A stretch of DNA of 64,000 nt, taken from an uncultured bacterium (GTDB taxonomy: Bacteria > Hinthialibacterota > Hinthialibacteria > OLB16). The notes beneath the pieces were generated by a model. The model was given only the letters and a program-made list of their open reading frames with translations. It ran no database searches and had not been told where the DNA came from. The stretch covers positions 20,221-84,220 of the forward strand of contig CAYZUX010000002.1 in the NCBI GenBank assembly GCA_964481775.1, in the 5' to 3' direction. The translations under genes were made by a program, and so were the position numbers. Shown piece after piece: positions 1 to 64,000 of this stretch. The number at the start of each line of letters is the position of its first letter. The first letter of the stretch is position 1.

Positions 1-1210
1 AGGCACAGAGGTGGCCGGGGATTTCCCCCAAAATATCAGGAAGCGGGCTTGCTCTCTTGAGATCGAAAGAATGGATGAAACGGGACAGATATCCGATCCA
101 GGAACGTATGTGAGCTCGCGATGTCTCAGTTCCGGTCTCGCAGTAGTTGATGATGGAAAAATCGATGTAGTCATAGTGCGCTCCCGACATGAGCGCGGTC
201 CAGGCCCGCTTGCGGTGGATAGTCCAGCCATCATAATCTTTGTACTGGCTGGCCACATTATCCTCGTCCATGTTCAGAGGTTTCATTTCATGCCAGCTGG
301 CCAGACAGAAATCCCGGAAAGGTTTCAGGCAGAGCTGTTTTGACATGAAGGGTCCCATGTGGTAACTGGTTCCGGCGTAGGTGATATTGGGCAAGGGGTG
401 GATGTTTACAATATCGAGAGGTGGCTCCGCAAATGAGCGTGTGGCGGGATGCTCCCAAGGTTCATAGGTGAATGCCAGATGACCGGCGATCAGGTGTTGG
501 TTGGGGAGCTGTGCCTCGGTCTCACGGATGATCCGCGCAATTTCAACCTGCCAGGCATCCACCTCCGAGGTTGTGGGCATTCCTTTTTCATTTGCAGGCC
601 ATCCACCCGGTTCGTTGCAGATTTCATAGAAGATATTGTCGTAACGGTTGGTCTCTTCCACGATTTTCCGAACATGGCGAAACTGGTATTCATTGATTCC
701 CGGATGACGCAGAGTCGTATAATCATGCCACTCAATCACTGGAAGATCGTTGATATTATTCCCCGCATTGAGGGGGTTCAATGACCAGATATTCGGAGCG
801 TAAGTATTGCTCGTCAGTACCACCTCAACAACGATGCCAAGGTCCGATGCCAGTCCAAGGAATCCGTGGAGACGTTCAAAGAACTCCGGATTCCATTGAT
901 CCAGGTCATACTTGGGTTGTCCATCCAGGGCGGAATCCGGTCCTACGCGAAGAAAAGGAGCGATGTAATCCGGGGACTCCGGCTTACAGGTAGAGTAAGG
1001 ATTGCAGTAGCTTTGAAGCTCGCGGAAAAGAACGAAAAGCCTTGTCAGGGTATGTCCATATTCAGCGGCGTGACGTAGATATTTCCTGAAATCAAAGGGG
1101 CGATTCATCACGGCCCCATAATGCTCGGTCGCAGTCACGAGCACTCGTGGTTTTCCTCTCAGTTCAAAGTATTTGGGATTTTCCGGTAAGACGTGGAGTG
1201 CTGTGGACAT
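1..1210 (-). CDS. Glycoside hydrolase, GH5-like (clan GH-A TIM-barrel), 5' complete, 3' truncated by window edge
   Basis: Uninterrupted minus-strand frame from ATG at 1208-1210 to the window edge (MSTALHVLPENPKYFELRGKPRVLVTATEHYG...). It contains the FYEICNEPG motif; NEP is the typical GH5 acid/base motif. The track omits it because no stop lies in the window. Confidence 0.6.
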   Translation of the reverse strand, partial: MSTALHVLPENPKYFELRGKPRVLVTATEHYGAVMNRPFDFRKYLRHAAEYGHTLTRLFVLFRELQSYCNPYSTCKPESPDYIAPFLRVGPDSALDGQPKYDLDQWNPEFFERLHGFLGLASDLGIVVEVVLTSNTYAPNIWSLNPLNAGNNINDLPVIEWHDYTTLRHPGINEYQFRHVRKIVEETNRYDNIFYEICNEPGGWPANEKGMPTTSEVDAWQVEIARIIRETEAQLPNQHLIAGHLAFTYEPWEHPATRSFAEPPLDIVNIHPLPNITYAGTSYHMGPFMSKQLCLKPFRDFCLASWHEMKPLNMDEDNVASQYKDYDGWTIHRKRAWTALMSGAHYDYIDFSIINYCETGTETSRAHIRSWIGYLSRFIHSFDLKRASPLPDILGEIPGHLCA

Positions 1211-1243
1211 TATTTTCAACCTCCGATTGAGTGAATTATTTTT

Positions 1244-2578
1244 CTAATCGACTGGTGTTCCACCACCACAGATATCTGGATCAAATACGTTGCGGATATC
1301 CGAATCTGGCGAGGCATCTCGAATCCTCCGGTCATTATTGAGAGGACGATCGATGAGATGCCATTTGATCAGTCCCACATCTCGTGGGGCAGGCCCTTTT
1401 TCTCCAGGCTGAGTCCGATAGCCTGTTCCAAATGCCGTTAATAGAGAACCATCCGGTAACAATACGGTTGAGGTTGCCTGACTGCTGGCCCACCAGCTAT
1501 TCTCATCGAGGCGGTTTGCATTCCAATAGTGCAGGATATATTTGTGATCCAAATCCCAGGATTGCCCGTTATCGTGGCTTAGCACGGCCTCTATGCCAAA
1601 GCGTGGAAATTCATTTCCACTGGTTGTATAACCCTTCCGTACCACATAAGTCATCACAATCTTTCCATCCGGCATGACCACCATGGAGGGATGATGACGT
1701 CCCCAGGCATATAATCTGTTCAGGGTTGACCAGGTTTTTCCATCATCTTTTGAAATAGACACGGCCAGCCCCTCGTAATGGTCCATGGTCTCCGGAAAAT
1801 CCTCGGGTTTGTCTGTCCGGCAGGCAGCAATCAGATTTCCATTCAGGGCCCTTATCAGTGCCACTTCGCTTACACCATACCATTCAGGAACCTGATTGGC
1901 CTGAGACCATGTTCTTCCGGAATCTGTGCTACACCGAATATAGCCCTGTGAATATCCAGGTCCCGCGCCTGATGCCCACAAAGCATGATCCATCGTATAA
2001 CCGGTCTCAATAAGACGTGATATGGCTCCCGTTGTCCGATCACGGTCCACAAACAACGGATCCCACACATTCCAGGGTTTACCTTCTGGAGCGGGTGGAA
2101 CAAGTCCAAGCGATTTCCATGATTCACCGTAATCCTCGCTGAGCCAACGCTGGGTGGCCAACAAAGTGACTTTGCCCCCTCCAAGGTATGCGAGGGCCAC
2201 ACCCATACCCGTATCAGGCTGTCCATCCTCACCCGTATGGACAAACCTGGGCGGGGACCAATGATTCCCCTGATCATCACTCCAAAGCACCATGGCCTGA
2301 TGGGGGTAGTCACAACTCACCAGCATGAGCAGACGGTTTCTTTCAGGCATAAAAACGATGTATGGCACCGCCACCACCCGTTCCCAGGTTTCCGTGAGGA
2401 TCTGGAAATCAGCGGAAATACTGAAGCAACCTGCATCGCCATTCCTTTCCCTCACACGATGCGATTTCCATGCTGCATCCGCATTGGGGCAAATCATCGC
2501 AGCCAGCAGGAACACACACAATACAGGTTTCATACGGGATGACACGACGGACACCTCATGTTGATCAGGAATCTTCAA
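1244..2578 (-). CDS. Secreted BNR/Asp-box repeat glycosyl hydrolase (sialidase-like, GH33-type fold)
   Basis: Signal peptide MKPVLCVFLLAAMICPNADAA. Four Asp-box motifs (S-x-D-x-G-x-T/S-W): SDDQGNHWS, STDSGRTWS, SKDDGKTWS, SHDNGQSWD. Lies 33 nt downstream of the GH5-like gene on the same strand. Confidence 0.65.
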   Translation of the reverse strand: MKIPDQHEVSVVSSRMKPVLCVFLLAAMICPNADAAWKSHRVRERNGDAGCFSISADFQILTETWERVVAVPYIVFMPERNRLLMLVSCDYPHQAMVLWSDDQGNHWSPPRFVHTGEDGQPDTGMGVALAYLGGGKVTLLATQRWLSEDYGESWKSLGLVPPAPEGKPWNVWDPLFVDRDRTTGAISRLIETGYTMDHALWASGAGPGYSQGYIRCSTDSGRTWSQANQVPEWYGVSEVALIRALNGNLIAACRTDKPEDFPETMDHYEGLAVSISKDDGKTWSTLNRLYAWGRHHPSMVVMPDGKIVMTYVVRKGYTTSGNEFPRFGIEAVLSHDNGQSWDLDHKYILHYWNANRLDENSWWASSQATSTVLLPDGSLLTAFGTGYRTQPGEKGPAPRDVGLIKWHLIDRPLNNDRRIRDASPDSDIRNVFDPDICGGGTPVD

Positions 2579-2734
2579 TACTATGATCTGTAACCCAGTG
2601 GATCAATTCCCCTCTCCATTTCAACCATCAGTTGTTTCTGTTCCGGCAATCTCACCGGATCGCTGATTGACCCGCCTTTCAGGATGGGATACCCTATCTA
2701 TAAACAATAGTACCAGTCCTCCACAGATTCATGC

Positions 2735-3853
2735 GTGACTGTCAGTCCAGTGTTGAGGGAGGTCAAGGTAATGAATAGTCAAGGTACCCGGGGAACCTGG
2801 GGAATTCGTTTCCTGATTCACTTCTTCACCGTCGTCCTTGGGATTCTCATTTTCTGGCTTCTCGGTTTCCTTATCCAGGATATCAAGTCAATCCAAGGCC
2901 CCCTCTACAACGACATTGAACGCAAGTATGTCGACCTGAGTCTGATCCAGAAACAAGAGGATCTTGTAAAGCAGATTACCAGCCTCGATCGGGAAATCGC
3001 CAATAAGCGCGAGGAACAGAACCTGGTGGGCAACAGCTCCGAGAACCTCCAACGCACCATCAACCAACTGCTGGAGCTGCAGAAGCTCAGCATCGAGAGA
3101 CAGGTGTCACTTCCTGAATCCGATCAGGCCGACCTGTCTTTGAGCCTCTCTCATTTCCTGGAGAGTCAAAAGAACTATCAAACGCTGAACCAGGAAATCT
3201 CTGGGCTGCTCCTGAAAAAGGAATCACTCGATGCAGAGAAAAGACAGCTGGATGAGGAAATTGAAAAGAAAAGAGAACCAGCCAGAGCGGAATTTGACCA
3301 ATTGTTGGAGAAACACAATTTCAAGCTGGCCTGCATTCAACTGGCTTTTCTGATACCACTGCTCGTTGTCGCAGGATATCTGCTGATCCGTTGGCGTGGG
3401 ATCATCTACTTCCCACTCATCCTCGCCTTCAGTGGAGCCACACTGGTGAAAACCGTCGCTGTGATCCACGATTATTTTCCATCACGCTATTTCAAGTATA
3501 TTGTTACGTTAGGTCTCCTGGTGGTCGTCGCTCAATTTCTCATTTATCTGATCAGAATGATTGCCTATCCCAAGATGGCATGGGTTGCCAAACAGTACCG
3601 TGAGGCATATGAAAGATTTCTCTGCCCGGTCTGCGAGTACCCGATCAGGACGGGACCACGGAAATTCCTTTATTGGACCCGTCGGACTGTCCATAGGGTA
3701 TTGCCTCAAGGAGATCCCTCCTCCACTGACACTCCCTACACATGCCCTTCCTGTGGTACTGTCCTTTACGAAGTCTGCGGCAACTGCGAAAAGATCAGGC
3801 ACTCCCTGCTTGCTCACTGTGAGCATTGTGGAACGAAGAAAGAGATTGGATGA
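2735..3853 (+). CDS. Uncharacterised membrane protein: TM1, ~150-aa coiled coil, three TM helices, C-terminal double zinc ribbon (4 CxxC)
   Basis: Hydrophobic segment FLIHFFTVVLGILIFWLLGFLI, a long heptad/charged region, three further TM helices, then CPVC...CPSC...CGNC...CEHC. Alternative start MNSQG at 2771. No family recognised. Confidence 0.5.
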   Translation: MTVSPVLREVKVMNSQGTRGTWGIRFLIHFFTVVLGILIFWLLGFLIQDIKSIQGPLYNDIERKYVDLSLIQKQEDLVKQITSLDREIANKREEQNLVGNSSENLQRTINQLLELQKLSIERQVSLPESDQADLSLSLSHFLESQKNYQTLNQEISGLLLKKESLDAEKRQLDEEIEKKREPARAEFDQLLEKHNFKLACIQLAFLIPLLVVAGYLLIRWRGIIYFPLILAFSGATLVKTVAVIHDYFPSRYFKYIVTLGLLVVVAQFLIYLIRMIAYPKMAWVAKQYREAYERFLCPVCEYPIRTGPRKFLYWTRRTVHRVLPQGDPSSTDTPYTCPSCGTVLYEVCGNCEKIRHSLLAHCEHCGTKKEIG

Positions 3854-3890
3854 GATCAAAATCTCTGTTCTCCTTATCCCATAAAAACCG

Positions 3891-4628
3891 ATGATGGGTG
3901 AAGCCAAACGTCTCAACAGACCCTGGATGCTCAAACGCCTCCAAGCTCATCTGCAACGCCAAGGGATTCCCCGTATTCAAATGTTCGTGATGGTCTCAGG
4001 AACAGCTTTGGCTGGATTTCTCTCCTCGGTTCTGTTCTTGCGTCTGGGTCTCCATTCCATGTGGCTGCGCTATGGACTGTCAGTGGTGACAGCCTATGGC
4101 GTCTTTCTCACATTCTTATGGTTCTGGGTGATTTATTATCGTGGGAAGCTTTCTTCCTCTCTGGATGGGGGTGATCTGCTGGACCTGACTGATGGAGTGT
4201 GTCAACTTTTTTCCTCAAAATCCTCCGGTGATCCGGTCACTGGTATCAACCAGCTCGCTGAGGATCCAGGCGGTGATATCCCTCTCAAGTCCGCATTCGA
4301 TCTTGAGCTGGATGAAATGCTGGTTCTGCTGGCCTTGCTTGCAGCAATCGGATCCGCATTCGTTTGTTCGATCTACATTATCGCCATTGCACCTGTGCTT
4401 CTGGCTGAGATGATGCTGGATGGTGTCCTTGGAGTGGCTTTGTATCAACGTCTTAAGAAAATCGACCAACATTATTGGCTGGAATCCGCGTTCACGCGGA
4501 CCTGCTTTCCATTCCTCTGGGTTTTGTTCTTTTTCATAATCACTGGGGCAGTTCTTCACTGGTATGCTCCAGAGGCCTTGTCGATTGGCGGTGTCTGGCA
4601 TCATTATCTTTCCGACAACAACAAATAA
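3891..4628 (+). CDS. Uncharacterised 4-TM membrane protein
   Basis: ORF 37 nt downstream of the previous gene on the same strand, with four hydrophobic helices. No recognisable motif. Confidence 0.45.
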   Translation: MMGEAKRLNRPWMLKRLQAHLQRQGIPRIQMFVMVSGTALAGFLSSVLFLRLGLHSMWLRYGLSVVTAYGVFLTFLWFWVIYYRGKLSSSLDGGDLLDLTDGVCQLFSSKSSGDPVTGINQLAEDPGGDIPLKSAFDLELDEMLVLLALLAAIGSAFVCSIYIIAIAPVLLAEMMLDGVLGVALYQRLKKIDQHYWLESAFTRTCFPFLWVLFFFIITGAVLHWYAPEALSIGGVWHHYLSDNNK

Positions 4629-4695
4629 CTTCAAGTCTTACACAATCTCTTCGCCACCATCTGTACAGACTAAGTTGTGTATGAGAGGATACCCC

Positions 4696-7053
4696 ATGAC
4701 AAACCGATACAACAATAATGCCAGATATTATGGAACACACCGAGATCAAGCAGGAACACTTGGAATGCTCCTCCTGATGGTTTGTATCTGTGCCATCACC
4801 ACCTTTTCCTACGCCAACGAAAATCCGACTTCATCATCCACCGAGGAAACAATGACTCTCGAATCCCTTTTTAAGAACCCGCCACGGGAATACCGCATGC
4901 TGCAGATCATTCATCCCTTTCCGGATAACCCTGACACAAACCCCTACAAATGGTTTGGTCAGCGATTTCAGGCACCAGTTTCTGATGGGAACACGAAGCA
5001 AACTCCAAGCTCCCAGCTCGCCGATTTTCTTGTCCATGATGGTTATGGCGGGGTGGTCGCCAATGTATCCTTTGACAAATACCTGGAGAGCGAGGAGGCC
5101 TGGAAGGTTTTCCTGCAAGGAGTCAAGGAATGTAAAGACCGTGGTCTGTTGGTTTGGTTATATGACGAGAAGGGATATCCCAGTGGAAAAGCAGGTGGTT
5201 TGACGATGCGGGATCATCCTGAGTATGAGTGCCAGGGTGTTGTCTGCGCAAAAACCGAAGGCAAGATCATGGTTCGTCACCACTTTCCCAAAGGTGAACG
5301 GTACCTGGGGGCTCCGCTCAGCGTTGTCGCAATTCCCATCGGCGACGAACATCTCGAGATGGAACGATGTCTTCCCATTCCACCTGAGACCTACACCGGA
5401 AAACAGGAACTGGTCTGGCAGGCACCCGACGATAGCGACTGGGTGATTCTCTCTTTTCATAAGCGCTACATGTACGAGGGCACCCATATCGTGACCAACC
5501 TCTCCGATTCCCTGCCCTATATTGACATCATGAATCATGATGCAGTAGCCCGTTTCATCGAACTCACCCATCAAGCCTACCATGACCGTTGCGGTAAGGA
5601 CCTGTGGGATCATATCGATGCAATCTTCACGGATGAACCCTCACTGATGACTGGTTACCTCAAAGAGGAAGAGGGACTGCTGCCTCCCATACCCTGGAGC
5701 CGCGGGTTTGCCGAAGAATTCAACAAGCGGGCCGGATACGACCTGATCCCCAAACTTCCCTTCTTATTTGAAGAATGTGGTGATGAGACAGCATATGTCC
5801 GCATCGATTTCTGGAGGGTGATTTCCCAGCTCATCGAGGAAAATTATTATGGACAGATCCAGGAATGGTGTCAGGCACACGGGATCGCCTCCTCGGGCCA
5901 TGCACTGCTTGAGGAAGGATTACACCATCATGTCATTTTCGAAGGAAATCTATATCGTGACCTACGGCGCCAGGATGTTCCCGGTATCGATATCCTGAGC
6001 TCGAATCCGGAGGAGTTGGCCCGCTCACGCCAGATCCCAGTGCCGAAGTTTGTCAGCTCGGTCGCACACGGAATCGGTGCACCAAAAACCCAAAGCGAGA
6101 CCTCCAGCCATGTCGAACGAACCGGCAACCGTCCCTGCTCTTTTGAGCAGCGAGTCGGAACGATCAACTGGATGTATGTCCAGGGACTGAATTATGTCAC
6201 CTCTTACTACTCGCCCTCGGAATTCTCCGATACGGAAAGAAAAACCTTCAATGATCACATCGGTCGCCTTGGCGCGATGCTCACGCAAGGCAGACATCTT
6301 GCTGACATAGCCGTCTACTACCCCATTCAGAGCATGTGGGGAGCCTGCACCCCGACTGATAAGATTGCTTGGCATCCACCTGTATCCGAGCGGGAACGCC
6401 GTGTGAATGACACATTTGGTGAAGCATCACAGGTACTGCTCGCGAGTCAAAGGGATTTCGATTTCGTCGATGATCAGGCGATCCTTGAAGCTGAGGTGAA
6501 AGATGGCGCGCTTCAACTGCAGGGAGAGTCTTACCGTTGTATGGTTCTGCCAGAAACCTGGGTAATTCCATTGGCTGTGCTCAAGAAAATTACTGCATTT
6601 GTCAATAATGGCGGGAAACTGGTAACCGTGGGAGATCTCCCTTCGGTTGCCGATCGAAAAGGGGATACACCCGAGGTTATCTCCCTTTCGGCTGAATTGA
6701 AATCTTCAGCAAATGTCGCAATCCGGGATAACTCCGCTGGCATGGTCGAGGCCATCAAGCAGTTTCTTCCTGCTGATTTGACTCTTGACAACAGTTGCCC
6801 GGAATTGTTTTATTGTCACCGTGTTCTTGAAAATCGAGACATTTATTTCCTCGCGAATAATGGGAGTGCTCCCATTCAAAGAAAAGTCACGATTCAGACA
6901 GTTGGGAAGGTTGAGAAATGGCATCCCACGACAGGCGAGATACAATCATTAAGCGCGGCCACGGCTGAAGGGAAGACCATCATCGACCTCAGTTTTCAGC
7001 CATTCGAAGGATATTTCCTTGTTGTCAACAGAGATAAATCAAACCAAGAGTGA
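4696..7053 (+). CDS. Large secreted protein, possibly a glycoside hydrolase (family not recognised)
   Basis: Long ORF. Start chosen at MTNRY (4696; a GAGAGGA RBS-like sequence just upstream), giving an R-containing n-region before the hydrophobic core MLLLMVCICAITTFSYA. The track start at 4564 would overlap the upstream gene by 65 nt. The hydrolase call is weak. Confidence 0.45.
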   Translation: MTNRYNNNARYYGTHRDQAGTLGMLLLMVCICAITTFSYANENPTSSSTEETMTLESLFKNPPREYRMLQIIHPFPDNPDTNPYKWFGQRFQAPVSDGNTKQTPSSQLADFLVHDGYGGVVANVSFDKYLESEEAWKVFLQGVKECKDRGLLVWLYDEKGYPSGKAGGLTMRDHPEYECQGVVCAKTEGKIMVRHHFPKGERYLGAPLSVVAIPIGDEHLEMERCLPIPPETYTGKQELVWQAPDDSDWVILSFHKRYMYEGTHIVTNLSDSLPYIDIMNHDAVARFIELTHQAYHDRCGKDLWDHIDAIFTDEPSLMTGYLKEEEGLLPPIPWSRGFAEEFNKRAGYDLIPKLPFLFEECGDETAYVRIDFWRVISQLIEENYYGQIQEWCQAHGIASSGHALLEEGLHHHVIFEGNLYRDLRRQDVPGIDILSSNPEELARSRQIPVPKFVSSVAHGIGAPKTQSETSSHVERTGNRPCSFEQRVGTINWMYVQGLNYVTSYYSPSEFSDTERKTFNDHIGRLGAMLTQGRHLADIAVYYPIQSMWGACTPTDKIAWHPPVSERERRVNDTFGEASQVLLASQRDFDFVDDQAILEAEVKDGALQLQGESYRCMVLPETWVIPLAVLKKITAFVNNGGKLVTVGDLPSVADRKGDTPEVISLSAELKSSANVAIRDNSAGMVEAIKQFLPADLTLDNSCPELFYCHRVLENRDIYFLANNGSAPIQRKVTIQTVGKVEKWHPTTGEIQSLSAATAEGKTIIDLSFQPFEGYFLVVNRDKSNQE

Positions 7054-7093
7054 CAGGATGACCCATTCAGGGAGTAAGTGACCGGACAATCTC

Positions 7094-7984
7094 ATGCCCA
7101 ATCCTGTTATTCTCAGCACCTGGAAGCATGGCCTGGCCGCCAATGAAGCGGCATGGCGGGTTCTCTCGACCGGCGGAAGTGCTTTGGATGCAGTCGAGCA
7201 GGGGGTAAGGGTCAGTGAATCGGATCCAGCGGTCCATTCAGTCGGTCTGGGGGGACGACCCAACCGGGATGGAATTGTTCAGCTCGATGCCGCCATCATG
7301 GATGGCCGGAGTGGACGTGTCGGTGCGGTTGCCGCATTGGAATGGATTGAAAACCCAGTCTCGGTAGCGCGCCTTGTGATGGAAAAGACATCTCAAGTGC
7401 TCCTCGCCGGAGCAGGCGCTCTCGAATTCGCTTTGGCCCATGGTTTCAAGAAAACAAATCTCCTCACAGAAGATTCAATGAGTCTGTGGAAGGCATGGAA
7501 ACGAGGCGAAGGGCGCCCACCCTGGGAGACACACGACACGATCGGGATGTGTGCCCTTGATTCACACGGGAATTTGGCAGCCGCCTGTACCACCAGTGGC
7601 CTGGCATGGAAGCTTCCTGGAAGGATCGGGGACAGTCCCATTTGCGGTGCCGGTCTTTTCTGCGAAAATGGGATTGGTGCTGCATGTGCAACGGGAGTTG
7701 GGGAGGAGGCGTTGCAGACCTGTGGCAGTTTTCTTGTCGTGGAACTCATGCGTCAGGGCAGAACACCGGAAGAGGCGTGCCATGAAGCCTGCAGGAGAAT
7801 TTGCCAACGGGCTTCAAGGGAAAGCAATGCCTATGGAAAACCAACACCACCTGGAAATGTGATGTACCTGGCACTACGTGCTGATGGAGAATATGGGGTA
7901 TGGAGTGTTTCAAAGGGGTGTGAATATGCGCTCCAGTATAGTGACATGCCGAACACTCTTCATGCCTGCCCCGCTGACACATGA
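7094..7984 (+). CDS. Ntn-hydrolase: isoaspartyl peptidase/L-asparaginase or glycosylasparaginase family
   Basis: Autoproteolytic nucleophile motif HDTIGMCALD, then GLAWKLPGRIGDSPICGAGLFCENGIGAACATGVGEE. No obvious signal peptide. Confidence 0.8.
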   Translation: MPNPVILSTWKHGLAANEAAWRVLSTGGSALDAVEQGVRVSESDPAVHSVGLGGRPNRDGIVQLDAAIMDGRSGRVGAVAALEWIENPVSVARLVMEKTSQVLLAGAGALEFALAHGFKKTNLLTEDSMSLWKAWKRGEGRPPWETHDTIGMCALDSHGNLAAACTTSGLAWKLPGRIGDSPICGAGLFCENGIGAACATGVGEEALQTCGSFLVVELMRQGRTPEEACHEACRRICQRASRESNAYGKPTPPGNVMYLALRADGEYGVWSVSKGCEYALQYSDMPNTLHACPADT

Positions 7985-7996
7985 AAAGACTGAGGA

Positions 7997-10099
7997 ATGT
8001 CTGAAAAAGAGTCGGAAACGGAAATTCTGCTCAGGCAGGCAATCCGGCACCATCAGAAAGGACAGGTCGATGCCGCCGAAGCTCTTTACCAACGTATCCT
8101 GAATAGCAATCCTCAACACCCTGATGCGCTGCATCTCCTGGGAATCATCCACCATGGCAAGGGGGATTATCAAAAGTCTCTCGAACTCATTGGCCAGGCA
8201 GTCATACTCAGACCTCACCTCGCCAGTTTCCAGAACAGTTTGGGAAATACGCTGCTCAGCCTGAAGAATTATGAAGAAGCTCGTAAATGTTATGAACAGG
8301 CACTCTTGATTCAACCAGATTATCCTGATGCACTCAGTAACCTGGCCCACCTGGAGTATCTCTGTCATCATGATCCTGCAGCTGAAGTTCTTTACAGGAA
8401 AGTCATAGAAATTCAACCCGGGAAGGCAGAAGCCTTCTTTCAGCTTGGCCGAGTTCTTTTCCGTCTTGGAAAATTGAGTCAGGCTGCGGAGGCCTTTGGC
8501 AGTTCCATCGCCCTGCGCCCCAATCACTCAGACTCCTATCTGCAGTTGGCGATGGTGCTACATGCGCTTGGGATGAACAGGGAAATTGTCATCATCCTGC
8601 GCCGGCTGATGGAATTTGACCGGAATAATCCAAAAGCCTGGACTTATCTGACGAGTGCTTATGAGACATTGACACAGTATGTGGATGCACTCAATTGCAT
8701 CCAGGAAGCGGAGGGTCTCTTTCCCAATGAACCCATCGTGATTCGTGAGCTCGGGAACGTATATTACGCACTGGGGGATCTTGAGAGGGCCAGGGAGTCA
8801 GTCCTCAAAGCCTTGGAGATCAATCCCAATCTCCCGGAGACCTATTCACAGCTGCTCTTTATTCAGACCCATTCCCCCGATGTATCCCCCGAGGAACAAT
8901 TCCGTGAACATCGTGCCTGGGCGGATCGTTTTGAGGCGCCGTATCTCGGATTAACCCCTGTGTTCCCCAATTCCCCTGAACCCGAAAGAAAACTCCGTAT
9001 CGGGTACGTTTCCCCTGACTTCAAAAAACATTCTGTGGCCTATTTTATCGAACCTGTTCTCATGTCGCATGATACCAGTCAATATGAAACATATTGTTAC
9101 ATGAGTTCCGCCTTCCGAGATAAAACCACCGAACGGATTCAATCAGTGGCAAGCCATTGGAGATCGATTGCGGGAGTTCCCGATGAAGGAGTCCTGGAGA
9201 TCCTCCGGGAGGATCAGCCTGACATTCTTGTAGATTTGTCCGGACATACCTCTCAAAACCGGCTTCCCCTTTTTGCCAGGAGAGCAGCCCCGATCCAGGT
9301 TGCCTGGATCGGTTATCCGAACACCACTGGCATGACCCACATGGACTACCGCCTGGTGGATAAATGGACCGACCCGGAGGGTATTGCAGATGATTTTCAT
9401 AGCGAAAAACTAATCCGCTTACCGCATGGTTTCTCGGTGTACCTCCCCCCATCTGACAGTCCCGCTCCGGTGGAAGAACTACCGGCGGATGAAAGAGGTT
9501 GGATCCTGTTCGCCTCCTTCAACAACCTTCCCAAAATCAACGATCGCGTGGTCGAAACATGGTCGGCCATTTTGAATCGTGTCCCCGGCTCGCGCCTGCT
9601 GATTAAGTGTAAGCAGATGGGGGATGAAGCCACCCGGAAAGTGGTCGCCAGCCGTTTCGCCAAATGGGGCATTTCCGAGGGGCGTATCTTGAACATGTCA
9701 TATGTTGCGGAAACCGCCGGTCATCTTGAAGCCTATAACCAGGTGGACATCGGCCTGGACACCTTTCCTTTCAATGGCGCCACGACCACCCATGAGGCCG
9801 TGTGGATGGGAGTTCCCGTAATTACTCTCGCTGGGGAGCGCCATGCCGGGAGAGTTGGGGTGAGTATCCTCAACCGCCTTGGTATGCCGGAGCTGATCGC
9901 TGATACCCGGGAAGAATATATCCAGATTGCCGTGGATCTGGCTCATGACCGGGACAGGCTGCGAAAACTTCGGACCGGAATGCGCCAGCGGGTTCTTTCC
10001 TCAAGCCTGGTGGACAAGGTCCTGATTACCCGATCGGTCGAGGAAGCGTACCGGAAGATGTGGCGGGAATGGTGCACTTTGGAGAGGCAGTTGGCGTAG
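7997..10099 (+). CDS. TPR-repeat protein with C-terminal GT41 (O-GlcNAc-transferase/SPINDLY-like) glycosyltransferase domain
   Basis: N-terminal tandem TPR motifs (AEALYQRILNSNPQHPDALHLLGIIHHGKGDYQKS...). The C-terminal half carries GT41-like RIGYVSPDFKKHSVAYF, then VAWIGYPNTTG and FNGATTTHEAVWMGVPV. Confidence 0.8.
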   Translation: MSEKESETEILLRQAIRHHQKGQVDAAEALYQRILNSNPQHPDALHLLGIIHHGKGDYQKSLELIGQAVILRPHLASFQNSLGNTLLSLKNYEEARKCYEQALLIQPDYPDALSNLAHLEYLCHHDPAAEVLYRKVIEIQPGKAEAFFQLGRVLFRLGKLSQAAEAFGSSIALRPNHSDSYLQLAMVLHALGMNREIVIILRRLMEFDRNNPKAWTYLTSAYETLTQYVDALNCIQEAEGLFPNEPIVIRELGNVYYALGDLERARESVLKALEINPNLPETYSQLLFIQTHSPDVSPEEQFREHRAWADRFEAPYLGLTPVFPNSPEPERKLRIGYVSPDFKKHSVAYFIEPVLMSHDTSQYETYCYMSSAFRDKTTERIQSVASHWRSIAGVPDEGVLEILREDQPDILVDLSGHTSQNRLPLFARRAAPIQVAWIGYPNTTGMTHMDYRLVDKWTDPEGIADDFHSEKLIRLPHGFSVYLPPSDSPAPVEELPADERGWILFASFNNLPKINDRVVETWSAILNRVPGSRLLIKCKQMGDEATRKVVASRFAKWGISEGRILNMSYVAETAGHLEAYNQVDIGLDTFPFNGATTTHEAVWMGVPVITLAGERHAGRVGVSILNRLGMPELIADTREEYIQIAVDLAHDRDRLRKLRTGMRQRVLSSSLVDKVLITRSVEEAYRKMWREWCTLERQLA

Positions 10100-10144
10100 C
10101 GATATGATTCGCCATTTGCACGCTCACCCGTGTGAATAAATTCG

Positions 10145-11272
10145 CTACTCCCTGTATTGACTGAAGAACTCCGCCAGCCGGTCTCCGAGGACCTCCATGC
10201 TGTAATGATCGACAGCAGTCAGACGCGCATGACGGGAGATGCTTTTCCTCAGCTCGTGATCCCTCGCCAAAGTAAGCATGGCATCGGCCATTCCATCCAG
10301 GCTGTTCACCAGCAAGCCGTTTTCACGATCACGGATCACATAACCGACCTCTCCAATATTGGAGGCCACGACCGCAAGTCCTGTTGCCAGATACTCGAAA
10401 AGTTTGGTGGGTGATTTGCTCCTGACCCACTCGTTGTCCACAGCGAAGGGAAGGATACCCACATCTGCCTCCCGCAAGATGCTAGGCATGGCTTGAGGCG
10501 GGAACCAGCCGTGAAAGATGATCGGAACATGGTCATAATGGGTCTTGGTAAACTCCACCAGCCTGTGCCAATGAAAGCCACCTCCCACAATCATCATCCG
10601 GCTGTTGGGAAACTCCCGGTTGACTCTCTCGAAGGCCTGAATGGCCAACACCACGCAGTTGAAGATTTCATCTCCCCATACAATCCCATTCCACAGGTAG
10701 GTGAGCGGTGCATCGGGCGAGTGGTCTTCGCGTGGCGGGTGGAAATCACCGGTGTCGACACCCGTCTCGATCCGGGTTACCCGTGGGTTGAGCGGACGCA
10801 TGTAATCCTCAAGGGCATGGCTGCTGACCACGCAGCCCGCCGCACGGCGCGCCATCTTCTCGGTGATCACATCCCATTTGTGCGATCCAAAAAGAAGCCG
10901 GTTCCAACGCCCACGATGGAAGAAGTTGGAGAGCGGAACATCATAATCATCATAGTCCAGGATGAAGCGTTTACGCAAAAAACGGTGTAGCAGGAATGGG
11001 GCGGCGGAGTGGAAATGGACTTTCTGGACATACAGGAAATCAGCATGCTTGAGCAGGAGTTTCCAGGTGGCACGCAACACCAGCTTCATCTTGTCCCGGT
11101 CACGCAGGTGGGCATACATGTCCTCCTCGCGCAGATGTTCAGCCAGGTGGTCCTTGAATGAAAAGACCTCGGTCTCGAAACCTCTTTCCTTGAGTGCCTT
11201 GGCGAACCCATAGCACCGGACCCGGGTATGGGGGTATTGCATCCCGCTATGGCCAACAAAAACAATCTTCAT
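10145..11272 (-). CDS. Glycosyltransferase family 4 (GT-B, group 1)
   Basis: MKIVFVGHSGMQYPH N-terminal fold. EX7E-type motif SKSPTKLFEYLATGLAVVAS. ATGA overlap with the upstream rhomboid-like gene. Confidence 0.7.
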   Translation of the reverse strand: MKIVFVGHSGMQYPHTRVRCYGFAKALKERGFETEVFSFKDHLAEHLREEDMYAHLRDRDKMKLVLRATWKLLLKHADFLYVQKVHFHSAAPFLLHRFLRKRFILDYDDYDVPLSNFFHRGRWNRLLFGSHKWDVITEKMARRAAGCVVSSHALEDYMRPLNPRVTRIETGVDTGDFHPPREDHSPDAPLTYLWNGIVWGDEIFNCVVLAIQAFERVNREFPNSRMMIVGGGFHWHRLVEFTKTHYDHVPIIFHGWFPPQAMPSILREADVGILPFAVDNEWVRSKSPTKLFEYLATGLAVVASNIGEVGYVIRDRENGLLVNSLDGMADAMLTLARDHELRKSISRHARLTAVDHYSMEVLGDRLAEFFSQYRE

Positions 11273-12426
11273 CCGGTTCCCCGAAAAGGCCTCCCCTCGA
11301 CTTCCTTCACTTGCTCGATCAGATCGATCACCTCGCCAAAGCGATGGTGATCCTTATACCTGTCATAAAGGTTCCTGAGAAGGTCTTTGGCCTCCTGGAT
11401 ATCTCCCAACCGGTGAAGCGCGATTCTCGAAAGACGAAGTCCGGCTTCGAAGGTCACATTCACATCATTCTCTGTCCGGAGAACATCCCGGTAAACCGAA
11501 CCGGCTGCAAGGACATCGCCCAGAACCGGAAGCTGATTGGCAAGGTCCATCCTTTCACCGGTAGTCACTGGGAGAGAATTCTCTGTCTTGCGGGTTCTAC
11601 GATAGATTTCAAAGGCTGCTTTTGGAACATCCGCCTTAAGGGCTGACTGGAAATTCCGGTAATCCAGTTTGACTTGTTTCCGTAACTGGATCTCCTCCAG
11701 GCGTTGGCGTGAATGTTCAAGAATTCGCGACCTGGGGAGATAACGTACCCACAAGGCAATCCCGGCGCCCGCAAGGAAGCCACCCAGTGGAACCGTGTAA
11801 CTGGCCACCGAGAGATCCCCCATCCAGTAGGACTCACCAAGTTTCAGCGAGAGCCAGATGGGGATACAGGCAATGGCCGGGAGGGTAATGGTATCCTTGA
11901 CTGGCTGGTACATGAAGTGAATCAGCCAGACAAACAGAAACCGGCATTCGAGGTTTGGCAGGAGGAACAGCTGCGCCGCAAAGAGAGCGGTGACAAGCGA
12001 ATCGGCGCCGGTCATAGAGTATGCACCACCAGCATAATCCGCGTAATACCACAGTCCCCAGGAATATGCCCAGCTCCCCGCGACAGCTCCAGACATGAGT
12101 AGAAGGACATAGCGTCGCCAGCCAAGCCGTTCCTCGACATAGCACCCGAAAAGCCAGAGAAAGATCAGATTGAGAATCAGGTGGAAAACATTCGTGTGAA
12201 CCAGAGAGCTGGTGAGGTAGCTCCACGGGTGGGGGTTGTTGCCGGTGTAAGCGAAGAGGCGAATGACCGCATCACGACTCCCGGCCTGAAAATCCGCGAA
12301 GGTCTCGCCAACCCAATAGACAAAAAGGATAAACCAGATCAGGCACAATGCGGCCAGCAGTCCATAGGTTGCCCTCGGGACCTCTTGGAGAGGCGTCTCC
12401 GCAGCGACCGGGAGGATAATGAACAT
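11269..12426 (-). CDS. Rhomboid-like polytopic membrane protein with C-terminal TPR-like domain; catalytic His apparently missing
   Basis: TM2 motif LVHTNVFHLILNLIFLWLFG (H..HL..N). TM4 LLLMSGAVAG carries the candidate Ser. The TM6 position reads VPLGGFLAGAG with no His. Soluble TPR-like C-terminus. Confidence 0.5.
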   Translation of the reverse strand: MFIILPVAAETPLQEVPRATYGLLAALCLIWFILFVYWVGETFADFQAGSRDAVIRLFAYTGNNPHPWSYLTSSLVHTNVFHLILNLIFLWLFGCYVEERLGWRRYVLLLMSGAVAGSWAYSWGLWYYADYAGGAYSMTGADSLVTALFAAQLFLLPNLECRFLFVWLIHFMYQPVKDTITLPAIACIPIWLSLKLGESYWMGDLSVASYTVPLGGFLAGAGIALWVRYLPRSRILEHSRQRLEEIQLRKQVKLDYRNFQSALKADVPKAAFEIYRRTRKTENSLPVTTGERMDLANQLPVLGDVLAAGSVYRDVLRTENDVNVTFEAGLRLSRIALHRLGDIQEAKDLLRNLYDRYKDHHRFGEVIDLIEQVKEVEGRPFRGTG

Positions 12427-12433
12427 GGAGAGT

Positions 12434-13945
12434 TCACCCCCGCCAGGCTGGCAGGATGACGGAAAAAGTACTGCCTTTCCCGTATTCGCTCTGAACTGTC
12501 AGCCTTCCGCCATGAGCATCCACTATCGACTTAGCGATGGAAAGCCCCAGGCCTGTTCCAGAGATTTTGCGAGTTTCGGGGCTGCGAACACGGAAGAAGC
12601 GTTGGAAAAGACGGGCCTGATCCTCAGGCTGAAGCCCGATGCCACTGTCAGTCACCTTAAGAATGACAGTCTCACCACAGGATTCACCGGAAACCTCGAC
12701 AGCCCCTCCCTCTGAGGTGTATTTGATGGCATTACTGAGCAGATTAGTGAGCACCTGTAGAAGGCGGTCGGAATCCCCCGCCGCATGGGGGGCACCCGAA
12801 ACCTGTTTTGTGAGTGATATGTTGCGGTTTGCCGCTTCATTACGAAAGGAAAGGACGGCGAAGTTGATCAGGTACTCCAGGTCCACATCCCCACTGTTCA
12901 TTTCCACCTTCCCGGCCTCCAAACGGGAAAGGTCAAGCATATCATCCACCAACGCCGCCAGTTTGGCTCCATTCCGTTTTGCAACTGATAGAAAATTGGC
13001 TTGCTCTTCTCTGACCGGATGAGAAGGATCCGTCAACACCAGATCGATGTAACCGATAATGTTGGCCAATGGTGAGCGGATCTCGTGGGAGACAATGGAG
13101 ATCAGGTCAGTCTTCATCCGGTCCAGTTCGGCCTGTTTGGTCACATCACGAAGATTCAGGACAACCCCCCCCTCCTCGGAAGACCCTTGCCTGTGCCGGA
13201 TCGGAGCAAGGGAAAGCTCGACCACTTTCTCCTGGAGGTCGAGGCTGAACCTGGCAGATTCGCCCTCTCCCGGATTGGGCCCCTTTTTTTCAAGCATCTG
13301 GGCGATCAATGAAATCTTGCCCCCGGGAGGACAGTCCTCCAGAGAGAGGCCAAGCACCTCGCCCGGATCCAGGTCGAGAATCCGGCAGGCGGCCTCATTG
13401 ATCTGGCTGATCATTCCGCCGGCATCGATCACCAGGAGCCCCTCTCCCATGCTGGAGAGAACCGCTTCAGTCTTGCCTTTCTCCTCCGCCAGCTGAGCTG
13501 TTTTATCAAGCAGTTCAGCACTGAGTTGATGGACTGTCTGTTGCACGGCCGAAAGCCGGGTTGTCAGGTGAAGTGCCTGCAAGGCCAATCGTTCCGTGGT
13601 TTGGGTTTCCTTCTCACGGGGATGGATGACCATCAGAAAAGCGGGCCAACCGGGCTCCCGGAACACGTTGATTTGAGACGGGAAAGAAAAACCATCCTGA
13701 TTCTTCAGATCCAACTCACACACGAATTCCCCTTCAACGATTCCATGAAGCTCCACCGCCAGTTCATTGGCAAAGGTCTTATCAACAATCAGATCGGTCA
13801 GGCTGTTGCCCTCCAAAGCATTTCCACACCCCAGGAGAAGCTCCGCAGCCGGATTAGCCCATTGAATCCGGCAATCCCTGTCTACCTCCAGGACTGGATC
13901 CCGGATGCTGGAGAGCAATGAAGAGAATGAGAGCAGATCAGTCAT
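12434..13945 (-). CDS. Soluble sensor histidine kinase (two PAS domains, HisKA, HATPase_c)
   Basis: H-box SHEIRSPLANIIGYIDL. G-boxes VTDSGIGLQPED and GTGLGLSIAKSIV. No TM segment. Its start overlaps the upstream solute-binding-protein stop by 1 nt. Confidence 0.85.
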   Translation of the reverse strand: MTDLLSFSSLLSSIRDPVLEVDRDCRIQWANPAAELLLGCGNALEGNSLTDLIVDKTFANELAVELHGIVEGEFVCELDLKNQDGFSFPSQINVFREPGWPAFLMVIHPREKETQTTERLALQALHLTTRLSAVQQTVHQLSAELLDKTAQLAEEKGKTEAVLSSMGEGLLVIDAGGMISQINEAACRILDLDPGEVLGLSLEDCPPGGKISLIAQMLEKKGPNPGEGESARFSLDLQEKVVELSLAPIRHRQGSSEEGGVVLNLRDVTKQAELDRMKTDLISIVSHEIRSPLANIIGYIDLVLTDPSHPVREEQANFLSVAKRNGAKLAALVDDMLDLSRLEAGKVEMNSGDVDLEYLINFAVLSFRNEAANRNISLTKQVSGAPHAAGDSDRLLQVLTNLLSNAIKYTSEGGAVEVSGESCGETVILKVTDSGIGLQPEDQARLFQRFFRVRSPETRKISGTGLGLSIAKSIVDAHGGRLTVQSEYGKGSTFSVILPAWRG

Positions 13946-15057
13946 CAGCGCTTTTTCCCCTGTCCACGCACCTGTTCATCCCAACGGCGCATCCAGTCAT
14001 TCATCCGTTCCAGGTACACACCCCAATCCAGTGACAGGGACACATAGTTCAGGTTGCGCATCCATTCAGGCATTGACTCTGCAGGTAGGCCTTGACGGGC
14101 CGGGATCCTGTAAAAGGGATCACCCGCGAGACGGATAGCGCTGGTGGTGGAGGTCACGAACTCGTAATAGGCCCTGGCTGCATGGGGGTGTTGGGCACCT
14201 TTGATCAAGGCGATCCCATCCAGGATGACAGGGCATCCACTCTCTGGAAAGACAACTTCGAAGGGATATTGATAGCGGCTTTTCTGCATCATGATGTCAG
14301 ACAGAGTCCAGACGCTGAGTGCTCCGACCCGTTGTGCGACCTTGCGGAACAGGAGCTCTCCACCGGAAAGATACTCCTTCACATTCCGGTCCACCTCCAG
14401 CATCCACTCGAAGGCATCGTCCTCATTCCCGGTCAGTTTGACCGACTGTTGAATCTTGCCAAAAAAGATCGCTCGCATGGTATCGGAGGGGATGGGATAA
14501 CGCAGAAGAATCTGGTCTTTGTAACGGGGGTCGGCCAGATCCTCCCAGTCGGTGGGCGCATTTTCGGGAGAGATCAACTCTGAATTGTAGAAGATGATCT
14601 CCGGCGAGAGGAAAGTGGGATACCAGAGGTCCTGGGGATCATGCTGAGCCGGGCTGACTTGATCCGCCCAGGAGGGTTTGTAGCTTTCCAGAAGGCCTTC
14701 TTTCGCCGCCACCATGAAAGTGGTGTGACCCGCTCCCCACCAGACATCCGCGAGCGGATTCTGGTGTTCATTCCGAACTCTTTCCAGGCATTGTTGGGAG
14801 GGCAGGTACAGGAAATCGACCACCGTTCCAGGATATTGGGCTTCAAAACGCTCCTTGAAGTCACCGAGGATTTCCTTTCCATGCGGCGAGTAAACAATCA
14901 CCTTCTCCTCAATCCCCAGGGGGGTTACCGCGGGATGTTCAATCCCTCCACCACACCCAGCCAGGCAGAGTATGATCCCAATGGCCGCAAACCGCACATT
15001 AACAAGGATCAGGTGGTGTTTCATGGGACCCAGTATATCCGCAGGAACATGGTTCAA
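13945..15057 (-). CDS. Periplasmic solute-binding lipoprotein (ABC-type SBP, Fe3+/polyamine-like family 1); no permease or ATPase nearby
   Basis: Lipobox IILCLAGCGGG. SBP-like VIVYSPHGKEILGDFKERFEAQYPGTVVDFLY...ADVWWGAGH. Confidence 0.6.
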   Translation of the reverse strand: MNHVPADILGPMKHHLILVNVRFAAIGIILCLAGCGGGIEHPAVTPLGIEEKVIVYSPHGKEILGDFKERFEAQYPGTVVDFLYLPSQQCLERVRNEHQNPLADVWWGAGHTTFMVAAKEGLLESYKPSWADQVSPAQHDPQDLWYPTFLSPEIIFYNSELISPENAPTDWEDLADPRYKDQILLRYPIPSDTMRAIFFGKIQQSVKLTGNEDDAFEWMLEVDRNVKEYLSGGELLFRKVAQRVGALSVWTLSDIMMQKSRYQYPFEVVFPESGCPVILDGIALIKGAQHPHAARAYYEFVTSTTSAIRLAGDPFYRIPARQGLPAESMPEWMRNLNYVSLSLDWGVYLERMNDWMRRWDEQVRGQGKKR

Positions 15058-15063
15058 TAGAGC

Positions 15064-16230
15064 CTACCTGGTCCGCGGTCCTGATTTGTTTCCCTCCACA
15101 TGGCAGTAGATACAGGGACGGTCACGGAGCATGTTTTTATCACTTGTCCAACCGCGTGGATGAGGATTGAAAGCATCACTGAAGACTGAGTGACACTGCA
15201 CGCAATTGCTATCACGTCCCTGGTCATGGCAAGCCGCACAGGTGGCGATCTCGCGCCGTGCAACAAGCCCATGGAAGCTGGGAGAAGCGGGATCGGAATA
15301 GCCGACCGGATGCGGCGAGGTGAGGAACTGATCCTGGGCGGGATTGTCCGCCACCCCATGCTGCTGATGACATTGCTCACAGTAACTGGGGCGATGGCAC
15401 GTGATACAAAGGGCCGGGTCATTGCGAGCCTCGATGAAGTGGCGCGACAGGTAGTCCGCGGAGTGGATGAACTGCCGGTCCGTACGTCCATGGTGTTTCA
15501 TGTTCGCGGCGAGCTCATCACTCTGATTGGCATGACACTCCATGCAGTCATCCTGGGTGTGACACTGGACACAGACACCTGTCTGGGACCAGGTGTACTG
15601 CTGATGATCGCGAAGGAAGTCACCTTCATGGCTGAAACGAGACATGGGTTTCAGTCCGATCGAGTAGAGATCCTTGTGGCAGTTCATGCATTGCAGGTCC
15701 TGGTATTGCTTTTCATGGTAATGACAGTTCAGGCACACCTGCATCACGGGGATGTTACGGTCAGACATGCGGGTACTGCGGCGGTTGGTGGTGTGACAAT
15801 ACTCACACCCTTTCTCCATGCCGGGCAGGCCGATGTGCTGCTTGTGAGAAAAATGAAGCGCGGTACGTACCGGCGGGACCTTCGCTTCGGGAATAATGTG
15901 GCACTTGCTGCACTCATCGTTGTTGAACCACTCCTGATGGCATTTCAGGCAGGTTTTCATGGGAGGTGTATGCTGACCGGTATCATCAGTGGATTCCTTG
16001 ACCGAACGGTGGCAGTAGTCGCAGTCCATCCCCACCTCCGGGCCGAGGTGAAGGCTGTGACTGTAATGATGGGTCTCATAGGGGGTAGGGCGGGGCGGCA
16101 ACCACCCGGACTTCATCAGCACCGCACAGCCAGCCAGCAGGATGATGGCGCTGATCAGCATCAGGGGGAGCGCTTGAAAAAGGTACCAGCCCAAGTTGCG
16201 ATGAAGTCTTTCTATCATGGGCATGCTCAC
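15064..16230 (-). CDS. Multiheme cytochrome c lipoprotein (13 CxxCH motifs)
   Basis: 13 CxxCH motifs in 388 aa (CDYCH, CLKCH, CSKCH, CEYCH, CLNCH, CMNCH, CVQCH, CMECH, CITCH, CEQCH, CAACH, CVQCH, CIYCH). N-terminal signal with lipobox LLAGC. Confidence 0.85.
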   Translation of the reverse strand: MSMPMIERLHRNLGWYLFQALPLMLISAIILLAGCAVLMKSGWLPPRPTPYETHHYSHSLHLGPEVGMDCDYCHRSVKESTDDTGQHTPPMKTCLKCHQEWFNNDECSKCHIIPEAKVPPVRTALHFSHKQHIGLPGMEKGCEYCHTTNRRSTRMSDRNIPVMQVCLNCHYHEKQYQDLQCMNCHKDLYSIGLKPMSRFSHEGDFLRDHQQYTWSQTGVCVQCHTQDDCMECHANQSDELAANMKHHGRTDRQFIHSADYLSRHFIEARNDPALCITCHRPSYCEQCHQQHGVADNPAQDQFLTSPHPVGYSDPASPSFHGLVARREIATCAACHDQGRDSNCVQCHSVFSDAFNPHPRGWTSDKNMLRDRPCIYCHVEGNKSGPRTR

Positions 16231-17684
16231 TCGTAGGACCTGTAGAATGCCGGAACCGGAAGATCGGTGTGTGGAAGCCAGCGCCCTCCATACCCAGGAT
16301 AGTCTCCAATCAGATCCTGGGTGACACCACCCACCATCCGCTTGTCAAACCAGTAGGTGACTGAGAACAAGACCTGGAACTCCGTGTTATCGACCGCACT
16401 ATCCACATACCGTAATGTACCCACCGCTTCGAGGCGTTTGGTGGGACGGTATCCGACACTCTGCGCCAAAGAGAAACTGTGCGGAGATCCATTCACCGGG
16501 TCACGATAGAGGGTCGCCGCTGCCTCCCAGGATGTCCACAGCCAGGAGGTATAATAATGGTGGTCAGTGATCCGGAAGCGGTCAAATCCATTATCGATGG
16601 ATTCGTAGCGGTCATCGCCCTCGATGAATGCAATCCCCTGCTCCGGCGGTTCGACATGGCGCAACTCCAGCGAGAGAGAACTGTCATCCTGGTAATAATA
16701 ACGGGCTCCCAGACGGTACTCCCAATAGCTCTTCCCGGGCACATGGAACAGGGGATTCGCCCCCCCTGGGCTATCGGAATCGTAACGAACTGCCTCCAAC
16801 CAGAGCCTCCAGTCACGGTCCGGGGTGAACTCGAGTCCAGCAGCGATTTCCTTAATCTCATCATTGGAAAAAACCGACAGCACCGAGGTCTGGGGTAAGA
16901 GGGCCCCTGGAATCGTTTCATCATAGCTGAGAGTGAACTTCGCACAGGGATGGAATTTCAAACCAGCAAATAATCCCAGGTCGATGATATCATCCGTGAT
17001 GGTGTCATAGGTGACATGCTCGGAAAGCTCGACCCAGTAAAGGGGACGCCAAAAGAAATCCTGCGTGAATGCCTCCCGATCCAGGTCGCCGTCATCGGTC
17101 CGGTAGACATAGGAGAGTCCCACTTCGGAACCCAGGAAAGGCCTTACCCAAACGCGGCCCCCACCGACACGGTCATTGCTTTTGCCGCCATAGTCCGAAA
17201 CCACGGGGAGTCCACCGAAAAGAGAGTAACCATGGCCACCATCCAGTTGTTTGGACCACAAGAGCCCATCGAACCTCTCATATAGACCACCCTCAAAGAC
17301 ATACTGACGTCCAAAGCGGGCGTAGGTGTTGGGCTGACGTGGATCCTGCCACTGAAAATACCCAGTCAATAACTCGGATTCAAAAGAGTCATCGGCCTGG
17401 TAGTAGGCATAATCCGACTGATCCCAGAGATCCTGACGTACCCAGCCAGATCCATGAAAAGACCATCCGCTCCGATTAAACTCTGAGAGATGGAGGGTCA
17501 TGTACTGCCGGATCGGAAGGAAATAGTCTTCATCAGGATCAAGGAGACGTTCTTCGCGGAGGTAGACATGCGAACGGAGCTGGCCTTCCATCCGGAGGGC
17601 ATGAACAGGAGGTATGTTCACAATCCCCCAAACGAGACTCAGTCCCACCAGAAAGCAAAACTGCCTCACCCTCCAAGGAGGCAC
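16227..17684 (-). CDS. Putative outer-membrane beta-barrel protein (porin-like), translationally coupled to the multiheme cytochrome
   Basis: Signal peptide ending VHA. Y/W/D/G-rich with alternating amphipathic stretches (TEFQVLFSVTYWF, LEAVGTLRYV). 4-nt overlap with the cytochrome start. No family assignment possible by eye. Confidence 0.45.
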   Translation of the reverse strand: MPPWRVRQFCFLVGLSLVWGIVNIPPVHALRMEGQLRSHVYLREERLLDPDEDYFLPIRQYMTLHLSEFNRSGWSFHGSGWVRQDLWDQSDYAYYQADDSFESELLTGYFQWQDPRQPNTYARFGRQYVFEGGLYERFDGLLWSKQLDGGHGYSLFGGLPVVSDYGGKSNDRVGGGRVWVRPFLGSEVGLSYVYRTDDGDLDREAFTQDFFWRPLYWVELSEHVTYDTITDDIIDLGLFAGLKFHPCAKFTLSYDETIPGALLPQTSVLSVFSNDEIKEIAAGLEFTPDRDWRLWLEAVRYDSDSPGGANPLFHVPGKSYWEYRLGARYYYQDDSSLSLELRHVEPPEQGIAFIEGDDRYESIDNGFDRFRITDHHYYTSWLWTSWEAAATLYRDPVNGSPHSFSLAQSVGYRPTKRLEAVGTLRYVDSAVDNTEFQVLFSVTYWFDKRMVGGVTQDLIGDYPGYGGRWLPHTDLPVPAFYRSYE

Positions 17685-17870
17685 ATCGAGACCTCCAAAA
17701 AGAAGTTTCCCCCTCCCGATGCCGGGATCGATTATGCCCCAATAACTTGCTTTGGGGAATCATCTAAAGACATAATAGACGGACCTGTATCAATCACCTC
17801 AGATTGAGGGACTCCAGTAAGTAACATCATTCCTGCAGAGAAGGAGGCAACGGTTACGCGCACCATCCTG

Positions 17871-18662
17871 GTGGTTGAGGAAAGGGGGGTATCCAAAACC
17901 ACCCTCGAATCGCTGGTCCCACAAGAGGGATACAAAGTTGATTCTGTTCCTGGCTATTTTGAGGCTCTTTATAGAATCTCCAGGGAACGTTTTGATATCG
18001 TCCTTGTCAGTCAATCCTTGAAAGAAATGAGTGGGATTGAGATCCTTACCACGGCCAAATCGCTCGGTTTTGTTGAAAGCCATGAAAAAGGAACCCGTCC
18101 AGTGTTTATCCTTTTTTGCGAAAAGAGCGATGAGAAGGTCATTCTCCAGGCTTGGTCAGCCGGTTTTCGCCACGTGTTGTCCAGAGGTATCACCTCAGAG
18201 CGGTTTCGTGAGATCGTTGATGAGTGCCTGGGTCCTCCAGAGGAACCATCCATCCAGGAAGAGGTAACCGAGGCAGAGCAGAACCAGGAAGAAGAGGCTG
18301 CTTCAGAAAACGTCTCTCTGCCGATTCATCGTGGTGTTATCAGTCTTCTGCGGATCGAGGATCTGGGAGACACCCTTGTCTATTACCTTGGTGGAAATCT
18401 TAGCAAGGGAAGTGGATACCTGGAGCTGAGAGAATCGATCGTCACCCGCTTGAAGCAAGGAAAGGTCAAACAGGTTGTCCTCAACTGCAGTGAAGTTTCT
18501 TACGTGAACTCCAGTGGAATCGCCGGCCTGGTTTCCCTGAGGAACGAAATTGCGAAGCTGGGAGCGGAGATGTCCCTGATTGCTGCCCAGGAACAAGTCT
18601 TCAATGTATTGGCAAGGCTCGATTTGCTCCGTACCCTCCAATACCGTCCAACCGCCCGCTGA
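17871..18662 (+). CDS. Pseudo-receiver (REC-like, phospho-acceptor Asp replaced) fused to STAS/anti-sigma-factor-antagonist domain
   Basis: N-terminus TILVVEE...DIVLVSQSL resembles CheY KILVVDD...DLVISDWNMP, but the acidic pair and phospho-Asp are substituted. The C-terminal STAS domain keeps the phosphorylatable SSG (VNSSGIAGLV). Start codon is uncertain (GTG at 17871). Confidence 0.55.
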   Translation: MVEERGVSKTTLESLVPQEGYKVDSVPGYFEALYRISRERFDIVLVSQSLKEMSGIEILTTAKSLGFVESHEKGTRPVFILFCEKSDEKVILQAWSAGFRHVLSRGITSERFREIVDECLGPPEEPSIQEEVTEAEQNQEEEAASENVSLPIHRGVISLLRIEDLGDTLVYYLGGNLSKGSGYLELRESIVTRLKQGKVKQVVLNCSEVSYVNSSGIAGLVSLRNEIAKLGAEMSLIAAQEQVFNVLARLDLLRTLQYRPTAR

Positions 18663-18694
18663 GGCATTACCGTTCGGGTGTAACCCAAAACGAA

Positions 18695-21685
18695 TCAATA
18701 ACTCAAAGCGGCTTGAGGAATTATTTCCCGGGTTTTGCCAGGAACCTGCCAGTAGAGTCTGAGCGCCTCACCCCCTCCAATCGTGTCGGAGTAGAGGATA
18801 CGAATGGGATGCTTCCCTTGAGTCATCTGGAGAGGTGCCTGGAGGTAACGGTTTCTCTGCTCTTTGCCACCGGCTGTTTCGACCACTTTCTGTCCATCGA
18901 TTTCCACCAGGGCATAGTCCCAGGCCTCGGTGCCAATCTGGTAACTGCCCTCCACCGGACAATCCAGAAAACCTTTCCACTCCATGCTGAGTGGGAATTT
19001 GTAGGGGGGATTCCAGCGGTAATTAATGAAAGGATCCACCCAGACAAATTCCGGTTTTCCCTCCCACTTACGTCCACCATGCCAGTAGGTCATGCGCAAT
19101 CCCCGCGGTAACATGCCCCGGTCATGGAATTGTTCGCCCCCCAATTCCTGCCAATCCCCGCCTCCAAGTGGAATGTACATCACCCGGGTCAGAGCCGTAT
19201 AGGTCTGAGATGCGAAGGTAAACTCGATTTGATGGGCTCCAGCCAGAAGATCCCTGGCGACTTCAGCGGTTCCTGCTCCAGGACTTGCATCCAAAATCTT
19301 TTCAGCGTCGATCCACAGAGTGAATCGATCGGGTGTCTCGATCCGGAAACGATAACCACCTTGCCTTCCCTCGGGGATGACCCACATCGCCTTGCCCTTG
19401 ATCTGGAAAGGTGCAGGTAAAACCAGTTCCGCCGGGTTAAAAGTGAGGACGGGTTGTGTCACCGAGGCCTTGAATGGAACCCCCTTATCCGAGCCTGAAA
19501 GATCAAGGGAAAAGCCACGATGCTTGAGCTTGATTTCAGAGGGAACGCGGTACCACCGGAAGATAGTCCCTCCCCATGGGTCCTTGGCATCCGTGCCAGT
19601 CACCTCCGGACCATACAGCCACTCGATCCATGCCATCTTGTCGGGACGATTCTGGGGTTCCATCACAATGTAAAGGGCATCTTCATCAGGGGCCCCATGC
19701 GCGGGGAGTTCCTGTTGCACGAACAGATGGTTCCGCCAGACCCCCTCCTTGTTGAGCAGCTTGAGCGAGTTATGACCATTCGCATCACTGACCGCATAGA
19801 ACTTGCCCTGCTGAGTGTTGACGAATTTAGCCATATCCACGAACTTGGCATCAAAATGAACATAGGGATCCCTTTTGGGGAGTTGGTCACGGAAATAGAG
19901 ATGGTACTCCCCCCACCAGAAGAACCCGATGATCACCATGGCGCTCACCCACCCCATCCAACGGAGAGGCTCGGTAAGCCACCTCCGGCCAGGAAGACAG
20001 TCATCGGCAAGTGTGAGGCAGGCGATCCCCACCATACGCAATGCCACTGCTGACCAGATACAAATGACGGGGATAACACAGATCGCGCGGAGTGTATTGG
20101 GCGCCTCGATGGAGAGGACCATTGGCAGAAGCATGGCGGTGAACCATCCCAGTGAAAACAGACCGAGACGGCTCCGCCAACGGACCAGGGCCCACATCAT
20201 CCCCAATGGGAACAGAATCCCGGGAATGGGATGGACCATCGGGGCAAGCGAGTGATTATGACGTGGATTCACATCTCCACGAATGTGGAACATCCGGAAG
20301 GTCAGTGTGAGGTTGTCTTTGATCCTCTGCCAGTTGGCACGCCAAGGTTCATCCAGATTCACAATACTGACCATATTGAGCCGTTCCGCGAACACCTCGG
20401 GATGATCTCTTCGGAAATCAATCATCTCCTTGGCGCAGAAAAATGCCGCGGCACCAAAGAGGAGGAAACCCACCAGGTTCCAACGCCACAACTGGCGTTG
20501 CATGAACCAGCGGAGTCCGACAAAGCACGCCAGAACACCAGGGAAAAGGTACAGCGGTTTGTATGAGTAAATACTCAATCCAAAGCAATAACCCCCAACC
20601 AGCCAGATGGGGGCGGTTTTGAGGACATGCCAGATCCATTGTTTCCAGGTGGCACGGAAACTCACGCTTCCACTTCCCTCCGGCGGGGGAACGGGAAATT
20701 CATCTTTTGACTTGAAAGCGAGGAAAAAGAACAAGGCGGTGGCGGTAATGATGAGTGGTGCTTCAATGGCGTCATAAGCCACGCGCGAAAAGTTGACATG
20801 CCAACGGAAAGCCGCCAGGAAGGCCGCACCCAGAAGTGCCGTGGGAGCATCACACAGCCAGCGCAACAACAGGTACAACACGAGTACACCCAGAACTCCG
20901 GCGATCATGGTCGGAAGGCGGATGCTGAATATCGAAGTGCCCAGCCATTTCATCGATAAGGCGATCTGATACATGTGGGCGGTGGCCTTACCGAAACCCT
21001 GGGGGGTGAATACAGGAACCTCGATGGATTCAAGTTGACGATTGAGGGAATCACGTTCCCCTTTGTAACGGTTGACTTCTCCCTGGAGCCTTTGCTTTTC
21101 AGCCCCATCGGTGGCTTTTTCCTCTTCGCTGGTCTTTTCCTTCAGGTTCCGGTTTGCTTCAGAAAGTTTCTGGCGCAGTTCCTTGATGTGTGCCTGATTC
21201 TCCGGTTTCCATTCCTGGAGGAAATCCCGCCCGATCATCGCGTTGGTACTTTCGTCGTAATGCAAACCATACGGAAACTCATTCCCTCTATGGAAACGCA
21301 TTACGATCGCCATCAGGAGGATCAATCCCAACAAGACCAGTTCAGTTTGCCAGGGGAGGGATGCCTTACGACGGCTTGGCAGGTCAGGTACCAGAAGAAG
21401 ACCCAGAGCGAAGAGACCCATGGCGCCCAGAAGCAGGTAATAGGGGCGTGCAGATCTCTGATAATCCACCCAGGGAAAATGATCCGGGTACTGAGGATTC
21501 ACAAGCGGTTTGAGAGTAATCCCCTTGTAGGCAACGAAATCGGGGGAACACATTCCAATCAGATCACAAAGATACAGGACGCTGTAACCAGCCAGGATCA
21601 TTCCCGCGAGAAGCAGAACAATGGCGGGAAAGAGACGGAGGCCCCTGGGAAAGAAAGAAGGAGTGGCTGGAAGGGTGGGTTCCAT
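18695..21685 (-). CDS. Polytopic GT-C-fold glycosyltransferase (PMT/ArnT-like) with coiled-coil insert and two C-terminal PA14 domains
   Basis: About 12-14 N-terminal TM helices. First-loop HYDESTNAMIGRD (GT-C DE motif). PA14 signatures GGYRFRIETPDRFTLWIDAEKILD...AGAHQIEFTF and GSYQIGTEAWDYALVEIDGQKVVET...HPIRILYSDTIGGGEALRLYW. Confidence 0.55.
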   Translation of the reverse strand: MEPTLPATPSFFPRGLRLFPAIVLLLAGMILAGYSVLYLCDLIGMCSPDFVAYKGITLKPLVNPQYPDHFPWVDYQRSARPYYLLLGAMGLFALGLLLVPDLPSRRKASLPWQTELVLLGLILLMAIVMRFHRGNEFPYGLHYDESTNAMIGRDFLQEWKPENQAHIKELRQKLSEANRNLKEKTSEEEKATDGAEKQRLQGEVNRYKGERDSLNRQLESIEVPVFTPQGFGKATAHMYQIALSMKWLGTSIFSIRLPTMIAGVLGVLVLYLLLRWLCDAPTALLGAAFLAAFRWHVNFSRVAYDAIEAPLIITATALFFFLAFKSKDEFPVPPPEGSGSVSFRATWKQWIWHVLKTAPIWLVGGYCFGLSIYSYKPLYLFPGVLACFVGLRWFMQRQLWRWNLVGFLLFGAAAFFCAKEMIDFRRDHPEVFAERLNMVSIVNLDEPWRANWQRIKDNLTLTFRMFHIRGDVNPRHNHSLAPMVHPIPGILFPLGMMWALVRWRSRLGLFSLGWFTAMLLPMVLSIEAPNTLRAICVIPVICIWSAVALRMVGIACLTLADDCLPGRRWLTEPLRWMGWVSAMVIIGFFWWGEYHLYFRDQLPKRDPYVHFDAKFVDMAKFVNTQQGKFYAVSDANGHNSLKLLNKEGVWRNHLFVQQELPAHGAPDEDALYIVMEPQNRPDKMAWIEWLYGPEVTGTDAKDPWGGTIFRWYRVPSEIKLKHRGFSLDLSGSDKGVPFKASVTQPVLTFNPAELVLPAPFQIKGKAMWVIPEGRQGGYRFRIETPDRFTLWIDAEKILDASPGAGTAEVARDLLAGAHQIEFTFASQTYTALTRVMYIPLGGGDWQELGGEQFHDRGMLPRGLRMTYWHGGRKWEGKPEFVWVDPFINYRWNPPYKFPLSMEWKGFLDCPVEGSYQIGTEAWDYALVEIDGQKVVETAGGKEQRNRYLQAPLQMTQGKHPIRILYSDTIGGGEALRLYWQVPGKTREIIPQAALSY

Positions 21686-21839
21686 GACAAGGGTTGATTA
21701 TTAAAGATAGTAAGGTGGATGAACAAGGGCAGGGCTTCGAATCTTTTTTGAGTCATCGAGCCGGGGGGTTGCCACACGGCTTACTCCCGGACTGAGGGGA
21801 AGCAGGGTAATCTGGAGATGATGATAAAAAGCGAGGAGC

Positions 21840-22877
21840 CTACACTCCGCACCTTGCCCCACGGAACTGCTGGAGCACGCGCAGGTCGTTTTCATACAAC
21901 ATGCGGATGTCGGGGATGCCATACTTGATCATCGCCAAGCGTTCGACCCCCATGCCAAAGGCGAAACCGCTCCACTCCTCAGGATCAATCTGGCAGGCCA
22001 GGAGCACATTGGGATGCACCAATCCCGCACCGCCCATTTCGAGCCAGCGCCCCTTGCCCAGAGTGGTCTCAAACCACATATCCACCTCCGCACTCGGTTC
22101 GGTGAAAGGGAAGAAGCTCGGACGGAAACGCAGGGAGGCCTCGGGACCGAAGAGCCCTTTCATCAGGGTCTCCAGAGTCCATTTCAGATGCCCCATGGAG
22201 ATTCCCTTCCCTACCAGAAGACCTTCAATCTGGTGGAACATCGGCAGGTGGGTTGGGTCGCTGTCTCGCCGGTAGACTCTTCCAGGCACTAAAACCTTAA
22301 GGGGCGGTTTGTGGTTCTCCATGAAGTGAATCTGCCCGTTGGATGTGTGCGAACGCAGGAGCAAGCCTCCCTCCAAAAAGAAGGTGTCCTGCATATCACG
22401 GGCGGGGTGGTCCGGGGGGAAATTCAAAGCCTCGAAGTTGTAGTAATCGCTCTCGATCTCACGGTCATCATGGATGTCATAGCCCATCCGCATGAAGATC
22501 GAAGTGACTTCATCGATGATCAGACTGACAGGGTGGCAAGAACCAACCTCCGCGCCACGTCCAGGCAGGGTGATATCGAGCCGCTCTTCCTCCAGGCGTC
22601 TGGCCAGAGCCAGCTCCTCCAGGCGCAGGCTGGCCTGCTCCAACGCTGCCTCAACCTCATCATGAAGGCGATTGACCTCGGCGCCGGCTTGCGGACGCTG
22701 TTCGGGCGGGAGTGCTCCAAGGCTTTTCAGGAGCCCCTTGATGGATCCTTTTTTTCCAAGAAACTGGACACGGACTTCTTCCAGGGCACGTAAATCGTTG
22801 ACCTCCGCCAACGCTTTGAGAGCATTTGCACGGATGCTGCTTAGCTTTTCCGGGAGGTTTGTATCCACGACCGTCAT
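21840..22877 (-). CDS. pheS: Phenylalanine--tRNA ligase alpha subunit
   Basis: Class II aaRS motifs including FRPSFFPFTEPSAEVD and GAGLVHPNVL. Confidence 0.95.
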   Translation of the reverse strand: MTVVDTNLPEKLSSIRANALKALAEVNDLRALEEVRVQFLGKKGSIKGLLKSLGALPPEQRPQAGAEVNRLHDEVEAALEQASLRLEELALARRLEEERLDITLPGRGAEVGSCHPVSLIIDEVTSIFMRMGYDIHDDREIESDYYNFEALNFPPDHPARDMQDTFFLEGGLLLRSHTSNGQIHFMENHKPPLKVLVPGRVYRRDSDPTHLPMFHQIEGLLVGKGISMGHLKWTLETLMKGLFGPEASLRFRPSFFPFTEPSAEVDMWFETTLGKGRWLEMGGAGLVHPNVLLACQIDPEEWSGFAFGMGVERLAMIKYGIPDIRMLYENDLRVLQQFRGARCGV

Positions 22878-22897
22878 GGAAGCTCCGGAGACCGGGA

Positions 22898-23263
22898 TCA
22901 GTGCGCGGCAGAAAGGGCGCTCTTGGCCTGTTCGGCGATAGCGCCGAAGGCGGCCGCATCATCGATCGCCAGTCCCGCCAGGGTCTTCCGGTCGATCTCC
23001 ACCCCGGCTTTGTTCAGACCATCGATCAGCTGGCTGTAATTGAGGCCATGCTGACGAGCCGCGGCACCGATCCGGACAATCCACAGGGCACGGAACTCGC
23101 GTTTGCGCCTCCGGCGGTCACGGTAGGAGTACGCCAAAGCTTTCCAGACACCGGCATGGGCGGAGCGGTAGAGCTTCCCGCGGCCAGCGAAAAAGCCTTT
23201 GGCCATCTTCATCACTTTTTTCCGGCGCCGCCTGGAAGCCGGATTATTGGTTGCGCGTGGCAT
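22898..23263 (-). CDS. rplT: 50S ribosomal protein L20
   Basis: [41 protein letters not shown] matches the L20 consensus. Confidence 0.95.
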
Positions 23264-23396
23264 TTCCTGTTTTCTCCTTAGTCAACCTTGTCGGGTGGGA
23301 TTTACCCTTTGTCCCTGGTCATTTTTGTAGGGTGGGGCTTGCCCCACCTGGTGCAGCAACGGGGGAAATCGTCGGCGGGTCGAGCCCCGCCCTGCC

Positions 23397-23591
23397 TCAC
23401 AATCCAAGCATCCTCCGGACACGACCCGCATCGGTGGACGCAACCGTGGTGGCTTTGCGCAACCCTCTTTTGCGTTTCGTGTTCTTGCTGGTCAGGAGGT
23501 GGCTGTGATAAGCCTTATTCCTCTTGATCTTCCCCTTCTTCGTCAAAGAGAAGCGTTTCGCCGCGCTTCTCAGTGTCTTCACCTTCGGCAT
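23397..23591 (-). CDS. rpmI: 50S ribosomal protein L35
   Basis: MPKVKTLRSAAKRFSLTKKGKIKRNKAYHSHLLTSK. The true start is MPKVKT, 5 codons inside the track ORF. Confidence 0.9.
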   Translation of the reverse strand: MPKVKTLRSAAKRFSLTKKGKIKRNKAYHSHLLTSKNTKRKRGLRKATTVASTDAGRVRRMLGL

Positions 23592-24234
23592 GTTTCTCTC
23601 CTTCATTAACGGGAGTGGCTCCCGCCTTGGCTTCTTTCTCTTCCTGCTTCCTCAGGCGTTCCAGGCGTGCTTTTTCCGCCTTGACTCCCGCCGCATCCGG
23701 CCCCAGGACCATGATCATGTTCCGTCCCTCGGACTGAGGGCGAGATTCCACGATGGCGATGGTCTTCAGATCATCGATGACACGTTGGAGAAGCTTCATC
23801 CCGAATTCCAGGTGATTCCGCTCCCTGCCCCGGAACATCAACACAAATTTGACTTTGTCGTTTTGCAGGAGGAACTTCCGGGCACCACGAATCTTGACTT
23901 CATAGTCATTCTCGCTGATACGCGGGCGGAGTTTGACCTCCTTGACATCAATGGTGTGTTGTTTCCGCCGTGCATCCTTTTGCTTTTTTGCCTGCTCATA
24001 CTTGTAGTTGCCGTAATCCATGATCCGGCAAACATAAGGACGAGCCGCCGATGAGACCTCGACCAGGTCAAGCGCCGCCGCTTCCGCCCGTTTTAGGGCC
24101 TCCTGGATAGGGACGATACCGACATGTTGCCCGCTCTCATCGATCAGGCGGACTTCACTCTCGCGGATATCGTGATTGATACGGTCTTTCGGCTTGGGGA
24201 TCTTGCCGGGGATAAAACGCGGACGCCGTAGGAT
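23515..24234 (-). CDS. infC: Translation initiation factor IF-3, inferred non-AUG (AUC) start and ~60-aa charged C-terminal extension
   Basis: The IF3 N-domain (PKDRINHDIRESEVRLIDESGQHVGIVPIQEALKRAEAAALDLVEVSSAARPYVCRIMDYG) lies upstream of the first ATG. The frame opens directly after the thrS TAG. The only start-like codon after GGAGG is ATC at 24232-24234. C-terminal domain: FRGRERNHLEFGMKLLQRVIDDL...RNMIMVLGP. Confidence 0.8.
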   Translation of the reverse strand: MLRRPRFIPGKIPKPKDRINHDIRESEVRLIDESGQHVGIVPIQEALKRAEAAALDLVEVSSAARPYVCRIMDYGNYKYEQAKKQKDARRKQHTIDVKEVKLRPRISENDYEVKIRGARKFLLQNDKVKFVLMFRGRERNHLEFGMKLLQRVIDDLKTIAIVESRPQSEGRNMIMVLGPDAAGVKAEKARLERLRKQEEKEAKAGATPVNEGEKHAEGEDTEKRGETLLFDEEGEDQEE

Positions 24235-24249
24235 TGCAGAATTCCTCCT

Positions 24250-26241
24250 CTAAACAGTCTGAACCGATGGTCTGGCCAGCTCCCGCTTCAGTCGCGAGAG
24301 CGCATCTTCCAAGGGCAGGCTTCCCTGGTCCCCTTGGGTACGCACCCTGATCGAAACACTCCCCTGCTCGGATTCACGTTTTCCGATCACGAGCATAAAG
24401 GGGACTTTTTCAGTTTCAGCGGAACGGATCTTGTAGCCGATCTTCTCCGCACGTTTGTCAAGTTCAGTACGAATACCCACTTGGCGGCAGTGAGCATACA
24501 CTTTTTCCGCGTAAGGCAAAACCTCATCCACCACCGGAAGGACCCGAACCTGCACCGGGGCCAGCCAGGAAGGGAAAGCGCCCGCGAAATGCTCGATCAG
24601 GATCCCCACGAAACGCTCGAAGGAACCGAAAGGCGCACGGTGAATCATAATCGGCCGATGGGGATTTCCATCGGCACCAGTATACTTGAGGTCAAATCGT
24701 TCGGGCAACACATAGTCCACTTGAACTGTACCCAGTTGCCACTCACGGTTCAGGCAGTCGCGTACCACGAAATCGATTTTGGGGCCATAAAAAGCGGCTT
24801 CTCCCAGCTCCTCACTGAAATCGAGGGTCATCCCTTTCAGCACATTGCGGATATTGGACTCGGCCTGGTCCCACAAGTTTGGACTGCCGCCATATTTATC
24901 GCTGCCGGGATCCCGTTTCCCAAAGCGGATCCTGTAATCTTTAAAGTCAAGGCTCTTAAGAACAAAGAGAACCAGGTCAACAGTCTGGGCCAGTTCCTCC
25001 TCGAGTTGCTCAGGAGTGACAAAGAGATGCGCATCATCCTGGGTGAACCCACGTACGCGGGTCATCCCGGAAAGCTCCCCCGACTGCTCATACCGGTAAA
25101 CTGTTCCAAACTCGGCTAACCGGTAAGGCAGGTCCCGGTAGCTTTTGGGTGTGGCCTCGTAAATCTTGATGTGGTGCGGGCAATTCATCGGCTTGAGGAG
25201 GTAACCCTCCTCAGAGGTATCCTCCTCTGAGCCATGTTCATTCATATGGATCGGTGGGAATTGGGAGTCCTTGTAGTAGGGGAAATGACCACTGGTCCGG
25301 TAAAGGTCGAGCTTCCCGATATGAGGCGTGTACACAGTCTGATAACCATACTCAACCAGTTTTCCACGCAGGAAGGATTCGAGTTCATAGCGGACCGCAG
25401 CCCCCTTGGGGAGCCAGAGAACCAAACCGCCACCAACCTCGCTGGAAATCGTAAAGAGATCAAGTTCCTGACCGAGCTTGCGGTGATCACGCTTCTTGGC
25501 TTCTTCGATCTGTTCGAGATAGGTGTCCAATTCCTTCTGGCTTGGAAATGCGGTCAGGTAGACACGTTGGAGCTGTGGCTGGCTTTCATCCCCATGCCAA
25601 TAAGCACCGGCGGTCATGAGCAGTTTGAAGGCTTTGATTCTTCCGGTACTGGGAACATGCGCTCCGAGACAGAGATCCACCCAATCTCCCTGGCGGTAAC
25701 AGGAGATGGTTTCGCCACGCCGGTCGAGTTCCTCAATCATTTCTTCCTTGAATGGGTTACGTGTCTGTCCCAGGAGTGAGAGACTCTCCCGGGCACCCGA
25801 TTCAACCCTCTCAAGGGGAACATCCGCCGCACAGATCGTGGCCATCCGTTCCTCAATCTTCTTCAGGTCTTCAGAAGTAAAGGGACGATCCACCCGGAAA
25901 TCATAGAAATAACGTTCATCTGCCCAGTCTCCAGCCGCTGGTTGAGCACCGGGGAACAATTCCATCACCGCCTGAGCCATCACATGACCACAGCTGTGTC
26001 TGTAAACCGCACGACCTTCCGGATCTTTGAATGTAAGAATCCTGAGTGAGCCTGAATTCCGAATGGGAGCCGACAGATCCAGAACCCGGCCATTAACGGA
26101 AACAGCCAGTGCATCCGCCGCAAGACGTTTGCCGATGGATTGCGCCAGTTCCAGGCCTGTGATGCCCGGGGGGACCTTCCTCTCACTCCCATCCGGCAGG
26201 GTCAGATGGATATATTCATTTCCAGTATTGTCGGTTGACAT
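24250..26241 (-). CDS. thrS: Threonine--tRNA ligase
   Basis: TGS N-domain and class II core (HRDLPYRLAEFGTVYRYEQSGELSGMTRVRGFTQDDAHLF). Its stop TAG is followed 15 nt later by infC. Confidence 0.95.
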   Translation of the reverse strand: MSTDNTGNEYIHLTLPDGSERKVPPGITGLELAQSIGKRLAADALAVSVNGRVLDLSAPIRNSGSLRILTFKDPEGRAVYRHSCGHVMAQAVMELFPGAQPAAGDWADERYFYDFRVDRPFTSEDLKKIEERMATICAADVPLERVESGARESLSLLGQTRNPFKEEMIEELDRRGETISCYRQGDWVDLCLGAHVPSTGRIKAFKLLMTAGAYWHGDESQPQLQRVYLTAFPSQKELDTYLEQIEEAKKRDHRKLGQELDLFTISSEVGGGLVLWLPKGAAVRYELESFLRGKLVEYGYQTVYTPHIGKLDLYRTSGHFPYYKDSQFPPIHMNEHGSEEDTSEEGYLLKPMNCPHHIKIYEATPKSYRDLPYRLAEFGTVYRYEQSGELSGMTRVRGFTQDDAHLFVTPEQLEEELAQTVDLVLFVLKSLDFKDYRIRFGKRDPGSDKYGGSPNLWDQAESNIRNVLKGMTLDFSEELGEAAFYGPKIDFVVRDCLNREWQLGTVQVDYVLPERFDLKYTGADGNPHRPIMIHRAPFGSFERFVGILIEHFAGAFPSWLAPVQVRVLPVVDEVLPYAEKVYAHCRQVGIRTELDKRAEKIGYKIRSAETEKVPFMLVIGKRESEQGSVSIRVRTQGDQGSLPLEDALSRLKRELARPSVQTV

Positions 26242-26365
26242 TCTCGTTCTTCTCTCAGAAGTACCAGCACAGGACTGTCCTATCGCCAGAAAACCTCCTA
26301 AATAACAAACAGCCCGTTCCCCGGACTCAGGCGCCGGGTACGGGCCTCTTGTGTTACGGGGTTAA

Positions 26366-26442
26366 TGGTGGGCGCTACTGGACTTGAACCAGTGACCCCT
26401 TCCATGTCAAGGAAGTACTCTAGCCAGCTGAGCTAAGCGCCC
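26366..26442 (-). tRNA. tRNA-Val (anticodon GAC), 77 nt with encoded CCA
   Basis: RC reads GGGCGCTTAGCTCAGCTGGCTAGAGTACTTCCTTGACATGGAAGGGGTCACTGGTTCAAGTCCAGTAGCGCCCACCA. Acceptor 7 bp GGGCGCT/AGCGCCC; anticodon stem CTTCC/GGAAG with loop TTGACAT; T-arm ACTGG/TTCAAGT/CCAGT. Confidence 0.85.
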
Positions 26443-26471
26443 TTTACTATAAGATTATCACGTGGCGGAGA

Positions 26472-27440
26472 ATGTATAAACCCTCTGGAAAGTTGTCAAC
26501 AGCCATGGAACCTCCTTTTCGCGACGATCGACTCAAAAAGGTTCATACCACGCAACAACCTGAATTCGGCCGACTCCTCTTTACCACCCGGCGCAGGCTT
26601 GAATCTCCCCTTTCCACAAGGGAGGGATTGGCCGAAAGATTGGGAATTTCCAGCAGGTTGTTAACACAGATTGAAAAAGGTGAAAAAAGCCCTCCTGAAA
26701 AGGTTGTTGAGTGGCTGGAAACAATCCTTCAATCGCCTTTACCCCCTCAAAGGGGATCAAGAGAAGGGATCCTTTCAGACATTCTCAAAGGCTTCCAATT
26801 TCCAGAATCAGCGGAGATTCTTGATATTCCATGCGGACCCGGAAGACTTACCTGGGAACTGCGGAAACTGGGTTATCGTGTGACTGCCGCCGATCTCGTC
26901 CCCGAATGTTTCGAGGCAGGGGAGCCACCAGCTGTCCATGCGGACATGAATCACCCGCTTCCCTTCCCGGATGAATCATTCGATCTGATCCTTTCCGCCG
27001 AGGGAGTTGAACACCTCGAAAATCCCTGGCTGGCTTTCAGGGAGTTTTCAAGGATCCTCAAGACCTCAGGAACTTTGGTCATCACCACACCCAATTATTC
27101 CAACATCGAACGGCGGGTTGCATACCTTCTAAAAGGTTCTGCAGCTCGCCCCTCAGAAAGGATGGATTCATCTGGTCAGGAGTCACCCCATCTCTCGACC
27201 TTCCCGACCTGTTTCTGGAAAATGGCGGGGGAGCGAGCGGGGCTACAATTAATCTCATTGGACTCGTTCTCACCTCGCCCAAAACAATGGTTTTATTGGC
27301 CTTTAGCCTGCTTGGTCCATCTCCTCAGCCGCTTGGCTACCAGGAAAAGCCGTGAAAGATACTCGATGGATTGGACTCAAGGAATGAATGCTCTCCTGGG
27401 CGGCAGATCGCTTGTTATGGTCTTCAAAAAAGCGCCCTGA
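26472..27440 (+). CDS. HTH (XRE-like) domain fused to class I SAM-dependent methyltransferase
   Basis: LSTREGLAERLGISSRLLTQIEKGEKSP is a helix-turn-helix. Methyltransferase motif I ILDIPCGPGRLTWEL and post-I VTAADL. Confidence 0.6.
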   Translation: MYKPSGKLSTAMEPPFRDDRLKKVHTTQQPEFGRLLFTTRRRLESPLSTREGLAERLGISSRLLTQIEKGEKSPPEKVVEWLETILQSPLPPQRGSREGILSDILKGFQFPESAEILDIPCGPGRLTWELRKLGYRVTAADLVPECFEAGEPPAVHADMNHPLPFPDESFDLILSAEGVEHLENPWLAFREFSRILKTSGTLVITTPNYSNIERRVAYLLKGSAARPSERMDSSGQESPHLSTFPTCFWKMAGERAGLQLISLDSFSPRPKQWFYWPLACLVHLLSRLATRKSRERYSMDWTQGMNALLGGRSLVMVFKKAP

Positions 27441-27496
27441 AATGGGGTGGAGTGCTTCGCTGTTCTCCACCCCAATACTCAATCTGATCGTGCCAT

Positions 27497-28501
27497 TCAG
27501 TACTGCGACCAACTCTCCACCGCAGAAGGTAAATTGGCTTCGACTCCTGTGGCATAGGATGTAGTGTGTACAGGAGTGGCCTCACTATTTGAGGTGGTAC
27601 GGAACATGACCCAGTTACCGCTCCCCCGATAAATGGCGCTGGGATTGTAATTCCGGCTTGGATTGTAGGGAAATTCACCCGCCAGGCCGATTACGGGTAC
27701 TGGTTCTTCATCAATTTCCCAGGTCATCCCTCCATCGGTAGTCTGCATCGAGGCAATTTGAGTATCCGCGGTGTAAAGATAGGCATACCAGGTGTTCGGA
27801 CGGTCTGGATGGATGACCAGTGTTGACACATCCCAACCGAAGATTTCAGTTGAGCGGACAAAGGTCCAAGTAATTCCATCCACCGAGGAGTAAAGGTTGA
27901 TCTGACGTTCAGTCTGTCCGGCCCCCCCCTCACGGGTATTAGAAAGGCAATAAAAACCAGGGCCACCAGCGGCAGGAGCAAATTGTTCCATAGGGCCATC
28001 CGCATAAGGTGTTGAGTCAGCTGCCCCCTCGATCCCGATGCTATCAGCCACACCTGTGATCAGGATGCCTTCGGACCAGTTGATTCCATCGGAACCGGTG
28101 TATGTGTAAACCTCATATCCGGGGGTTCCATCTTCACCTGTGTGCCACATCCGGAAAGAGTTGGCACCCAGCTGAACAACATGAGCTTTCCCACGTGCAC
28201 TGGGTGTCACATTACACAAAGTGTAATTGGTCCAACTGGCAGGACTATTTCCTACTGATTCCGCATAAGTGATGTCATTGCTGCTACTGGCATCAGCCCA
28301 CGCTCGATACTTGCCAGCGAAAGCATCATATAGGACATGTGCGTAGTAGAAGCGTCCTGCTCCAACCGTTGTTTGTGAAAGGACCGGATTCTCAGGCCCC
28401 TCTGTCCAGGTGATATCATGGGGTGCTGCCTGGACAATCCCACTCCAAACCAGAATCAATACCACCAAACCTATTCTTTTCATCAGAAAACACCTCCTCA
28501 A
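27497..28501 (-). CDS. Secreted BNR/Asp-box beta-propeller protein (glycoside-hydrolase-like)
   Basis: Signal peptide MKRIGLVVLILVWSGIVQAAP. Asp-boxes SSVDGITWTF and TTDGGMTWEI. Confidence 0.5.
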   Translation of the reverse strand: MRRCFLMKRIGLVVLILVWSGIVQAAPHDITWTEGPENPVLSQTTVGAGRFYYAHVLYDAFAGKYRAWADASSSNDITYAESVGNSPASWTNYTLCNVTPSARGKAHVVQLGANSFRMWHTGEDGTPGYEVYTYTGSDGINWSEGILITGVADSIGIEGAADSTPYADGPMEQFAPAAGGPGFYCLSNTREGGAGQTERQINLYSSVDGITWTFVRSTEIFGWDVSTLVIHPDRPNTWYAYLYTADTQIASMQTTDGGMTWEIDEEPVPVIGLAGEFPYNPSRNYNPSAIYRGSGNWVMFRTTSNSEATPVHTTSYATGVEANLPSAVESWSQY

Positions 28502-28716
28502 TAAGAAATCAGATTTCTATGGCGAGATGACCTTCCAAAATAGGCACACAATCTCTGCCCTCAATGGATTGAGGTTAACACCCAATTCACAGGGTGTCTA
28601 TCAAGATTTTTTTAAGGGGATAGGAATTGGCTGTTAGGAAGATATGAAACCAATCCAGCCGGGGCTCGCTTTCACTTAGGGCGGAAAGGAAAACGAGCCC
28701 CGGAAAATGAACGGCT

Positions 28717-30072
28717 TCAGACAAGACGATTCAGCAGGGCATCCACAGCGGCTCCAGTGGTTCCATCGGCACGGGTGAAATAAGATCTTTGGGCGATCCG
28801 ATTACCGCCGGAAGCGGACTCCGACACATCGAGAGCCTGTAAACTGATTGATTGGATCCCAACCTGGGAGAGAGTCAACAACTGCCCCAATGAAGAAGAT
28901 GCCTCTGAGCCGTTGCGGACCAGGACACGCAGCTGGTCGAAGACTGAATCCTGGGAATCGATTTTACCATCGCTGTTGGAATCATATTTGGCCAGTTCCT
29001 TAAACCCATCTGATGCACCATTCTGGTCACCGAAAAGTTCCTTGCCATCATCGATTATCCCATTGTTGTTCTTATCAAGGGCCAGCAGGCCATCTCCCCC
29101 TGTCACCGTAGCGGCAGTTTCCACTACCCCATCCGCATCAAGATCGAAATGGACTCCTTCTGAGACCCTTGTCAGTTCGACCCCGTCTCCATCGAGATCT
29201 AACACGATGGGATCAGAGGCATTGGCCTGTCCTGCACTCACCTCGATACTTGTGGATTCAAAAGACAAAGACACTGAAATATCCAAAGACTGGCTCTGAA
29301 CAGCAACCAACTGAGAACCCTGACCAGCAGATTGAGCAAGCGCATTGACACCATCGTCAGCCACCGGGGTTGAACCACTCATCCCGTTCATGAAACTCTT
29401 CATGTTCTCAATGAAATCGGAGAATCTTTCATCATCTCCAAAGAAGGTTTGGAGAAGAGTGGCTAATCCCGCCAGGCTGCCATCCATGGCCAAAGCATCC
29501 AGATCTCCCTGCAAATCCAGGCCATCGCTGAAGGAAATGGAGGCCTGGCTGAAAGACAGACTGAAGTTCATGGAGGCCTGGATCTGTTGCGCCCTAAAAC
29601 GGTCAACCACTTGACGGGCCGCATTCCTGAAATTGGAAATGGGATCTCCCTCCTGGGTCCGTCCCGTCTGGATCAATGCTTGCTCATATTCCATCGAAAC
29701 ACTGATCGAAATATTCAGGTTCGTCAGGGAGGCGAACACACTCGTTCCATCGCCGGTCTGACCAGCCCGGACTGTAGCCTGAGAGAGAGAAAAGTCCAGC
29801 GAGGCCGATAACCTTGAGCGGGAAAACTGGTAGGTCCCATCGGGAGAAAGCTGAAAACCATTGGGGGAGATTTGTAAAGGGCGATTCAGGTTCCCTCCGC
29901 TCAGATCAAGAAGATCGACCGCTCCCGCCGCAGAGGAATCCTGCTCAGAACTTGTTGGAGTCTGAGTGGTATTACCTGGAGATTTTCCAGTTCCTGTGAA
30001 CTCCTCGATGAATGGTTTCAGGAGTCCCCTCAGCTGGGGGGAAACAGATGGAATACCCAGTCCCTGTGCCAT
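28717..30072 (-). CDS. Repeat protein with EF-hand/dockerin-like Ca-binding loops
   Basis: DLDGDGVELT, DLDADGVVE, DKNNNGIIDDGKELFG and DSNSDGKIDSQDSVFDQL resemble DxDxDG calcium loops. No classical N-terminal signal peptide. Confidence 0.4.
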   Translation of the reverse strand: MAQGLGIPSVSPQLRGLLKPFIEEFTGTGKSPGNTTQTPTSSEQDSSAAGAVDLLDLSGGNLNRPLQISPNGFQLSPDGTYQFSRSRLSASLDFSLSQATVRAGQTGDGTSVFASLTNLNISISVSMEYEQALIQTGRTQEGDPISNFRNAARQVVDRFRAQQIQASMNFSLSFSQASISFSDGLDLQGDLDALAMDGSLAGLATLLQTFFGDDERFSDFIENMKSFMNGMSGSTPVADDGVNALAQSAGQGSQLVAVQSQSLDISVSLSFESTSIEVSAGQANASDPIVLDLDGDGVELTRVSEGVHFDLDADGVVETAATVTGGDGLLALDKNNNGIIDDGKELFGDQNGASDGFKELAKYDSNSDGKIDSQDSVFDQLRVLVRNGSEASSSLGQLLTLSQVGIQSISLQALDVSESASGGNRIAQRSYFTRADGTTGAAVDALLNRLV

Positions 30073-30360
30073 CCTTGGCCACCGACCTTTCCATGAGACA
30101 TCTGAAATCGTGAGAGTATCTGACTTCCCTGCCGATGCCCCTCACGGCTGGAGGTGGGACATTGGAAGCGTATCCATGAATAGAATTTTCCCATCCTCTG
30201 AAATAAGAGGATAAAGAAATAAATCAAGCATGTCAATAGATTAGTTTTAGATTGTTTAATAAAAATTCATAACTTAAGACAATTCATAGCCTTACTGAGA
30301 ATTATATTTTGAGTATCATTAGTAAAGTCAGGCCGTTTGAGCGTCTGGCACCGGGGAGAT

Positions 30361-30786
30361 TCAACGGTTTTGGGGAATTGTACCGAGGCGTTTCCGGAGC
30401 ACCATGGCCGTACATCGAAGCATCCCAAAGCCTTCGTAGAAAGCTTGCAGGGGAGGATCACATACCACATCCACATGGGGGACATTCAAGATGCCAAGCA
30501 TTCGCCGGAGCAATTCTGATCCGATACCAGATCGCCGGAATTGAGGAAGGACCTCGAGAAGGGGGATAAAAGCACAGCGGACACCATCGCTGAGAGCATT
30601 GATCCGTCCGACCACCTTGCCGGTTTTATCCAGCGCCAGAACCACATGACTGCTGTTTTTCAACATGCGGTAATGTTCTTCACAAGTCGGAGGGTAGCCC
30701 CAATCCACAAAGAATCCCTCGAGGTCTTCAGGAGAGATTCCCTCCAGGGAGGTTTCATAGCGGATCATGAGATTTGTACTTTCCAC
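30361..30786 (-). CDS. GNAT family N-acetyltransferase
   Basis: Acetyl-CoA-binding motif RRSGIGSELLRRML and GNAT fold length (141 aa). Confidence 0.7.
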   Translation of the reverse strand: MESTNLMIRYETSLEGISPEDLEGFFVDWGYPPTCEEHYRMLKNSSHVVLALDKTGKVVGRINALSDGVRCAFIPLLEVLPQFRRSGIGSELLRRMLGILNVPHVDVVCDPPLQAFYEGFGMLRCTAMVLRKRLGTIPQNR

Positions 30787-30816
30787 ACAGCATTTCTGCC
30801 ACTAAGATGAATTCCC

Positions 30817-31317
30817 ATGCAACGACGGAGATTTCTTGAATCAGTGGTGGCCACCCTGGGGGCAGGTGCACTCGCCATTTTCGCTGCGGTGACAGGAACA
30901 CTCCAGGTGCTTTCTCCCATTTTCCACAAGACCAACCGCGAAAGCGAGTGGTTCTCCCTCGGGAAACAGGATGAGTTTACTCCAGGTCTTCCGACACCCA
31001 AAGTCATTCACATTGTGGTTCAGGATGGCTGGCAAACGCGGAAACAGAGCCAGATGGTCTATGTACTCCTGAAAGAGGGGAAACCAGTCGTATTCTCTTC
31101 AGTCTGTCCCCATCTGAGCTGTCCAGTCTCCTTTCAAGAGGAAAAAAAGAGATTCCATTGCTCCTGTCATCAATCCTATTGGGATGCGGATGGACAACGG
31201 CTCGCTGGTCCCGCCGCGCGGGGACTGGACTCACTTCCCATCCGGATTGAGGGTGATGAAGTGTTCTGCAGGTGGGTGCAATACCGTTCAGGACTCTCCG
31301 AGGCGGTTGAGGTCTGA
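30817..31317 (+). CDS. Rieske [2Fe-2S] subunit of a cytochrome bc-type complex, Tat-exported
   Basis: Twin-arginine leader MQRRRFLESVVATLGAGALA. Rieske boxes CPHLSCPV and CSCHQSYWD. Confidence 0.85.
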   Translation: MQRRRFLESVVATLGAGALAIFAAVTGTLQVLSPIFHKTNRESEWFSLGKQDEFTPGLPTPKVIHIVVQDGWQTRKQSQMVYVLLKEGKPVVFSSVCPHLSCPVSFQEEKKRFHCSCHQSYWDADGQRLAGPAARGLDSLPIRIEGDEVFCRWVQYRSGLSEAVEV

Positions 31318-31321
31318 CAGA

Positions 31322-32698
31322 ATGCGCTTCCTTTCAATCTTGAGTGGGTGGATCAACGAACGTACGGGTGTCCGCGCCGTAATCCACTCCCTCCGGGATT
31401 CACCACTTCCCGGGGGTGTCCGCTGGGCAAATACACTTGGCCCAGCTTTGGTGACAACTCTGGTGTTCGAGTGTCTGAGCGGAGTCCTCCTTTCTCTCTC
31501 TTATTCACCCGGCGTCGACTCCGCACATTCAAGTGTCGCTTTCCTCTCCAGGGAAACAACGCTCGGGATGCTCTTCCGAAGCGTGCACTCTTACGGTGCC
31601 CATCTGATTGTGATCCTGATGATTCTGTGTGGTTTGAGGGCGCTCCTTGCCCGTGAGTACACCCGCCCCAGGGAGATTCAGTGGGTGCTGGGACTCGTGC
31701 TGGCAGGGCTGATTATCACCATTGCCACCACCGGCTACCTGTTGCCCTGGGATCAATACGGTTACTGGGGGACTCAAGTCCGGACCTCGATCATGGGGTC
31801 AGTTCCAGTCGTTGGCGAGTATGTCAAAATGGTTGCATTGGGTGGAACAGAGATTGGCAATCTGACCCTGACCCGTTTTTATACCGGGCATGTGGTCCTC
31901 TTTCCGGTGTTGCTTCTCATCGGTTTGATCCTTTACGTAGCTCTGAGGGTGAGGAACGCTTATTCATCCGTGGTGGATCACCCGAATCTGGTCACCACCT
32001 ATTGGCCAGGGCAGGCCTGCCGGGATGTGATGGTAAGTCTTGTAGTTATTGGTTCTCTTTTCCTCCTTGCGTTTTTCATACCGGTGAAACTCGGGAGCAT
32101 CGCCGATCCGCTTGAGACCTACCCAGCACGTCCAGAATGGTATTTCCGTTGGCTTTTTCAAACCTTGAAATATCTCGCCCCCCCCTTTGAGGTGGTTGGT
32201 ACAGTAGTGATCCCTCACGCCATTCTGGTCCTCCTGGCGTTGATTCCATTCATTGACAGAAGGCCCCTGCCACGTTCTGGGAGGAAGATAGTTCTCGGCT
32301 CAGTGGCTCTCCTGGGCCTGGCCTGGGCAATTCTGTCGGGCATTTCGTTCCTTGAGGACTACCGTTCCGGGCATTTCAGGGAAATCGCGATGTGGGAGGC
32401 TCAAGCCGATCCTTCCTTTGATACCGAGGAGTTTTACAAATCCAAATGTAATCGCTGCCATGGACGTGATGGAGCAGGGATGCTTGACAGCACCCCTGAT
32501 TTTACTTCGGGTGATTACTGGTCTGGAGTCCGTTCGGATGTCCGTCTTGTCAAGGCAATTCTTGAGGGTGTTCCCAATCCCGGCATCTCTGAAGATGAAG
32601 TGATGCCCTCTTTCTCGGACTTGATCGGTCCCTCGGAGGCAAAGGCGCTTGTTGAGAGGAAAATCCGCACCTTCGCCCCAAGTGGTGAGGAAGAGTAA
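31322..32698 (+). CDS. Cytochrome b (bc complex) with fused C-terminal mono-heme cytochrome c domain
   Basis: Starts 4 nt after the Rieske stop; the track start at 31184 overlaps Rieske and is rejected. Cytochrome b His motifs (VHSYGAHLIVILMI, TGYLLPWDQYGYWG) and a PEWY motif (ARPEWYF). C-terminal CNRCHG plus Met ligand region VMPSF. Confidence 0.85.
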   Translation: MRFLSILSGWINERTGVRAVIHSLRDSPLPGGVRWANTLGPALVTTLVFECLSGVLLSLSYSPGVDSAHSSVAFLSRETTLGMLFRSVHSYGAHLIVILMILCGLRALLAREYTRPREIQWVLGLVLAGLIITIATTGYLLPWDQYGYWGTQVRTSIMGSVPVVGEYVKMVALGGTEIGNLTLTRFYTGHVVLFPVLLLIGLILYVALRVRNAYSSVVDHPNLVTTYWPGQACRDVMVSLVVIGSLFLLAFFIPVKLGSIADPLETYPARPEWYFRWLFQTLKYLAPPFEVVGTVVIPHAILVLLALIPFIDRRPLPRSGRKIVLGSVALLGLAWAILSGISFLEDYRSGHFREIAMWEAQADPSFDTEEFYKSKCNRCHGRDGAGMLDSTPDFTSGDYWSGVRSDVRLVKAILEGVPNPGISEDEVMPSFSDLIGPSEAKALVERKIRTFAPSGEEE

Positions 32699-32733
32699 GA
32701 CGAGCTCACTCCTTCCAGAACCTGTTCCTGGCC

Positions 32734-33306
32734 TTAACGCTGAACACTTGTTCGTTCCGCGATCTCTTCAAGCTTGAGTTCAATCTCAAGCAGTTTCTCG
32801 CGTGTCTTCAGCTCCGCCTGTTCGATGCAATTACGGATCAGGAAGAGCGCGCCCATCAGCAGGTAGACTAATCCGCTCAGAACCATAAACACCGATTTGA
32901 CTGAATCGGGGTGCTTCCCAGCTTCCATCAGGAAGATAATCATCATGGTCAGGGTAACTCCCCAGGCCCAGTTCGCCATCCAGGTGGGGTGTTGCCGACT
33001 CTTGTGGACTCCACCTTTCAGGATCCACACTGCCATGCCCACCCAGGCAAAGGCGAAAGCAGCCCCGATGGCAAAGCCAATGCGAATCAGAGGCGGCAAC
33101 CCTCCTCCAAGCACGGCAGCCGTTGTGAAAGTCACACCCAGACCAACCGAGAGTAGTCCAGTCGCGACCAGGCCCCACTTCCTCATCCCTTTCAGTTCCT
33201 GGTTTAACATCTCAGAAACCTCCTTTTCATATTTCCGCCGATATTCGGGATTGGTTTGTTCCATACGAATTAACTGTTCACGAAGCCGTGTGGGTTCCTC
33301 AGGCAT
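32734..33306 (-). CDS. 4-TM membrane protein co-transcribed with the ECF sigma factor (possible anti-sigma or sensor partner)
   Basis: 8-nt overlap with the upstream ECF sigma gene. Four hydrophobic helices. No ZAS motif. Confidence 0.4.
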   Translation of the reverse strand: MPEEPTRLREQLIRMEQTNPEYRRKYEKEVSEMLNQELKGMRKWGLVATGLLSVGLGVTFTTAAVLGGGLPPLIRIGFAIGAAFAFAWVGMAVWILKGGVHKSRQHPTWMANWAWGVTLTMMIIFLMEAGKHPDSVKSVFMVLSGLVYLLMGALFLIRNCIEQAELKTREKLLEIELKLEEIAERTSVQR

Positions 33307-33859
33307 GAAGGCGATCCTCCTTTTCCAGGATCTCTCTTAGCGAACGTTTGGCATAATGAAGCCGTGATTTGACTGTGTTCTCGGGTATGCCTAAGACCTC
33401 CGAGATCTCAGCAAGGGACAGGTCCTCCAGGAAATGCAGAGTAAGCACCTCACGGTGGTGGAGAGAGACCTGATCCAAGGCATAATGGACCCGTTCGACC
33501 TCCTCGAAGCCATTCTCCTCATGACCAGCGAAGTCATCCGAATCGGGGGGATCCTCCGGGAAGAGGTCCTGATCCCGGTAGCGTTTCCTCAGCAGATTCA
33601 TGGCTTGATTTCGAGCGGTCCGGTAGAGCCAGGGAGAAAGCGCTTTGGGGTCACGCAGATTTCGGATACCTCGCAGCACGCTGATCCAAGTCTCCTGGAG
33701 GGCATCCCAGGCATCGCTCTCATTGCTGAGAAGGCGGCGGATGTAATAAAAGAGCCGTCCCTCCCACAAACGGATCAACTCCTCCATGGCTCCCTCGGCG
33801 CCACGCCGGCAACGCAAGGCCAGCAACTCGTTGTGTATGGATTCTTTGTTGGAGCGCAA
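33299..33859 (-). CDS. RNA polymerase ECF-type sigma-70 factor
   Basis: Region 2 (ALQETWISVLRGIRNLRDPKALSPWLYRTARNQAMNLLRKR) and region 4 HTH (LSLAEISEVLGIPENTVKSRLHYAKRSLREIL). Confidence 0.85.
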   Translation of the reverse strand: MRSNKESIHNELLALRCRRGAEGAMEELIRLWEGRLFYYIRRLLSNESDAWDALQETWISVLRGIRNLRDPKALSPWLYRTARNQAMNLLRKRYRDQDLFPEDPPDSDDFAGHEENGFEEVERVHYALDQVSLHHREVLTLHFLEDLSLAEISEVLGIPENTVKSRLHYAKRSLREILEKEDRLHA

Positions 33860-33947
33860 GGGATTGACCTGCTTTCAACAAATAGAGTCGACTAGAATAC
33901 GGGAAAGGTTCAATTCTTTTGTTTTGGAAGCTAAACTGGAGTTATCA

Positions 33948-34436
33948 ATGAAAAAACTGAAAGTCTATCTGGACACCTCGGTGATCAGTTTCCTTTACGC
34001 AGATGATGTTCCTGATTTGCGGGGAGTTACAGAGGCGTTCTTTGATGACTATGTCCTGCCGGAGAAATACTTGGTTCACATTTCAGATGTGGTCGTCCGG
34101 GAGATCCTGAAGACAAAACACACCGCTAAGAGGGAATTACTCCTCAATGTCATCCGCCAATATCCGATGCGAATTCTATCACCCACTCAGGAAACAGACC
34201 GTCTTGCCGAGGTTTATCTACACGAGGGAGTGGTTCCCCAATCGAAATGGGAGGACGCTCAACACATAGCAATCGCTACTTGCTACCAGATGGATGTCCT
34301 CCTATCATGGAATTTCAAACACTTGGCCAATATCCAGAAGCAGCTTATAGTTAAGATAGCAAACGAGAGGGAAGGGTACTGTAACCCACTCCTGTTGATT
34401 AATCCGATGGAGCTTTTGTATGAAATCGGCAGTTGA
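33948..34436 (+). CDS. PIN-domain protein (VapC-like putative toxin)
   Basis: VYLDTSVISFLYADD (N-terminal Asp), REIL (Glu), DAQHIAIATC and DVLLSWNFKH match the PIN acidic tetrad layout. Start at MKKLKV; the upstream extension in the track is discarded. Confidence 0.45.
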   Translation: MKKLKVYLDTSVISFLYADDVPDLRGVTEAFFDDYVLPEKYLVHISDVVVREILKTKHTAKRELLLNVIRQYPMRILSPTQETDRLAEVYLHEGVVPQSKWEDAQHIAIATCYQMDVLLSWNFKHLANIQKQLIVKIANEREGYCNPLLLINPMELLYEIGS

Positions 34437-34614
34437 TGAAATCACCAGGTCTCTCGAAGAAGTGTGGGAGATGAAGCAGGCGGTGTTCGAGGACATCAAG
34501 AACATGTCCTCCGAAGAACGGCGAGTTTATTACCATAAGGGCCTTGAGGAGGCTGCACACCTCCTCGGGGTCACCCTTGTCGAGAACCCAGACGGAACGA
34601 AGTCGTTCATTTAG
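34420..34614 (+). CDS. Small hypothetical protein overlapping the 3' end of the PIN gene by 17 nt
   Basis: 64-aa charged ORF. Could be a cognate partner of the PIN gene or spurious. Confidence 0.3.
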   Translation: MKSAVDEITRSLEEVWEMKQAVFEDIKNMSSEERRVYYHKGLEEAAHLLGVTLVENPDGTKSFI

Positions 34615-34622
34615 ATAAACTC

Positions 34623-35696
34623 TCACCCCACCAGAGGAACTGTTTTCTTCAGCCTCGCACTGAGCACTGCCGAATCCACAATCCTCTGCCCGATGCGTCC
34701 AATCTCTGGTGACAGAGGTCCTCGCACCGGTTCATTGGATTCCAGGCAATGGATGAAGTACTCGATGGGATTCCGCCGGGGTGGTTCGAGTGTGTCCACT
34801 GGGATGTCCTTCCCTTCTGGACACTCCCGAGTCTGGAGGCGGATGGTCTTTTCGTAGTCGTAACTGCTGATGGTCCCCTCCGTCCCCTTGAGCACGAATC
34901 CGCATTTGGGTTGCGGTTGATGAGTCCAGGGATCCGTGAAGGTGCCCCAGCGGGTTTCAAACTTGGAGAGACCGCAGTCATAGCGAACCACGGTGATGCT
35001 GTGCTCATCGACCTCAAGCCCGGGTGGTTCATCAACCACACAGGTTACTTCCAGAGGGATTTTCCCTCCATGGAACCAGGTTCCCAGAGTAACCCCATAA
35101 CCGAGGTAATCGAGCAGCGAACCGCCGCCCTTCTCTCTCTGATAAAACCAACTCTCGGATTTCTTGGCGGCTGCTTCGGCGCTGGTTTCAGCTTTATCCG
35201 CCACATGCCAGAGCGGGCCTCGATTGCCATCGTAGTAGTGAACCTCGATCAGATCTCCGATGACTCCTTCATCGATCAGACGCTTGGAGGTGACATGCGG
35301 CGGGTACCAGGCCAGCGGCCAGTTGATGGCCAGCAACTTTCCTGATTTGCCCGCTGCCTGGATCATTGAATCGGCCTCCGACAAAGACGCCGCGAAGGGT
35401 TTCTCCACCAGCAAATGGACATGGTACTCAGCCACTTTGCAGGTCCACTCGCCATGGGTCGCGGTGGCGGGACAGAGGATGGCGGCATCCGGCTCGGTCT
35501 TTTCAAGACACTCACGGTAGTCCGTGAAGATCATGCTCTCCGGAATCGAGAGCCACTCAGCCACCTTCATCATCGTGGAGCGATCCTCATGGCAGATTCC
35601 CACCACCTCCGCGTTGGGGTGCTCTTTCACCATCCGTAGCAGATCGCCCATGTGCATGTGATCGAAGTTGATGCCGACAAAGCGCCAGGGTTTCAT
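34623..35696 (-). CDS. Gfo/Idh/MocA family NAD(P)-dependent oxidoreductase
   Basis: N-terminal Rossmann MKPWRFVGINFDHMHMGDLL...AEVVGICHED, EKPFAASLSEADSM and the C-terminal alpha/beta domain. Confidence 0.85.
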   Translation of the reverse strand: MKPWRFVGINFDHMHMGDLLRMVKEHPNAEVVGICHEDRSTMMKVAEWLSIPESMIFTDYRECLEKTEPDAAILCPATATHGEWTCKVAEYHVHLLVEKPFAASLSEADSMIQAAGKSGKLLAINWPLAWYPPHVTSKRLIDEGVIGDLIEVHYYDGNRGPLWHVADKAETSAEAAAKKSESWFYQREKGGGSLLDYLGYGVTLGTWFHGGKIPLEVTCVVDEPPGLEVDEHSITVVRYDCGLSKFETRWGTFTDPWTHQPQPKCGFVLKGTEGTISSYDYEKTIRLQTRECPEGKDIPVDTLEPPRRNPIEYFIHCLESNEPVRGPLSPEIGRIGQRIVDSAVLSARLKKTVPLVG

Positions 35697-36064
35697 AGGT
35701 CGTATTCCCTCCTGAGCCGTAGTTTTGAATCCGTTAAGACAGCCATCAGAGGCCCTTGTGGAGCCTCCACTTGAATCTCTTCAAGAGCAGCAAAATTTTT
35801 TTCGATGACCCTGCCAAGAATGAAAGGATGGAATCTGAGTAGCAGAACCCGTGACTGGCCTCCTCTGAAATGAGTCTGGCGAAGGTAACCAAAGTCCTTA
35901 TCCGAACTCAGTAAAAGATCAAAATCTTCCATGGATCTTTCAAGGTAGACCTCATCCTTTGCCGACTGAAGCCTCATTTGATCACAGGAGAGTACAGAAT
36001 AACCGGCATTCCGGCGGGCGCGGATCAAACCCGGTGGAACGTTCTCATCGGCAAGGTTTCGCAT
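35693..36064 (-). CDS. DUF5615-family protein (Mut7-C/PIN-like putative toxin partner of DUF433)
   Basis: MRNLADENVPPGLIRARRNAGYSVLSC...SSDKDFGYL matches the DUF5615 consensus (LlDEN.p...L...G..V). ATGA overlap with the downstream oxidoreductase. Confidence 0.6.
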   Translation of the reverse strand: MRNLADENVPPGLIRARRNAGYSVLSCDQMRLQSAKDEVYLERSMEDFDLLLSSDKDFGYLRQTHFRGGQSRVLLLRFHPFILGRVIEKNFAALEEIQVEAPQGPLMAVLTDSKLRLRREYDL

Positions 36065-36301
36065 TCAATGAGATCGTAAAGGGACAGAGGATTCAGTCTC
36101 TTGATCCACCAATTTCCAAGCATATTCAAGCGCAGCCAGAATGCTTTCCCGGCTTAGGTGAGGATAACTCTCCAGAACTTCCTCATAGCTCCATCCTGAA
36201 AACAGGAGGTTCAAAATGAATTCCACGCTGATACGGGTTCGTTTGATAATCGGCTTCCCGCTGAGTATATCGGGATTCCGGTCTATCCGCTCTTCCCACA
36301 T
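36065..36301 (-). CDS. DUF433-family protein (putative antitoxin-like partner)
   Basis: SGKPIIKRTRISVEFILNLLFSGWSYEEVLESYPHLSRESILAALEYA matches the DUF433 consensus (kP.I.GTRI.V..IL..L..G.s.eEIL..YP.L..EdI.AAL.YA). Confidence 0.65.
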   Translation of the reverse strand: MWEERIDRNPDILSGKPIIKRTRISVEFILNLLFSGWSYEEVLESYPHLSRESILAALEYAWKLVDQETESSVPLRSH

Positions 36302-36345
36302 GGCTGTGTCCTCCGTGACTCAGTATAGCAATCCTGCAAGGACTG

Positions 36346-37158
36346 CTAAGCCGTCACCCTCCCCTGCATTTCCCCCCACTCCCGCCTTGCGATCTGTAAC
36401 ACCTGATCATTGGGTAGCTTTTGAATGGGGGCATAGGGAGCATGGTGGAATTGTTTGTAAGGGATGTTGTGGGCGGTGTTGTAACAGCAGATGAGGGACC
36501 AGCGGGGATTGGGACTGCGGTTCTGGTCGGAACGGTGCAGCAGGTTGGCATGGAAGAAAAGCCCCGTGCCCGGCTCCATCTCACAGAAGACATGCGGTAG
36601 ACGTTGAAGAGCCTGCTCCACCCGTTCCATATCCGCGCCGGTCTGATCGCCGGTGACACCATGGTTGACTCTTCCCATTTTATGGGATCCCTGAATCACC
36701 TGAAGGCAACCATTCTCCTTCGTTGCACGGTCGACCGCGATCATGCAGCTGGCCATGTCCGGAAAGAGGCAGGCATCGTTGTACCAGTAGCCATAGTCCT
36801 GGTGCCATTCCCAGGCCCCACCGACATAAGGCTCCTTGAGCATCATCTTGTGATGGAGGTGGTATACTTCATCACCAAGCAGACGCTCCATGGTGGCTAC
36901 AATCCGCTCGCAGCGTACACAGGCGCTGTAGAGGTCATCGCCGAGAACCGAACGGAGCGTGAGACGGCTGATCCCGCCCTGGCTGTCCTTACGGTCCCAG
37001 GCCTCCGAGGCAAGCGCCTGATCGGCACGTGCAATTTTCAATAGAAGCTCAGTCTCTTCTTGCGAGAAGAGCCCTGGCACCATCAGAAAACCATCTTTTT
37101 CAAACTGGGAAATCTGAGACGCGGTGACTTGGAAAATCAATCGAATCCTCCCCTTCAT
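36346..37158 (-). CDS. Phytanoyl-CoA dioxygenase (PhyH) family Fe(II)/2-oxoglutarate oxygenase
   Basis: LSQFEKDGFLMVPGLFSQEETELL N-terminal region and a HxD...H-type core (HQDYGYW..., GSHKMG). Confidence 0.7.
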   Translation of the reverse strand: MKGRIRLIFQVTASQISQFEKDGFLMVPGLFSQEETELLLKIARADQALASEAWDRKDSQGGISRLTLRSVLGDDLYSACVRCERIVATMERLLGDEVYHLHHKMMLKEPYVGGAWEWHQDYGYWYNDACLFPDMASCMIAVDRATKENGCLQVIQGSHKMGRVNHGVTGDQTGADMERVEQALQRLPHVFCEMEPGTGLFFHANLLHRSDQNRSPNPRWSLICCYNTAHNIPYKQFHHAPYAPIQKLPNDQVLQIARREWGEMQGRVTA

Positions 37159-37217
37159 CGGAACGAGAAACTACTCGTCCCAGCAGATCTACCAGCCGTT
37201 GAAAAAGTGATAACAAT

Positions 37218-37293
37218 GGATTCCCGCTTTCGCGGGAATGACGAAGCGAGCAAGAACATTCGGAAATCGTCATTCCCGCGAAAGCGGGAATCC
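37218..37293. repeat. Perfect 27-bp inverted repeat (22-nt spacer); each arm is itself a sub-palindrome (cruciform-capable element)
   Basis: ggattcccgctttcgcgggaatgacga at 37218-37244 is the exact reverse complement of tcgtcattcccgcgaaagcgggaatcc at 37267-37293. Inner hairpin ttcccgc-tttc-gcgggaa. Intergenic between two minus-strand genes. Confidence 0.85.
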
Positions 37294-37346
37294 ACTGCAA
37301 CTCCCCATATTCGGATTCTTCAACGGATTCCGATCATGGAATCAAC

Positions 37347-38174
37347 TCAGTTCTTGCCGCGATCCGACCCGGTGTCATCGCCCTCATTATCCGAGCGCTC
37401 CGGGAAGGTTCCCGTGTCAGTGTCTTCATCGTTCTCATCGCCATGCTCGCCTGGACCAAACTGTGAGCCACCGCCAGGTAGAACGCCTTGTGCACCACCA
37501 GCGCGTCCAGTCTGGGTGGTACCACCCATCGAGCCTTGGATAAAGGTTCCATTCGGTTCGATATCCAGTGTGTCACCATCATCCAGAAGCCGCCTGCTCT
37601 TCCTCGTCCTCGGGTCGAGGATCGCAATTTTTCCGCGGAAAACACGGAACTTCACTTTGGGATTGCCTTGGACAGCAGGAAGGACCCTGGTACTGAACTT
37701 GGTTCCACGGACCGCGGCGACAGCGGTTGGGGTCTGGACCTCGAAACGTTCCGAGTTGGGATCGATCTTGCGGACATTCGCTATCACATGTCCTTCCGCA
37801 ACACGAACTCCTATGGTTTCGCCTCCACTGGCAACATCTGTAAAAAGCTCATTGAGTTTCACTCGAGAGCGCTCATCGATCTCAACCGTGGTTTGAGAAG
37901 GAGCCTCGCTTCCCGCAGGACCGGTCTTTCCCTCGATCAACAATTTGACACGGGATTTCGGCCCAGTCAGCAGGATGTGTCCCTGCTCCAGCCGGGTTTT
38001 ATTCACCTGGACAATAAACCGTTCCGGAGAACCTTCCTTGTAGAACTGCGCCTTCCCCGCTGCCTCGATGACCAGAGCGGTGAGTTGGGGGGGATTGGCG
38101 GGTTGAGCCTGCACGGTCAAAGCAGAGATGCAGGCAAGGAAACTGACCCTGAGGAAGGTAGAGATTGTGCGCAT
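37347..38174 (-). CDS. Secreted FecR-domain-like protein with acidic C-terminal tail
   Basis: Signal peptide MRTISTFLRVSFLACISALTVQAQP. FecR-like TAVAAVRGTKFSTRV. D/E/G-rich C-terminus. Confidence 0.45.
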   Translation of the reverse strand: MRTISTFLRVSFLACISALTVQAQPANPPQLTALVIEAAGKAQFYKEGSPERFIVQVNKTRLEQGHILLTGPKSRVKLLIEGKTGPAGSEAPSQTTVEIDERSRVKLNELFTDVASGGETIGVRVAEGHVIANVRKIDPNSERFEVQTPTAVAAVRGTKFSTRVLPAVQGNPKVKFRVFRGKIAILDPRTRKSRRLLDDGDTLDIEPNGTFIQGSMGGTTQTGRAGGAQGVLPGGGSQFGPGEHGDENDEDTDTGTFPERSDNEGDDTGSDRGKN

Positions 38175-38287
38175 TTGCGAGCTCCTTACGAGTGTGCGAA
38201 GATCTTATGGGATGCCTTTCGATTCTCCAAGTCAGAAAATCATCTTACCTTTAGTATAGCCGCTTCCACGAAGATGACACGTAGAGA

Positions 38288-39820
38288 TTATGCTTCGTTC
38301 CCCGCCAGCATGGGGGAGAGGGCATTCTTGGCCTTATCACGGATCCCTTGCGGGATGGTTCTCTGAAGGAGCTGAACCGCGTAAGGGGCCTGTCCAGGGA
38401 AAAAGAACTGGAGGCGCTCAGGGTGGTTTCTGAAGAACCGTGAGGCCGCCAGCCTGCGGATCAGACCGGGTGAGCGGTATTGCGAGAGAAGGTAGAGACG
38501 ATTGAAAAAGGCATAGCGTTTTTCATCCAATGGATGAGTATCCTTCTGCTCCTCGTAAACCCGGGTCAATTCGTAATTGGGAAAATAAGACAGATAACTG
38601 AGCGTGTCGCTGCCAATCTTGACCGGTTGGGGCATTGCCAGCAACAGGTCAAGGGTTTTCTGGCAGTCCTCCTCGGTCTCAAGTGGGTTATTGGTGATGA
38701 TATCGATGGAATACTCAATGCCCGCCTCGGAGAGATTGCGCGCTGCCTCCAGCACCATGTCGCGTGGCGCGGGACGTCCATACTGGTTGATCAAGACCTC
38801 CTCGCTCCCGCTCTGGACTCCCATACGCACCTCGACCTCCCCGGCGCTCTTTAGGAGTGCACAGATATTCCTGTCACATTGCTGGGGGTAAACATAAGCC
38901 CAATAAGGCAACCCAATTTCGGCTTTATAACGGGGGAGAAAGACCTTCAGCCATTCCTTGTGGATCGAGAAGATGTCATCCCAGAAATGGATCTTCTTGA
39001 CGTTATATCGGGCTTTGACGGTCTTCAGGATTTCAAGGGCATAATCCACACTGTGACGGCGGACATAGCGTTGCCCCTTGTACATGTCATGGAGCACGTT
39101 GTGAATACAGAAGGTGCACTTGTAGGGGCAACCACGCGATGTGCTGAAAAGGAAATCATCCCAACAGTCACGGTCCACACGGGGCCAGAGTCCATCCCAG
39201 CTGATCTCGAACTTGTCCTGAGGCTCGAAGTCTGGGAGTGGTAAACGGTCCAGGTCCTGGATCAGGGGACGCAGGCTATTGCGGAAGACCTTGCCATTTT
39301 CTTTGGCCCAGATGTTCTGGATCCCGGTAAGGTCTCCTTTTCTGTCCCAGGCAGCAGCAAACTCAGCGAGGGGGTCCTCGCCCTCGCTGATGCACAGGTA
39401 ATCCGCGAACTGGATATCAAACTCCGGGTTAACGGTCGGTTCGATTCCACCCCAGATCACCTTCAGCCCCAATTCATTACGGATCCGTTCGGTGACTTCC
39501 CTTGCAGTGTTGATGAACTTGGAGGTCAGACTGATTCCCACAAAGTCACACTTGCGTTCACGAATCAGATCGATAAGGAGCTTCCATTCCGTCTCCGAAA
39601 TCCGTCGCGGATAACAGTAGGCAATCTCGCCGCGCGAACAAAGGCCGACATTGACCTCATCGATCACTGGTTCAGGTGGGAAATCGGCCTTCATCAGAAC
39701 CTCATACTGCTTAAGGTAGATGACAGTGACCTCATGGCCATGCTGCTTGAGGTATGCCGACAGGTAGCGGATACCAAGTGCCACCGTGTCATACATTGAA
39801 ATCAGGGCAATACGTGCCAT
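38288..39820 (-). CDS. B12-binding domain radical SAM enzyme (class B rSAM)
   Basis: N-terminal cobalamin-binding fold (MARIALISMYDTVALGIRYLSAYLKQHGHEV) and rSAM cluster TSRGCPYKCTFCIH. Confidence 0.8.
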   Translation of the reverse strand: MARIALISMYDTVALGIRYLSAYLKQHGHEVTVIYLKQYEVLMKADFPPEPVIDEVNVGLCSRGEIAYCYPRRISETEWKLLIDLIRERKCDFVGISLTSKFINTAREVTERIRNELGLKVIWGGIEPTVNPEFDIQFADYLCISEGEDPLAEFAAAWDRKGDLTGIQNIWAKENGKVFRNSLRPLIQDLDRLPLPDFEPQDKFEISWDGLWPRVDRDCWDDFLFSTSRGCPYKCTFCIHNVLHDMYKGQRYVRRHSVDYALEILKTVKARYNVKKIHFWDDIFSIHKEWLKVFLPRYKAEIGLPYWAYVYPQQCDRNICALLKSAGEVEVRMGVQSGSEEVLINQYGRPAPRDMVLEAARNLSEAGIEYSIDIITNNPLETEEDCQKTLDLLLAMPQPVKIGSDTLSYLSYFPNYELTRVYEEQKDTHPLDEKRYAFFNRLYLLSQYRSPGLIRRLAASRFFRNHPERLQFFFPGQAPYAVQLLQRTIPQGIRDKAKNALSPMLAGNEA

Positions 39821-39896
39821 GAGGATAGGTCCCTTCTGTGTAAACCTTATTTTCTGGCCGGGTTAGACTATAGTCAACCGGAAACCAAATGCCACC

Positions 39897-40706
39897 ATGC
39901 AACCCATTCAGCCCCCCTCCAAGACTCTGCTCAGCCGGATCCGCAAACTCCAGACCCGCAAGGGACGCGAAGAGAGTCATCGATTTCTGGCCGAGGGATA
40001 CAAATTGGTCAAAGAATGCCTCACTGCTGGTGTATGTTGTCATTCCCTGATCTTTTCAGATGATTTTCCCGAGTCTTGCCAGGAGGAACTGACTTCATGG
40101 CTCCTCCCCCTTGCTCATGTTACCGCAACCATGATGGATCGTGCGGCTTTTGACCGTCTATGTGACACACAAACCCCACAGGGAGTTCTCGGTGAGTTCG
40201 ATCAGCCCGCAGCCCCCGGTTTGTCCATGCTGGAGTCTGGCCTCGGATTGGTGATAGTTCTCGACGAGGTTCAGGACCCAGGTAATGTGGGAACCTCGAT
40301 CCGGGTGGCGGCGGGGTTAGGCGCCAGGGGAGTGGTGCTCACTCATGGGTGTGCCGATTTGTGGAATCCCAAGGTGGTGCGTGCCTCGGCGGGGGCTGTG
40401 TTCCATATTCCGGTTTGGAGTGGAGTAAACTCAATGGAGATGGCGCAAATCCTCCCTTCCAAGGGGTATGCAGTCTGGGTGGCGGATGCTTCAGGGGCAT
40501 CGCTTTTTGAGGAGAAAAAGAGTCCCGAGCGACTGGCGCTTGTGATGGGAAACGAAGCCCATGGTGCTTCCCTGGCCTGGTTCGAGATCCCTGGCAGCAA
40601 ACGGATCGGCCTTCCCATGGCTCATGGGGTGGAGTCCCTGAATGTGGGAACTGCTTTGGCGGCAATACTGGGTTGGATATGGGGAAACAGATTATCCCCC
40701 GGTTAA
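39897..40706 (+). CDS. TrmH/SpoU family RNA 2'-O-methyltransferase (RlmB-like)
   Basis: SpoU motif 1 VIVLDEVQDPGNVGTSIRVAAGLG; motifs 2/3 LVMGNEAHG and GVESLNVGTALA. Confidence 0.8.
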   Translation: MQPIQPPSKTLLSRIRKLQTRKGREESHRFLAEGYKLVKECLTAGVCCHSLIFSDDFPESCQEELTSWLLPLAHVTATMMDRAAFDRLCDTQTPQGVLGEFDQPAAPGLSMLESGLGLVIVLDEVQDPGNVGTSIRVAAGLGARGVVLTHGCADLWNPKVVRASAGAVFHIPVWSGVNSMEMAQILPSKGYAVWVADASGASLFEEKKSPERLALVMGNEAHGASLAWFEIPGSKRIGLPMAHGVESLNVGTALAAILGWIWGNRLSPG

Positions 40707-40736
40707 TTTTCCGTGATTGAGGCAGCCTGTACCGCA

Positions 40737-42038
40737 TCACCTGGGAAACAAATCCATCGCCAAATCACGGAATCCTCGAACCCGGTGTACAGTCGCCAAG
40801 TCGGCATCATGCTGATCCCTGCCATTGACAGATGTCCGTGAGAGGACCACCAGGTCTTCTCCATCCACCAACGCGGCAGGATACATAAATGACTGGTGCG
40901 GATCCCGTGTGTTGGCGATACATCCAGCGGGAAACCAATTCAACGCATCCACACTGTAAGACAGCATCAGGAAACGTCGGTCGTTGCCAGGACCACCCGC
41001 GAACCGTTTGTTTTCCCGGATACGGTCCCACTGAAAAACAACCCCCTGTGAGTCTGCGGGCAGGTTGGCGGTCATCCAGAAAAGGCCTGATTTCTCATCA
41101 TGCAGGATGAAGAACTTGTTCTGTCCACCGGGCATCGGATAGAACTGAGTGAAGCGGAGATCCATTTTTCCACCATCCTCAGAAAGGTCGCAGACTGCTG
41201 CCAGGCCAGCTGTGGCATAGCCATCAAGCACCGTTCGAGACATAACCCGGATCTGCCCTTGTACAAGAACCACATTGGGCTCCAACCAACTGTCATCCGG
41301 CCACTGCTCCCATTCGGGCAACATGACAGGATACATTCCCCGAACAACCTCTCGTGGTGTGGACGGTTTTGGGGCTTCACTGGACATACGCCATGCGGAT
41401 GAAGACAACAGATCCTGGCCAAGATCACCCGCAATCACCACCGTCCCACCCTGGTAGCCACCGCTGTTGAGTGCCCAGTAAAGCCGGTTTTGGTGGATGA
41501 CCATCCCAGTGTGGCAATTCCAGTAAGAACCCTGGAACAATAACACCGGTTGAGACCAGGTTTCTCCCTCATCCAGGCTCTTCACGAGCGAGACATTCTC
41601 CCATTTAGCTGGCTGGACAAACATGTAAGTGACACCCTCATGAACAAAGGGGGTGGCATCTGAATAAGGAAGGGTTGGAAGAGGTGTCCAGGTCTTTCCT
41701 CCATCCAAACTGCGTGAGAGAAAAGTCTGCCAGGATCGCACCCCATGCCAGTCATCGGTAGCTCGTTCCAGGCAGGGCGCTGCTACCAGTAAACCACCGG
41801 AAGGCAGACGGACAATGCCTGGATCATGGATGTAATAGCGACCCGTCTCGGGGACACGGGTTGCGATCCAGTAATCCTGAACCAAGGGTGTCATCATTCC
41901 TCCCTGGAGATGCTGGCTCGATCCTAACAGGAAAAGCAGGGATATCAGACACCTTGTCACCCGGAGAATGACATCTGTCCGAGACGGCATGGCAGGTTTC
42001 CTGCCCCCGGATTCCCGGTACATGGCCAGACCAGACAC
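40737..42038 (-). CDS. Secreted BNR/Asp-box sialidase-like glycosyl hydrolase
   Basis: N-terminal hydrophobic signal region. Asp-boxes SLDGGKTWTP, SLDEGETWSQ, SEDGGKMD. The start may be internal. Confidence 0.55.
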   Translation of the reverse strand: MSGLAMYRESGGRKPAMPSRTDVILRVTRCLISLLFLLGSSQHLQGGMMTPLVQDYWIATRVPETGRYYIHDPGIVRLPSGGLLVAAPCLERATDDWHGVRSWQTFLSRSLDGGKTWTPLPTLPYSDATPFVHEGVTYMFVQPAKWENVSLVKSLDEGETWSQPVLLFQGSYWNCHTGMVIHQNRLYWALNSGGYQGGTVVIAGDLGQDLLSSSAWRMSSEAPKPSTPREVVRGMYPVMLPEWEQWPDDSWLEPNVVLVQGQIRVMSRTVLDGYATAGLAAVCDLSEDGGKMDLRFTQFYPMPGGQNKFFILHDEKSGLFWMTANLPADSQGVVFQWDRIRENKRFAGGPGNDRRFLMLSYSVDALNWFPAGCIANTRDPHQSFMYPAALVDGEDLVVLSRTSVNGRDQHDADLATVHRVRGFRDLAMDLFPR

Positions 42039-42049
42039 TTGTGGATTCC

Positions 42050-43786
42050 CTATTTTGCGGCTTGCTGAAGCATCTCTTCGGCCAGACGCAGGCTTCCCTC
42101 GCTGGCATCGGTTCCCATCATGCGAGCCAGCTCCTCGGCCCGTGCCTGGCCCTCCAGGGGGGTAATCCGGACCAAGGTCTTCTGCCCATTCGTCTCCTTA
42201 TCAATCCGCAGATGGTGATCCCCTTTGGAGGCAATCGGTGCGAGATGGGTAATACACAGGACTTGGCGTTCGGCGGAGAGGGATTTGATCTTGCCTCCAA
42301 CCACGTGCGCAGTTTTTCCTCCAATCCCCGAGTCGATCTCATCGAAGACCAGGACATCCACTCCATCCACTCTTGCCAGCACCGCCTTGATGGCCAACAT
42401 CACCCGTGAGATCTCGCCGCCGGAGGCTACTTGCTTGAGAGTTTTAAGCGGTTCCCCTGGATTCGTGGAGATGCGGAAATGAACCACATCCCAACCCGTA
42501 CTGGTAATGGGGGATTCATCATCCTGCGGGTAGTTCATGCGGAGCACGCTGGGAGCGGTAGCGGGATCGATCATGGCCACTTCAGCTTCAAAACGTGCTG
42601 CCGGCATCCCGAGTTGACGCAATTCCAGGGTGATTTCACCACTCAGTTGCTTGGCCACCTTCCGGCGTTTCTTGGACAGTTCGGTGGCTTGCCTGCCAAG
42701 ATCCTGGGTTATTTTCTGAAGTTTCTTTTCAAGACTGGAACGCTCTTCTTCAAAGTTCTCCAGGCGGTCCAGTTCGGTCTTGGACTCACCCAGGAAAGAA
42801 AGGACTTCTTCAATGGAGTTCCCATACTTACGCTTGAGGTTATGGATCAGATGCAACCGTCCCTCGATTTCATCCAAACGTCCCGGTTGGAACTCCAGGG
42901 ATTCATGATACTTGCGGACAGTGGAAGCCAACTCCTCAAGGACATATCCTGCACTTTCGGCATGGTTTCTGGCTGCAGCGATATCGGGATCCCGTTGGGC
43001 CATGTCTTCCAGACGAGATTGCACCTGCCCCATTGCACGAAGGACTCCCAAAGTGTCCTCCTCATCCCCTTCCAGTAATGCCAAAACCGCTGCTGAATGC
43101 TCATTGAGCGATTCGAAGTTTCTCAGCCGCCTTTTTTCGGCACCAAGTTCCTCTTCCTCGCCGGGACGCAGCTCAGCCTCTTCAATCTCACCAATCTGGA
43201 ATTTCAGCTGGTCCAGCAGACGGTGCCTTTCACGTTCCTGGGTGATCAAATCGAGCTGCCGTTGATGGGTTTCCCGCCATTCCTCATAGGTTTGTCCCAG
43301 CCGTTCCGAATCTTCGGAAAGTTCACCAAAAGCATCCAGGATTCCCAGGTAATTTTTCGGATTGAGCAAGGTCTGATGATCATGTTGACCATGGAGATCC
43401 ACCAGAAGGCCGCCAATCTCATTCAAAGCCGCCAGGGTAGTCGTGGAATTGTTCACAAAACAACGGTTTTTTCCGGCACGATTGAGAGTTCTTTTGAGGA
43501 TCAGGGAGTCATCCATTTCCAAGCCCGCATCCTCCATAAAAGCCGTCAGACGTTTGTAGCCTGGACTGTTCGAGTCTAATTCAAAGACCGCCTCCACGGT
43601 TGCCTGATCCTGCCCTTGACGGATCGAATCGCTGGAGGAACGCTCTCCGAGCACCATCGACAGAGCATCCATGACAATTGTTTTGCCAGCACCAGTCTCT
43701 CCGGTGATGACATTGAGCCCTTTTTGGAGTTTGAGATCGGCAGATTCAATCAGAACAAAGTTTCGTATCGACAGATCGGTCAACAT
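42050..43786 (-). CDS. recN: DNA repair protein RecN
   Basis: Start at MLTDLSIRNF; the track start 50 codons upstream is discarded. Walker A GETGAGKT, long coiled coil, C-terminal signature. Confidence 0.9.
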   Translation of the reverse strand: MLTDLSIRNFVLIESADLKLQKGLNVITGETGAGKTIVMDALSMVLGERSSSDSIRQGQDQATVEAVFELDSNSPGYKRLTAFMEDAGLEMDDSLILKRTLNRAGKNRCFVNNSTTTLAALNEIGGLLVDLHGQHDHQTLLNPKNYLGILDAFGELSEDSERLGQTYEEWRETHQRQLDLITQERERHRLLDQLKFQIGEIEEAELRPGEEEELGAEKRRLRNFESLNEHSAAVLALLEGDEEDTLGVLRAMGQVQSRLEDMAQRDPDIAAARNHAESAGYVLEELASTVRKYHESLEFQPGRLDEIEGRLHLIHNLKRKYGNSIEEVLSFLGESKTELDRLENFEEERSSLEKKLQKITQDLGRQATELSKKRRKVAKQLSGEITLELRQLGMPAARFEAEVAMIDPATAPSVLRMNYPQDDESPITSTGWDVVHFRISTNPGEPLKTLKQVASGGEISRVMLAIKAVLARVDGVDVLVFDEIDSGIGGKTAHVVGGKIKSLSAERQVLCITHLAPIASKGDHHLRIDKETNGQKTLVRITPLEGQARAEELARMMGTDASEGSLRLAEEMLQQAAK

Positions 43787-43975
43787 GGGAATGATCTCCC
43801 CCTTTGTGTTCTTAAATAGAACGGCGAGGTTGATGGCGAGAAAAACCAATTCTAATGTAGCGTAATCTGACACATTTGTCAAATTTGATTTATCACACAA
43901 TGGATGGGTTGTGATCCGGATTGCGGCGTATTCCATGGTCGTTTAGGCTTGTATCCGGCAAGGAGGAACCCAAAA

Positions 43976-45271
43976 ATGAACTTCTGGAAGATAATCATAC
44001 TGACCGGGGTGGTCTTGAACATGCTTCTCACAGGTGTGGGATACGGGCAAGTCAGCTATTTTGTGGATTGCCGTATAGAAGGAGCGGTGGGAGATGGATT
44101 GACCGATGATACCGCGGCTATCCAGTCCGCGCTGAACAAGGCGGGTCTCCAACAAGGGGGGGTGGTTTTACTCCCCGCTGGTTACTACCGGATCGAGGGA
44201 AACCTGACCATTCCTTCCGGAGTCACACTCCAGGGGATCTGGGACAGCCCTCACCATGAGGACCAGACATGGGGGAGCTCTCTTTTCGCGATTTCCGGAG
44301 CGGGACAAGCCACCGGTACTCCCCTCATCAATCTCTCCCCCAGTAGCGCCGTACGGGGACTCAAGATCTTTTACCCCCAGCAGGATGTGAACAATATCAA
44401 ACCCTATCCCTATGCAATCCGTGGCAGTGGCATGGAGTGCACAGTGGACAATGTCACCCTGGTGAATGCCTACCAGGGCATTGATTTCACCCCGGCGCAT
44501 GAGCTTCATACCATTCGCTATGTGCGTGGGTGTGTCCTCAAACAAGGGATCATTGTGGACAACTGCACCGATATCGGACGGATTGAAAATGTCCACTTCA
44601 ATCCCCATTACTGGGCCCGTGCCAAATCCGCTCCCGGATACACCGGATTCCCCGGTAATGGCTGGGATACGCTGGTAAACTATGTCAACAACAATCTGGA
44701 TGTGTTCATTTTCGCCCGCAGTGACTGGGAGTATGTGTTCAATACCTTTGCCTGGGGATTCAAGACCTGTTACCGGTTCGTGGATCGCGGAAATGGCAGT
44801 TGCAATGGGAACTTCCTGGGTATTGGGGCCGATGGGGGCCAGTATTGCGTGTGGGTGGAAAAGACTCAGCCCCCTGGATTACTCATCACCAATGGGCAGT
44901 TCGTATCCTTTGCAGGAACTAATCCAACAGAAATCTTTACAACCCCAGGGTTTACAGGCGTCGTTCAACTTTCCAACTGCTCATTCTGGGGACCCACCAA
45001 ACGCTGTGTCTACCAGCAGGGGAATGGTCTGGTTTCTCTACACCAATGCAACTTCCGTGAGTGGAACAACTCAGTTCCCGCGGTGGAGGTGGTCAGCGGT
45101 GAGCTGACTGTCACCAACTGTAATTTCGCCCTTAATCAAAAGCATATCAAAGTCAACAGCGGAGCGGGTAAACCAATCCTGGCAAATAACCGTTACAAGG
45201 GAAGTGCCCAAATTGAGGGGGCTGTGGAAGGTTCCAGCAGCGCCGATAACGGCACTGAGCTTTACAAGTAA
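43976..45271 (+). CDS. Secreted right-handed beta-helix protein (pectate-lyase-3/GH28-55-like)
   Basis: Signal MNFWKIIILTGVVLNMLLTGVGYGQ. N-terminal VDCRIEGAVGDGLTDDTAAIQSAL typical of the Pectate_lyase_3 superfamily. AAGGAGGA RBS before the ATG at 43976. Confidence 0.65.
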   Translation: MNFWKIIILTGVVLNMLLTGVGYGQVSYFVDCRIEGAVGDGLTDDTAAIQSALNKAGLQQGGVVLLPAGYYRIEGNLTIPSGVTLQGIWDSPHHEDQTWGSSLFAISGAGQATGTPLINLSPSSAVRGLKIFYPQQDVNNIKPYPYAIRGSGMECTVDNVTLVNAYQGIDFTPAHELHTIRYVRGCVLKQGIIVDNCTDIGRIENVHFNPHYWARAKSAPGYTGFPGNGWDTLVNYVNNNLDVFIFARSDWEYVFNTFAWGFKTCYRFVDRGNGSCNGNFLGIGADGGQYCVWVEKTQPPGLLITNGQFVSFAGTNPTEIFTTPGFTGVVQLSNCSFWGPTKRCVYQQGNGLVSLHQCNFREWNNSVPAVEVVSGELTVTNCNFALNQKHIKVNSGAGKPILANNRYKGSAQIEGAVEGSSSADNGTELYK

Positions 45272-45291
45272 GGAGGCGTTGAGAATCTTCA

Positions 45292-46122
45292 ATGAGACTG
45301 ACCCTGGGACACAGCCCGGATCCTGATGATGCCTTCATGTTCTACGCCCTCGCGAAGGACAAGATCGATCAGCGGGGTTATCAGTTTGAGCACATACTGC
45401 AGGATATCGAGACGCTCAATCGACGCGCGTTGCGTGGCGAGCTCGACATCACCGCCATCTCGGTTCATGCCTATGCCAGCGTCCTCGACAAGTATGCCCT
45501 TCTTCCCAGCGGTTCGAGCATGGGGGATGGATATGGCCCCATGGTGGTGGCGAAAAAACCCGTTATGCTCAGTGATCTTCCAGGTTTGAAAATCTCGATC
45601 CCTGGTGAGATGACCACTGCCTTCCTGGCGCTCAACCTGTGCATCGGAAAGTTTTCGTATGAAATCGTCCCCTTCGACCGGATTTTCGAACACGTGGAGA
45701 GCGGCAAGTCCGATGCGGGGTTGATTATCCACGAGGGCCAGTTGACCTGGGCGGAGCGAGGACTCAATCTGGTAGTCGACTTGGGAGTCTGGTGGCAACA
45801 GGAGACAGGGCTTCCCCTCCCCCTGGGGGCCAATGCGATTCGAAAAGATCTCGGTACAAAGGTGATGAGTGAAGTTTCGGACCTGTTGCACGAGTCGATC
45901 CAGTACAGCCTCGATCACCGTGCCGAAGCGGTGCAACATGCCCTGCAATGGGCACGTGACATGGAGGCCCCTCTTGCCGACAAGTTCGTCGGCATGTATG
46001 TCAACCACTGGACACTGGATTACGGAGCACGCGGAAGAGAGGCAATCAGAGCCCTGTTGCGCGCCGGATATGAAAAAGGGCTCCTCCCCAATCCCGTGGA
46101 ACTGGAGTTTGTGGGGGGGTAG
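45292..46122 (+). CDS. mqnD: 1,4-dihydroxy-6-naphthoate synthase (futalosine pathway)
   Basis: MRLTLGHSPDPDDAFMFYAL...DIETLNRRALRGELDITAISVHAY...LLPSGSSMGDGYGPMVVAKKP...LIIHEGQLTW match MqnD rather than MqnA. Confidence 0.8.
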   Translation: MRLTLGHSPDPDDAFMFYALAKDKIDQRGYQFEHILQDIETLNRRALRGELDITAISVHAYASVLDKYALLPSGSSMGDGYGPMVVAKKPVMLSDLPGLKISIPGEMTTAFLALNLCIGKFSYEIVPFDRIFEHVESGKSDAGLIIHEGQLTWAERGLNLVVDLGVWWQQETGLPLPLGANAIRKDLGTKVMSEVSDLLHESIQYSLDHRAEAVQHALQWARDMEAPLADKFVGMYVNHWTLDYGARGREAIRALLRAGYEKGLLPNPVELEFVGG

Positions 46123-46141
46123 AACAACTTGGTGGACAGCT

Positions 46142-46235
46142 CCCCCCACCCCACCCTCCCCCGCAAGGGGGGAGGAGATGTGTGAACTGTTATCTTCTTT
46201 TGTTTTCCTCCCCCCTTGCAGGGTAGGGTGGGGGG
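46142..46235. repeat. GC-rich nested palindromic element A (REP-like) between mqnD and rph
   Basis: Outer arms ccccccaccccaccct / agggtagggtgggggg (1 mismatch). Inner hairpin ctccccc-gcaag-gggggag. Confidence 0.7.
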
Positions 46236-46260
46236 ATAGAAAAACTGAAATGGAGACTCC

Positions 46261-46989
46261 ATGACTGAGAGATTCGATGGACGCAAACCGGGGGAGATCC
46301 GCCCGGTCAAGATGACGGTGGGGTTCCTGGAAACCGCCGAGGGCTCCTGCTGGATCGAGTTCGGAAAAACCAAAGTGCTCTGCACCGCGAGTTTCCAGGA
46401 CACACTGCCCAGCTGGAAGACAGACAGTTCCGGCTGGGTGACCGCCGAATATGCAATGTTGCCAAAATCTTCGAAAACCCGCATCTCGCGCGAAATCAAT
46501 CGTCCCAAGGGGCGTACCGCCGAAATCCAGCGCCTGATCGGCCGTTCCATCCGTGCGGTGACGGACTTCGATGCGCTCGGAAACCGGATGGTGAACATCG
46601 ATTGTGATGTTATTCAGGCCGATGGCGGCACGCGCACAGCGGCGGTAACCGGCGCGATGGTGGCCTATTGGGAGGCCTGCCACCTGATGGCAACTGCGGG
46701 AGTCTTTGCCCGCTGGCCGATCCGGGAGCTGCTCGCGGCGGTCAGCGTTGGCAAAGTGAATGGTGAAACCCTTGTGGATCTTTGTTACGCCGAGGACAGC
46801 ACCGCTGAGGTAGACATGAATGTGGTTATGACCGAGTCGGGGGAATTTGTGGAGGTCCAAGGGACCGCCGAATCCAAGCCATTCTCAAAGGCTGATCTGG
46901 ATGAGATGCTCTCCCTTGCAGAAGTGGGGATTCGTGAACTGCTGGCTAAACAGGTGGAGGTGTTGAAGGACCTGAAAGCGCCTGTATAA
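46261..46989 (+). CDS. rph: Ribonuclease PH
   Basis: MTERFDGRKPGEIRPVKMTVGFLETAEGSCWIEFGKTKVLCTASF...TRISREINRPKGRTAEIQRLIGRSIRAV. Confidence 0.95.
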   Translation: MTERFDGRKPGEIRPVKMTVGFLETAEGSCWIEFGKTKVLCTASFQDTLPSWKTDSSGWVTAEYAMLPKSSKTRISREINRPKGRTAEIQRLIGRSIRAVTDFDALGNRMVNIDCDVIQADGGTRTAAVTGAMVAYWEACHLMATAGVFARWPIRELLAAVSVGKVNGETLVDLCYAEDSTAEVDMNVVMTESGEFVEVQGTAESKPFSKADLDEMLSLAEVGIRELLAKQVEVLKDLKAPV

Positions 46990-47012
46990 GGCCGAAAAAA
47001 AACCGGTCAGCT

Positions 47013-47144
47013 GGCCCTGGAGTTGGACTCCAGGGCCAGGGCCTTCTGTGGGAGTTGTACTCCCACAAACCCTAACCTGATCGTAGCTTTCAGCGGAGTT
47101 CAACTCCGCTAAAAGGATTCCGCCCACGAGTGCAACTCGTGGGC
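47013..47144 (+). promoter_or_regulatory. Cluster of four tandem stem-loops sharing GAGT-NNN-ACTC apices in the tyrS leader
   Basis: ggccctggagt-tgg-actccagggcc (47013-47037); gtgggagt-tgt-actcccac (47048-47066); agcggagt-tca-actccgct (47092-47110); gcccacgagt-gca-actcgtgggc (47122-47144). No U-tracts follow. Confidence 0.6.
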
Positions 47145-47169
47145 GAGCTTAATCGCATAAGAGAGACTC

Positions 47170-48441
47170 ATGTCAAACGTCATAGAAACCCTTCAAGAAC
47201 GCGGCTTCATCGAGCGGATCACTGATCCTGAGCTCAGTTCTCTTTCGGAAAAGAAATGTCTCACGGTTTATTGCGGTTTCGACCCGACAGCCGACAGTCT
47301 TCACGCCGGAAATCTGGTGGCAATCCTGGCCCTGTCGCATTTCCAGCGGGCCGGACACAAGCCGATCGCGCTGGTGGGAGGAGCAACAGGGCTGATTGGA
47401 GATCCAAGCGGGAAGAAAGATGAACGCAAGCTCCAGACTCGTGAAATGGTCGAGAGAAATGTCGAGGGAATCAAAAAGGTTTTGGCCAAGTTCCTCCGCT
47501 TCGAGGGAGAAAATGCCGCCATCATTGTCAACAACCATGACTGGATGGGGCCGATCACCTTCCTCGATTTCATTCGTGATATCGGCAAGCATGTCCGCAT
47601 CACCGAGATGCTGGCACGCGAGTCGGTGAAGGCGCGTATCGATTCCGGGGCAGGGATGTCCTTTACCGAGTTCTCCTACCAGCTGCTCCAGGCCTATGAC
47701 TTTTATTATCTCCACAGTCACTATGGTTGTGATTTGCAAATCGGCGGCAGCGACCAGTGGGGCAACATCACGGCGGGAACCGATCTGATTCGTCGCCTGG
47801 GAGGAGAACAGACCTACGGCCTGGTCTGTCCGCTCCTGACCACCTCCTCCGGTCAGAAGTTCGGTAAATCGGAACAGGGCGCGATCTGGCTCACTGCGGA
47901 CCGTACCAGCCCCTACCAGTTCTACCAGTACTGGATCCGTACCGAGGATGCCGATGTGGGGCGTTTCCTGCGGATGTTCACCTTCCTGCCCCTGGCGGAG
48001 ATCGAGCAGCTGGAACGCCTCACGCAAGAGAAACCGGAAGCCCGCGAGGCCCAGAAGAAACTGGCCTGGGAAATCACCTGCCTGGTGCATGGTGAGGAGG
48101 AGGCCAAGGCCGCGCTCAAAGCCAGCGAGGCGCTTTTTGGAGGTGAACTCGCGGGGCTTGCAGCGGGTACGATCCTCGATGTGTTCTCGGAAGTACCTTC
48201 GTTTGAACTGGACCGGAAACGTTTGAATGAGGGGCTCTCTCTTGTCGATGCACTTGTTGAAAGCAACCTGGCGGGATCGAAGGGTGAATCCCGCCGTCTC
48301 ATCCAGGGCGGCGGTGTTTACATCAACAACCGCAAGGCCGAGGGAGATGAGAAGATTACTCCAGACTATCTTCTGGATGGTGGACTATTGGTCTTACGAG
48401 TGGGGAAAAAGAAGTATTGCCTGGGTAGGGTGAATGAATGA
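47170..48441 (+). CDS. tyrS: Tyrosine--tRNA ligase
   Basis: HIGH-type motif (LHAGNLV), KMSKS-type KFGKS, C-terminal S4 domain. Confidence 0.95.
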   Translation: MSNVIETLQERGFIERITDPELSSLSEKKCLTVYCGFDPTADSLHAGNLVAILALSHFQRAGHKPIALVGGATGLIGDPSGKKDERKLQTREMVERNVEGIKKVLAKFLRFEGENAAIIVNNHDWMGPITFLDFIRDIGKHVRITEMLARESVKARIDSGAGMSFTEFSYQLLQAYDFYYLHSHYGCDLQIGGSDQWGNITAGTDLIRRLGGEQTYGLVCPLLTTSSGQKFGKSEQGAIWLTADRTSPYQFYQYWIRTEDADVGRFLRMFTFLPLAEIEQLERLTQEKPEAREAQKKLAWEITCLVHGEEEAKAALKASEALFGGELAGLAAGTILDVFSEVPSFELDRKRLNEGLSLVDALVESNLAGSKGESRRLIQGGGVYINNRKAEGDEKITPDYLLDGGLLVLRVGKKKYCLGRVNE

Positions 48442-49087
48442 GTCCACGCTTCTCATCACTGAGATGTACCCCTCGATTCAGGGAGAGAGCACCTGGGCGG
48501 GGTTGTCCTGTTTTTTCATCCGTCTGACCGGCTGCCCCCTGCGGTGCCGTTGGTGCGACACGACCTATGCCTTCCATGGTGGCAAGCGGATGCCCATCCC
48601 GGAGATCCTCGCGGCGGTTGATGCCTCCGGTATCAACCTGGTGGAGGTCACCGGGGGCGAACCCCTGGCGCAACATAATTGTCCCCTTCTCTGCCAGGCT
48701 TTGCTTGATGCAGGAAAGACCGTTCTCATCGAAACCGCTGGGTCTCACCCAATCGAGGTCCTTCCCGAAGGTGTCATCCGGATCATGGATCTCAAGTGCC
48801 CCGGGTCAGGCGAGGTGGAAAAGAACTTGTGGAGCAACCTCGATCACCTCAATGAACGTGATGAAGTCAAGTTTGTCATCTCATGCCGCGAGGATTTCGA
48901 GTGGGCCAGGGATGTAGTCAGAGAGCACCGTCTTGAGAGGCGGGTCCATGCTGTGCTCTTTTCGCCTGTTTTTGGAGAAATCGACATGGCGGAGCTGGTG
49001 GCATGGATCCTCGCGGACAAGTTGCCGGTGCGTTTCCAGTTGCAGATGCACAAGTTCATCTGGGAACCCACACGGAAAGGGGTGTAA
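48434..49087 (+). CDS. queE: 7-carboxy-7-deazaguanine synthase (radical SAM)
   Basis: [33 protein letters not shown]. Overlaps the tyrS stop by 8 nt. Confidence 0.9.
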
Positions 49088-49142
49088 CCTCACCCCTCTG
49101 TCCCCTTCTCCTCGCGGGAGAGGGGGACAGGGGGGTAAGGTT
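49086..49142. repeat. GC-rich nested palindromic element B between queE and queC
   Basis: aacctcacccctctgtcccc / ggggacaggggggtaaggtt flank the inner hairpin ttctcctc-gcg-ggagag. Confidence 0.7.
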
Positions 49143-49160
49143 ATTAATAAGGAGCCTTAT

Positions 49161-49850
49161 ATGAAAGCCGTTGTGCTTCTCTCCGGTGGTCTGGATTCCG
49201 CCACAGTCCTCGCGCTCGCTCGACAAGAGGGGCGTGAATGTTATGCCCTTTCGTTCCGGTATGGCCAACGGCATGTGTATGAACTCGAGGCCGCCGGGAA
49301 AGTCGCGCGCTCGCTTGGAGCCAAGGAGCATCTTGTCTTCGATATCCCTCTGAACCGTTGGGGCGGATCGGCGTTGACCTCGGAAATCGAGGTTCCCAAG
49401 GATCGTACGGGCGACGAGATGTCCCATGGCATCCCGATCACCTATGTCCCCGCGCGCAACACGGTTTTTCTCTCACTCGCATTGGCCTGGTCCGAGGTAT
49501 TGGAGGCGGGTGAAGTCTGGATCGGGGTGAATGCGCTGGATTATTCCGGATACCCCGATTGCCGTCCGGAATTCATCCAGGCATTCCAGGAGGTGGCACG
49601 TCTGGGAACCAGGACTGGGGTGGAGGGAACACTCCCCCTCCAGATCCGTGCACCACTCCAGTTTCTCACCAAGGCGGAGATCATCCGGACCGGCACAGAC
49701 CTTGGGGTGGATTACAGTCTCACCCGTTCCTGCTATGACCCACCCTCAGCGGATTTGCACTGCGGACACTGTGATTCCTGCCTGCTGCGCAAGAAAGGTT
49801 TCATCGAGGCGGGAGTTGAGGATCCAACCTCTTATGCCAGACAGAGATAA
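49161..49850 (+). CDS. queC: 7-cyano-7-deazaguanine synthase
   Basis: [18 protein letters not shown] (PP-loop) and C-terminal Zn site [29 protein letters not shown]. The track start at 48933 is discarded. Confidence 0.9.
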
Positions 49851-49990
49851 AAACAGGGGCCGGAATATTTATTTGGCCACAAACTGTTGGTCGGAACGGT
49901 ACAGGATGTCCCCATAACTTCGAGTCCCATTGGTCGGGCTATAGGGTGTTGTGTAAGGGGTTTCCCGCAGAGCATCAGGGCCATAACCGA

Positions 49991-50596
49991 TCAGAATATA
50001 GGCATCCTGACGGATAGGAGACACCATCCGGGTTCCAGGTGCGCAATCCGGTCCATCGGGTCTCCAGCATCCAAAGACACCAAGTAATCGCTTTTGCTCA
50101 GTTTCATGTCAGCTGCTTCACGGTCAATGTACATGTAGGAAACAGGTTTCTTGATATCCTCCGTGATCAGAGACTTGTCCCCATCAATGAAAAATGGATC
50201 TGGCGGGACTGTGCTCATATACTTTACGGGGGTTGTCAGCGGGGTGAAGAGGCCCGAGGTTCCACCTCTCCAATCGCCCCGGTGCCAGCTGCAACAGGCT
50301 TTGAAGGATGGGCTGGGATACATGGGGCCGCCCCGGAAACGGGCCTGGACGATCTGCATGTTGTCATCATCCCAGTAGTCCACCAACAGGACTCCTCGTT
50401 CCAGCCGCAACGATTCGATGGCGGTAGCCAGGCTTTTCATGTCCGAGCTTTCCCGGACCACCTTGGCCCGTGTCTGAGCCTCAAGAAAATTGGGCAATGC
50501 GATCCCGATCAGGATCAGGATGATGGCGATGACAATGAGGAGCTCGATCAGTGTGAACGCGCGTGTGTTGAGATGGAGCAGATGATTCCTGGGCAT
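49991..50596 (-). CDS. Prepilin-type N-terminal cleavage/methylation domain pseudopilin (GspG-like)
   Basis: FTLIELLIVIAIILILIGIALPNFLEAQTRAKVV matches the type II secretion major pseudopilin N-terminus. Confidence 0.7.
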   Translation of the reverse strand: MPRNHLLHLNTRAFTLIELLIVIAIILILIGIALPNFLEAQTRAKVVRESSDMKSLATAIESLRLERGVLLVDYWDDDNMQIVQARFRGGPMYPSPSFKACCSWHRGDWRGGTSGLFTPLTTPVKYMSTVPPDPFFIDGDKSLITEDIKKPVSYMYIDREAADMKLSKSDYLVSLDAGDPMDRIAHLEPGWCLLSVRMPIF

Positions 50597-50684
50597 GCTT
50601 GGACCTGACCTTCCCTTCCCTGTGGTAAATTGAGTATACCGAGCACAAGTTAAGGCTGTCTATAGCCAGAATGGGAGGCGAAAA

Positions 50685-50782
50685 AAAGACCTCACCCCCC
50701 TGCCCCCCTCTCCCGCTGGGCGAGGGGGGAGACGTTCCCCCTTCTCCTCATGGGAGAGGAGGGCAAGGGGGTGAGGTCTTCT
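50685..50782. repeat. GC-rich nested palindromic element C between the pseudopilin gene and ilvN
   Basis: Outer arms agacctcacccccctgccc / gggcaagggggtgaggtct (1 mismatch). Inner ttctcctc-atg-ggagagg, related to element B. Confidence 0.7.
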
Positions 50783-50797
50783 GTTACTCCAGCAACC

Positions 50798-51307
50798 TCA
50801 GGTCAGTTCTTTCCCGCGGGCAATGATCAACTTACCCGAACGGATCATCTCGATGATGCCATACTTGTTGAGCATCCGTTCCATGGCATCGAGTTTCTCC
50901 GAATCGCCGGTGATTTCGACAATCAGGCTCTCATCGCCGATATCGACTGTCTTGGCACGAAAAACATCCACGATCTGGAGAATTTCGGTCCGGTTGCCGA
51001 CATCGGCCCTGATCTTGAACAAAGCCAGCTCACGGACCACCGACTCCTCACCGGTGTGTTCAGCCACACGAACCACATCCACCAGCTTATCCAGCTGCTT
51101 GATGATCTGATCCAGCACGGCAGGGTCACCCTTGCTGACAATCGTCATCCGGGAGAAGCCCTCGTAATGCGAGGAGCTGACCACCAGCGAGTCGATATTA
51201 TAGGCACGCCGGGCGAATACCTGGGCCACCCGGCTCAAGACGCCCGGACGGTCATGGACATAGACGCTGATTGTGTGCTTGCCGTTTTGTGAGATTGTCG
51301 TTTCCAT
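50798..51307 (-). CDS. ilvN: Acetolactate synthase small (regulatory) subunit
   Basis: HTISVYVHDRPGVLSRVAQVFARRAYNIDSLVV (ACT domain). Confidence 0.9.
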   Translation of the reverse strand: METTISQNGKHTISVYVHDRPGVLSRVAQVFARRAYNIDSLVVSSSHYEGFSRMTIVSKGDPAVLDQIIKQLDKLVDVVRVAEHTGEESVVRELALFKIRADVGNRTEILQIVDVFRAKTVDIGDESLIVEITGDSEKLDAMERMLNKYGIIEMIRSGKLIIARGKELT

Positions 51308-51308
51308 T

Positions 51309-53009
51309 TCAGGTACTCCCTTCCGGCTTGGCCATCTTATGCTTGGGGGCCTCGATCAACATGTCTCGAATCGCTGCTCCCGCTGGAATCATCGGGAAAA
51401 CATTCCCTTCTTTCTCGACCACGGCATCCACGATACACGGGCCCTCATTATAGTTGATGGCTTGCGTCAGAACCCGCTTGATATCTCCAATCCGGCGGAT
51501 GCGGAAGCCCTTGGCGCCATAGGCCTCGGCCAGCTTCACGAAATCCGGGTTGCCTTGGAGATCGACACCCGAGAGTCGGTTCTCGAAAAAGAGCTCCTGC
51601 CATTGGCGAACCATCCCGAGATAGGAGTTGTTTATGATCAACACCTTGACCGGGAGTTTGTGAATCACCGCTGTAGCCAGCTCGGCCAGGGTCATCTGGA
51701 ATCCGCCATCACCCACAATCGCCCAGACCTGTTCATTGGGACGTCCGAACTGGGCACCAATCGCTGAGGGGAAACCATAACCCATTGTGCCTGCGCCACC
51801 GCTCGAGAGCCACTGATGTTCGAATGTGGTCCGGTAGAACTGCGCCGCCCACATCTGGTGTTGCCCCACATCGGTGGTCACGATGGCTTTTCCACCGGTC
51901 AGCTTGTAGAGCGTGTCGATCACGAATTGCGCATGCAGCCCGCCCCTTTGGGGGTACTTCAAAGGATAGGTCTTCTTCCACCCGTTGATGCGATCCAGCC
52001 ACTCCCTGGTATCCAAGGGGTGAACATGCTTGAGCAGCTCCTCGATGATGAGCCGTGCATCGCCAGCCAGGCAGACATCGGGTTGAACCACCTTGCCGAA
52101 TTCCGCCTTGTCGATGTCGACATGGATTTTTTTGGCGGTGGGGCAGAACTCACTGAGCTTCCCGGTAATACGATCATCCCAACGTCCCCCGATACACAGG
52201 ATCAGATCGCAGTCCACAACAGCCTTGTTGGCATAGGCGGTTCCATGCATTCCCATCATGCCCAGCGAGAGGTCATGGGTTTCCGGAAAACCGCCTTTCC
52301 CCAACAGGGTGTTGACCACTGGAGCGCGCAGCTTCTCAGCCAGGGCCTTGGCCGCTTTAGCCGCCTTGGCAATCACCACTCCATGACCCACGTAGATGAG
52401 GGGGCGTTTGGAATCGGCGATCAATTCCGCCGCCTTGTAGATATCCGCCATCTCACACATGGAAGGATAACGGTAACCTGGCAGCTCCAGTTTCTCCGGG
52501 AAAGAGGTGGAGCATTCTTTCGAGGCCACATCCTTGGGAACATCGATCAAGACAGGCCCAGGCCGGCCAGTCTGACAGATAGTGAAGGCCTCCTTCATGA
52601 CCCGTGGAAGGTCATTCGTATCCCGGACCAGGTAAGAGTGCTTGACCACAGGAATGGTGATCCCGAAGATATCCGCCTCCTGGAAGGCATCCTTGCCCAG
52701 CATCGGAGTGATCTGCTGACCCGAAATAACCACCATGGGGACCGAATCCATGTGAGCGGTCAGCATTCCGGTGACTGTATTGGTCGCTCCCGGACCGCTG
52801 GTGACCAGTACCACTCCCGGCTTGCCGGTCACTCGCGCATAGCCATCGGCCATGTGACAGGCGCCCTGCTCATGACGCGTAAGAATTAACCGGATCTTCG
52901 ATTCGAGAATGGAATCGTAGACCGGCATGACAGCTCCGCCGGGGATGCCGAAAGCAAACTCGACATTCTCTCTTCGGAGGGCCTCGATGATCGCATCTGA
53001 ACCTAACAT
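51309..53009 (-). CDS. ilvB: Acetolactate synthase large subunit (ThDP-dependent)
   Basis: [32 protein letters not shown] and a ThDP motif in the C-terminal region (GDGGFQM). Confidence 0.95.
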
Positions 53010-53765
53010 GTCCCCGTTCCTCGATCATTTCCGTGGGTGGGAGAGCCTTGTATCCACTTCCTGGCTGGAAAATGCATACTCTCTCCACCTCACTCAGTCT
53101 ATATGAGGAAAAATATCTGATATTTTCGATGAAGTCAAGACACTTATGATCATAAATCGAGAAAAGAATAACATTCATTCAAATAATAACTACTAATTAA
53201 AGACGATCTCATGGTATATACCCTATATTTGCAATCATTACTCCAAATGGATGGAGTAAAACCTCTTTTCATCTATGAATACGCCCATAAACAAAACCAT
53301 TTATGGAGTAAGTGTCCTTTGACATATATTAAATGGCAACGTCATGTACCGCATTCTCTAATAACCTCATTATAGGGACCTCTTTCTGGATGCGATCCCC
53401 ATTATCATTCCAATCAAACCACCTTCCTGTGAGGAAACCACTTGGAGGATATCTTCCTGAAGTGTGAACAAAGCCGGAAATCCCCGCGAAGACACTCATC
53501 GCCGAGGTGCTCACATCGGTGGCACTGTCAATGGCCTCATGTGCCAAGCGTAGCCCGAATCCGTCGTATCCCGCTCAAAGCACAAGAGTGAGCACCTCCC
53601 GAAGAGAGAGTTCCGGACAAAAGAAACTCACAAACAAATAATGCATGGTGGATTCGTTTTCTCATTCCCAACCAGGATGGGAGTGGCCCAACTTGGGTGG
53701 CTTCTTTTCCGCTTGATCTGTTTTAGCATGGCTCTGTTACACATGCCCGGAAAAGGGGGTTCCCG

Positions 53766-55013
53766 ATGCTTGGCCTCTGGATCGCTCTCCTTCCAGTTTT
53801 GGGTGGAGCCCTTGCGGCAACGCAGGAACTCCGGTTGCCAGTCGGCATCCAGTTCACTTGTGTGGATCAGGAGGCAATTGGATATGCCACTTTCCAGAGC
53901 CACAACCAGAAAGTGTTGGTGAACCGGAAGGGGATCTTTCTCACCTATCTCCGCCGTAGAAACGAAGCCTATACCGCCCAAGAGTGGCGCTTGATGCGCA
54001 GTATCGATGGAGGCCAGACTTTTTCTGTTGTATACGATGCCACACACGCCACCAATCCACCCGTAATGGAAACGGATGCGGAAGATAATGTCTATCTGGT
54101 GCGTTCTGACTTCCTGGATGGGAATGCATATTTATTCCGTTTCCTTGCCTCCAGGGATTACCAGGAGCCCATCTTGACTCCCATTCCCGGTGGAGCCGCG
54201 GGAAAATACTGTATGTCTATCGACCCAGAACGGCGGCTTCTCTACTATTTTGCCCACAACAATACTTTCCACATCCTCAGCATGTCCGGGGAGGTTTTGT
54301 CGTCACGGACGTTAATCAAGGATGGCCCCGATGCCTGCCTGCAATACCCTCATCTCTTCCTTGACCAAGCTGGAGTCCTCCACATCGCCTGGACCTCCCT
54401 AAAGCATGGAGAATATCTCTACTGGGACATCCACTATATGGCTTCCAGGGATGGGGGAAAAACCTGGCAAGCCATGAATGGAACTCCGATTGATATCCCC
54501 GTGACGGCGGACCAAACCAGCCAGGCCGACCGGATTACATTGGATGATGAGTTCTCGATACACACTTGGCTCTCCAGCTTCCGTGTGGAGAACGGGAAGG
54601 CACATTTCCTTTACCTTGCCCAGACCAACCCGGGCCGACAACATTATGTCCGTTATGATTTGGAGAGTGGAAAACGCGACAGGGATTTTTACCCGGATTT
54701 TCATGGAGATCAGATCTCCGTAGCCGGACTCGATGGCTTCTTCGCGGGGAACCGGGCACAAATCAATGGACCTCTCTTCTGTGTCCACTCCTCGCAAGGG
54801 CGTCTGGCCTGTCTTGTATCGAATGACAAGGGGGACACATGGCATGATTATGCCCTCAGCCAAGAAACCTTCCGACCCTATGCCATCGGCGGGTGCCGGG
54901 AGGTGACTCCCGCCGGAGAGATTATCGGCACTTTTACTGACCAGCTGGCTCCAGGAACCAGCAGTGGAGGAAGGTGCCCGGTTTACTTTTTCAAAGTGGC
55001 CAGACAGGAATGA
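53766..55013 (+). CDS. Secreted BNR/Asp-box sialidase-like protein
   Basis: Signal MLGLWIALLPVLGGALAAT. Asp-boxes SIDGGQTFSV, SRDGGKTWQA, SNDKGDTWHD. Confidence 0.55.
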   Translation: MLGLWIALLPVLGGALAATQELRLPVGIQFTCVDQEAIGYATFQSHNQKVLVNRKGIFLTYLRRRNEAYTAQEWRLMRSIDGGQTFSVVYDATHATNPPVMETDAEDNVYLVRSDFLDGNAYLFRFLASRDYQEPILTPIPGGAAGKYCMSIDPERRLLYYFAHNNTFHILSMSGEVLSSRTLIKDGPDACLQYPHLFLDQAGVLHIAWTSLKHGEYLYWDIHYMASRDGGKTWQAMNGTPIDIPVTADQTSQADRITLDDEFSIHTWLSSFRVENGKAHFLYLAQTNPGRQHYVRYDLESGKRDRDFYPDFHGDQISVAGLDGFFAGNRAQINGPLFCVHSSQGRLACLVSNDKGDTWHDYALSQETFRPYAIGGCREVTPAGEIIGTFTDQLAPGTSSGGRCPVYFFKVARQE

Positions 55014-55058
55014 ATCCCTTTTCACCTGCCTCCACACCGCACTATTGAGGTTCGCGTA

Positions 55059-57212
55059 ATGAGCAGACTGGTGGATTTAGTGGACCCCTTCATTGGAGTC
55101 GATGGCATGGGCAATACCCTGTGTGGGCCCTACCTCCCATTCAGCCTGGTGCGTTTGGGGCCGGACACGGTCCCTCCCCAATCCACCAATGGTTACCGCA
55201 GTAACCATCCGATCCTTCACTTCAGCCACACCCATGTCAGCGGAACCGGAGGAGGAAGCCGGTATGGAAACATCGGAGTGGTTCCTTTCACAGGGATTCC
55301 CCGGTCCAACACAGGCTGTTTCGAACGTGAAGATGAAACCGCCGAACCAGGTTATTATGCAGTGACTCTCCTTCCGGGAGGTGTGCGATGCGAGTTGACG
55401 GTCACCCCCAGGGCCGGAGTCCATCGCTATACTTTTCCCCTTGGAACACAGGCGAATCTGCTGATCGATGCGGGAGCGGTCATCCAGGCGGAGGGGATGA
55501 TCCCGGGTGACCGGACTGAGGATGGAACCGGATGCTCGATGGGTGGATTTGTTGAATTCATTTCCGAGAGGGAAATCGTGGGGCGTGGGGATTTCCGGGG
55601 TGGTTGGGGACACACCTTCCCTTATTCGATTTATTTCTATGCCCGCTTCGATCCACCATTCAGAAAGTGCCAGGTTGGCAATTCCCTGGGATGGATGCCC
55701 AAAACCCATGCGGATGGTCCTGGCTGTAAAGCGGTTGCTTCCTTTGGTGAGACCGCGGTGGTGACACTCCGGGTCGGCATTTCACACACTTCCATTGCTC
55801 TTGCACGCGCAAGCGTGGATCGAGAGGTGGCCGATAAAAGTTTTGACACCATCCGGGCTGAGGCTTCCTCCACCTGGGAAAAAGCATTGTCACGAATACG
55901 GGTAGAAGGAGGGACGGATGAACAACGGAAGCTCTTTTATACGCAGTTCACACGCCTGCTGTGCATGCCAAGTGACCTGGGTGTGGATGATGAATTCCCC
56001 ATGTGGCAGTCTGGTGTCCGTCATTTCACTGATTTTTACACCATCTGGGATAGTGTCAGAAACGCCAACTCCCTGATCACCCTGATTGACCCGGACCTGG
56101 AGCGCGATTTTCTCAACTGTCTCCTCGATATCGCGGATCACACCGGCTGGATCCCGGATGTCTGGATTGCGGGTCATGCGGGAATGATCCAGGGAGGATG
56201 CTCTCCCGATGTTCTGTTTTGTGAAGCCGCCCTCAAAGGAATCGAGGGAATCGATTACAAACATGCCCTTGATTGCATGCGCAAAAATAATGAGGTCACA
56301 TCCCCGGATCCTTATCTGTATGGACGATACCTCGAAGATTACCTGGCACTCGGATACCTGTCGACAAGGGTCAGGAAAAACTGTGTTTCACGTCACCTGG
56401 AGTATGCTTACCAGGACTGGTGTATTGGACGCCTTGCGGAGCACTTGGGACAGACTGAAATGGCCTCGCGTTACTTCGAGAGTTCGCGGAGGGTCTGGAA
56501 CTTGTGGCGTGAGGACATGCGCTGCTTCGCTCCGCGCCATCCCAATGGAAAATGGGTTCAGCCCTTCGACCAGGATTCCTGTTGGCCGGATTCCTGGAAT
56601 GACCCTTATTTTTATGAAGGCACCAGCCGTCAATGGTCCTTTTCGGTCCAGCATGATTTCGCGGGGTTGGTGGAACGGCATGGAGGCCATGACGCCTTTG
56701 TCAAACACTTGGACACCTTCTTTGCTGAGGACCATTACCTCTCCAAAGAGACCATGCTGCATGTCCCCTTCCTGTACCATTATGCGGGGCATCCGGCCCG
56801 GAGCTCTCAACGGGTACGGGAATGCCTTCAGCGTTATTTCCACCCCACACGCGATGGCCTGAGTGACAACGAAGATTTCGGCTGCCAGAGCGCTTTCCTG
56901 ATGTTGGCCTCGATCGGATTGTATCCCATGATGGGACAGGACCTGTACCTTCTGACCGCTCCAGTTTTCGAGAGAGTGGAAATGGACCTTGGATGTAATG
57001 GAAAAAGCCTGGTGATCGAGGCCCCCGGCGCAGACCCAATGAAATGCTTTATCGCCTCCGCGACACTCAATGGACGGCCCGTGGAGCAGGCGTTTCTTTT
57101 TCATCACGAGATTACACGGGGTGCCAGGCTTCAATATAAACTTTCCAGGGATATAACGGGTTGGGGTTGTGGAGTTCCCCCTCCCTCACCCTTGAACAGG
57201 AGCCTTCCCTGA
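55059..57212 (+). CDS. Glycoside hydrolase family 92 (alpha-mannosidase-like)
   Basis: N-terminal VDPFIGVDGMGNTLCGPYLPFSLVRLGPDT resembles the GH92 signature (VnPfIGT.g.GhtfPGA..PfGmvq.sPdt). Length 717 aa. Confidence 0.75.
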   Translation: MSRLVDLVDPFIGVDGMGNTLCGPYLPFSLVRLGPDTVPPQSTNGYRSNHPILHFSHTHVSGTGGGSRYGNIGVVPFTGIPRSNTGCFEREDETAEPGYYAVTLLPGGVRCELTVTPRAGVHRYTFPLGTQANLLIDAGAVIQAEGMIPGDRTEDGTGCSMGGFVEFISEREIVGRGDFRGGWGHTFPYSIYFYARFDPPFRKCQVGNSLGWMPKTHADGPGCKAVASFGETAVVTLRVGISHTSIALARASVDREVADKSFDTIRAEASSTWEKALSRIRVEGGTDEQRKLFYTQFTRLLCMPSDLGVDDEFPMWQSGVRHFTDFYTIWDSVRNANSLITLIDPDLERDFLNCLLDIADHTGWIPDVWIAGHAGMIQGGCSPDVLFCEAALKGIEGIDYKHALDCMRKNNEVTSPDPYLYGRYLEDYLALGYLSTRVRKNCVSRHLEYAYQDWCIGRLAEHLGQTEMASRYFESSRRVWNLWREDMRCFAPRHPNGKWVQPFDQDSCWPDSWNDPYFYEGTSRQWSFSVQHDFAGLVERHGGHDAFVKHLDTFFAEDHYLSKETMLHVPFLYHYAGHPARSSQRVRECLQRYFHPTRDGLSDNEDFGCQSAFLMLASIGLYPMMGQDLYLLTAPVFERVEMDLGCNGKSLVIEAPGADPMKCFIASATLNGRPVEQAFLFHHEITRGARLQYKLSRDITGWGCGVPPPSPLNRSLP

Positions 57213-57240
57213 CTTTTTTTTGTCCATAAAAAAAACGCTT

Positions 57241-57269
57241 TTGACATACAGTGAAAGTGGATATAGAGT
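57241..57269 (+). promoter_or_regulatory. Candidate sigma70-like promoter (TTGACA-N17-TAGAGT) upstream of the symporter genes
   Basis: Perfect -35 hexamer at 57241-57246, with a -10-like TAGAGT 17 nt later. Preceded by T8-gtccat-A8. Confidence 0.3.
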
Positions 57270-57332
57270 TCTTCTTCACTGGTTGTGTGGTGGGTTCATT
57301 GTATTGCCGGGTGAAAAAGTCGGGAGGTCGCG

Positions 57333-57497
57333 ATGCTCGGAATCAAAGATGGCTGGGTTTTTCTTGCTTACATCCTGTGTATTTTAAGTACATTGCTGTG
57401 CGTGGGATATGGGTTGGTCACCTGGAATCGTGGCGGTGAACCCATCCAGCAAGAGGATGTGAAGTGGGAGCAGGAAGAGAGTAAAGAAGAGGATTAG
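57333..57497 (+). CDS. Small (54 aa) single-TM protein upstream of the SSS transporter (symporter small accessory protein-like)
   Basis: Not in the ORF track (<60 aa). GGGAGG RBS 7 nt upstream. Sequence MLGIKDGWVFLAYILCILSTLLCVGYGLVTWNRGGEP... followed by an acidic tail. Lies 84 nt before the symporter. Confidence 0.45.
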   Translation: MLGIKDGWVFLAYILCILSTLLCVGYGLVTWNRGGEPIQQEDVKWEQEESKEED

Positions 57498-57580
57498 TCT
57501 GGAATTGTTTTTTTGCCTGTCTTGTCAGGTGTTGTGAAACATCTCCATGGTGCAAGTGAAAATTTGGGGAGGTAAGGAAC

Positions 57581-59464
57581 ATGGATCTGCTCAGCATATC
57601 GCTGGTGATTCTGTATCTGGCCGCCACGGTTTACCTGGGTTACCGGGGGTTCCGTCAAACCAAGACTGCGGCTGACTATCTCGTGGCCGGGAGGAAGGCG
57701 CATCCCCTGGTGATGGCCCTTTCCTATGGGGCCACCTTCATCAGCACCTCCGCCATTGTGGGTTTCGGCGGGGTTGCGGCCAACTTCGGCATGGGGCTGC
57801 TGTGGCTCACTTTCTTCAACATCTTCGTGGGAATCTTTGTGGCTTTTGTCTTTCTGGGGGGACGTACCCGGCGGATGGGGCATCACCTGGAGGCGCACAC
57901 CTTCCCTGAACTTCTCGGGAAACGTTTCAACAGCCGTTTCCTGCATGTGTTCAGCGCTCTGATCATCTTTGTATTCATGCCGCTCTATGCCATGGCGGTG
58001 ATCAAAGGCGGTTCAGAATTTATCGCCTCTGTGTTCGATGTTCACCCCAGGCTCGCACTCCATATCTTTGCCCTGATTGTCGCCGCCTATGTCATCCCAG
58101 GCGGCCTCAAGGGAGTCATGCTTACCGATGCACTCCAGGGGCTGATCATGCTGGTGGGAATGGTCATCCTGGTTGTCACCTGTTATGGCGAGCTCGGCGG
58201 AGTGGTTGCAGCACATCAGTCTCTAACCGATATGGAGGCACAGGTTCCAAAGACACTGGCGGCCATTGGTCACCAGGGATGGACCTCCATGCCGATGTTT
58301 GGCTGGTCTCCGGCAGGCCAGGAGGCCACTCATGTCTATGACCTGTGGTGGATCATGGTCAGCACCATCGTCATGGGAGTCGGCATCGGGGTGTTGGCTC
58401 AACCCCAGCTGATTGTCCGCTTCATGACCGTCAAATCGCAGCAAGCCCTCAACCGCGCGGTTATCATGGGTGGTATTTTCATCTTCTTCATGACCGGGGT
58501 TGCTTTTACTGTAGGCGCACTCTCCAACGTGTACTTCGCCAAACAGGAGGCCATCACCTGTAAGGTCCTCGAAGAAACAGTTCTCATGGATCCCGGGGCG
58601 GATGGTAACGCCAAGCTCAGCCGGGTGGCAGCGGATGCACCTGAGGAAGTCAAGGCCAGGGCAAAAGCGTTTATCAGTTACCGCCTGCCCGGTGAAACCG
58701 AGGACCTGCCGCCTCATTACCTGCTAAAAACTCCAGCCCTGAAGATTGAGAAAGGGGAGGGGGTCTTCGATGTGATCCGGCCGGGACTCATCTCCATCGC
58801 ACGCAGTATCGACAACCTCACCACCATGAAAGGCAATGTGGATAAAATCATCCCCCTATATGTTGCCAGCGCCATGCCCAAGTGGTTCGGAGTCGTGTTC
58901 CTTCTGACCCTCCTGGCAGCGGCCATGAGTACTTTGTCCAGCCAGTTCCACACGATTGGCACGGCCATTGGAAGGGATGTTTATGAACAAGTGACAGGCC
59001 AGACAGGTAACTCAGTCATGATCACGCGGATTGGTGTGGTCATTGGCCTGATTGTCGCGATTATTCTGGGAACCATCCTGGGAGACAATATCATCGCGGT
59101 GGCAACCGCGATTTTCTTTGGCCTGTGCGCCGCTTCATTCCTTCCCGCCGTGGTTGGAAGCTTATTCTGGAAACGAGTGAGCCGGACCGCGGCTATCGCA
59201 TCCGTGGTGTCTGGGTTCGTGGTGAGTACCTTCTGGCTGGTGTTTGTTCATGGTAAATCCGCGGCCGGAGTGGGATTGTGCATGGCCCTGTTTGGAAAAC
59301 CCAACCTGGTCTCCGCCAACTGGAGTCCCACCTGGGCGGTGGTGGATCCCCTGTTCATCGCTCTACCGGTGTCGATCCTGGTTTTGATCGTCGTGGGGCT
59401 GGTCAGCAAGCCGATGGACAAGGCTTATGCGGACTACTGTTTTGGGGGAAAGAAGCCGGAATAG
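57581..59464 (+). CDS. Sodium:solute symporter (SSS family, possibly sialic acid/sugar)
   Basis: LAATVYLGYRGFRQTKTAADYLVAGRKAHPLVMALSYGATFISTSAIVGFGG is a typical SSS N-terminus. About 13-14 TM helices. Confidence 0.85.
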   Translation: MDLLSISLVILYLAATVYLGYRGFRQTKTAADYLVAGRKAHPLVMALSYGATFISTSAIVGFGGVAANFGMGLLWLTFFNIFVGIFVAFVFLGGRTRRMGHHLEAHTFPELLGKRFNSRFLHVFSALIIFVFMPLYAMAVIKGGSEFIASVFDVHPRLALHIFALIVAAYVIPGGLKGVMLTDALQGLIMLVGMVILVVTCYGELGGVVAAHQSLTDMEAQVPKTLAAIGHQGWTSMPMFGWSPAGQEATHVYDLWWIMVSTIVMGVGIGVLAQPQLIVRFMTVKSQQALNRAVIMGGIFIFFMTGVAFTVGALSNVYFAKQEAITCKVLEETVLMDPGADGNAKLSRVAADAPEEVKARAKAFISYRLPGETEDLPPHYLLKTPALKIEKGEGVFDVIRPGLISIARSIDNLTTMKGNVDKIIPLYVASAMPKWFGVVFLLTLLAAAMSTLSSQFHTIGTAIGRDVYEQVTGQTGNSVMITRIGVVIGLIVAIILGTILGDNIIAVATAIFFGLCAASFLPAVVGSLFWKRVSRTAAIASVVSGFVVSTFWLVFVHGKSAAGVGLCMALFGKPNLVSANWSPTWAVVDPLFIALPVSILVLIVVGLVSKPMDKAYADYCFGGKKPE

Positions 59465-59478
59465 GATACTCATGGATT

Positions 59479-59522
59479 GGCGAATTCATCCGCTTTCCTG
59501 TTGATGAGCGGATGAATTCGCC
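59479..59522. terminator. Bidirectional intrinsic terminator between the convergent SSS and O-methyltransferase genes
   Basis: Perfect 16-bp stem ggcgaattcatccgct / agcggatgaattcgcc with a 12-nt loop, followed by T-rich ctcctttctt. Confidence 0.6.
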
Positions 59523-59536
59523 CTCCTTTCTTCGTC

Positions 59537-60574
59537 TCATCCCACCCGGACTGCCTGCACGAGTCCATTCATGCGCGGACCCGAATGAATCAACCGGACA
59601 TCCCGGAAACCAGCCTGTGTCAGGTCCTCGGTAACCTCGGCGAGTGTGTAGCAGTTTCCCCCCTCGGTGTTGACCAGCATATTGATAGCAAAGATTGCTC
59701 CCGCGGGAGGTTCGGTCCGCGAAGGTTCCAAGATATGATCACGGATCAGGATACGTCCACCAGGAACCATGGCAGCATGAATCTTGCGGTAGAGAGCGAC
59801 ATTCTGCTCACGGCTGTTCTGATGGATGATGGCCGAGAGCAGAGCCAGGTCATGCCCGCCAGGAAGGGCATCCTGGTAAAAATCTCCAGCTTGCAGGGTG
59901 ACACGATCAAGCATCCCAGCCTTGGAGAGGGCTTCCTGAGCCATGGGGATCACCTCGGCTCGGTCAAAAAGGGTCGCGGTCATCAAAGGTTGCCTTGCGA
60001 GAAAAGCGAGGGTGTAGGTTCCAGAGGCTCCCCCCACATCCAGCAGGCGTCTCCGGTCTTCAAGATCCACCATCTCCGCGATCTCAGACGCCATTTTCCT
60101 GCCAAGGACATGCATGGCCCAGATGAAGGAGTGGGTGTTCGCGCGGGCTGCTTCCCCATCCATCTGGAGCTGAGCCTGTTGGCCGGTACGGACCACCTCG
60201 GTCAGCTGGGACCACTTGTACCACAGGTTCGCATGGTGCTGAGCCATGGGAAGCAGGGACTCCTCTGTCTGGTCCGAAAGGAATGGAACTGCTGAAGGCT
60301 CGACCCGATAGGTTTCCCCCTCCTTGATGAGCAGATCCATCGCGGCAAGGGCATCCAGGAGCATGGCAGTCGCGCGCGGGTTCGTGTTGAATTGGGTAGC
60401 GACATCTGTACTTGTGGCGGAATGCACCGCCAGGTAGGGGAACAGGTTCAGCTCCACCGCTGTCAGGAAAACACGGACTTCCCAGTAGCCACTCCCCAGC
60501 GCAAGCAACCTTTCCAGGGTCCAACCAGGCCTTGTTTTCTCAGTCATGTCAGTCCTTTCATCATTTGATCTCAA
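59537..60574 (-). CDS. Class I SAM-dependent O-methyltransferase (dimerisation domain + Methyltransf_2)
   Basis: N-terminal winged-helix dimerisation domain (VELNLFPYLAVHSATSTDVATQ). Motif I VDVGGASGT and DAYLLSAIIHQ-like region. Confidence 0.8.
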   Translation of the reverse strand: MRSNDERTDMTEKTRPGWTLERLLALGSGYWEVRVFLTAVELNLFPYLAVHSATSTDVATQFNTNPRATAMLLDALAAMDLLIKEGETYRVEPSAVPFLSDQTEESLLPMAQHHANLWYKWSQLTEVVRTGQQAQLQMDGEAARANTHSFIWAMHVLGRKMASEIAEMVDLEDRRRLLDVGGASGTYTLAFLARQPLMTATLFDRAEVIPMAQEALSKAGMLDRVTLQAGDFYQDALPGGHDLALLSAIIHQNSREQNVALYRKIHAAMVPGGRILIRDHILEPSRTEPPAGAIFAINMLVNTEGGNCYTLAEVTEDLTQAGFRDVRLIHSGPRMNGLVQAVRVG

Positions 60575-62930
60575 TCAAAGTCACCTTCGGAAGATCATTT
60601 TCAAGAAAAGCACGGTGAAAAGCATAGATCAGCCCATCCTCACAACCTACCAGCAGATCCTTGATGCCATCCTGATCGAAGTCCAGCGCAGCAGGTGTGG
60701 TGCTGTGGCCGGCGAGGATGATGCCGAGTGGAACCAGCAGGTCGCCCTGGTATTCCATGACAGGAGAGGAATCATTGCCAGTGTTCTGGTAGTACCCTAC
60801 CGAGCGGAGCGTGTCAAACTCGTAAGCGAGCAGGTCACGGTCGCCATCATTGTCCCAATCTACGATATCGAACTTTCCCCTTCCGGCACGTCCCGCAACC
60901 CCTTCGCCAAAATGGAGCGGCTGGCCTTTCCCATCCACAAAGATTCTCTGCCCCGGAGATAACACCCAATCTCCATCGCATCCTTGGATCCTCTCAAAGA
61001 GGGAGAGGTAGCCTTCATGATCCAGAGTAACCAGGTCGATGTGTCCATCCCGGTTCCAGTCCACGCTTTCCGGCTTGGTGCGCCAGACATTCACGAGCTC
61101 ACCCTTCTCCGGCTGCCACCAGACCCACGCCGGCTTGGGGGGAGGCCCTTCCCACGACACCTCGATATTCCGGGGGGAAGACAGCATCGGAGACTCTTTA
61201 GTTCCAATGTTCCGATACCAACGGTTGCGCCCCCAGACATCGCTCAGCAGCAGGTCGAGAAGGCCATCGCCATCCCAGTCACACACCTCGGTGTTGGTGT
61301 ACCCATAGCGGGCTTCTTCGGGGCCCTGGATCGATCCATTGGGGCCAGCCTGGATATGAATGGGCAGGTGAGTGGGGGATGTCCTCCCCCAATGGAACGG
61401 CCGGGTCCGTTTTGAGGAAGGAGATTGTCCCTCAGCACTACTCTCAAAAACGAGGACTTCCCCATACGAGTTCCCGGAAATGAGATCGAGGATTCCATCG
61501 CCATTCCAGTCGCACAGGGTGGGGGTAGAGAGGCAACCGGCATCAAGCAACGGTGCTTGACCCGGGAGGATGACCGGATCTTTGAGACCCTCTTGGTCCC
61601 TGTTTTCCACCAGCATCGCGAAACCATTTTCCTGCCCCAGGATCAGGTCGAAATCTCCATCGCCATCCCAGTCCACCGGGGCAGGACGTATATAGATCCC
61701 CTCGGATGCTTCACCGGGAGAGAGAGTCAACCTTCCCTTCCCCACCGCTAAGAGATCCGGGCAGGAAAACAGATACATCCAGAACACACCGCCACAGAGC
61801 AGTTCGTGTAATCCATCCCTGTTCCAGTCCACCCTACACGGGAAAATGGATCCATGAACACCCAGCAGATCCTTTCCCTTGGGAAGCAAAGGTACCCCTT
61901 TATCAAACTTGGGGAATGTCGGATCTCCGATATTGCGTTGGAAGAGAAGCCGTCCTTCGGTCCTGCCCCCTTTCCAGATTCCTTCCGGAGTGTAGGGAGC
62001 CTCACGGCTGGGATTCCAGGTGTCCTTTGGGGGACGGTACCCACTACTGTCACTCTGTCCCGTCAGGACATCGAGCAGGCCATCCTTGTCCCAATCCGTA
62101 AAACAGTGAGCCCCTCCCTCAAGACCCTCAATATCAGATGGTTCCTCAAAGAGAAAACTGCCCCTCGGGCCAACTCCCAAAAGGACCTTCCGCCCAACAA
62201 CCAGGTCGAGTTTTCCATCCCGGTTCCAATCGATTACCGAAACTTGGCCTGTCTCCTCCGAAAGCCGTTCAGGAGAGGAGAGAATCCCGGGAGTCTGAGG
62301 GCCCAGGTTTTCATAATAATAAATCCCTCTCAAAGTGCTGGCCTCAGCGGGGCCGGACTGAGAGGAAAACAGGTCGGCATCTCCATCCCCATCCCAATCC
62401 ACCGCCTCATAGGTTGAGTTGTAACTGGCGGTCATCCAGCCGGTAGCGGAACGTGAGCCGAATGCGAGTGGTTCGCCACAACCCACCATGGGCAATTCAT
62501 CCGGATATTGATAGGTTTGTCTGGAGTCAAGACTATCGTAAGTTAGAACATACTCGATTGGTCCAGTCCCCTCCTTGATCCAGGCCACCCAGACCAACCG
62601 GGGAGGGATGCCCTCGGTCTTGAGGCGGATAGGAACGTTCTCCTCTTGTCCTTTTTCAGCTCGGTAGAGGCGGATTGAGCGAGGGTCGATATTGGCTGGA
62701 AGGTCACTGCCATTCAGGACCACCGGAGCGGCGATCCAGTCGGTTCTTTGGGGTAAAATACGAAGGTTCAATATATTAGGGGAAGGATCAGCCCTCCCAC
62801 CGTCTGGCCATAGCAAGGTGAGAGAAAAGATAAAAACGCTCAAATTATGAAGACTTCTTGATGAAACGAAAGTATAATAACAAACCGCCACCGTATTCCA
62901 GAATGGATTTTTTGGAACAAAGTGTCTCAT
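60561..62930 (-). CDS. FG-GAP/ASPIC-like repeat beta-propeller protein (at least 10 DW-D-DG-D-DL repeats)
   Basis: Repeated Ca-loop motifs DWDGDGDADL, DWNRDGKLDLV, DWDKDGLLDVL, DWNRDGLHELL, DWDGDGDFDLI, DWNGDGILDLI, DWDGDGLLDLL, DWNRDGHIDLV, DWDNDGDRDLL, DFDQDGIKDLL. N-terminal signal/TM. Confidence 0.75.
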   Translation of the reverse strand: MRHFVPKNPFWNTVAVCYYTFVSSRSLHNLSVFIFSLTLLWPDGGRADPSPNILNLRILPQRTDWIAAPVVLNGSDLPANIDPRSIRLYRAEKGQEENVPIRLKTEGIPPRLVWVAWIKEGTGPIEYVLTYDSLDSRQTYQYPDELPMVGCGEPLAFGSRSATGWMTASYNSTYEAVDWDGDGDADLFSSQSGPAEASTLRGIYYYENLGPQTPGILSSPERLSEETGQVSVIDWNRDGKLDLVVGRKVLLGVGPRGSFLFEEPSDIEGLEGGAHCFTDWDKDGLLDVLTGQSDSSGYRPPKDTWNPSREAPYTPEGIWKGGRTEGRLLFQRNIGDPTFPKFDKGVPLLPKGKDLLGVHGSIFPCRVDWNRDGLHELLCGGVFWMYLFSCPDLLAVGKGRLTLSPGEASEGIYIRPAPVDWDGDGDFDLILGQENGFAMLVENRDQEGLKDPVILPGQAPLLDAGCLSTPTLCDWNGDGILDLISGNSYGEVLVFESSAEGQSPSSKRTRPFHWGRTSPTHLPIHIQAGPNGSIQGPEEARYGYTNTEVCDWDGDGLLDLLLSDVWGRNRWYRNIGTKESPMLSSPRNIEVSWEGPPPKPAWVWWQPEKGELVNVWRTKPESVDWNRDGHIDLVTLDHEGYLSLFERIQGCDGDWVLSPGQRIFVDGKGQPLHFGEGVAGRAGRGKFDIVDWDNDGDRDLLAYEFDTLRSVGYYQNTGNDSSPVMEYQGDLLVPLGIILAGHSTTPAALDFDQDGIKDLLVGCEDGLIYAFHRAFLENDLPKVTLIEIK

Positions 62931-62969
62931 CTGTAAAATACAAACCTGTCCAAAGGAATCTTGTAAACC

Positions 62970-64000
62970 ATGAGATCACACGTCCATTTGCCGGTTATCG
63001 CTTTGGCTCTATTCATGCCCATCACCCTTCTTGCACAACCGATACCCGTGGGGCAATGGGACTTTAACAATCCAGGCAACTTAACTGTAGCCACCCTGGG
63101 ATCCAACCTGTCGTTGCATGGAAGTCATCAGGCAGTCTCAGGAATCAATCCCGGTGATGGGGCAGCCATGATTGGAGCCGGGAGTTATTACATATGCGCA
63201 CATGGCATCCCCGCCAACGGCGGTGGGGCCTATGTGAACCAATGGTCATTGCTGGTCGACTTCATGGTTCCCTCGCTTGGCCCCTGGTATTGTTTTTACC
63301 AGACAAACACCTCGAACGCCAATGATGGCGAATGCTTTGTCAGGCCGGGAACCGGGCAGATCGGTGTCGGTCAGACAGGCTATTCATCCATCGGAATCCA
63401 GATAAACACCTGGTACCGGATGGTGATCTCGATCAACAACAACACAAATGTCTGCAACATTTACCTGGATGGTGTCCAGATCCTGCAGGGTGGAACAGAT
63501 GGAGTTGATGGAAGGTTCTCACTCAATCCCGCCGTGCTTTTGTTTGCCGACGAAAACGGGGAGGATGCAGCCATCACGGTCTCCACAGTGGCAATCTACA
63601 ATTATTCCCTATCCAGTGCGGAAGCGGCTATCCTGGGGAATGCGCTTCCACTGGACCCCAACAATCATCCTCCATCGGTCGTGTCCCAGCCTGCAGGTTC
63701 TCCAACGGCTGAGGCTGGAGTTGCGTCCTCTTACACTTTTAAGGCCACTGACGAAGACAACGATACGGTGAGTTACTTCATTCAATGGGGAGATGGCAGT
63801 ACCACAGGCTGGTCTGTCTGGACACCTGTCCTGGACCCATTCACCACTTCTCATACTTACGAATGCCAGGGAACCTACGAAATTTCCGCCTTGGTCAAAG
63901 ACGAGCATGGGGCCGTTTCGGCAGTCACCTCTATCCAATCGGTCACAGTCAGTGGGGCCTGTACCCCTGACTTCCTGGCCGAACCATTCCTGCAGAATCT
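62970..64000 (+). CDS. Secreted LamG/concanavalin-like plus PKD-like domain protein (3' truncated by window)
   Basis: Signal MRSHVHLPVIALALFMPITLLAQP. ConA-like region (WYRMVISINNNTNVCNIYLDGVQILQGG). PKD-like IQWGDGSTTGW. Runs off the window end. Confidence 0.5.
   Translation, partial: MRSHVHLPVIALALFMPITLLAQPIPVGQWDFNNPGNLTVATLGSNLSLHGSHQAVSGINPGDGAAMIGAGSYYICAHGIPANGGGAYVNQWSLLVDFMVPSLGPWYCFYQTNTSNANDGECFVRPGTGQIGVGQTGYSSIGIQINTWYRMVISINNNTNVCNIYLDGVQILQGGTDGVDGRFSLNPAVLLFADENGEDAAITVSTVAIYNYSLSSAEAAILGNALPLDPNNHPPSVVSQPAGSPTAEAGVASSYTFKATDEDNDTVSYFIQWGDGSTTGWSVWTPVLDPFTTSHTYECQGTYEISALVKDEHGAVSAVTSIQSVTVSGACTPDFLAEPFLQN

Follow-up and report, generated by a model that had tools for sequence, protein, structure and literature searches.

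A predicted AUC start codon and a C-terminal extension running into rpmI in the infC gene of an uncultured Hinthialibacterota bacterium

The infC gene of this stretch of DNA (64,000 nucleotides, hereafter the window) is best explained as a whole by a model in which IF3 is a protein of 239 amino acids, is initiated at an AUC codon and overlaps at its 3′ end the following gene, rpmI. A probability of about 0.85 is assigned to this reading. Its main value lies in annotation, as it gives a corrected gene model and leaves the current understanding unchanged. Residues are numbered here from the ATC at 24234-24232, taken as residue 1. WIN denotes the locus of the window, whereas L and P numbers denote comparison loci and proteins.

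The features of the locus are collected in Table 1. Open reading frames and Pfam matches give the gene order thrS-infC-rpmI-rplT-pheS on the minus strand, and the same order is found in L081, L083, and L084. A tRNA-Val lies upstream of thrS (Rfam cmscan, 22000-27000). This is a genuine infC, which encodes both IF3 domains joined by a Lys-rich linker, with scores above the curated cut-offs. PF05198 (IF3_N) matches residues 19-88 (E 2.6e-30, 104.9 bits against a cut-off of 26.9), PF00707 (IF3_C) matches residues 95-179 (E 1.1e-32, 112.2 bits against 34.8), and TIGR00168 covers residues 16-180 (217.6 bits against 60). Solved IF3 chains also match the query, the best with an E value of 1.6e-49, and none of them aligns past residue 182.

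Table 1. Features of the thrS-infC-rpmI-rplT-pheS locus in the window.
Feature	Coordinates	Strand	Basis or remark
thrS, threonyl-tRNA synthetase, 663 aa	24250..26241	-	ORF list; stop TAG 24252-24250
Shine-Dalgarno sequence (SD) of infC, AGGAGG	24244..24249	-	abuts the thrS stop; 9 nt 5′ of ATC
infC candidate initiation codon ATC (AUC)	24232..24234	-	sequence and relatives
infC CDS, 239 codons and TAA (23517-23515)	23515..24234	-	translation, Pfam, TIGR00168
IF3 N-terminal extension, residues 2-18 (LRRPRFIPGKIPKPKDR)	24180..24231	-	precedes Pfam IF3_N
IF3 proximal tail, residues 180-205 (DAAGVKAEKARLERLRKQEEKEAKAG)	23620..23697	-	Lys/Glu-rich helix appended to IF3_C
IF3 distal tail, residues 206-239, acidic, disordered	23518..23619	-	AlphaFold2 and charge count
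infC/rpmI out-of-frame overlap, 77 nt	23515..23591	-	IF3 residues 215-239 and stop against the first 26 rpmI codons
rpmI SD GAAGGAGAG	23606-23598	-	inside infC
rpmI, ribosomal protein L35, 64 aa	23397..23591	-	Pfam PF01632, E 1.1e-23
rplT, ribosomal protein L20, 121 aa	22898..23263	-	Pfam PF00453, E 1.2e-40
pheS	22877..21840	-	ORF list; next after rplT

The first ATG, GTG, or TTG of the infC frame is the ATG at 24021, which lies inside IF3_N, and the open reading frame called mechanically from it has only 168 amino acids. Because the IF3_N match begins at residue 19, the N-domain is encoded wholly upstream of any canonical start, as an earlier note on this DNA had claimed. The same internal-start truncation by gene callers is frequent among public relatives, examples being the proteins of 210 (P0001), 168 (P0004), and 181 amino acids (P0015). 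The plus-strand antisense frames 23524-24054, 23251-23508, and 22826-23281 gave no match in a Pfam search, and the counts from promoter and terminator consensus scans were not above those of shuffles.

The nearest loci come from uncultured MAGs, L001 and L002, whose IF3 proteins are 93% and 91% identical to that of the window. L003 is Candidatus Hinthialibacteria bacterium OLB16 (84% identity) and L004 is an "Omnitrophota" OLB16-2 MAG (71%). Further loci were added through protein look-ups, namely, L081/L082 (JGI and Logan), L083 (GCA_016706995.1), and L084 (JGI). The five independent related assemblies that keep both the start and the overlap are Ca. Hinthialibacterota-like, at 76-93% identity. 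Ca. Hinthialibacter is placed in a candidate phylum of its own in the NCBI taxonomy.

As previously noted, the infC frame opens directly after the TAG of thrS; it begins at 24249, shares its frame with thrS, and starts with AGGAGG (24249-24244) ahead of the ATC. Between the upstream stop and the ATC there are five sense codons (AGG AGG AAT TCT GCA), none start-like. The earlier description of this ATC as the sole start-like codon has to be narrowed, since four more in-frame ATC codons occur, at codons 8, 12, 19, and 23; what stands is that only the first is preceded by a SD. Indeed, its anti-SD duplex energy is -12.0 kcal/mol, while the ATC codons 8, 12, and 19 score from -0.9 to -1.7 kcal/mol. 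The arrangement AGGAGG-N9-ATC, followed by CTN, is common to WIN, L001, L002, L081, and L083/L003, with spacers that differ in sequence (ATTCTGCA, AACAAGCA, AACGAGCA, TGAGAACA, and AAACAGCG-like), and the GG.GG of the SD does not vary among the seven relatives aligned. Retention of the register across a variable spacer agrees with the non-AUG start that had been suggested. It is thus predicted, from these sequence comparisons, that IF3 translation in this organism begins at the AUC at 24234-24232.

The codons that follow behave as coding sequence. Over codons 2-7 (LRRPRF), WIN, L081, and L083 differ only synonymously (CTA/CTT, CGG/AGG/AGA, and CCG/CCA). Over codons 2-18, the changes are mostly at third positions, with synonymous to nonsynonymous ratios of 9:2 for WIN against L083 and 8:4 for WIN against L081, and therefore the peptide is taken to be translated from codon 2 on. 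A consensus fold around the infC start has a total energy of -5.4 kcal/mol. It contains a weak AGGA/UCCU pairing, which was rejected as a start-site structure, being of 4 bp and without meaningful covariation.

Other start-like codons are found in some relatives. In L081, an in-frame ATG lies three codons 5′ of the ATC, within the variable spacer and at 0-nt spacing to the SD, and it is the start called by JGI. In L004 and L084, the ATC is replaced by GCT or ACC, and the codon after it is a CTG that lies 12 nt from the SD in the alignment. Because of an in-frame TAA in L004, no start-like codon other than this CTG precedes the conserved LRRSR there; in L084, a TTG located 3 nt past the SD is an alternative start. 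As these two loci carry CTG where ATC is absent, the wider clade appears to use a noncanonical infC start throughout, AUC or CUG. The comparison with orthologues that had been proposed therefore finds the AUC start, and with it the acidic tail described below, conserved in close relatives, with CTG in L004 and L084.

Two other accounts of the start have to be weighed against initiation at the first AUC. IF3 could start farther downstream, at codon 8 or 12 (ATC in the window; GTG in L083 and L004), which would make the first ATC incidental. Codon 8 is a GTG in L003/L083, where the NCBI annotation places the start (P0003), a start-like codon stands at position 12 in each of the five relatives compared (ATC, ATC, ATT, ATT, and GTG), and the TIGR00168 alignment begins only at residue 16. 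However, these downstream codons have no SD, with energies of -1.7 to -3.2 kcal/mol (-6.5 for the codon-12 ATT of L003) against -12.0 kcal/mol for the first ATC. The synonymous-only change over codons 2-7 contrasts with the adjoining 9-nt spacer, which changes freely, and conservation of the LRR(P/S)R motif at the protein level extends to P0002, P0009, and L004, as far as relatives of 68-71% identity. A downstream start is therefore considered very unlikely. Slightly less so, although still improbable, is the proposal that infC is translated mainly by termination-reinitiation at the thrS TAG, so that a near-cognate codon would be tolerated through coupling rather than serve IF3-sensitive de novo initiation. 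In WIN, L001, and L002, the thrS stop abuts the SD and lies 15 nt from the ATC, and reinitiation is a known, IF3-dependent route in polycistronic operons (PMC2268962). On the other hand, the distance from the thrS stop to the ATC is not conserved (about 27 nt in L083, about 63 nt in L081), whereas the SD-N9-ATC register is fixed, which argues for SD-directed initiation and against an obligatory termination-reinitiation; moreover, no thrS-like coding sequence directly precedes infC in L004. Neither route excludes the other.

Initiation at the first AUC places this gene in a class already present in the literature, and an AUC start is ordinary for infC. The start codon of the Myxococcus xanthus dsg gene is reportedly also AUC. 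A survey of 81 infC loci from many phyla, in which the 25 codons before the IF3_N anchor were scanned, found no ATG, GTG, or TTG in that interval in 53 of them. The candidate with the best SD was a near-cognate codon in 53 of the 81 loci (ATA in 14, ATC in 12, ATT in 12, ATA/ATT in 11, and CTG in 4) and ATG in one; in the other 27, the SD was weak or there was no candidate. In the Anaeromyxobacter-like L085, both an ATG and an ATC follow the GGAGG, at 3 and 9 nt, respectively. It has been reported that infC uses AUU or AUC and is a target of autoregulation by IF3 (PMC5499595), and ATA has been proposed as the infC start in Deinococcus-Thermus (PMC2830850).

IF3 autoregulation through the start codon is known for the AUU of E. 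coli (PMC5499595 and PMC2830850, citing Butler 1987), and by analogy a similar control may operate through the AUC described here. The strong AGGAGG nine nucleotides upstream would place the AUC at 24234-24232 in the P site. IF3 destabilizes 30S initiation complexes formed on codons other than AUG, GUG, and UUG, and this discrimination gives the negative feedback established in E. coli. As proposed for this gene, IF3 synthesis would then go down when IF3 is abundant and up when it is scarce. The resemblance to E. coli infC extends to the operon order thrS-infC-rpmI-rplT, the near-cognate AUH start behind a good SD, the location of the infC ribosome binding site at the very end of thrS, and the two-domain IF3. 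Conversely, the codon is AUC here and AUU in E. coli. If the prediction is right, a poorly studied candidate phylum joins the lineages that keep a near-cognate infC start, in support of the generality of IF3 autoregulation.

Sixty residues (180-239) lie beyond IF3_C, in agreement with the C-terminal tail of about 60 amino acids described from the sequence, and the proximal, helical part of this tail is under coding constraint. An AlphaFold2 model built on a 42-sequence alignment (mean pLDDT 88.5) shows a helix at residues 181-205, with pLDDT of about 96, whereas residues 206-239 are disordered, without secondary structure and with pLDDT of 52-59. Codon-position counts indicate purifying selection in the infC frame over codons 2-18, the core, and residues 180-205, while residues 206-214 are weakly constrained. 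In the 180-205 segment, the ratio of synonymous to nonsynonymous changes is 9:1 for pairs of close relatives and 13:7-8 for distant pairs, and the helix motif GVKAEKARLE is retained in relatives. Judged on these counts, residues 180-205 are a real, constrained coding extension.

The distal tail has a net charge of -11. Acidic distal tails, with net charges from -5 to -36, are present in many Omnitrophota/Hinthialibacterota IF3s whether or not they overlap rpmI (P0009, P0010, P0017, and L004 are examples without overlap), and on this sequence comparison the acidity of the distal tail is a compositional feature of the whole clade. The frequency of such tails in nonoverlapping relatives means that composition may matter even where sequence does not, and thus the charge of the overlapping part of the tail may be under selection, though its sequence is unconstrained. 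The IF3s of this group (P0002-P0019, L001-L004, and L081-L084) share with the window an (I/T)LRR(P/S)R motif in the N-terminal extension, the GVKAEKARLE helix, and the acidic distal tail. The closest relatives also share the AUC start and the rpmI overlap. In L004 and L084, which are more distant, the start is apparently CUG (or TTG/GTG) and infC ends before rpmI.

As predicted, the protein would consist of a canonical IF3 with an 18-residue basic N-terminal extension, a conserved charged helix of 25 residues, and a disordered acidic end of about 34 residues. The IF3 of E. coli has 180 amino acids and differs by lacking the 18-residue N-terminal and the 60-residue C-terminal extension seen here. 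IF3s with C-terminal extensions are a known, polyphyletic class that includes Dsg and the Euglena chloroplast and mitochondrial factors. Dsg, the IF3 of M. xanthus, is extended at its C-terminus by more than 60 amino acids (PMC2241858, citing Cheng 1994 and Kalman 1994), and in this respect the window protein, with its extension of about 60 residues past IF3_C, resembles Dsg. It is not Dsg-like in composition, however: the Myxococcota-like tails (P0062, P0073, P0077, and P0098) are Pro/Ala-rich with a distal net charge of 0 to +1, as opposed to -11 here. A comparison with Dsg-type tails found only a short charged segment beside IF3_C to be loosely similar. The Anaeromyxobacter-like L085 differs further in having a 35-nt gap between infC and rpmI, and thus no overlap.

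The terminal extensions of the Euglena chloroplast and mammalian mitochondrial IF3s modulate subunit binding or release and are dispensable for the core activity (PMC2241858). In these factors, as in the window protein, extensions of about 30-60 amino acids flank a bacterial-type core, and they provide the best functional analogy for the helix and acidic tail, although the lineages are unrelated and no sequence similarity to the present tail was found. By this analogy, the helix together with the acidic tail probably tunes the binding of IF3 to, or its release from, the ribosomal subunits. The conserved helix 181-205 followed by an acidic disordered tail would thus be a candidate modulator of ribosome binding across Omnitrophota/Hinthialibacterota.

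The last part of the tail is encoded within rpmI. The infC stop lies 77 nt past the rpmI ATG at 23591 (23591-23515+1), and rpmI is in the +1 frame, so that the overlap and its coordinates are as originally described. In E. coli, by contrast, infC and rpmI are separated by a structured spacer which holds the L20 operator (PMC1888825). An overlap in the same register is present in independent samples, with a length of 77 nt in WIN and L002, 68 nt in L001, 62 nt in L083, and 53 nt in L081 (L081/L082), whereas in the sister lineages L004, L084, and L047 infC ends 12-161 nt before rpmI. The gap between infC and rpmI has a median of +14 nt in the 73 surveyed loci that have rpmI downstream, nine of which overlap. 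The earlier note had called the overlap unusually long, and it is indeed the longest out-of-frame one of the 73; the qualification is that two Firmicutes loci, L017 and L022, have independent 44-nt overlaps in the same register, and that the feature is best read as a displaced stop.

The pattern of substitution in the overlap differs from that of the helix. Over residues 215-236, the infC frame has 0 synonymous and 8-13 nonsynonymous changes, and these cluster at the first codon position of infC, which corresponds to the third of rpmI. Since the changes are all nonsynonymous for IF3 and fall at third positions of L35, only L35 is constrained there. A dual-coding test for purifying selection in both frames of the overlap found it in the L35 frame and only acidic composition retained in that of IF3. 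The peptide read on into rpmI (...LLFDEEGEDQEE) is acidic in all five sequences, with a net charge of about -4 to -10 by hand count, because the AAG Lys codons of the L35 N-terminus, after a codon ending in G, are read as GAA or GAG.

In the overlapping part of the tail the IF3 sequence shows no constraint, and the long overlap is therefore best read as a lineage-specific displacement of the stop codon rather than a designed feature, this being the simplest reading. The overlap is labile in evolution and, by these codon comparisons, free of constraint in the infC frame. On the displaced-stop reading, the last 25 residues of IF3 would exist because in this sub-lineage infC lacks a stop upstream of rpmI. 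The ribosome would read on through the 5′ end of rpmI in a -1-shifted register to the first stop, and the resulting peptide would drift freely in sequence while L35 is conserved. The locus would then offer a small, clean example of a C-terminal extension arising by displacement of a stop into the next gene, in which the composition of the new peptide is dictated by the other frame, with Lys codons read as Glu.

Three other accounts of the tail and overlap were considered. The least credible, and one that can in practice be set aside, is that they result from a sequencing or assembly frameshift near 23515-23600, as the earlier note had cautioned, the real infC stopping before rpmI. It finds some support in L003, which differs by one C from the near-identical L083 in a C6/C7 run, showing that related assemblies do contain indel errors or variation in this part of the sequence. 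Nevertheless, WIN, L001, L002, L081/L082, and L083, from different samples, all lack a stop before rpmI and read into that gene in the same register, and the recurrence of a 53-77-nt overlap in independent assemblies excludes such a frameshift in the window. Furthermore, residues 180-205 change mostly at third positions of the infC frame, and no homopolymer run is present at the infC/rpmI junction of the window. The one-C difference turns L003 into an in-frame IF3-L35 fusion ORF, which is an assembly error or a strain variation; in either case the segment tolerates change. This fusion was also considered as a product of -1 frameshifting and rejected, as the shift needed is +1 and CCCAAAA is therefore not a -1 site.

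It is somewhat easier to conceive, though doubtful, that the overlap is a selected device in which ribosomes translating the infC tail gate the SD and start of rpmI, by occlusion or unfolding, so that IF3 synthesis would control that of L35 and L20 in place of the L20 operator of E. coli or Bacillus. The overlap is retained across the sub-lineage at 76-93% identity, no Rfam L20 or other ribosomal protein leader was found in 22000-27000, and in E. coli, too, the operator of rpmI reaches into infC (PMC1888825). Against this stand the variable length (53, 62, 68, and 77 nt, with one assembly carrying the in-frame fusion), the lack of constraint in the infC frame, the normal stop and 12-161-nt spacer of L004, L084, and L047, and an RNA structure around the rpmI ribosome binding site that is not significant (z = -1.18). 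Equally tentative is the idea that the lost infC stop has been co-opted, so that the acidic read-on peptide, made Glu-rich by the L35 Lys codons of the other frame, would serve as the acidic IF3 tail that the clade requires, while ribosomes passing over the rpmI start site as they translate infC would couple the output of L35 and L20 to IF3 synthesis. If this were true, a single 77-nt segment would act as the N-terminus of a ribosomal protein, as a charge-selected regulatory tail, and as a coupling device.

A hairpin in the rpmI-rplT spacer (GGTGGGGCAAGCCCCACC), which occurs once in the window, was examined as an L20 operator and rejected, as it is absent from L081/L083 and varies in copy number among close relatives. 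An Rfam cmscan of 22000-27000 (E<=1) for L20 leaders, T-boxes, and other cis-regulators returned the tRNA-Val only. The rpmI SD is strong and unpaired in the minimum free energy fold. Given this accessible SD and the lack of a detected known L20 leader, rpmI is probably initiated independently at its own SD inside infC.

infC of the window shares its reading frame with thrS, and the two genes are separated by just the TAG of thrS (24250-24252) and five sense codons (24232-24249 region). If this TAG were read through, a ThrRS-IF3 fusion would result; nothing suggests that such read-through occurs. The same-frame arrangement is not conserved in the JGI relative L081 or in L083 (GCA_016706995.1). 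Across the 2.2 kb 5′ of infC in L083 (L083:244-2500), where thrS is expected, the gene table of the locus is empty, and the DNA immediately 5′ of infC resembles a thrS 3′ end. thrS of this assembly may be frameshifted or may be merely absent from the index.

On the other side of infC, a fusion ORF is present in L003, the locus from the Ca. Hinthialibacteria OLB16 assembly. Here infC is in frame with rpmI, with no intervening stop, owing to a C6 run (3600-3640), whereas sequence comparison reveals C7 in the near-identical L083 (3079-3120). The resulting IF3-L35 ORF comprises 287 codons. A homopolymer error is probably responsible for this fusion, which could alternatively reflect true strain variation.

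In the Anaeromyxobacter-like locus L085 (1490-1510), the GGAGG of infC is followed by an ATG at 3 nt and by an ATC at 9 nt (ATG GCC ATC). The SD-N9-ATC register is identical to that of infC in the window, and therefore the annotated ATG of L085 may not be the true start.

In the OLB16-2 locus L004, the IF3 tail terminates in (EVES)n units that are repeated perfectly in tandem (EVESEVESEVES...; L004:3590-3694), and the related protein P0007 contains fewer of these units. Thus, the length of the acidic tail varies by repeat slippage in the OLB16-2 lineage.

The rpmI-rplT spacer, which ranges from 33 to 160 nt across the compared loci, carries two GC-rich hairpins in the window, GGGCGGGGCTCGACCCGCC and the palindrome GGTGGGGCAAGCCCCACC. 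Related hairpins differ in copy number among the closest relatives: L001 has three and L002 has one, and L081 and L083 have none. The palindrome occurs only once in the whole window. It may be a palindromic mobile element of small size, or else a hairpin that regulates rplT specifically.

Features of the window upstream of thrS and between rpmI and rplT
Feature	Position	Strand	Remark
Sigma-70-like match TTGACA-17-TACATT	26499-26471	minus	just upstream of tRNA-Val
tRNA-Val (GAC)	26366-26442	minus	~125 nt upstream of thrS, same strand
rpmI-rplT spacer	23264-23396	minus	133 nt
Palindrome GGTGGGGCAAGCCCCACC	23348-23331	minus	in rpmI-rplT spacer

Follow-up and report, generated by a model that had tools for sequence, protein, structure and literature searches.

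A probable REPIN/MITE-like doublet of NTS motifs between a FecR-like and a PhyH gene of Candidatus Hinthialibacterota

A perfect palindrome in a bacterial genome of the OLB16 lineage is the core of a longer repeat, which is probably a non-autonomous, dispersed element of REPIN/MITE-like type. We propose that this element, about 147 nt long and built on an inverted doublet of NTS motifs, was inserted between a FecR-like and a PhyH gene, and that its partner is a protein of the Ssn type. It lies in a stretch of 64 kb, hereafter the window, and the NCBI taxonomy places OLB16 within Candidatus Hinthialibacterota. An earlier note on the same DNA had described the palindrome as MITE/REP-like and possibly mobile. 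This description is now supported by the published motif that forms the arms, by multicopy doublets in other genomes and by an orthologous site that is free of the element.

Both the Ssn/NTS system and REPINs have already been published, and the finding will not surprise a specialist. It places an Ssn/NTS-type element outside the Proteobacteria, in a candidate phylum of which little is known, OLB16 (Ca. Hinthialibacterota), and the comparison of a filled with an empty site gives the unit defined boundaries. Three observations that are absent from the paper on the Ssn system (PMC11893778) are relevant to the spread of these repeats. The motif is usually the core of longer, family-specific units, the loops of paired arms co-vary, and the spacer between them flips its orientation within families; the last two are possibly new.

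Structure of the palindrome and identity of its arms

The earlier note had reported a perfect 27-bp inverted repeat around a 22-nt spacer, with a hairpin nested in each arm and no second copy in the window, and all of this was borne out. The sequence GGATTCCCGCTTTCGCGGGAATGACGA occupies 37218-37244 and its exact reverse complement 37267-37293, with 22 nt between them. If one mismatch is allowed, an inverted-repeat finder lengthened the arms to 31 nt (97%; 37214-37244 and 37267-37297). The 27-mer occurs at these two sites only within the 64-kb window and was matched in none of 100 dinucleotide shuffles, and a relaxed search of the window for the core returned no additional copy. On folding, a single arm forms a hairpin of its own with an 8-bp stem (ATTCCCGC/GCGGGAAT) and a 4-nt loop, at -9 kcal/mol as single-stranded DNA for each arm. 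The whole region reaches -78.3 kcal/mol as RNA (z = -9.6) and -43.4 kcal/mol as single-stranded DNA (z = -8.4). The shuffles (0 out of 100) and the z-scores of the folds rule out a chance palindrome. As single-stranded DNA the doublet prefers one long stem of 28 bp (-43 kcal/mol) over two separate NTS hairpins (-9 kcal/mol each).

As had been noted, the peptides RFRGND, IPAFAGMT, SFPRKRES and RESGNP are all present in the six-frame translation, and the open reading frames at 37100-37300 (minus strand) and 37238-37543 (plus strand) exist as mechanical ORFs. No match came back when the 60-aa translation of the unit was used as a protein query. For annotation, the element explains the spurious RFRGND/IPAFAGMT/SFPRKRES 'proteins'. 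Its position between two minus-strand genes was confirmed with Pfam, which identifies the neighbours as FecR-like (37347-38174) and PhyH (36346-37158). An Rfam scan of 36000-38500 at E <= 10 returned sub-threshold matches alone over the element, and no RNA family fits.

These sub-threshold matches, at 37190-37291 (plus) and 37203-37273 (minus), were to Mahella-1 RNA (22.8 bits, gathering threshold 70.7) and to the Francisella sRNA FtrB (22.6 bits, gathering threshold 66). The core sequence is also present in a paper on Francisella sRNAs. NTS-like repeats may be the source of some of the transcripts that have been described as 'sRNAs'.

The arms themselves correspond to a motif with a known binding protein. 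The Neisseria Transformation Sequence (NTS) is a 28-nt motif, CGTCATTCCCGCGMAVGCGGGAATCYRG, and constitutes a longer, oriented form of the Neisseria repeat dRS3 (Chenal et al., Nat Commun 2025, PMC11893778). It is bound, solely as single-stranded DNA, by SsnA, a GIY-YIG protein of 94 aa, and NTS-like motifs flank ssn genes in many phyla (PMC11893778). Ssn proteins are of the single-domain GIY-YIG type (cd10448). According to the same study, binding depends critically on the C that follows the palindrome, and cleavage on the three bases that precede it. The criterion used there is a match to CGTCATTCCCGCGMAVGCGGGAATCYRG with at most one mismatch, and each arm of the window departs from the consensus at the last position alone (Table 1). 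The GTC upstream and the C downstream of the palindrome are kept in both arms, so that all experimentally critical positions are retained. Both arms also match exactly the dRS3 definition, ATTCCC-N8-GGGAAT. In their sequence, both arms thus belong to the NTS / Ssn-related motif (SRM).

Table 1. Features of the element in the window, and ssn genes at NTS-bearing loci of other genomes (positions within the named locus)
Feature	Position	Strand	Remarks
Full repeat unit (outer inverted repeat and NTS doublet)	37188..37334, boundaries +/-3 nt		Long-gap alignment with L325; co66_130 copies
Outer inverted repeat, left arm CCGTTGAAAAA	37196..37206		11 nt, 91% complementary (1 mismatch)
Left arm, forward NTS 28-mer CGTCATTCCCGCGAAAGCGGGAATCCAT	37216..37243	-	27/28 to consensus; includes 37218-37244
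Left-arm local hairpin	37220-37239		-9 kcal/mol
Spacer, loop of the long hairpin	37245..37266		22 nt; 59% identical to co66_130 consensus
Right arm, forward NTS 28-mer CGTCATTCCCGCGAAAGCGGGAATCCAC	37268..37295	+	27/28 to consensus; includes 37267-37293
Right-arm local hairpin	37272-37291		-9 kcal/mol
Outer inverted repeat, right arm TTCTTCAACGG	37316..37326		Pairs with 37196-37206 in RNA and DNA folds
ssn gene, L122	3051-3317		Window-type doublet 3-40 nt away
ssn gene, L037	988-1251
ssn gene, L233	6430-6693		Window-type doublet 3-40 nt away
ssn gene, L160	66-338		Window-type doublet 3-40 nt away
ssn gene, L148	611-892		Window-type doublet 3-40 nt away
ssn gene, L004	2852-3120
ssn gene, L123	8658-8966		Window-type doublet 3-40 nt away; upstream forward NTS overlaps provisional ORF start
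ssn gene, L092	7826-8107

Filled and empty sites and the limits of the unit

The 76-bp element of the earlier note is a real palindrome, but it forms just the centre of a unit that measures about 147 nt. The FecR-like protein, used as a query, led to the ENA contig 'Bacteria_p_OLB16_contig_3127' (L325), which carries an 88% identical homologue and has the same gene order as the window (SpoU methylase, radical SAM, FecR, PhyH, DUF433, GFO_IDH_MocA). The two sequences are 85-89% identical by blastn on both sides of the element, and the distance between these anchors is 83 nt in L325 versus 185 nt in the window. In a long-gap pairwise alignment (backed by a MAFFT alignment), five nucleotides of L325 (TAAAG) stand opposite the 147 nt at 37188-37334. 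Read on the minus strand, the window has ...GTTGATTCCATG, the 147 nt and TCTGCTGGGACGA..., and L325 has ...AGTGATTGTATG, TAAAG and TCTGCTGGAACGA.... The two loci are a filled and an empty site. The element is also present in another contig, L322 (JGI 3300022664), which agrees with window 31347-41713 at 99.99% identity. No target-site duplication is clear at the junctions of the unit; GATC occurs at both ends, yet it is palindromic.

Two more loci, L326 and L327, are unalignable in the intergenic region, so that an insertion in the lineage of the window is indistinguishable by alignment from a deletion in L325. With no alignable outgroup, we infer the direction of the change from the dispersed relatives of the element. 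The NTS motif is absent from L325 (14.5 kb), L326, L327 and the locus of Ca. Omnitrophica bacterium COP1 (12.8 kb), which holds the best named match to the PhyH protein (78%). A single copy in 64 kb, and its absence from the L325 and COP1 sequences, may indicate a low copy number in this lineage. The COP1 locus itself was discarded as an empty-site comparison: a fucosidase gene lies upstream of PhyH there and synteny is lost.

Further observations concern the surroundings of the element. In JGI 3300075153, next to a 91% identical PhyH orthologue, the upstream intergenic region is 91 nt long versus 188 nt in the window, that is 97 nt shorter; judged by this length, the contig is probably a second empty site. 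Between PhyH and GFO_IDH_MocA, the window carries a toxin-antitoxin-like pair of DUF5615/PIN-like and DUF433 genes (35693-36301). The pair is absent from the COP1 relative (L237), where PhyH and GFO_IDH_MocA abut. In L325 about 130 nt are missing inside the DUF5615 gene (window 35838-35967), which marks a second indel-prone spot beside the element. Three Logan contigs from two sequencing runs, all 100% identical to the window, stop inside the element (L001 ends at 37246, L324 starts at 37269 and L323 ends at 37315). Possible reasons for these breaks are other copies in the sample, a mixture of filled and empty alleles, or a drop of coverage at the hairpin.

The empty site also bears on whether the hairpin arose in place as a structure that belongs to the host genes, namely as a terminator or mRNA stabiliser of the FecR-like gene or an attenuator of PhyH. 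Its position between two co-oriented genes and its very stable RNA fold would suit such a role, as would one terminator-like match on the minus strand, where the left-arm hairpin is followed by CCATTGTTAT. Terminator-like matches are however at the level of shuffled sequence (3 versus 2.6 expected), and the long hairpin has no immediate U-tract: on the minus strand, UUGUUAUCAC comes next and a run of five U only 14 nt later. The orthologous intergenic region of L325 lacks the element and still has the flanking genes and a small conserved hairpin, and the same arms are scattered over hundreds of unrelated loci from many phyla. We therefore rejected a gene-specific terminator on the absence from L325, the dispersed arms and the missing U-tract, and consider an origin of the hairpin in place highly improbable. 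The terminator role offered by the earlier note finds little support, given that the syntenic relative lives without the element and that the long hairpin lacks a U-tract behind it. The element lies within an apparent string of co-directional genes, and as a side effect it could plausibly stabilise the transcript or cause pausing, as REPs do.

The small hairpin that is kept in L325 lies at window 37160-37181 on the minus strand (GGGACGAG-TAGTTT-CTCGTTCC), between the element and the ribosome-binding site of PhyH. It may be a native terminator or a regulatory structure of the intergenic region.

The limits of the unit could be read a second time from copies in another genome. When the window was compared by blastn with loci that carry NTS doublets, the similarity to copies of the metagenome-assembled genome (MAG) binchicken_co66_130 ran past the arms. 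Five dispersed copies of this MAG, aligned with the window, have in common an outer inverted repeat, CAGCCTGTTGAAAAAG ... TTTTTCAACGGaCTG, which corresponds to window 37196-37206 and 37316-37326. The five copies are 81-99% identical to each other inside the equivalent of 37188-37334 and 31-33% identical outside. The limits taken from the gap in L325 and those taken from the co66_130 copies agree independently on 37188-37334. Among the NTS-bearing loci analysed, the outer motif CAGCCTGTTGAAAAAG was seen only beside NTS doublets. Compared with the co66_130 consensus, the window is 89-96% identical in the arms, 59% in the spacer and 56-58% in the outer parts, and this difference suggests constraint on the arms. 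In a second family, from Desulfobacterales PL24a_bin.4, the NTS doublet is likewise the core of a longer unit, in this case of more than 220 nt.

Copies in other genomes and candidate partner proteins

According to the earlier note, an element that was single-copy and without homologues elsewhere would be a gene-specific terminator. Homologues of the arms and of the doublet were found in many genomes, and the element is clearly not of that kind. More than 120 contigs of predicted viral or prophage origin, which is a lower bound, contain the 24-nt core (with the loop left free) between entirely unrelated flanks; the commonest loops among those listed are GCAG, GAAG and GAAA. By comparison, 471 kb of unrelated metagenomic PhyH loci, from which the contigs of the window were excluded, contained one NTS-like site, so that the motif is not background. 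Viral loci seeded by a single NTS gave 229 motif matches. These included 34 inverted pairs of the polarity opposite to that in the window (gap mode 52) and 18 pairs of window polarity, with gaps of 25-98 and mostly of 25-55.

The many matches in predicted viral contigs, together with the agreement of the arms with the dRS3 definition, fit a landing pad: as with dRS3 in Neisseria, an IS110-type recombinase or a filamentous prophage would use the element as its attachment or target site, and the element would not itself be mobile. In the Ssn paper, a phage recombinase is cited as targeting dRS3 (PMC11893778). Nothing is integrated in or beside the copy of the window, however, and what distinguishes the window from its relative is the whole unit and not a cargo within it. 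A landing pad would also leave the spread of the doublets unexplained. As an account of the element we give it very little credence; it is compatible with a dispersed element that has an Ssn-type partner and does not replace it.

We scanned for doublets of window geometry in one genome per species, with the GGATTCC ends outward and a spacer of 5-35. Such tail-to-tail doublets were present at no fewer than 113 genome loci. Among the matches listed, several doublets per MAG were found in Desulfobacterales PL24a_bin.4, the 'uncultured bacterium' binchicken_co66_130, UBA3076 and Magnetococcales, and JANQIE01 and CAYRBI01 had at least 10 copies each. The doublet matches listed span Desulfobacterota, Nitrospirota, Hydrogenedentota, Acidobacteriota, Verrucomicrobiota and Planctomycetota (Pirellulales), and also occur in an OLB16 MAG, in Bacteroidota and in many Proteobacteria; in these six phyla and in OLB16, as in Magnetococcales, single MAGs are multicopy. 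At the doublet loci listed, spacers are conserved within one genome and differ between genomes.

The search for partner proteins returned candidates of one type. Using a GIY-YIG query in tblastn, we found proteins of 94-104 aa in eight of the loci (Table 1), and the five of them that were tested match Pfam PF01541 with E-values of 1e-14 to 1e-17. All eight ssn genes are bracketed by NTS, with a forward copy 3-28 nt upstream and a reverse copy 21-64 nt downstream, and next to seven of the eight a further NTS completes a doublet at one end. These NTS-flanked loci reproduce the published NTS-ssnA-NTS arrangement; the paper describes this arrangement and single NTS copies, without doublet units (PMC11893778). 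When we clustered all ORFs and, separately, those within 150 nt of an NTS, Ssn was the only family that recurred across unrelated loci. The remaining clusters were phage structural genes of related viral contigs or spurious ORFs through the repeats. In the 64-kb window itself, tblastn and phmmer detected no ssn gene. A weak match at 34441-34533 was discarded as ssn, being a 64-aa ORF without GIY-YIG features.

A different partner is expected if the element is a classical REPIN. REPINs are mobilised in trans by RAYTs, the REP-associated Y1 tyrosine transposases of the IS200/IS605 superfamily, and Ssn would then be a bystander that binds the same hairpin. The architecture of the element is exactly that of a REPIN, with two inverted REPs and a short spacer that fold into one long hairpin. 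Moreover, a REPIN master sequence of Neisseria, ATTCCCGCGCAGGCGGGAATC, has the same core as the arms of the window and has been attributed to a Group 2 RAYT (bioRxiv 10.1101/2021.07.10.451892). Against this stands the negative outcome of a tblastn and phmmer search for Y1 transposases in the window and in 235 NTS-bearing loci (~1.9 Mb), whose sensitivity was limited by approximate queries and by the use of 8-kb pieces around the matches, so that a single-copy RAYT is easily missed. The ORFs that adjoin NTS likewise include no Y1 family, whereas Ssn recurs among them. The element is a REPIN by architecture, strict membership with a RAYT partner is not supported, and mobilisation by a RAYT appears to us rather unlikely.

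Possible origin of the element and comparison with known systems

Under the reading that we prefer, a dispersed element with an Ssn-type partner, the unit would have been inserted 11-13 nt downstream of the stop codon of the FecR-like gene in the genome of a member of OLB16 (Ca. Hinthialibacterota). A putative cognate Ssn, assumed here to be encoded outside the 64-kb window since none was found within it, would recognise the arms in single-stranded DNA that is exposed during replication, repair or uptake. For SsnA of N. meningitidis, the cut lies on the 5' side of the forward NTS 28-mer, about 3 nt away from it (PMC11893778). By analogy, the plus strand of the window would be cut near 37264/37265 and the minus strand near 37246/37247; because the 5' sides of the arms face inward, both cuts would lie within the spacer. 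The spread of the element and the perfection of its arms would then both be due to the Ssn/NTS system or to hairpin-driven copying connected with this system. Any influence of the hairpin on the FecR-PhyH transcript, through protection of a 3' end or partial termination, would be a by-product and not the reason for which the element exists. Ssn is not known to mobilise NTS elements. The doublet may even be a protected site or a poor substrate for Ssn, given that the long stem is favoured and that SsnA does not cleave duplex DNA (PMC11893778).

Two further observations indicate that the two arms of a doublet are not independent of each other. In 82 out of 116 doublets (L122-L236), the 4-nt loop of one arm is the exact complement of the other, compared to 26 +/- 4 expected from shuffling, and the same is true of 32 of the 44 spacer families. 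As the identity of the loop is dispensable for SsnA (PMC11893778), the two arms are maintained as mirror images also where the nuclease makes no demand on the sequence. The spacer, for its part, is found in both orientations relative to conserved flanks in 30 of 94 informative pairs of copies. In the family of PL24a_bin.4, three copies have one orientation and seven the other (L124, L129, L135, L153, L162, L179, L204, L205, L214 and L235), and flipped spacers are seen also in the families L132/L133/L161/L187/L190/L201/L222, L157/L192/L218 and L166/L178. This points to an inversion of the spacer in place, a 'flip-flop'. The alternative that doublets were inserted in either direction into an independent target repeat was rejected, as flanks without a doublet have a single example among the NTS-bearing loci analysed, a fragment of the far-right flank at L124:588. 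Complementary loops and flipped spacers together argue that the arms interact, by recombination between them or by hairpin-templated copying.

One could go further and regard NTS doublets as the replicating unit of an undescribed, Ssn-driven mobility of single-stranded DNA hairpins, which proceeds by a nick and hairpin-templated synthesis. Ssn would nick the loop or spacer of the extruded hairpin, and synthesis templated by the hairpin, similar to the hairpin transfer of parvoviral ITRs, would regenerate complementary arms and leave the spacer either way round. Complementary loops, two orientations of the spacer and predicted cuts of both strands within the spacer are what leads to this scheme, which we hold to be quite improbable. 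If true, it would be a mechanism of transposition or copying that is based on a GIY-YIG enzyme and not on a Y1 or DDE enzyme.

Several known systems resemble the element in part. Its arms match the dRS3 definition, ATTCCC-N8-GGGAAT, but the name dRS3 is specific to Neisseria; RS units arrayed between dRS3 copies are lacking here, as is the NIME context, and the host belongs to another phylum. At viral loci, including Neisseria-like arrays (L017 and L082), the commonest pairing has TCATTCC outward and a gap of ~52 nt, whereas the element of the window has GGATTCC outward and a gap of 28 nt. Like a MITE, the unit is short and non-coding, has inverted repeats and is present in one relative and absent from another. 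It differs from MITEs in having no clear target-site duplication and in that its conserved part is internal, namely the arms, and not terminal; we know of no parent IS with matching ends.

Similar to the REP/BIME elements of E. coli, it is made of intergenic palindromic units within an operon-like context. Those elements stabilise the upstream mRNA and have RAYT, IHF and gyrase as partners, and by analogy a comparable stabilisation of the upstream mRNA is plausible here. Both the sequence and the partner proteins differ between the two. The likeness to the REPIN/RAYT system (Bertels and Rainey) extends further, to an inverted pair of hairpins with a short spacer, one long hairpin and the core of the Neisseria master sequence, as well as to multicopy populations with a family sequence specific to the genome, which were seen in other genomes, the 64-kb window having one copy. 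It differs in that no RAYT was detected near any copy examined.

The published NTS/Ssn system differs from the case described here in that the motif occurs as two closely spaced, inverted copies within a 147-nt unit, which has its own outer inverted repeat, and in that the host is an OLB16/Hinthialibacterota genome with no ssn gene within the 64-kb window. What the two have in common are arms that match the NTS at 27 of 28 positions, with oriented, non-palindromic flanks (CGTC... ...C) around a hairpin core of 8 bp and 4 nt, a spread across phyla and, in other genomes, ssn genes bracketed by the motif as in the published arrangement.

Follow-up and report, generated by a model that had tools for sequence, protein, structure and literature searches.

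The window (the whole stretch of DNA that was analysed, 64 kb long) contains three GC-rich nested palindromes, A, B and C, which are on balance probably gene-less, REPIN-like mobile palindromic repeats derived from repeats that bracket genes of the DUF559 nuclease family. Among close relatives, units of these repeats are acquired, lost or swapped, and they land in intergenic or intercistronic DNA, typically right after a stop codon.

Structure and position of the three elements

The three palindromes lie where the first-pass annotation had placed them (A at 46142–46235, B at 49086–49142 and C at 50688–50778), each starting 0–21 nt after a stop codon. The long imperfect inverted repeats with inner hairpins that it described are borne out by arm alignment and folding: A consists of two inverted copies of a ~30-nt unit (arms 46149–46176 and 46206–46233, 93% complementary, spacer 29 nt), B is a single long hairpin (arms 49085–49111 and 49117–49143, 89% complementary), and C has arms of 50 nt (50681–50730 and 50736–50785, 80% complementary) with an inner hairpin in each. 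The single-strand fold z-scores against dinucleotide shuffles are −5.2 for A, −7.1 for B, and −8.2 and −8.7 for the two strands of C (0 of 200 shuffles equally stable). The sequence said to be common to B and C is found as 40-nt stretches of 80–85% identity, and the A hairpin CCCCCGCAAGGGGGG is present as described. The gene neighbours (mqnD and rph for A, queE and queC for B, a pilin-like gene and ilvN for C) agree with Pfam, the pilin being N-methyl pilin-like. One correction concerns orientation: ilvN and the pilin-like gene run on the minus strand, which places C downstream of ilvN and upstream of the promoter-like site of the pilin gene. The features are as follows (L004, L005 and L296 denote loci of relatives).

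45292–46122, plus strand: mqnD (PF02621), stop 19 nt before A
46142–46155, plus strand: A, left C-rich tail CCCCCCACCCCACC, which fits the tail consensus ACCCCCC(A/T)CCCCAACC of 144 A-type instances
46156–46174, plus strand: A, left hairpin CTCCCCC-GCAA-GGGGGAG with a GNRA-type loop, an exact match to CTCCCCCGCAAGNGGGGAGG
46175–46207, plus strand: A, spacer, containing GTGTGAAC, the reverse complement of GTTCACAC in the spacers of the L004 copies
46208–46235, plus strand: A, right unit, inverted: hairpin remnant CTCCCCCCTTGCAGGG (5 nt deleted) and G-rich tail TAGGGTGGGGGG
46261–46989, plus strand: rph (Pfam), start 25 nt after A
48434–49087, plus strand: queE-like radical SAM gene, whose stop overlaps the start of B
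49086–49101, plus strand: B, left tail AACCTCACCCCTCTGT, a match to the CCTCACCCCNCTGNCCCCNTCTCC family, beginning inside the queE stop TAA (49085–49087)
49102–49125, plus strand: B, inner hairpin CCCCTTCTCC-TCGC-GGGAGAGGGG, from folding
49126–49142, plus strand: B, right G-rich tail GACAGGGGGGTAAGGTT, the end of the palindrome, 18 nt before the queC ATG (49161)
49161–49850, plus strand: queC (PF06508)
50633–50662, minus strand: sigma-70-like promoter TAGACA-18-TATACT of the pilin-like gene, outside the repeat and conserved in L004
50681–50687, minus strand: U7 tract (A7 on the plus strand), directly after the C hairpin on the ilvN strand
50688–50729, no strand assigned: C, left unit, tail GACCTCACCCCCCTG and hairpin CCCCCCTCTCCCGCTGGGCGAGGGGGG, an exact match to the B/C search pattern
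50730–50736, no strand assigned: C, spacer AGACGTT
50737–50778, no strand assigned: C, right unit, inverted: hairpin CCCCCTTCTCCTCATGGGAGAGGAGGG and tail CAAGGGGGTGAGGTC
50798–51307, minus strand: ilvN, stop (50798–50800) about 19 nt upstream (minus strand) of C

The unit common to the three elements consists of a hairpin made of C and G only, preceded by a C-rich tail; the tail is CCCCCCACCCC... in A and CCTCACCCC... in B and C. A matches the A-core search pattern exactly, as B and C do the B/C pattern. Units occur as singles, as closed palindromes (B-like) and as inverted doublets (A- and C-like); A and C, with two inverted units each, have a REPIN-like doublet architecture, and the L004 copies have a common spacer sequence. 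In an Rfam search no family reached its gathering score with any of the elements, the sub-threshold matches being to generic hairpins (miRNA precursors).

Turnover among relatives and spread across phyla

We compared orthologous intergenic sites, as the first-pass annotation had suggested, in relatives whose TyrRS proteins are 90–91% identical, and observed sites that are filled or empty and occupants that are swapped. For example, the site between mqnD and rph holds an element in the window and in L004 and is empty (21 nt) in L005 and L296. The queE–queC site holds a B-type closed unit in the window, an A-type closed unit in L296, an A-type doublet in L004 and a degenerate C-like doublet in L005; all four occupants differ, and each starts within 5 nt of the stop codon. 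The site between ilvN and the pilin-like gene is occupied by C in the window and in L296 and, in L004, by a plain hairpin unrelated to it; an A doublet between a radical-SAM gene and SpoU is present in L004 alone. The 21 kb of L004 carry four A-type elements whose spacers are homologous (the density in the window is three elements, A, B and C, in 64 kb), and the spacer of A is homologous to the L004 doublet spacers in inverted orientation. In a related MAG (CAZORO01), at least four contigs carry A-type copies, and there is a C-like doublet. No target-site duplication was seen when filled and empty sites were compared.

Within the window CCTCACCCC and CTTCTCCTC occur together at B and C only, so the window by itself gives no genome-wide family; the family is shown through the relatives and public collections. 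The repeat-family claim depended on recurrence of the motif elsewhere, and in both of these sources it clearly recurs. The A core CTCCCCCGCAAGNGGGGAGG is found in at least 120 genome stretches from many phyla (among the matches listed, Alphaproteobacteria, Planctomycetota, Nitrospirota, Chloroflexota, Gemmatimonadota, Deinococcota and Bacteroidota), and the 14-nt tail of these A-type copies, whose consensus given above lies outside the search pattern used, is 69–83% conserved. At least 120 metagenome stretches, their GC contents ranging over 0.36–0.75, contain the B/C arm, a complementary stem lying within 70 nt in 91% of those listed; the 117 B/C instances listed comprise 83 singles, 18 closed units and 16 doublets. 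Copies of the motif are under-represented within long ORFs and over-represented immediately 3' of where ORFs end. The first-pass annotation had not anticipated this conservation, with arms nearly unchanged across many phyla on contigs of 36–75% GC. The near-identity could partly reflect convergence on very stable C/G stems with GNRA loops, which leaves the conserved unpaired tails unexplained.

DUF559 genes beside the repeat units

Among the ORFs clustered near copies of the motif, DUF559 (a Vsr-like nuclease) is the only family tied to it. All 13 DUF559 ORFs in the motif-selected loci (1.6 Mb in total) are directly beside or between inverted units, with a combined null probability of 2e-11. 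In the reverse test, with DUF559 genes picked by protein only, units were found at 14–15 of 16 genes, including E. coli ycjD. Of 12 plasmid-borne DUF559 genes, drawn from five phyla or classes, 10–11 have units at their ends (one of the plasmid sample, from Sphingomonas, sits between sufB and sufC), as do three out of three Bacteroidota genes, two of which form cassettes that follow the trpB stop and precede the trpA start. For at least one cassette, a G-rich tail is at Shine-Dalgarno distance from the start of the next gene. The proteins match PDB 3HRL and Pfam PF04480, and all 28 keep E.DG..H, D..R and the other invariants of the family. The units beside each gene are the lineage's own variant of the repeat (cyanobacterial, Bacteroidota, alphaproteobacterial or E. 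coli), which suggests co-evolution with DUF559. Neither the 64-kb window nor ~120 kb of the relatives' loci contains a DUF559 ORF, and the link comes from other taxa. We found no published account of it; DUF559 genes have been reported to be 14-fold enriched among genes flanked by inverted repeats (PMC9881135).

The repeat flanking E. coli ycjD (CCCCTC.CCCCTCTGGGGAGAGGGTTAGGGTGAGGGG), with a median of 19 copies per E. coli genome, resembles the elements in its G/C hairpin (CCCTCTCCC/GGGAGAGGG) and GGGTGAGGG tail and in being dispersed, and it lies beside a DUF559 gene; it differs in tail-to-hairpin spacing, in sequence variant and in phylum. A BLAST search of element C against E. coli genomes gave no match. 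We believe this repeat to be the one called 'box C' in older E. coli literature.

B is a single unit that a second, inverted tail closes, and A and C are each two inverted units of REPIN design. If the elements derive from DUF559-bracketing repeats, as we favour, the DUF559 nuclease, an EDxHD-type PD-(D/E)XK enzyme, would be the cognate enzyme that recognises and nicks the tail-plus-hairpin unit, with copying or insertion finished by host replication or repair, and the elements of the window would be non-autonomous derivatives, related to it as REPINs are to RAYTs. To our knowledge, DUF559 is a bare nuclease domain of ~110 aa for which neither strand transfer nor any other activity has been demonstrated. 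The association does not give a direction: DUF559 could be a passenger, or a homing gene that targets the repeats. Two opposite arrangements are seen at DUF559 genes, with the tails outermost or next to the gene, and these are not predicted by a single simple transposon model.

DUF559 genes might instead be free-standing homing-type endonuclease genes lodged at the repeat, with a doublet spacer or a unit junction as their homing site, the repeats having spread by other means; we consider this rather unlikely. The gene does lie exactly between or beside units, the arrangement of units varies (in L263 the gene is outside a closed unit), 83 of the 117 listed B/C instances are singles far from any gene, and Vsr-like EDxHD nucleases are known homing endonucleases (PMC3384342, PMC9403480). 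Such enzymes, e.g. I-Bth0305I, share with DUF559 a related fold, related E/D/H/D residues and precise insertion between or within conserved genes, but they have extra DNA-binding domains and no dispersed gene-less palindromic repeats, and their targets are single conserved gene sites rather than multi-copy intergenic palindromes. Lodging of this kind does not explain why the repeats are mobile or why they are conserved across phyla, and the match between flanking units and the lineage's repeat variant suggests co-evolution.

Other origins, local roles and implications

The first-pass annotation likened the elements to REP/BIME repeats and named a REP-associated tyrosine transposase as a possible driver. 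The likeness holds for architecture: both are dispersed families of short hairpin units with frequent inverted doublets, at intergenic or operon-internal sites, present or absent between relatives, and both include a small nuclease-type gene bracketed by inverted units, dispersed gene-less copies and possible side roles as terminators or RNA stabilisers. Membership of the classical REP/BIME–RAYT class is not supported, and mobilisation by a RAYT (an IS200-like Y1 transposase) is very unlikely. The bracketing gene encodes a DUF559 PD-(D/E)XK (Vsr-like) nuclease, not an IS200-like tnpA or other Y1 HUH transposase; no ORF in 1.77 Mb (window plus loci) had a phmmer hit at E≤10 to E. coli RayT, and no transposase family is among the ORFs clustered near the motif. 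The units have no GTAG/CGTC tag but a long (10–16 nt) C-rich tail, CCTCACCCCNCTG or CCCCCC(A/T)CCCC (CCTCACCCC or CCCCCCACCCC in the elements here), an extra GACG...CGTC mini-hairpin being confined to a rare subtype. REP families are normally lineage-specific, whereas A-, B- and C-type sequences are near-identical across phyla.

That the elements are locally evolved, convergent and non-mobile terminators or mRNA-stabilising hairpins is largely refuted as an account of their origin. All three lie just 3' of stop codons, C has the canonical layout of A-tract, hairpin and U7, and a different hairpin occupies its place in L004; but identical arms of 20–24 nt with conserved unpaired tails are found in unrelated taxa, including genomes of 33–42% GC, the L004 spacers are homologous, and some orthologous sites are empty. 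A and B, moreover, have no U-tract and lie 18–25 nt before the next cistron, so that termination there would silence rph and queC.

As a local role, the mRNA-hairpin idea that the first-pass annotation offered as a second possibility fits C, as a stabilising or terminating hairpin; A and B do not fit as terminators. A GC-rich hairpin followed by a U-tract is found at C only, and no U-tract follows A or B. Like a Rho-independent (bidirectional) terminator, C has a GC-rich hairpin bordered by an A-run and a T-run, and it lies in the gap that separates a stop codon from the next promoter; it differs in its stem of ~45 bp, its two inner hairpins and its membership of a mobile repeat family. Because the U7 tract is on the ilvN strand, a T5 run is kept at its position in the L296 ortholog and another hairpin occupies the same place in L004, C, sited between the ilvN stop and the next promoter, probably also serves as the intrinsic terminator of ilvBN, a role that is partly shown. 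A and B, lacking a U-tract, 25 and 18 nt before the next start and in operons in the relatives, must be read through, and would act at most as intercistronic RNA hairpins.

An origin as MITEs of a conventional DDE-transposase IS with GGGGTGAGG-type terminal inverted repeats is extremely improbable: the outer tails of closed and doublet forms do behave as terminal inverted repeats, but filled sites show no target-site duplication, the ORFs near the copies include no recurrent transposase family, no parent IS turned up, and most copies are single units with one tail.

Small palindromic repeats are poorly understood, and we know of no pair with a known enzyme other than REP and RAYT. Here an uncharacterised nuclease family is tied to a REP-like repeat whose sequence is near-identical in a candidate-phylum MAG and in Bradyrhizobium, Deinococcus, cyanobacteria and Bacteroidota. 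In practice, the repeats break metagenome assemblies, as seen from the many DUF559 genes on contigs of <2 kb, and cause spurious extensions of ORFs that run into them, with repeat-encoded peptides such as PPSLTLPRKGGGN. More tentatively than for A, B and C themselves, we suggest that DUF559 and the C-rich-tail/GC-hairpin repeats may form an unrecognised, domain-wide bacterial nuclease/repeat system parallel to RAYT/REPIN, which would be driven by the nuclease acting on hairpin or cruciform DNA and would insert just after stops; this would also account for the origin of repeats that have long lacked an explanation, among them the one next to ycjD in E. coli. Should the link be causal, an enzyme would be named for a second and far more widespread class of palindromic repeats, DUF559 (a large family of unknown function) and E. 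coli YcjD would gain a testable function, and the GC-rich islands inside operons, even of AT-rich genomes, would be explained.

Structure and setting of elements A, B and C

The three GC-rich nested palindromes that the first-pass annotation had described between housekeeping genes are confirmed at the positions it gave, and Pfam supports its identification of their neighbors (mqnD/rph, queE-like/queC and pilin-like/ilvN). The elements and their building units (window coordinates) are:

Element A, 46142-46235, between mqnD and rph: a ~30-nt unit as an inverted pair, spacer 29 nt, arm complementarity 93%; 25 nt separate it from the rph start
Element B, 49086-49142, between queE-like and queC: one long hairpin, arm complementarity 89%; 18 nt separate it from the queC start
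Element C, 50688-50778 (pairing extends to 50681-50785), between the pilin-like gene and ilvN, both on the minus strand: arms of 50 nt, complementarity 80%, each with an inner hairpin of its own
A unit: CCCCCCACCCCACC followed by CTCCCCC-GCAA-GGGGGAG
B/C unit: (A)CCTCACCCCNCTGN followed by CCCC(C/T)TCTCC-loop-GGAGAGGGG

All three are made from a single kind of unit, in which a C-rich tail precedes a hairpin almost purely of C and G: B is a single unit closed by an inverted second tail, and A and C each consist of two units in inverted orientation. The sequence sharing already noticed between B and C amounts to 40-nt stretches with 80-85% identity. Single-strand folds of the three elements are 5 to 8.7 SD more stable than those of dinucleotide shuffles. 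Each element starts 0-21 nt after a stop codon, and the queE TAA itself belongs to the B palindrome (TAACC...GGTTA). Elsewhere in the 64-kb window the shared words are never found together. At 37214-37297 there is another nested palindrome, unrelated to these three, with two inverted copies of CAATGGATTCCCGC-TTTC-GCGGGAATGACGA (arms 31 nt, 97% complementary, spacer 22 nt; fold z = -11); its ATTCCCGCGAAAGCGGGAAT hairpin is one that we take to resemble repeats from Betaproteobacteria and Neisseria.

As both of its neighbors are on the minus strand, C follows ilvN and precedes the pilin gene's promoter-like site, and a U7 tract directly follows it on the ilvN strand. Judged by sequence, C is arranged like a bidirectional intrinsic terminator, and it separates the ilvN stop from a promoter-like site that is conserved. 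Among syntenic loci of relatives, the L296 ortholog retains the T-run; a different hairpin is found at that place in L004. No U-tract follows A or B, and because of this and of their location inside what in relatives are tight operons, these two must be transcribed through. A simple terminator scan of the window listed none of the three elements, its stem and loop limits being too narrow for them.

Turnover in relatives and spread across phyla

A, B and C belong to palindromic repeats that are mobile and rapidly exchanged, and represent two variants of a class that crosses phyla. The organism is known from metagenomes only, and its TyrRS is closest to those of MAGs named Candidatus Omnitrophica. 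We compared the window with syntenic regions of relatives (TyrRS identity: L296, 91%; L004, 90%; L005, 90%; L006, 77%).

Occupancy of intergenic sites in the window and in syntenic loci of relatives
mqnD/rph: window, A doublet; L004, A-type doublet; L296 and L005, empty (21 nt); L006, genes overlap
queE/queC: window, B-type closed unit; L296, A-type closed unit; L004, A-type doublet; L005, degenerate C-like doublet; L006, no synteny
ilvN/pilin: window, C; L296, near-identical C; L004, plain unrelated hairpin; L005 and L006, no synteny
radical-SAM/SpoU: L004, A-type doublet; window and L296, empty

At queE/queC the occupant never starts more than 5 nt from the stop codon, and no target duplications were seen at filled versus empty sites. 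Four A-type elements are found in 21 kb of L004; at least three of the L004 spacers share homology with each other and also, inverted, with the spacer of window A, and the whole doublet is therefore the repeated entity. The window A spacer (46175-46207) matches the L004 spacers at 3890-3925, 9030-9062 and 18128-18160 solely as the reverse complement (GTGTGAAC versus GTTCACAC), which suggests either a flip between the inverted arms or insertion in the opposite orientation. In the related MAG CAZORO01 (GC 0.53-0.54), A-type copies are present on at least four contigs, together with a C-like doublet. The motif, whose failure to recur the first-pass annotation had named as counting against its reading, does recur in relatives.

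A scan for the A-type core (exact pattern CTCCCCCGCAAGNGGGGAGG, one genome per species) matched at least 120 stretches, a count that by itself could be inflated in GC-rich genomes. Carriers among the matches listed include Bradyrhizobium, Devosia, Xanthobacteraceae and other Alphaproteobacteria, as well as Planctomycetota, Nitrospirota, Chloroflexota, Gemmatimonadota, Deinococcus and Bacteroidota. The 14-nt tail, which is outside the search pattern, is 69-83% conserved per position in 144 distinct instances (consensus ACCCCCC(T/A)CCCCAACC), and we consider this conservation, not the number of matches, to be the telling point for the spread of the A type. For the B/C-type arm (pattern CCTCACCCCNCTGNCCCCNTCTCC, metagenome contigs) at least 120 stretches matched, and the GC of their contigs ranges from 0.36 to 0.75. 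The complementary GGAGAGGGGG is found at most 70 nt downstream in 91% of 117 instances, with a freely variable loop; 83 of these instances are singles, 18 are closed palindromes (B-like) and 16 are doublets (C-like). Copies are rarer inside long ORFs and commoner immediately 3' of ORF ends. On one metagenome contig (L213, 45% GC), at least six B/C-type units follow each other in tandem with a period of 75 nt (CCTCACCCCCCTGCCCCCCTCTCC TTGAAAAAAGAAGAGGGGGAGGGATGG...). Rfam at permissive E-values gave no family, only generic sub-threshold hairpin (miRNA) matches; BLAST of C gave no match in E. coli genomes and one weak match in plasmids, the low-complexity filter probably hiding most matches in these two BLAST searches.

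DUF559 genes bracketed by the repeats

When all ORFs within 2.5 kb of motif copies were clustered, the biggest groups consisted of common housekeeping-type families (e.g. ABC transporter components), and there was no recurrent transposase family. The sole family tied to the motif is a protein of ~110-130 aa, encoded directly beside or between copies of both repeat types; it is assigned to DUF559 (Pfam PF04480; E = 3e-41 to 1e-28) and matches the structural-genomics entry 3HRL. The motif-selected loci (1.6 Mb) contain 13 DUF559 ORFs, every one of which adjoins a motif copy (combined probability under random placement in the same loci: 2e-11). Two bracket arrangements are found: tails outermost, [tail-hairpin]-gene-[hairpin'-tail'], in B/C-type loci and Deinococcus, and tails adjoining the gene, [hairpin'-tail']-ATG...gene...-[tail-hairpin], in many Alphaproteobacteria.

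In the reverse test, with DUF559 genes picked by protein similarity only, units were present at the gene ends in 10-11 out of 12 plasmid- or chromid-borne genes (from Azospirillum, Deinococcus, Neisseria, Sphingomonas, Synechocystis, Sinorhizobium, Photobacterium, Methylobacterium, Picosynechococcus, Pseudanabaena, Qipengyuania and Pseudomonas). The same holds for three out of three Bacteroidota genes, one of them in a genome region of 33% GC. The sequence of the flanking unit is lineage-specific (e.g. GCCCCCCTAGC followed by CCCCCAATTCTGGGGGG in cyanobacteria). The cross-phylum repeat class brackets DUF559 nuclease genes in many other taxa. E.DG..H, D..R and other family invariant residues are kept in 28 DUF559 genes, which argues for active, selected nucleases.

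In two different Bacteroidota genomes (L262, 1441-1990; L263, 1386-1882) a DUF559 cassette lies exactly between the trpB stop and the trpA start, with a unit starting directly after the trpB TGA; the unit arrangements differ between the two, and in L262 the far G-rich tail GGGTGAGGTAAAACATG is spaced from the trpA ATG as a Shine-Dalgarno sequence would be. A Sphingomonas parapaucimobilis plasmid (L252; NZ_CP155753.1, 112589-112999) carries a DUF559 gene with inverted tail-plus-hairpin units in its suf operon, between sufB and sufC. The E. coli K-12 gene ycjD runs into CACCCTCTCCC-TGAAAGA-GCGAGGGGG, and CCCCTCGCCCCTCTGGGGAGAGGGTTAGGGTGAGGGG, with a median of 19 copies per E. coli genome, is found ~170 nt beyond it. 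The repeat beside ycjD is probably the one that publications of the 1990s called 'box C'.

In E. coli K-12 (L248, 5290-5370, minus strand) a partial second ycjD 3' end (GGAGACGGTGCTGGAGAATATTC...GAACCG) between two downstream repeat units looks like what is left of a second cassette or of gene conversion. On a Photobacterium sp. GJ3 plasmid (L255), the repeat doublet downstream of the DUF559 gene has the same 34-nt sequence, GAAGCGCGCTCAGATTTGGAACTGGCGCTGGTGT, on both sides; this long direct duplication might be the footprint of an insertion. On a Deinococcus wulumuqiensis plasmid (L250), the 5' part of the gene is seemingly interrupted by a different repeat (cggattccg...ggaatccg type), and the A-type unit at its 3' end is kept, with an extra small hairpin.

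No DUF559 gene was found in DNA of this lineage (the 64-kb window and ~120 kb of relatives' loci), and a homologue search for DUF559 from this lineage gave matches mostly in Bacteroidota. Scans of viral contigs gave 7 and 23 matches; because these are few and no convincing DUF559 gene adjoins them, phage carriage is without evidence. Many DUF559 homologues are on contigs of just 0.5-2 kb, a length that breaks of short-read assemblies at the flanking repeats would be expected to produce.

Relation to known systems

The REP/BIME-type reading of the first-pass annotation stands in part: architecture and population behavior of A, B and C are REP/REPIN-like, but two defining features of that family are lacking: the units have no GTAG/CGTC tag, and no match to E. 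coli RayT was found in the window and loci (1.77 Mb). That the elements are RAYT substrates, as suggested, is unlikely. The DUF559 nuclease would instead be the cognate enzyme of the repeats, and A, B and C may be gene-less derivatives of the DUF559 system, by analogy with REPINs and RAYTs. In a survey of genes flanked by inverted repeats, 'DUF559 domain-containing protein' was 14-fold overrepresented among the predicted targets of inversion (PMC9881135), which fits genes bracketed by inverted units.

The association could also run the other way, the DUF559 gene being a homing-type lodger in the repeats. A classification of PD-(D/E)XK enzymes groups DUF559 with Vsr (PMC3424549), and the EDxHD enzymes resembling Vsr form a well-known family of homing endonucleases (PMC3384342, PMC9403480). 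A simple cut-and-paste transposon is argued against by the two bracket arrangements and the absent target duplications. A G-quadruplex motif is matched by the G-rich arm of the A type, not by that of the B/C type, and pairing with the complementary arm should prevail over it; the FtsK KOPS sequence GGGNAGGG is contained in the arms, but its polarity is cancelled by the palindromic copies; and the tail is too short for Rho rut sites.

In the literature we found neither a description of these repeats nor of a link between DUF559 and repeats. A, B and C are best filed under nuclease-associated palindromic repeats, with the nuclease as their putative cognate enzyme. That a second, domain-wide system is built around DUF559 is a possibility that we take seriously without quite favoring it; if true, it would be the real interest of the finding.

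Follow-up and report, generated by a model that had tools for sequence, protein, structure and literature searches.

A probable REPIN-type element between rph and tyrS of an uncultured bacterium and its RAYT-linked family of hairpins

The 64-kb stretch of DNA that we analyzed (hereafter the window) carries a compact block of four hairpins in the spacer between the genes for RNase PH (rph) and tyrosyl-tRNA synthetase (TyrRS; tyrS). We interpret this block (47007-47151) with good confidence as a single REPIN/BIME-type element—a mobile palindromic repeat inserted between the two genes—and not as a regulatory RNA specific to tyrS. The element takes the form of an inverted dimer and belongs to a REP family linked to REP-associated tyrosine transposases (RAYTs); this family is marked by a GYT tag, is hitherto undescribed, and falls outside the GTAG and CGTC classes as described in PMC3733652. 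The host belongs to an uncultured lineage: its relatives by TyrRS are labelled Omnitrophica or 'p_OLB16', and a JGI metagenome contig (L093) carries an identical sequence.

Anatomy and setting of the hairpin block

The four perfect hairpins, each closed by GAGT-N3-ACTC, that an earlier note on this DNA had described between rph and tyrS are all present (47011-47145), with stems of 8-13 bp and 3-nt loops. The loops that it gave (TGG, TGT, TCA, and GCA) stand, whereas its stem lengths of 11, 8, 8, and 10 bp give way to perfect stems of 13, 9, 8, and 11 bp. The first hairpin begins 22 nt past the rph stop codon, and the genes neighboring the block all lie on the + strand. The motif GAGT-N3-ACTC occurs six times in the window against an expectation of 0.79, a number that 0 of 100 shuffles reach, and four of these six matches fall inside 130 nt of the rph-tyrS spacer. 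The remaining two, at 37854 and, within an ORF, at 44220, show no extended hairpin when perfect stems of 8 bp or more are listed.

The loops are polar, reading TGN in the two forward hairpins (H1 and H2) and NCA in the two reverse ones (H3 and H4), such that upon reverse-complementing the latter all four apices become GAGT-TGN-ACTC, with N being G, T, A, and C. A position-by-position reading aligns H1 base for base with the reverse complement of H4 except at three stem pairs, which are changed on both sides. AGCT precedes both H1 and H4, each in its own orientation (the foot tags in the window are AGCT-GG and AGCT-CG), and 47009-47149 as a whole is a large but imperfect inverted repeat, the arms of which are 55 nt long and 71% complementary. 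From apex to apex, the spacing in the block is 32/44/32 nt. Since the tips become uniform once oriented, with H1 and H2 running forward and H3 and H4 backward, the block resolves into two inverted copies of a unit of ~65 nt (Table 1). In each unit a GCT tag comes first, then a hairpin of 11 bp and, 32 nt on, a smaller one. In reading the sequence we saw no separate direct target-site duplication at the block ends, where AGCT belongs to the inverted repeat as the unit tag; the spacers of relatives are too diverged for an empty-site comparison. The sole GTAG in the block (47077-47080) lies 11 nt from H3, on the wrong side for the orientation of that hairpin.

Table 1. Features of the hairpin block, its neighbors, and related loci (positions refer to the window unless a contig is named)
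Feature	Positions	Strand	Remarks
rph (RNase PH)	46261-46989	+	upstream neighbor; Pfam RNase_PH, RNase_PH_C
tyrS (TyrRS)	47170-48441	+	downstream neighbor; Pfam tRNA-synt_1b, 298 bits
REP unit A, forward	47007-47071	+	GCT tag 47010-47012, H1, 9-nt spacer, H2
H1, large hairpin	47011-47039	+	13 bp, loop TGG, apex GGAGT/ACTCC
H1, canonical 11-bp stem	47013-47023 paired with 47027-47037	+	extends to 13 bp
H2, small hairpin	47047-47067	+	9 bp, loop TGT; apex starts 32 nt past the H1 apex
Central spacer between inverted units	47068-47091		24 nt, H2 to H3; one base differs in L095
REP unit B, reverse	47087-47151	-	tag GCT on - (AGC at 47146-47148 on +), then H4, H3
H3, small hairpin	47092-47110	-	8 bp, loop TCA on +, TGA on -
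H4, large hairpin	47121-47145	-	11 bp, loop GCA on +, TGC on -; apex CGAGT/ACTCG
L001 rph-tyrS spacer	700-780		GTAG-tagged pair GTAGCGAATTCATTCGC
L002 rph-tyrS spacer	2870-2985		three copies of TGTTGTTCACGCTTCAGCGTG
L096 rph-tyrS spacer	9925-9975		hairpin related to that of L002
L123 RAYT ORF beside family hairpins			67% identical to L161; NF047646 98 bits
L184 RAYT ORF beside family hairpins			41% identical to L161; NF047646 101.5 bits
L224 RAYT ORF beside family hairpins			91% identical to L161; 5.37-Mb contig
L227/L228 RAYT ORF beside family hairpins			64% identical to L161
Contigs with GTAG direct doublets			L117, L121, L126, L128, L135, L144, L183, L187, L197, L200, L206, L207, L218, L222

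Downstream of tyrS come a radical-SAM QueE-like gene and then queC; the identities that had been assigned to these genes, and to rph and tyrS, are borne out. The QueE-like gene overlaps the end of tyrS by four codons, and queC is next (47170-49850), while in one relative (L096, 12709-13833) tgt adjoins the tyrS, QueE-like, and queC genes. This gene linkage ties TyrRS to queuosine synthesis, and tRNA-Tyr is a queuosine-modified tRNA. Two small ORFs overlap the hairpins, one of 40 aa called as a gene in L095 and one of 80 aa in reverse orientation in the window; both are without support and were set aside as by-products of the palindromes.

The genome of the window seems to host several palindromic repeat families. 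The spacer between mqnA and rph (46123-46260) contains another REPIN-like inverted pair, unrelated to the first, whose hairpins have C/G runs, one being CCTCCCCC-GCAAG-GGGGGAGG at 46155-46175, with its inverted partner at ~46207-46235. The corresponding spacer of L095 is 21 nt long and without this pair; similar hairpins are found at 4934-4992 of L002 and 11946-11969 of L095. A third inverted doublet, with its hairpins 52 nt apart, occupies a spacer between two - strand ORFs (37220-37291) and consists of ATTCCCGC-TTTC-GCGGGAAT and ATTCCCGC-GAAA-GCGGGAAT, with extended flanking complementarity (GGAATGACGA...TCGTCATTCC).

A RAYT-linked family of two-hairpin units

We scanned metagenomes for two oriented apices 5-35 nt apart and obtained at least 120 loci, most of which are unrelated direct repeats. 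Among the matches listed, a subset combines an nGTT or nGCT tag, a variable 11-bp stem, a loop reading TGN, and, 30-34 nt downstream, a small hairpin that shares this apex; the foot tag in this family is mostly nGTT-NG. The layout of the window—large forward, small forward, small reverse, large reverse—is frequent among these units and recurs in L161, L224, and L171.

In L161 the hairpin clusters lie on either side of a 181-aa ORF, which scores 91.6 bits with the NCBIfam model NF047646 'REP-associated tyrosine transposase' (cut-off 80) and 23.4 bits with Pfam Y1_Tnp (cut-off 23). Hairpins likewise adjoin, or flank on both sides, the ORFs of L123, L184, L224, and L227/L228, which together with that of L161 span 170-193 aa. 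NF047646 gives 91.6-101.5 bits for the ORFs of L161, L123, and L184, and the RAYT profile matches the family-associated ORFs with E values from 1e-53 to 1e-79. At these loci, flanking of a RAYT is a property of the family; for the 64 kb of the window, tblastn and a profile HMM derived from RAYT homologues (E<=10) both failed to detect a RAYT gene. A weak RAYT-like tblastn match in L025 was not confirmed by the profile. A phmmer search with this RAYT clade against PDB chains gave no match. In the 20-kb locus of L224, all 18 hairpins are intergenic, confined to three intergenic spaces and clustered next to the RAYT, compared to one copy of the element in the window and one in the 21 kb of L095.

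To place the window copy we used a covariance model (R1) built from 12 units of L161, L224, L171, and L123, with no sequence from the lineage of the window, and searched it over the whole window with filters off. R1 matches once per strand, with the two units facing each other: 47007-47071(+) scores 55.4 bits over the full model length (E=2.2e-12) and 47087-47151(-) scores 46.4 bits (E=3.9e-10), while the next, unrelated match has E=0.16. These scores compare with 49-61 bits for the independent members L209, L186, and L171. In contrast, loci that merely hold both cores mostly reach 25-38 bits, L209 (52.4) and L186 (51.4) being strong exceptions. L095 yields the same two matches, and one weaker copy, in a different spacer, is found in L097, which is an Omnitrophica MAG from this broad lineage.

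Across 31 aligned units, 98.8% of the cells pair, and double changes are seen in 9 of 17 pairs, a level attained by 0 of 500 shuffles. No variation is seen in the four apical pairs or in the second pair counted from the foot, and 29 of the 31 units have G-C as their fifth apical pair. Because the stems pair and covary throughout these units, the combination of different outer stems with conserved tips is a property of the family rather than of the tyrS leader.

Several other hairpin arrays came to light alongside this family. In L225/L226, hairpins with a GTT tag and the apex GGATC-TCY-GATCC stand on either side (2829-3001 and 3549-3869) of a RAYT that shares 53% identity with the L161 enzyme; this suggests that the apex co-varies with the enzyme lineage. 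A distant RAYT-like ORF in L212 (12291-12961; profile E=1.8e-9) directly adjoins a doublet of TAGAGT-TGG-ACTCTA hairpins. The 1.8-kb contig L119 carries (390-1155) ~11 hairpins TGTCGAGT-TGA-ACTCGACA with the same apex core, a spacing of 44/88 nt, and a few reversed copies. Finally, GTAG-CGCAGAGTTGCACTCTGC-TGTAT-CGCAGAGTTGCACTCTGCG constitutes a separate, abundant family of direct doublets in metagenome contigs, with the canonical GTAG tag and a GAGT-TGC-ACTC apex; no RAYT was found near these doublets within the contig stretches examined.

The rph-tyrS spacer in relatives and alternative readings

The window and L095 (TyrRS 91% identical), which are each other's closest pair by third-position identity, share the same four hairpins. 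Three further relatives (L001, L002, and L096; TyrRS ~90% identical) have unrelated rph-tyrS spacers, each with a different REP-like inverted repeat; the elements of L002 and L096 are GTTCACGCTTYAGYGTG hairpins. In distant relatives, rph and tyrS are separated by 71 nt (L097) and 23 nt (L101). The block is absent upstream of tyrS in L001, L002, L096, L097, L099, and L101, the leaders of which are unrelated or very short. Thus, the short spacers of the distant relatives and the differing REP-like elements of the three ~90% relatives point to insertion into a repeat-prone spacer. The simplest history is a single insertion in the common ancestor of the window organism and L095, into a spacer that attracts palindromes. 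The varied repeats of L001, L002, and L096 look like 'overwriting', wherein REPINs in a conserved spacer are overwritten as RAYTs change (bioRxiv 10.1101/2024.10.14.618302).

The 141-nt element is identical at 136 positions between the window and L095, as against an identity of 0.65-0.74 (about 67%) at the third codon positions of rph, mqnA, queE, and tyrS (binomial p <= 1e-12). One stem pair of H1 is changed from T-A to C-G in L095, in a compensated manner, and one U-A to U.G change preserves pairing only in the + strand RNA; the spacers between the hairpins are conserved as well. A neutrally decaying selfish copy should match the silent-site divergence, which this element does not; therefore, some constraint or homogenization acts on it. 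Three explanations are inseparable with the one informative genome pair that bears on the near-identity. First, host use is possible, e.g., as an mRNA 3' barrier or attenuator in an rph-tyrS co-transcript. Second, other family copies could have repeatedly overwritten or converted the element, a process put forward for REPINs that sit in conserved spacers (bioRxiv 10.1101/2024.10.14.618302). Third, the constraint could be linked to recognition by the RAYT.

Host use would extend the main explanation to an exapted REPIN—a REP by origin that the host now maintains as a structured stretch of the rph-tyrS transcript. It may form an exonuclease barrier that stabilizes the rph mRNA, or else a site of attenuation or processing by which expression of tyrS-queE-queC is uncoupled from rph. 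We consider this extension tentative and on balance doubtful. The excess identity over third positions, the conserved inter-hairpin spacers, the compensated stem change, and the U.G change that pairs only as + strand RNA argue for it, as do the uniform + orientation of the flanking genes and the scan of the rph-tyrS spacer, which found no sigma-70-like promoter. Against it, the informative comparison is a single genome pair, and three equally close relatives are without the element and have other repeats instead, so that tyrS expression does not need it; moreover, overwriting, gene conversion by family copies, or RAYT-imposed constraint could also conserve the element. The earlier note had named, as the outcome that would refute its own reading, hairpins conserved in no relative and a core at random frequency; L095 keeps the block, and a local effect on rph/tyrS expression is accordingly possible.

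That the hairpins are stacked terminators, rho-independent or lacking a U-tract, which end the rph transcript is very unlikely. This reading draws on the GC-rich perfect stems that start so soon after the rph stop codon and on the terminator scan, whose single consensus match lies on the - strand at H4, where no convergent gene would need termination. A T-run is missing after every + strand hairpin, which bears out the earlier view that these are not simple intrinsic terminators. The 23 nt between rph and tyrS in relatives imply co-transcription, and the inverted symmetric order of the four hairpins would be left unexplained.

The proposal of a novel cis-regulatory RNA for the tyrS-queE-queC unit, be it a new riboswitch, a sensor of tRNA-Tyr or TyrRS, or a substitute for a T-box, is not supported. 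The block does lie immediately upstream of tyrS, the 201-nt region around the hairpins has a strong predicted fold (z = -7.9), and L095 conserves it. However, the Rfam scan that had been recommended returned no family in the hairpin region at the gathering threshold over the whole window—confirming that no T-box is present—and at E<=10 on 46900-47260 gave sub-threshold noise with nothing relevant. The block has no alternative terminator/antiterminator pairing and no U-tract, and its two halves are oppositely oriented, such that the loops would differ in the RNA (UGG, UGU, UCA, and GCA), which counts against a leader. The unit also occurs at unrelated loci and around RAYT genes. The suggested comparison of tyrS leaders came out divided, with the block conserved in L095, inclusive of the compensated change, and absent from the other relatives. 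These comparisons of sequence largely refute a tyrS-specific leader, which we regard as highly improbable.

Least probable of all, and by our estimate extremely so, is a set of four operators (GGAGTnnnACTCC) recognized as duplex DNA by a dimeric transcription factor that regulates tyrS or rph: the 13-bp palindromic core is present four times at regular spacing and phage contigs hold operator-like direct repeats of similar 13-mers, but an operator has no need of 6-9 extra flanking bp that are site-specific yet perfectly self-complementary, the family-wide covariation indicates hairpin formation, the family is dispersed and RAYT-linked rather than bound to one regulon, and H4 deviates from the 13-bp core (CGAGT...ACTCG).

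Certain resemblances were pursued and discarded. Mimicry of the tRNA-Tyr anticodon arm fails in that opened apices give loops such as GUUGUAC, placing UGU and not GUA at positions 34-36; likeness of GGAGTTCAACTCC to a tRNA T-arm fails as the register gives no 5-bp stem with a 7-nt loop. GANTC, as in CcrM methylation sites, is present in some apices only. A scan of viral contigs for operator-like repeats returned 12 loci, mostly identical 13-mer direct repeats without variable extended stems, and was uninformative.

Known REP systems and a candidate mechanism

The REPIN reading draws its closest parallel from the REP/BIME repeats of E. coli with their enzyme TnpA-REP (YafM) (PMC3479197). In both systems the hairpins are short, extragenic, and paired in inverted fashion; a single HUH/Y1 transposase-like gene has family copies on its flanks; a short conserved tag stands at the 5' foot of the hairpin; and the presumed substrate is folded single-stranded DNA. 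They differ in that the present family has a GYT tag in place of GTAG (the window has GCT, other copies mostly GTT), its stems are perfect rather than bulged, and a unit has two hairpins. Moreover, the invariant part here is the apex GGAGT-TGN-ACTCC plus one foot pair, with a variable mid-stem, and the RAYTs are without a phmmer match to PDB chains. The tag weighs against the REPIN reading, as neither a GTAG nor a CGTC foot, by which a REP is classically recognized, is found. So do the single copy of the element in the 64 kb of the window and in the 21 kb of L095, the lack of a RAYT gene in those 64 kb, and the near-identity with L095, which would not be expected of a copy that is purely selfish and decays neutrally. 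Other marks of a REP are in place: short extragenic stem-loops, inverted pairing, RAYT flanking at the level of the family, and a specific model match.

The REPINs of Pseudomonas fluorescens (Bertels & Rainey; PMC3116915, PMC3337134) are mobile units of two inverted REPs with a short spacer, as is the element of the window. Their RAYT is typically single-copy and REPIN-flanked (PMC3116915, PMC3337134); similarly, the L224 copies cluster in intergenic spaces next to the RAYT, and a given spacer can hold different REPIN types in related genomes. Unlike these REPINs, each arm here has two separate local hairpins, and as a consequence the predicted fold favors the four local hairpins over a single long REPIN hairpin; the host, too, is different, being of an uncultured Omnitrophota/'OLB16'-like lineage.

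With the GTAG and CGTC REP super-families (Di Nocera et al. 2013, PMC3733652) the family shares stems of 5-13 bp, loops of 2-3 nt, a predominance of head-to-head dimers, stem variants inside a family, and members in PVC bacteria, but it belongs to neither tag class. CGTC families have stems of 8-9 bp that start with A-T pairs, loops of 4-5 nt, CCA tails, and no dedicated transposase (PMC3733652), whereas here the stems are 11 bp long with G-C as the second pair, the loops measure 3 nt, and a RAYT accompanies the family. A more remote likeness is to the subterminal hairpins of IS200/IS605 elements (IS608 and ISDra2), in which an HUH/Y1 enzyme recognizes a hairpin together with a short guide in single-stranded DNA; the present element differs in being much shorter and in having no transposase gene and no distinct left and right ends.

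These parallels suggest a mechanism. The unit of mobility would comprise a 5' GYT tag, an 11-bp hairpin, and a 6-9 bp hairpin 30-34 nt on, both with the apex GGAGT-TGN-ACTCC. By analogy with E. coli TnpA-REP, which requires both the 5' GTAG tag and the hairpin to bind and cleave single-stranded DNA (PMC3479197), and with IS200/IS605, the RAYT (HUH/Y1) would bind the hairpin folded in single-stranded DNA. It would plausibly read the invariant apex and the foot, i.e., the tag and the invariant second G-C pair, and then cut and rejoin nearby, thereby copying, moving, or rearranging units; head-to-head dimers are common among REPs (PMC3733652). Recognition of the palindromic tip by a protein thus fits the reiterated binding site that the earlier note had considered, with the implied protein being a RAYT and not a dimeric regulator of tyrS. 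As the mid-stem would need only to pair, the outer stems can vary and still stay perfectly complementary. Selection for folding may be one of two ways in which the stems are kept perfect; templated correction within quasi-palindromes could also keep them so. The ancestor shared by the window organism and L095 would have acquired the element in its rph-tyrS spacer, and since the flanking genes are on one strand the element is probably transcribed in the rph-tyrS message. There, its hairpins could serve as 3'-exonuclease barriers or weak attenuators, as a secondary effect.

A stronger, compound claim would be that a transposase of the REP/RAYT lineage, widespread in uncultured PVC-like bacteria, reads the tip GGAGT-TGN-ACTCC together with the GYT foot tag instead of a GTAG foot, and that the host, by using this particular copy as an RNA structure of the rph-tyrS-queE-queC transcript, has kept it nearly unaltered at a single chromosomal site across species-level divergence. 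We deem the two together unlikely.

The REPIN reading removes a false lead, in that the hairpins would not be a new riboswitch or synthetase leader. The near-identity of an orthologous copy despite heavy silent-site divergence adds a data point to the question of whether REPINs are tolerated or maintained. A working covariance model now defines a REP family that neither published class (GTAG or CGTC) covers and that goes with a RAYT clade of uncultured bacteria, and the family's apex-invariant, stem-variable units of two hairpins lead to clear predictions on how the enzyme recognizes its substrate.
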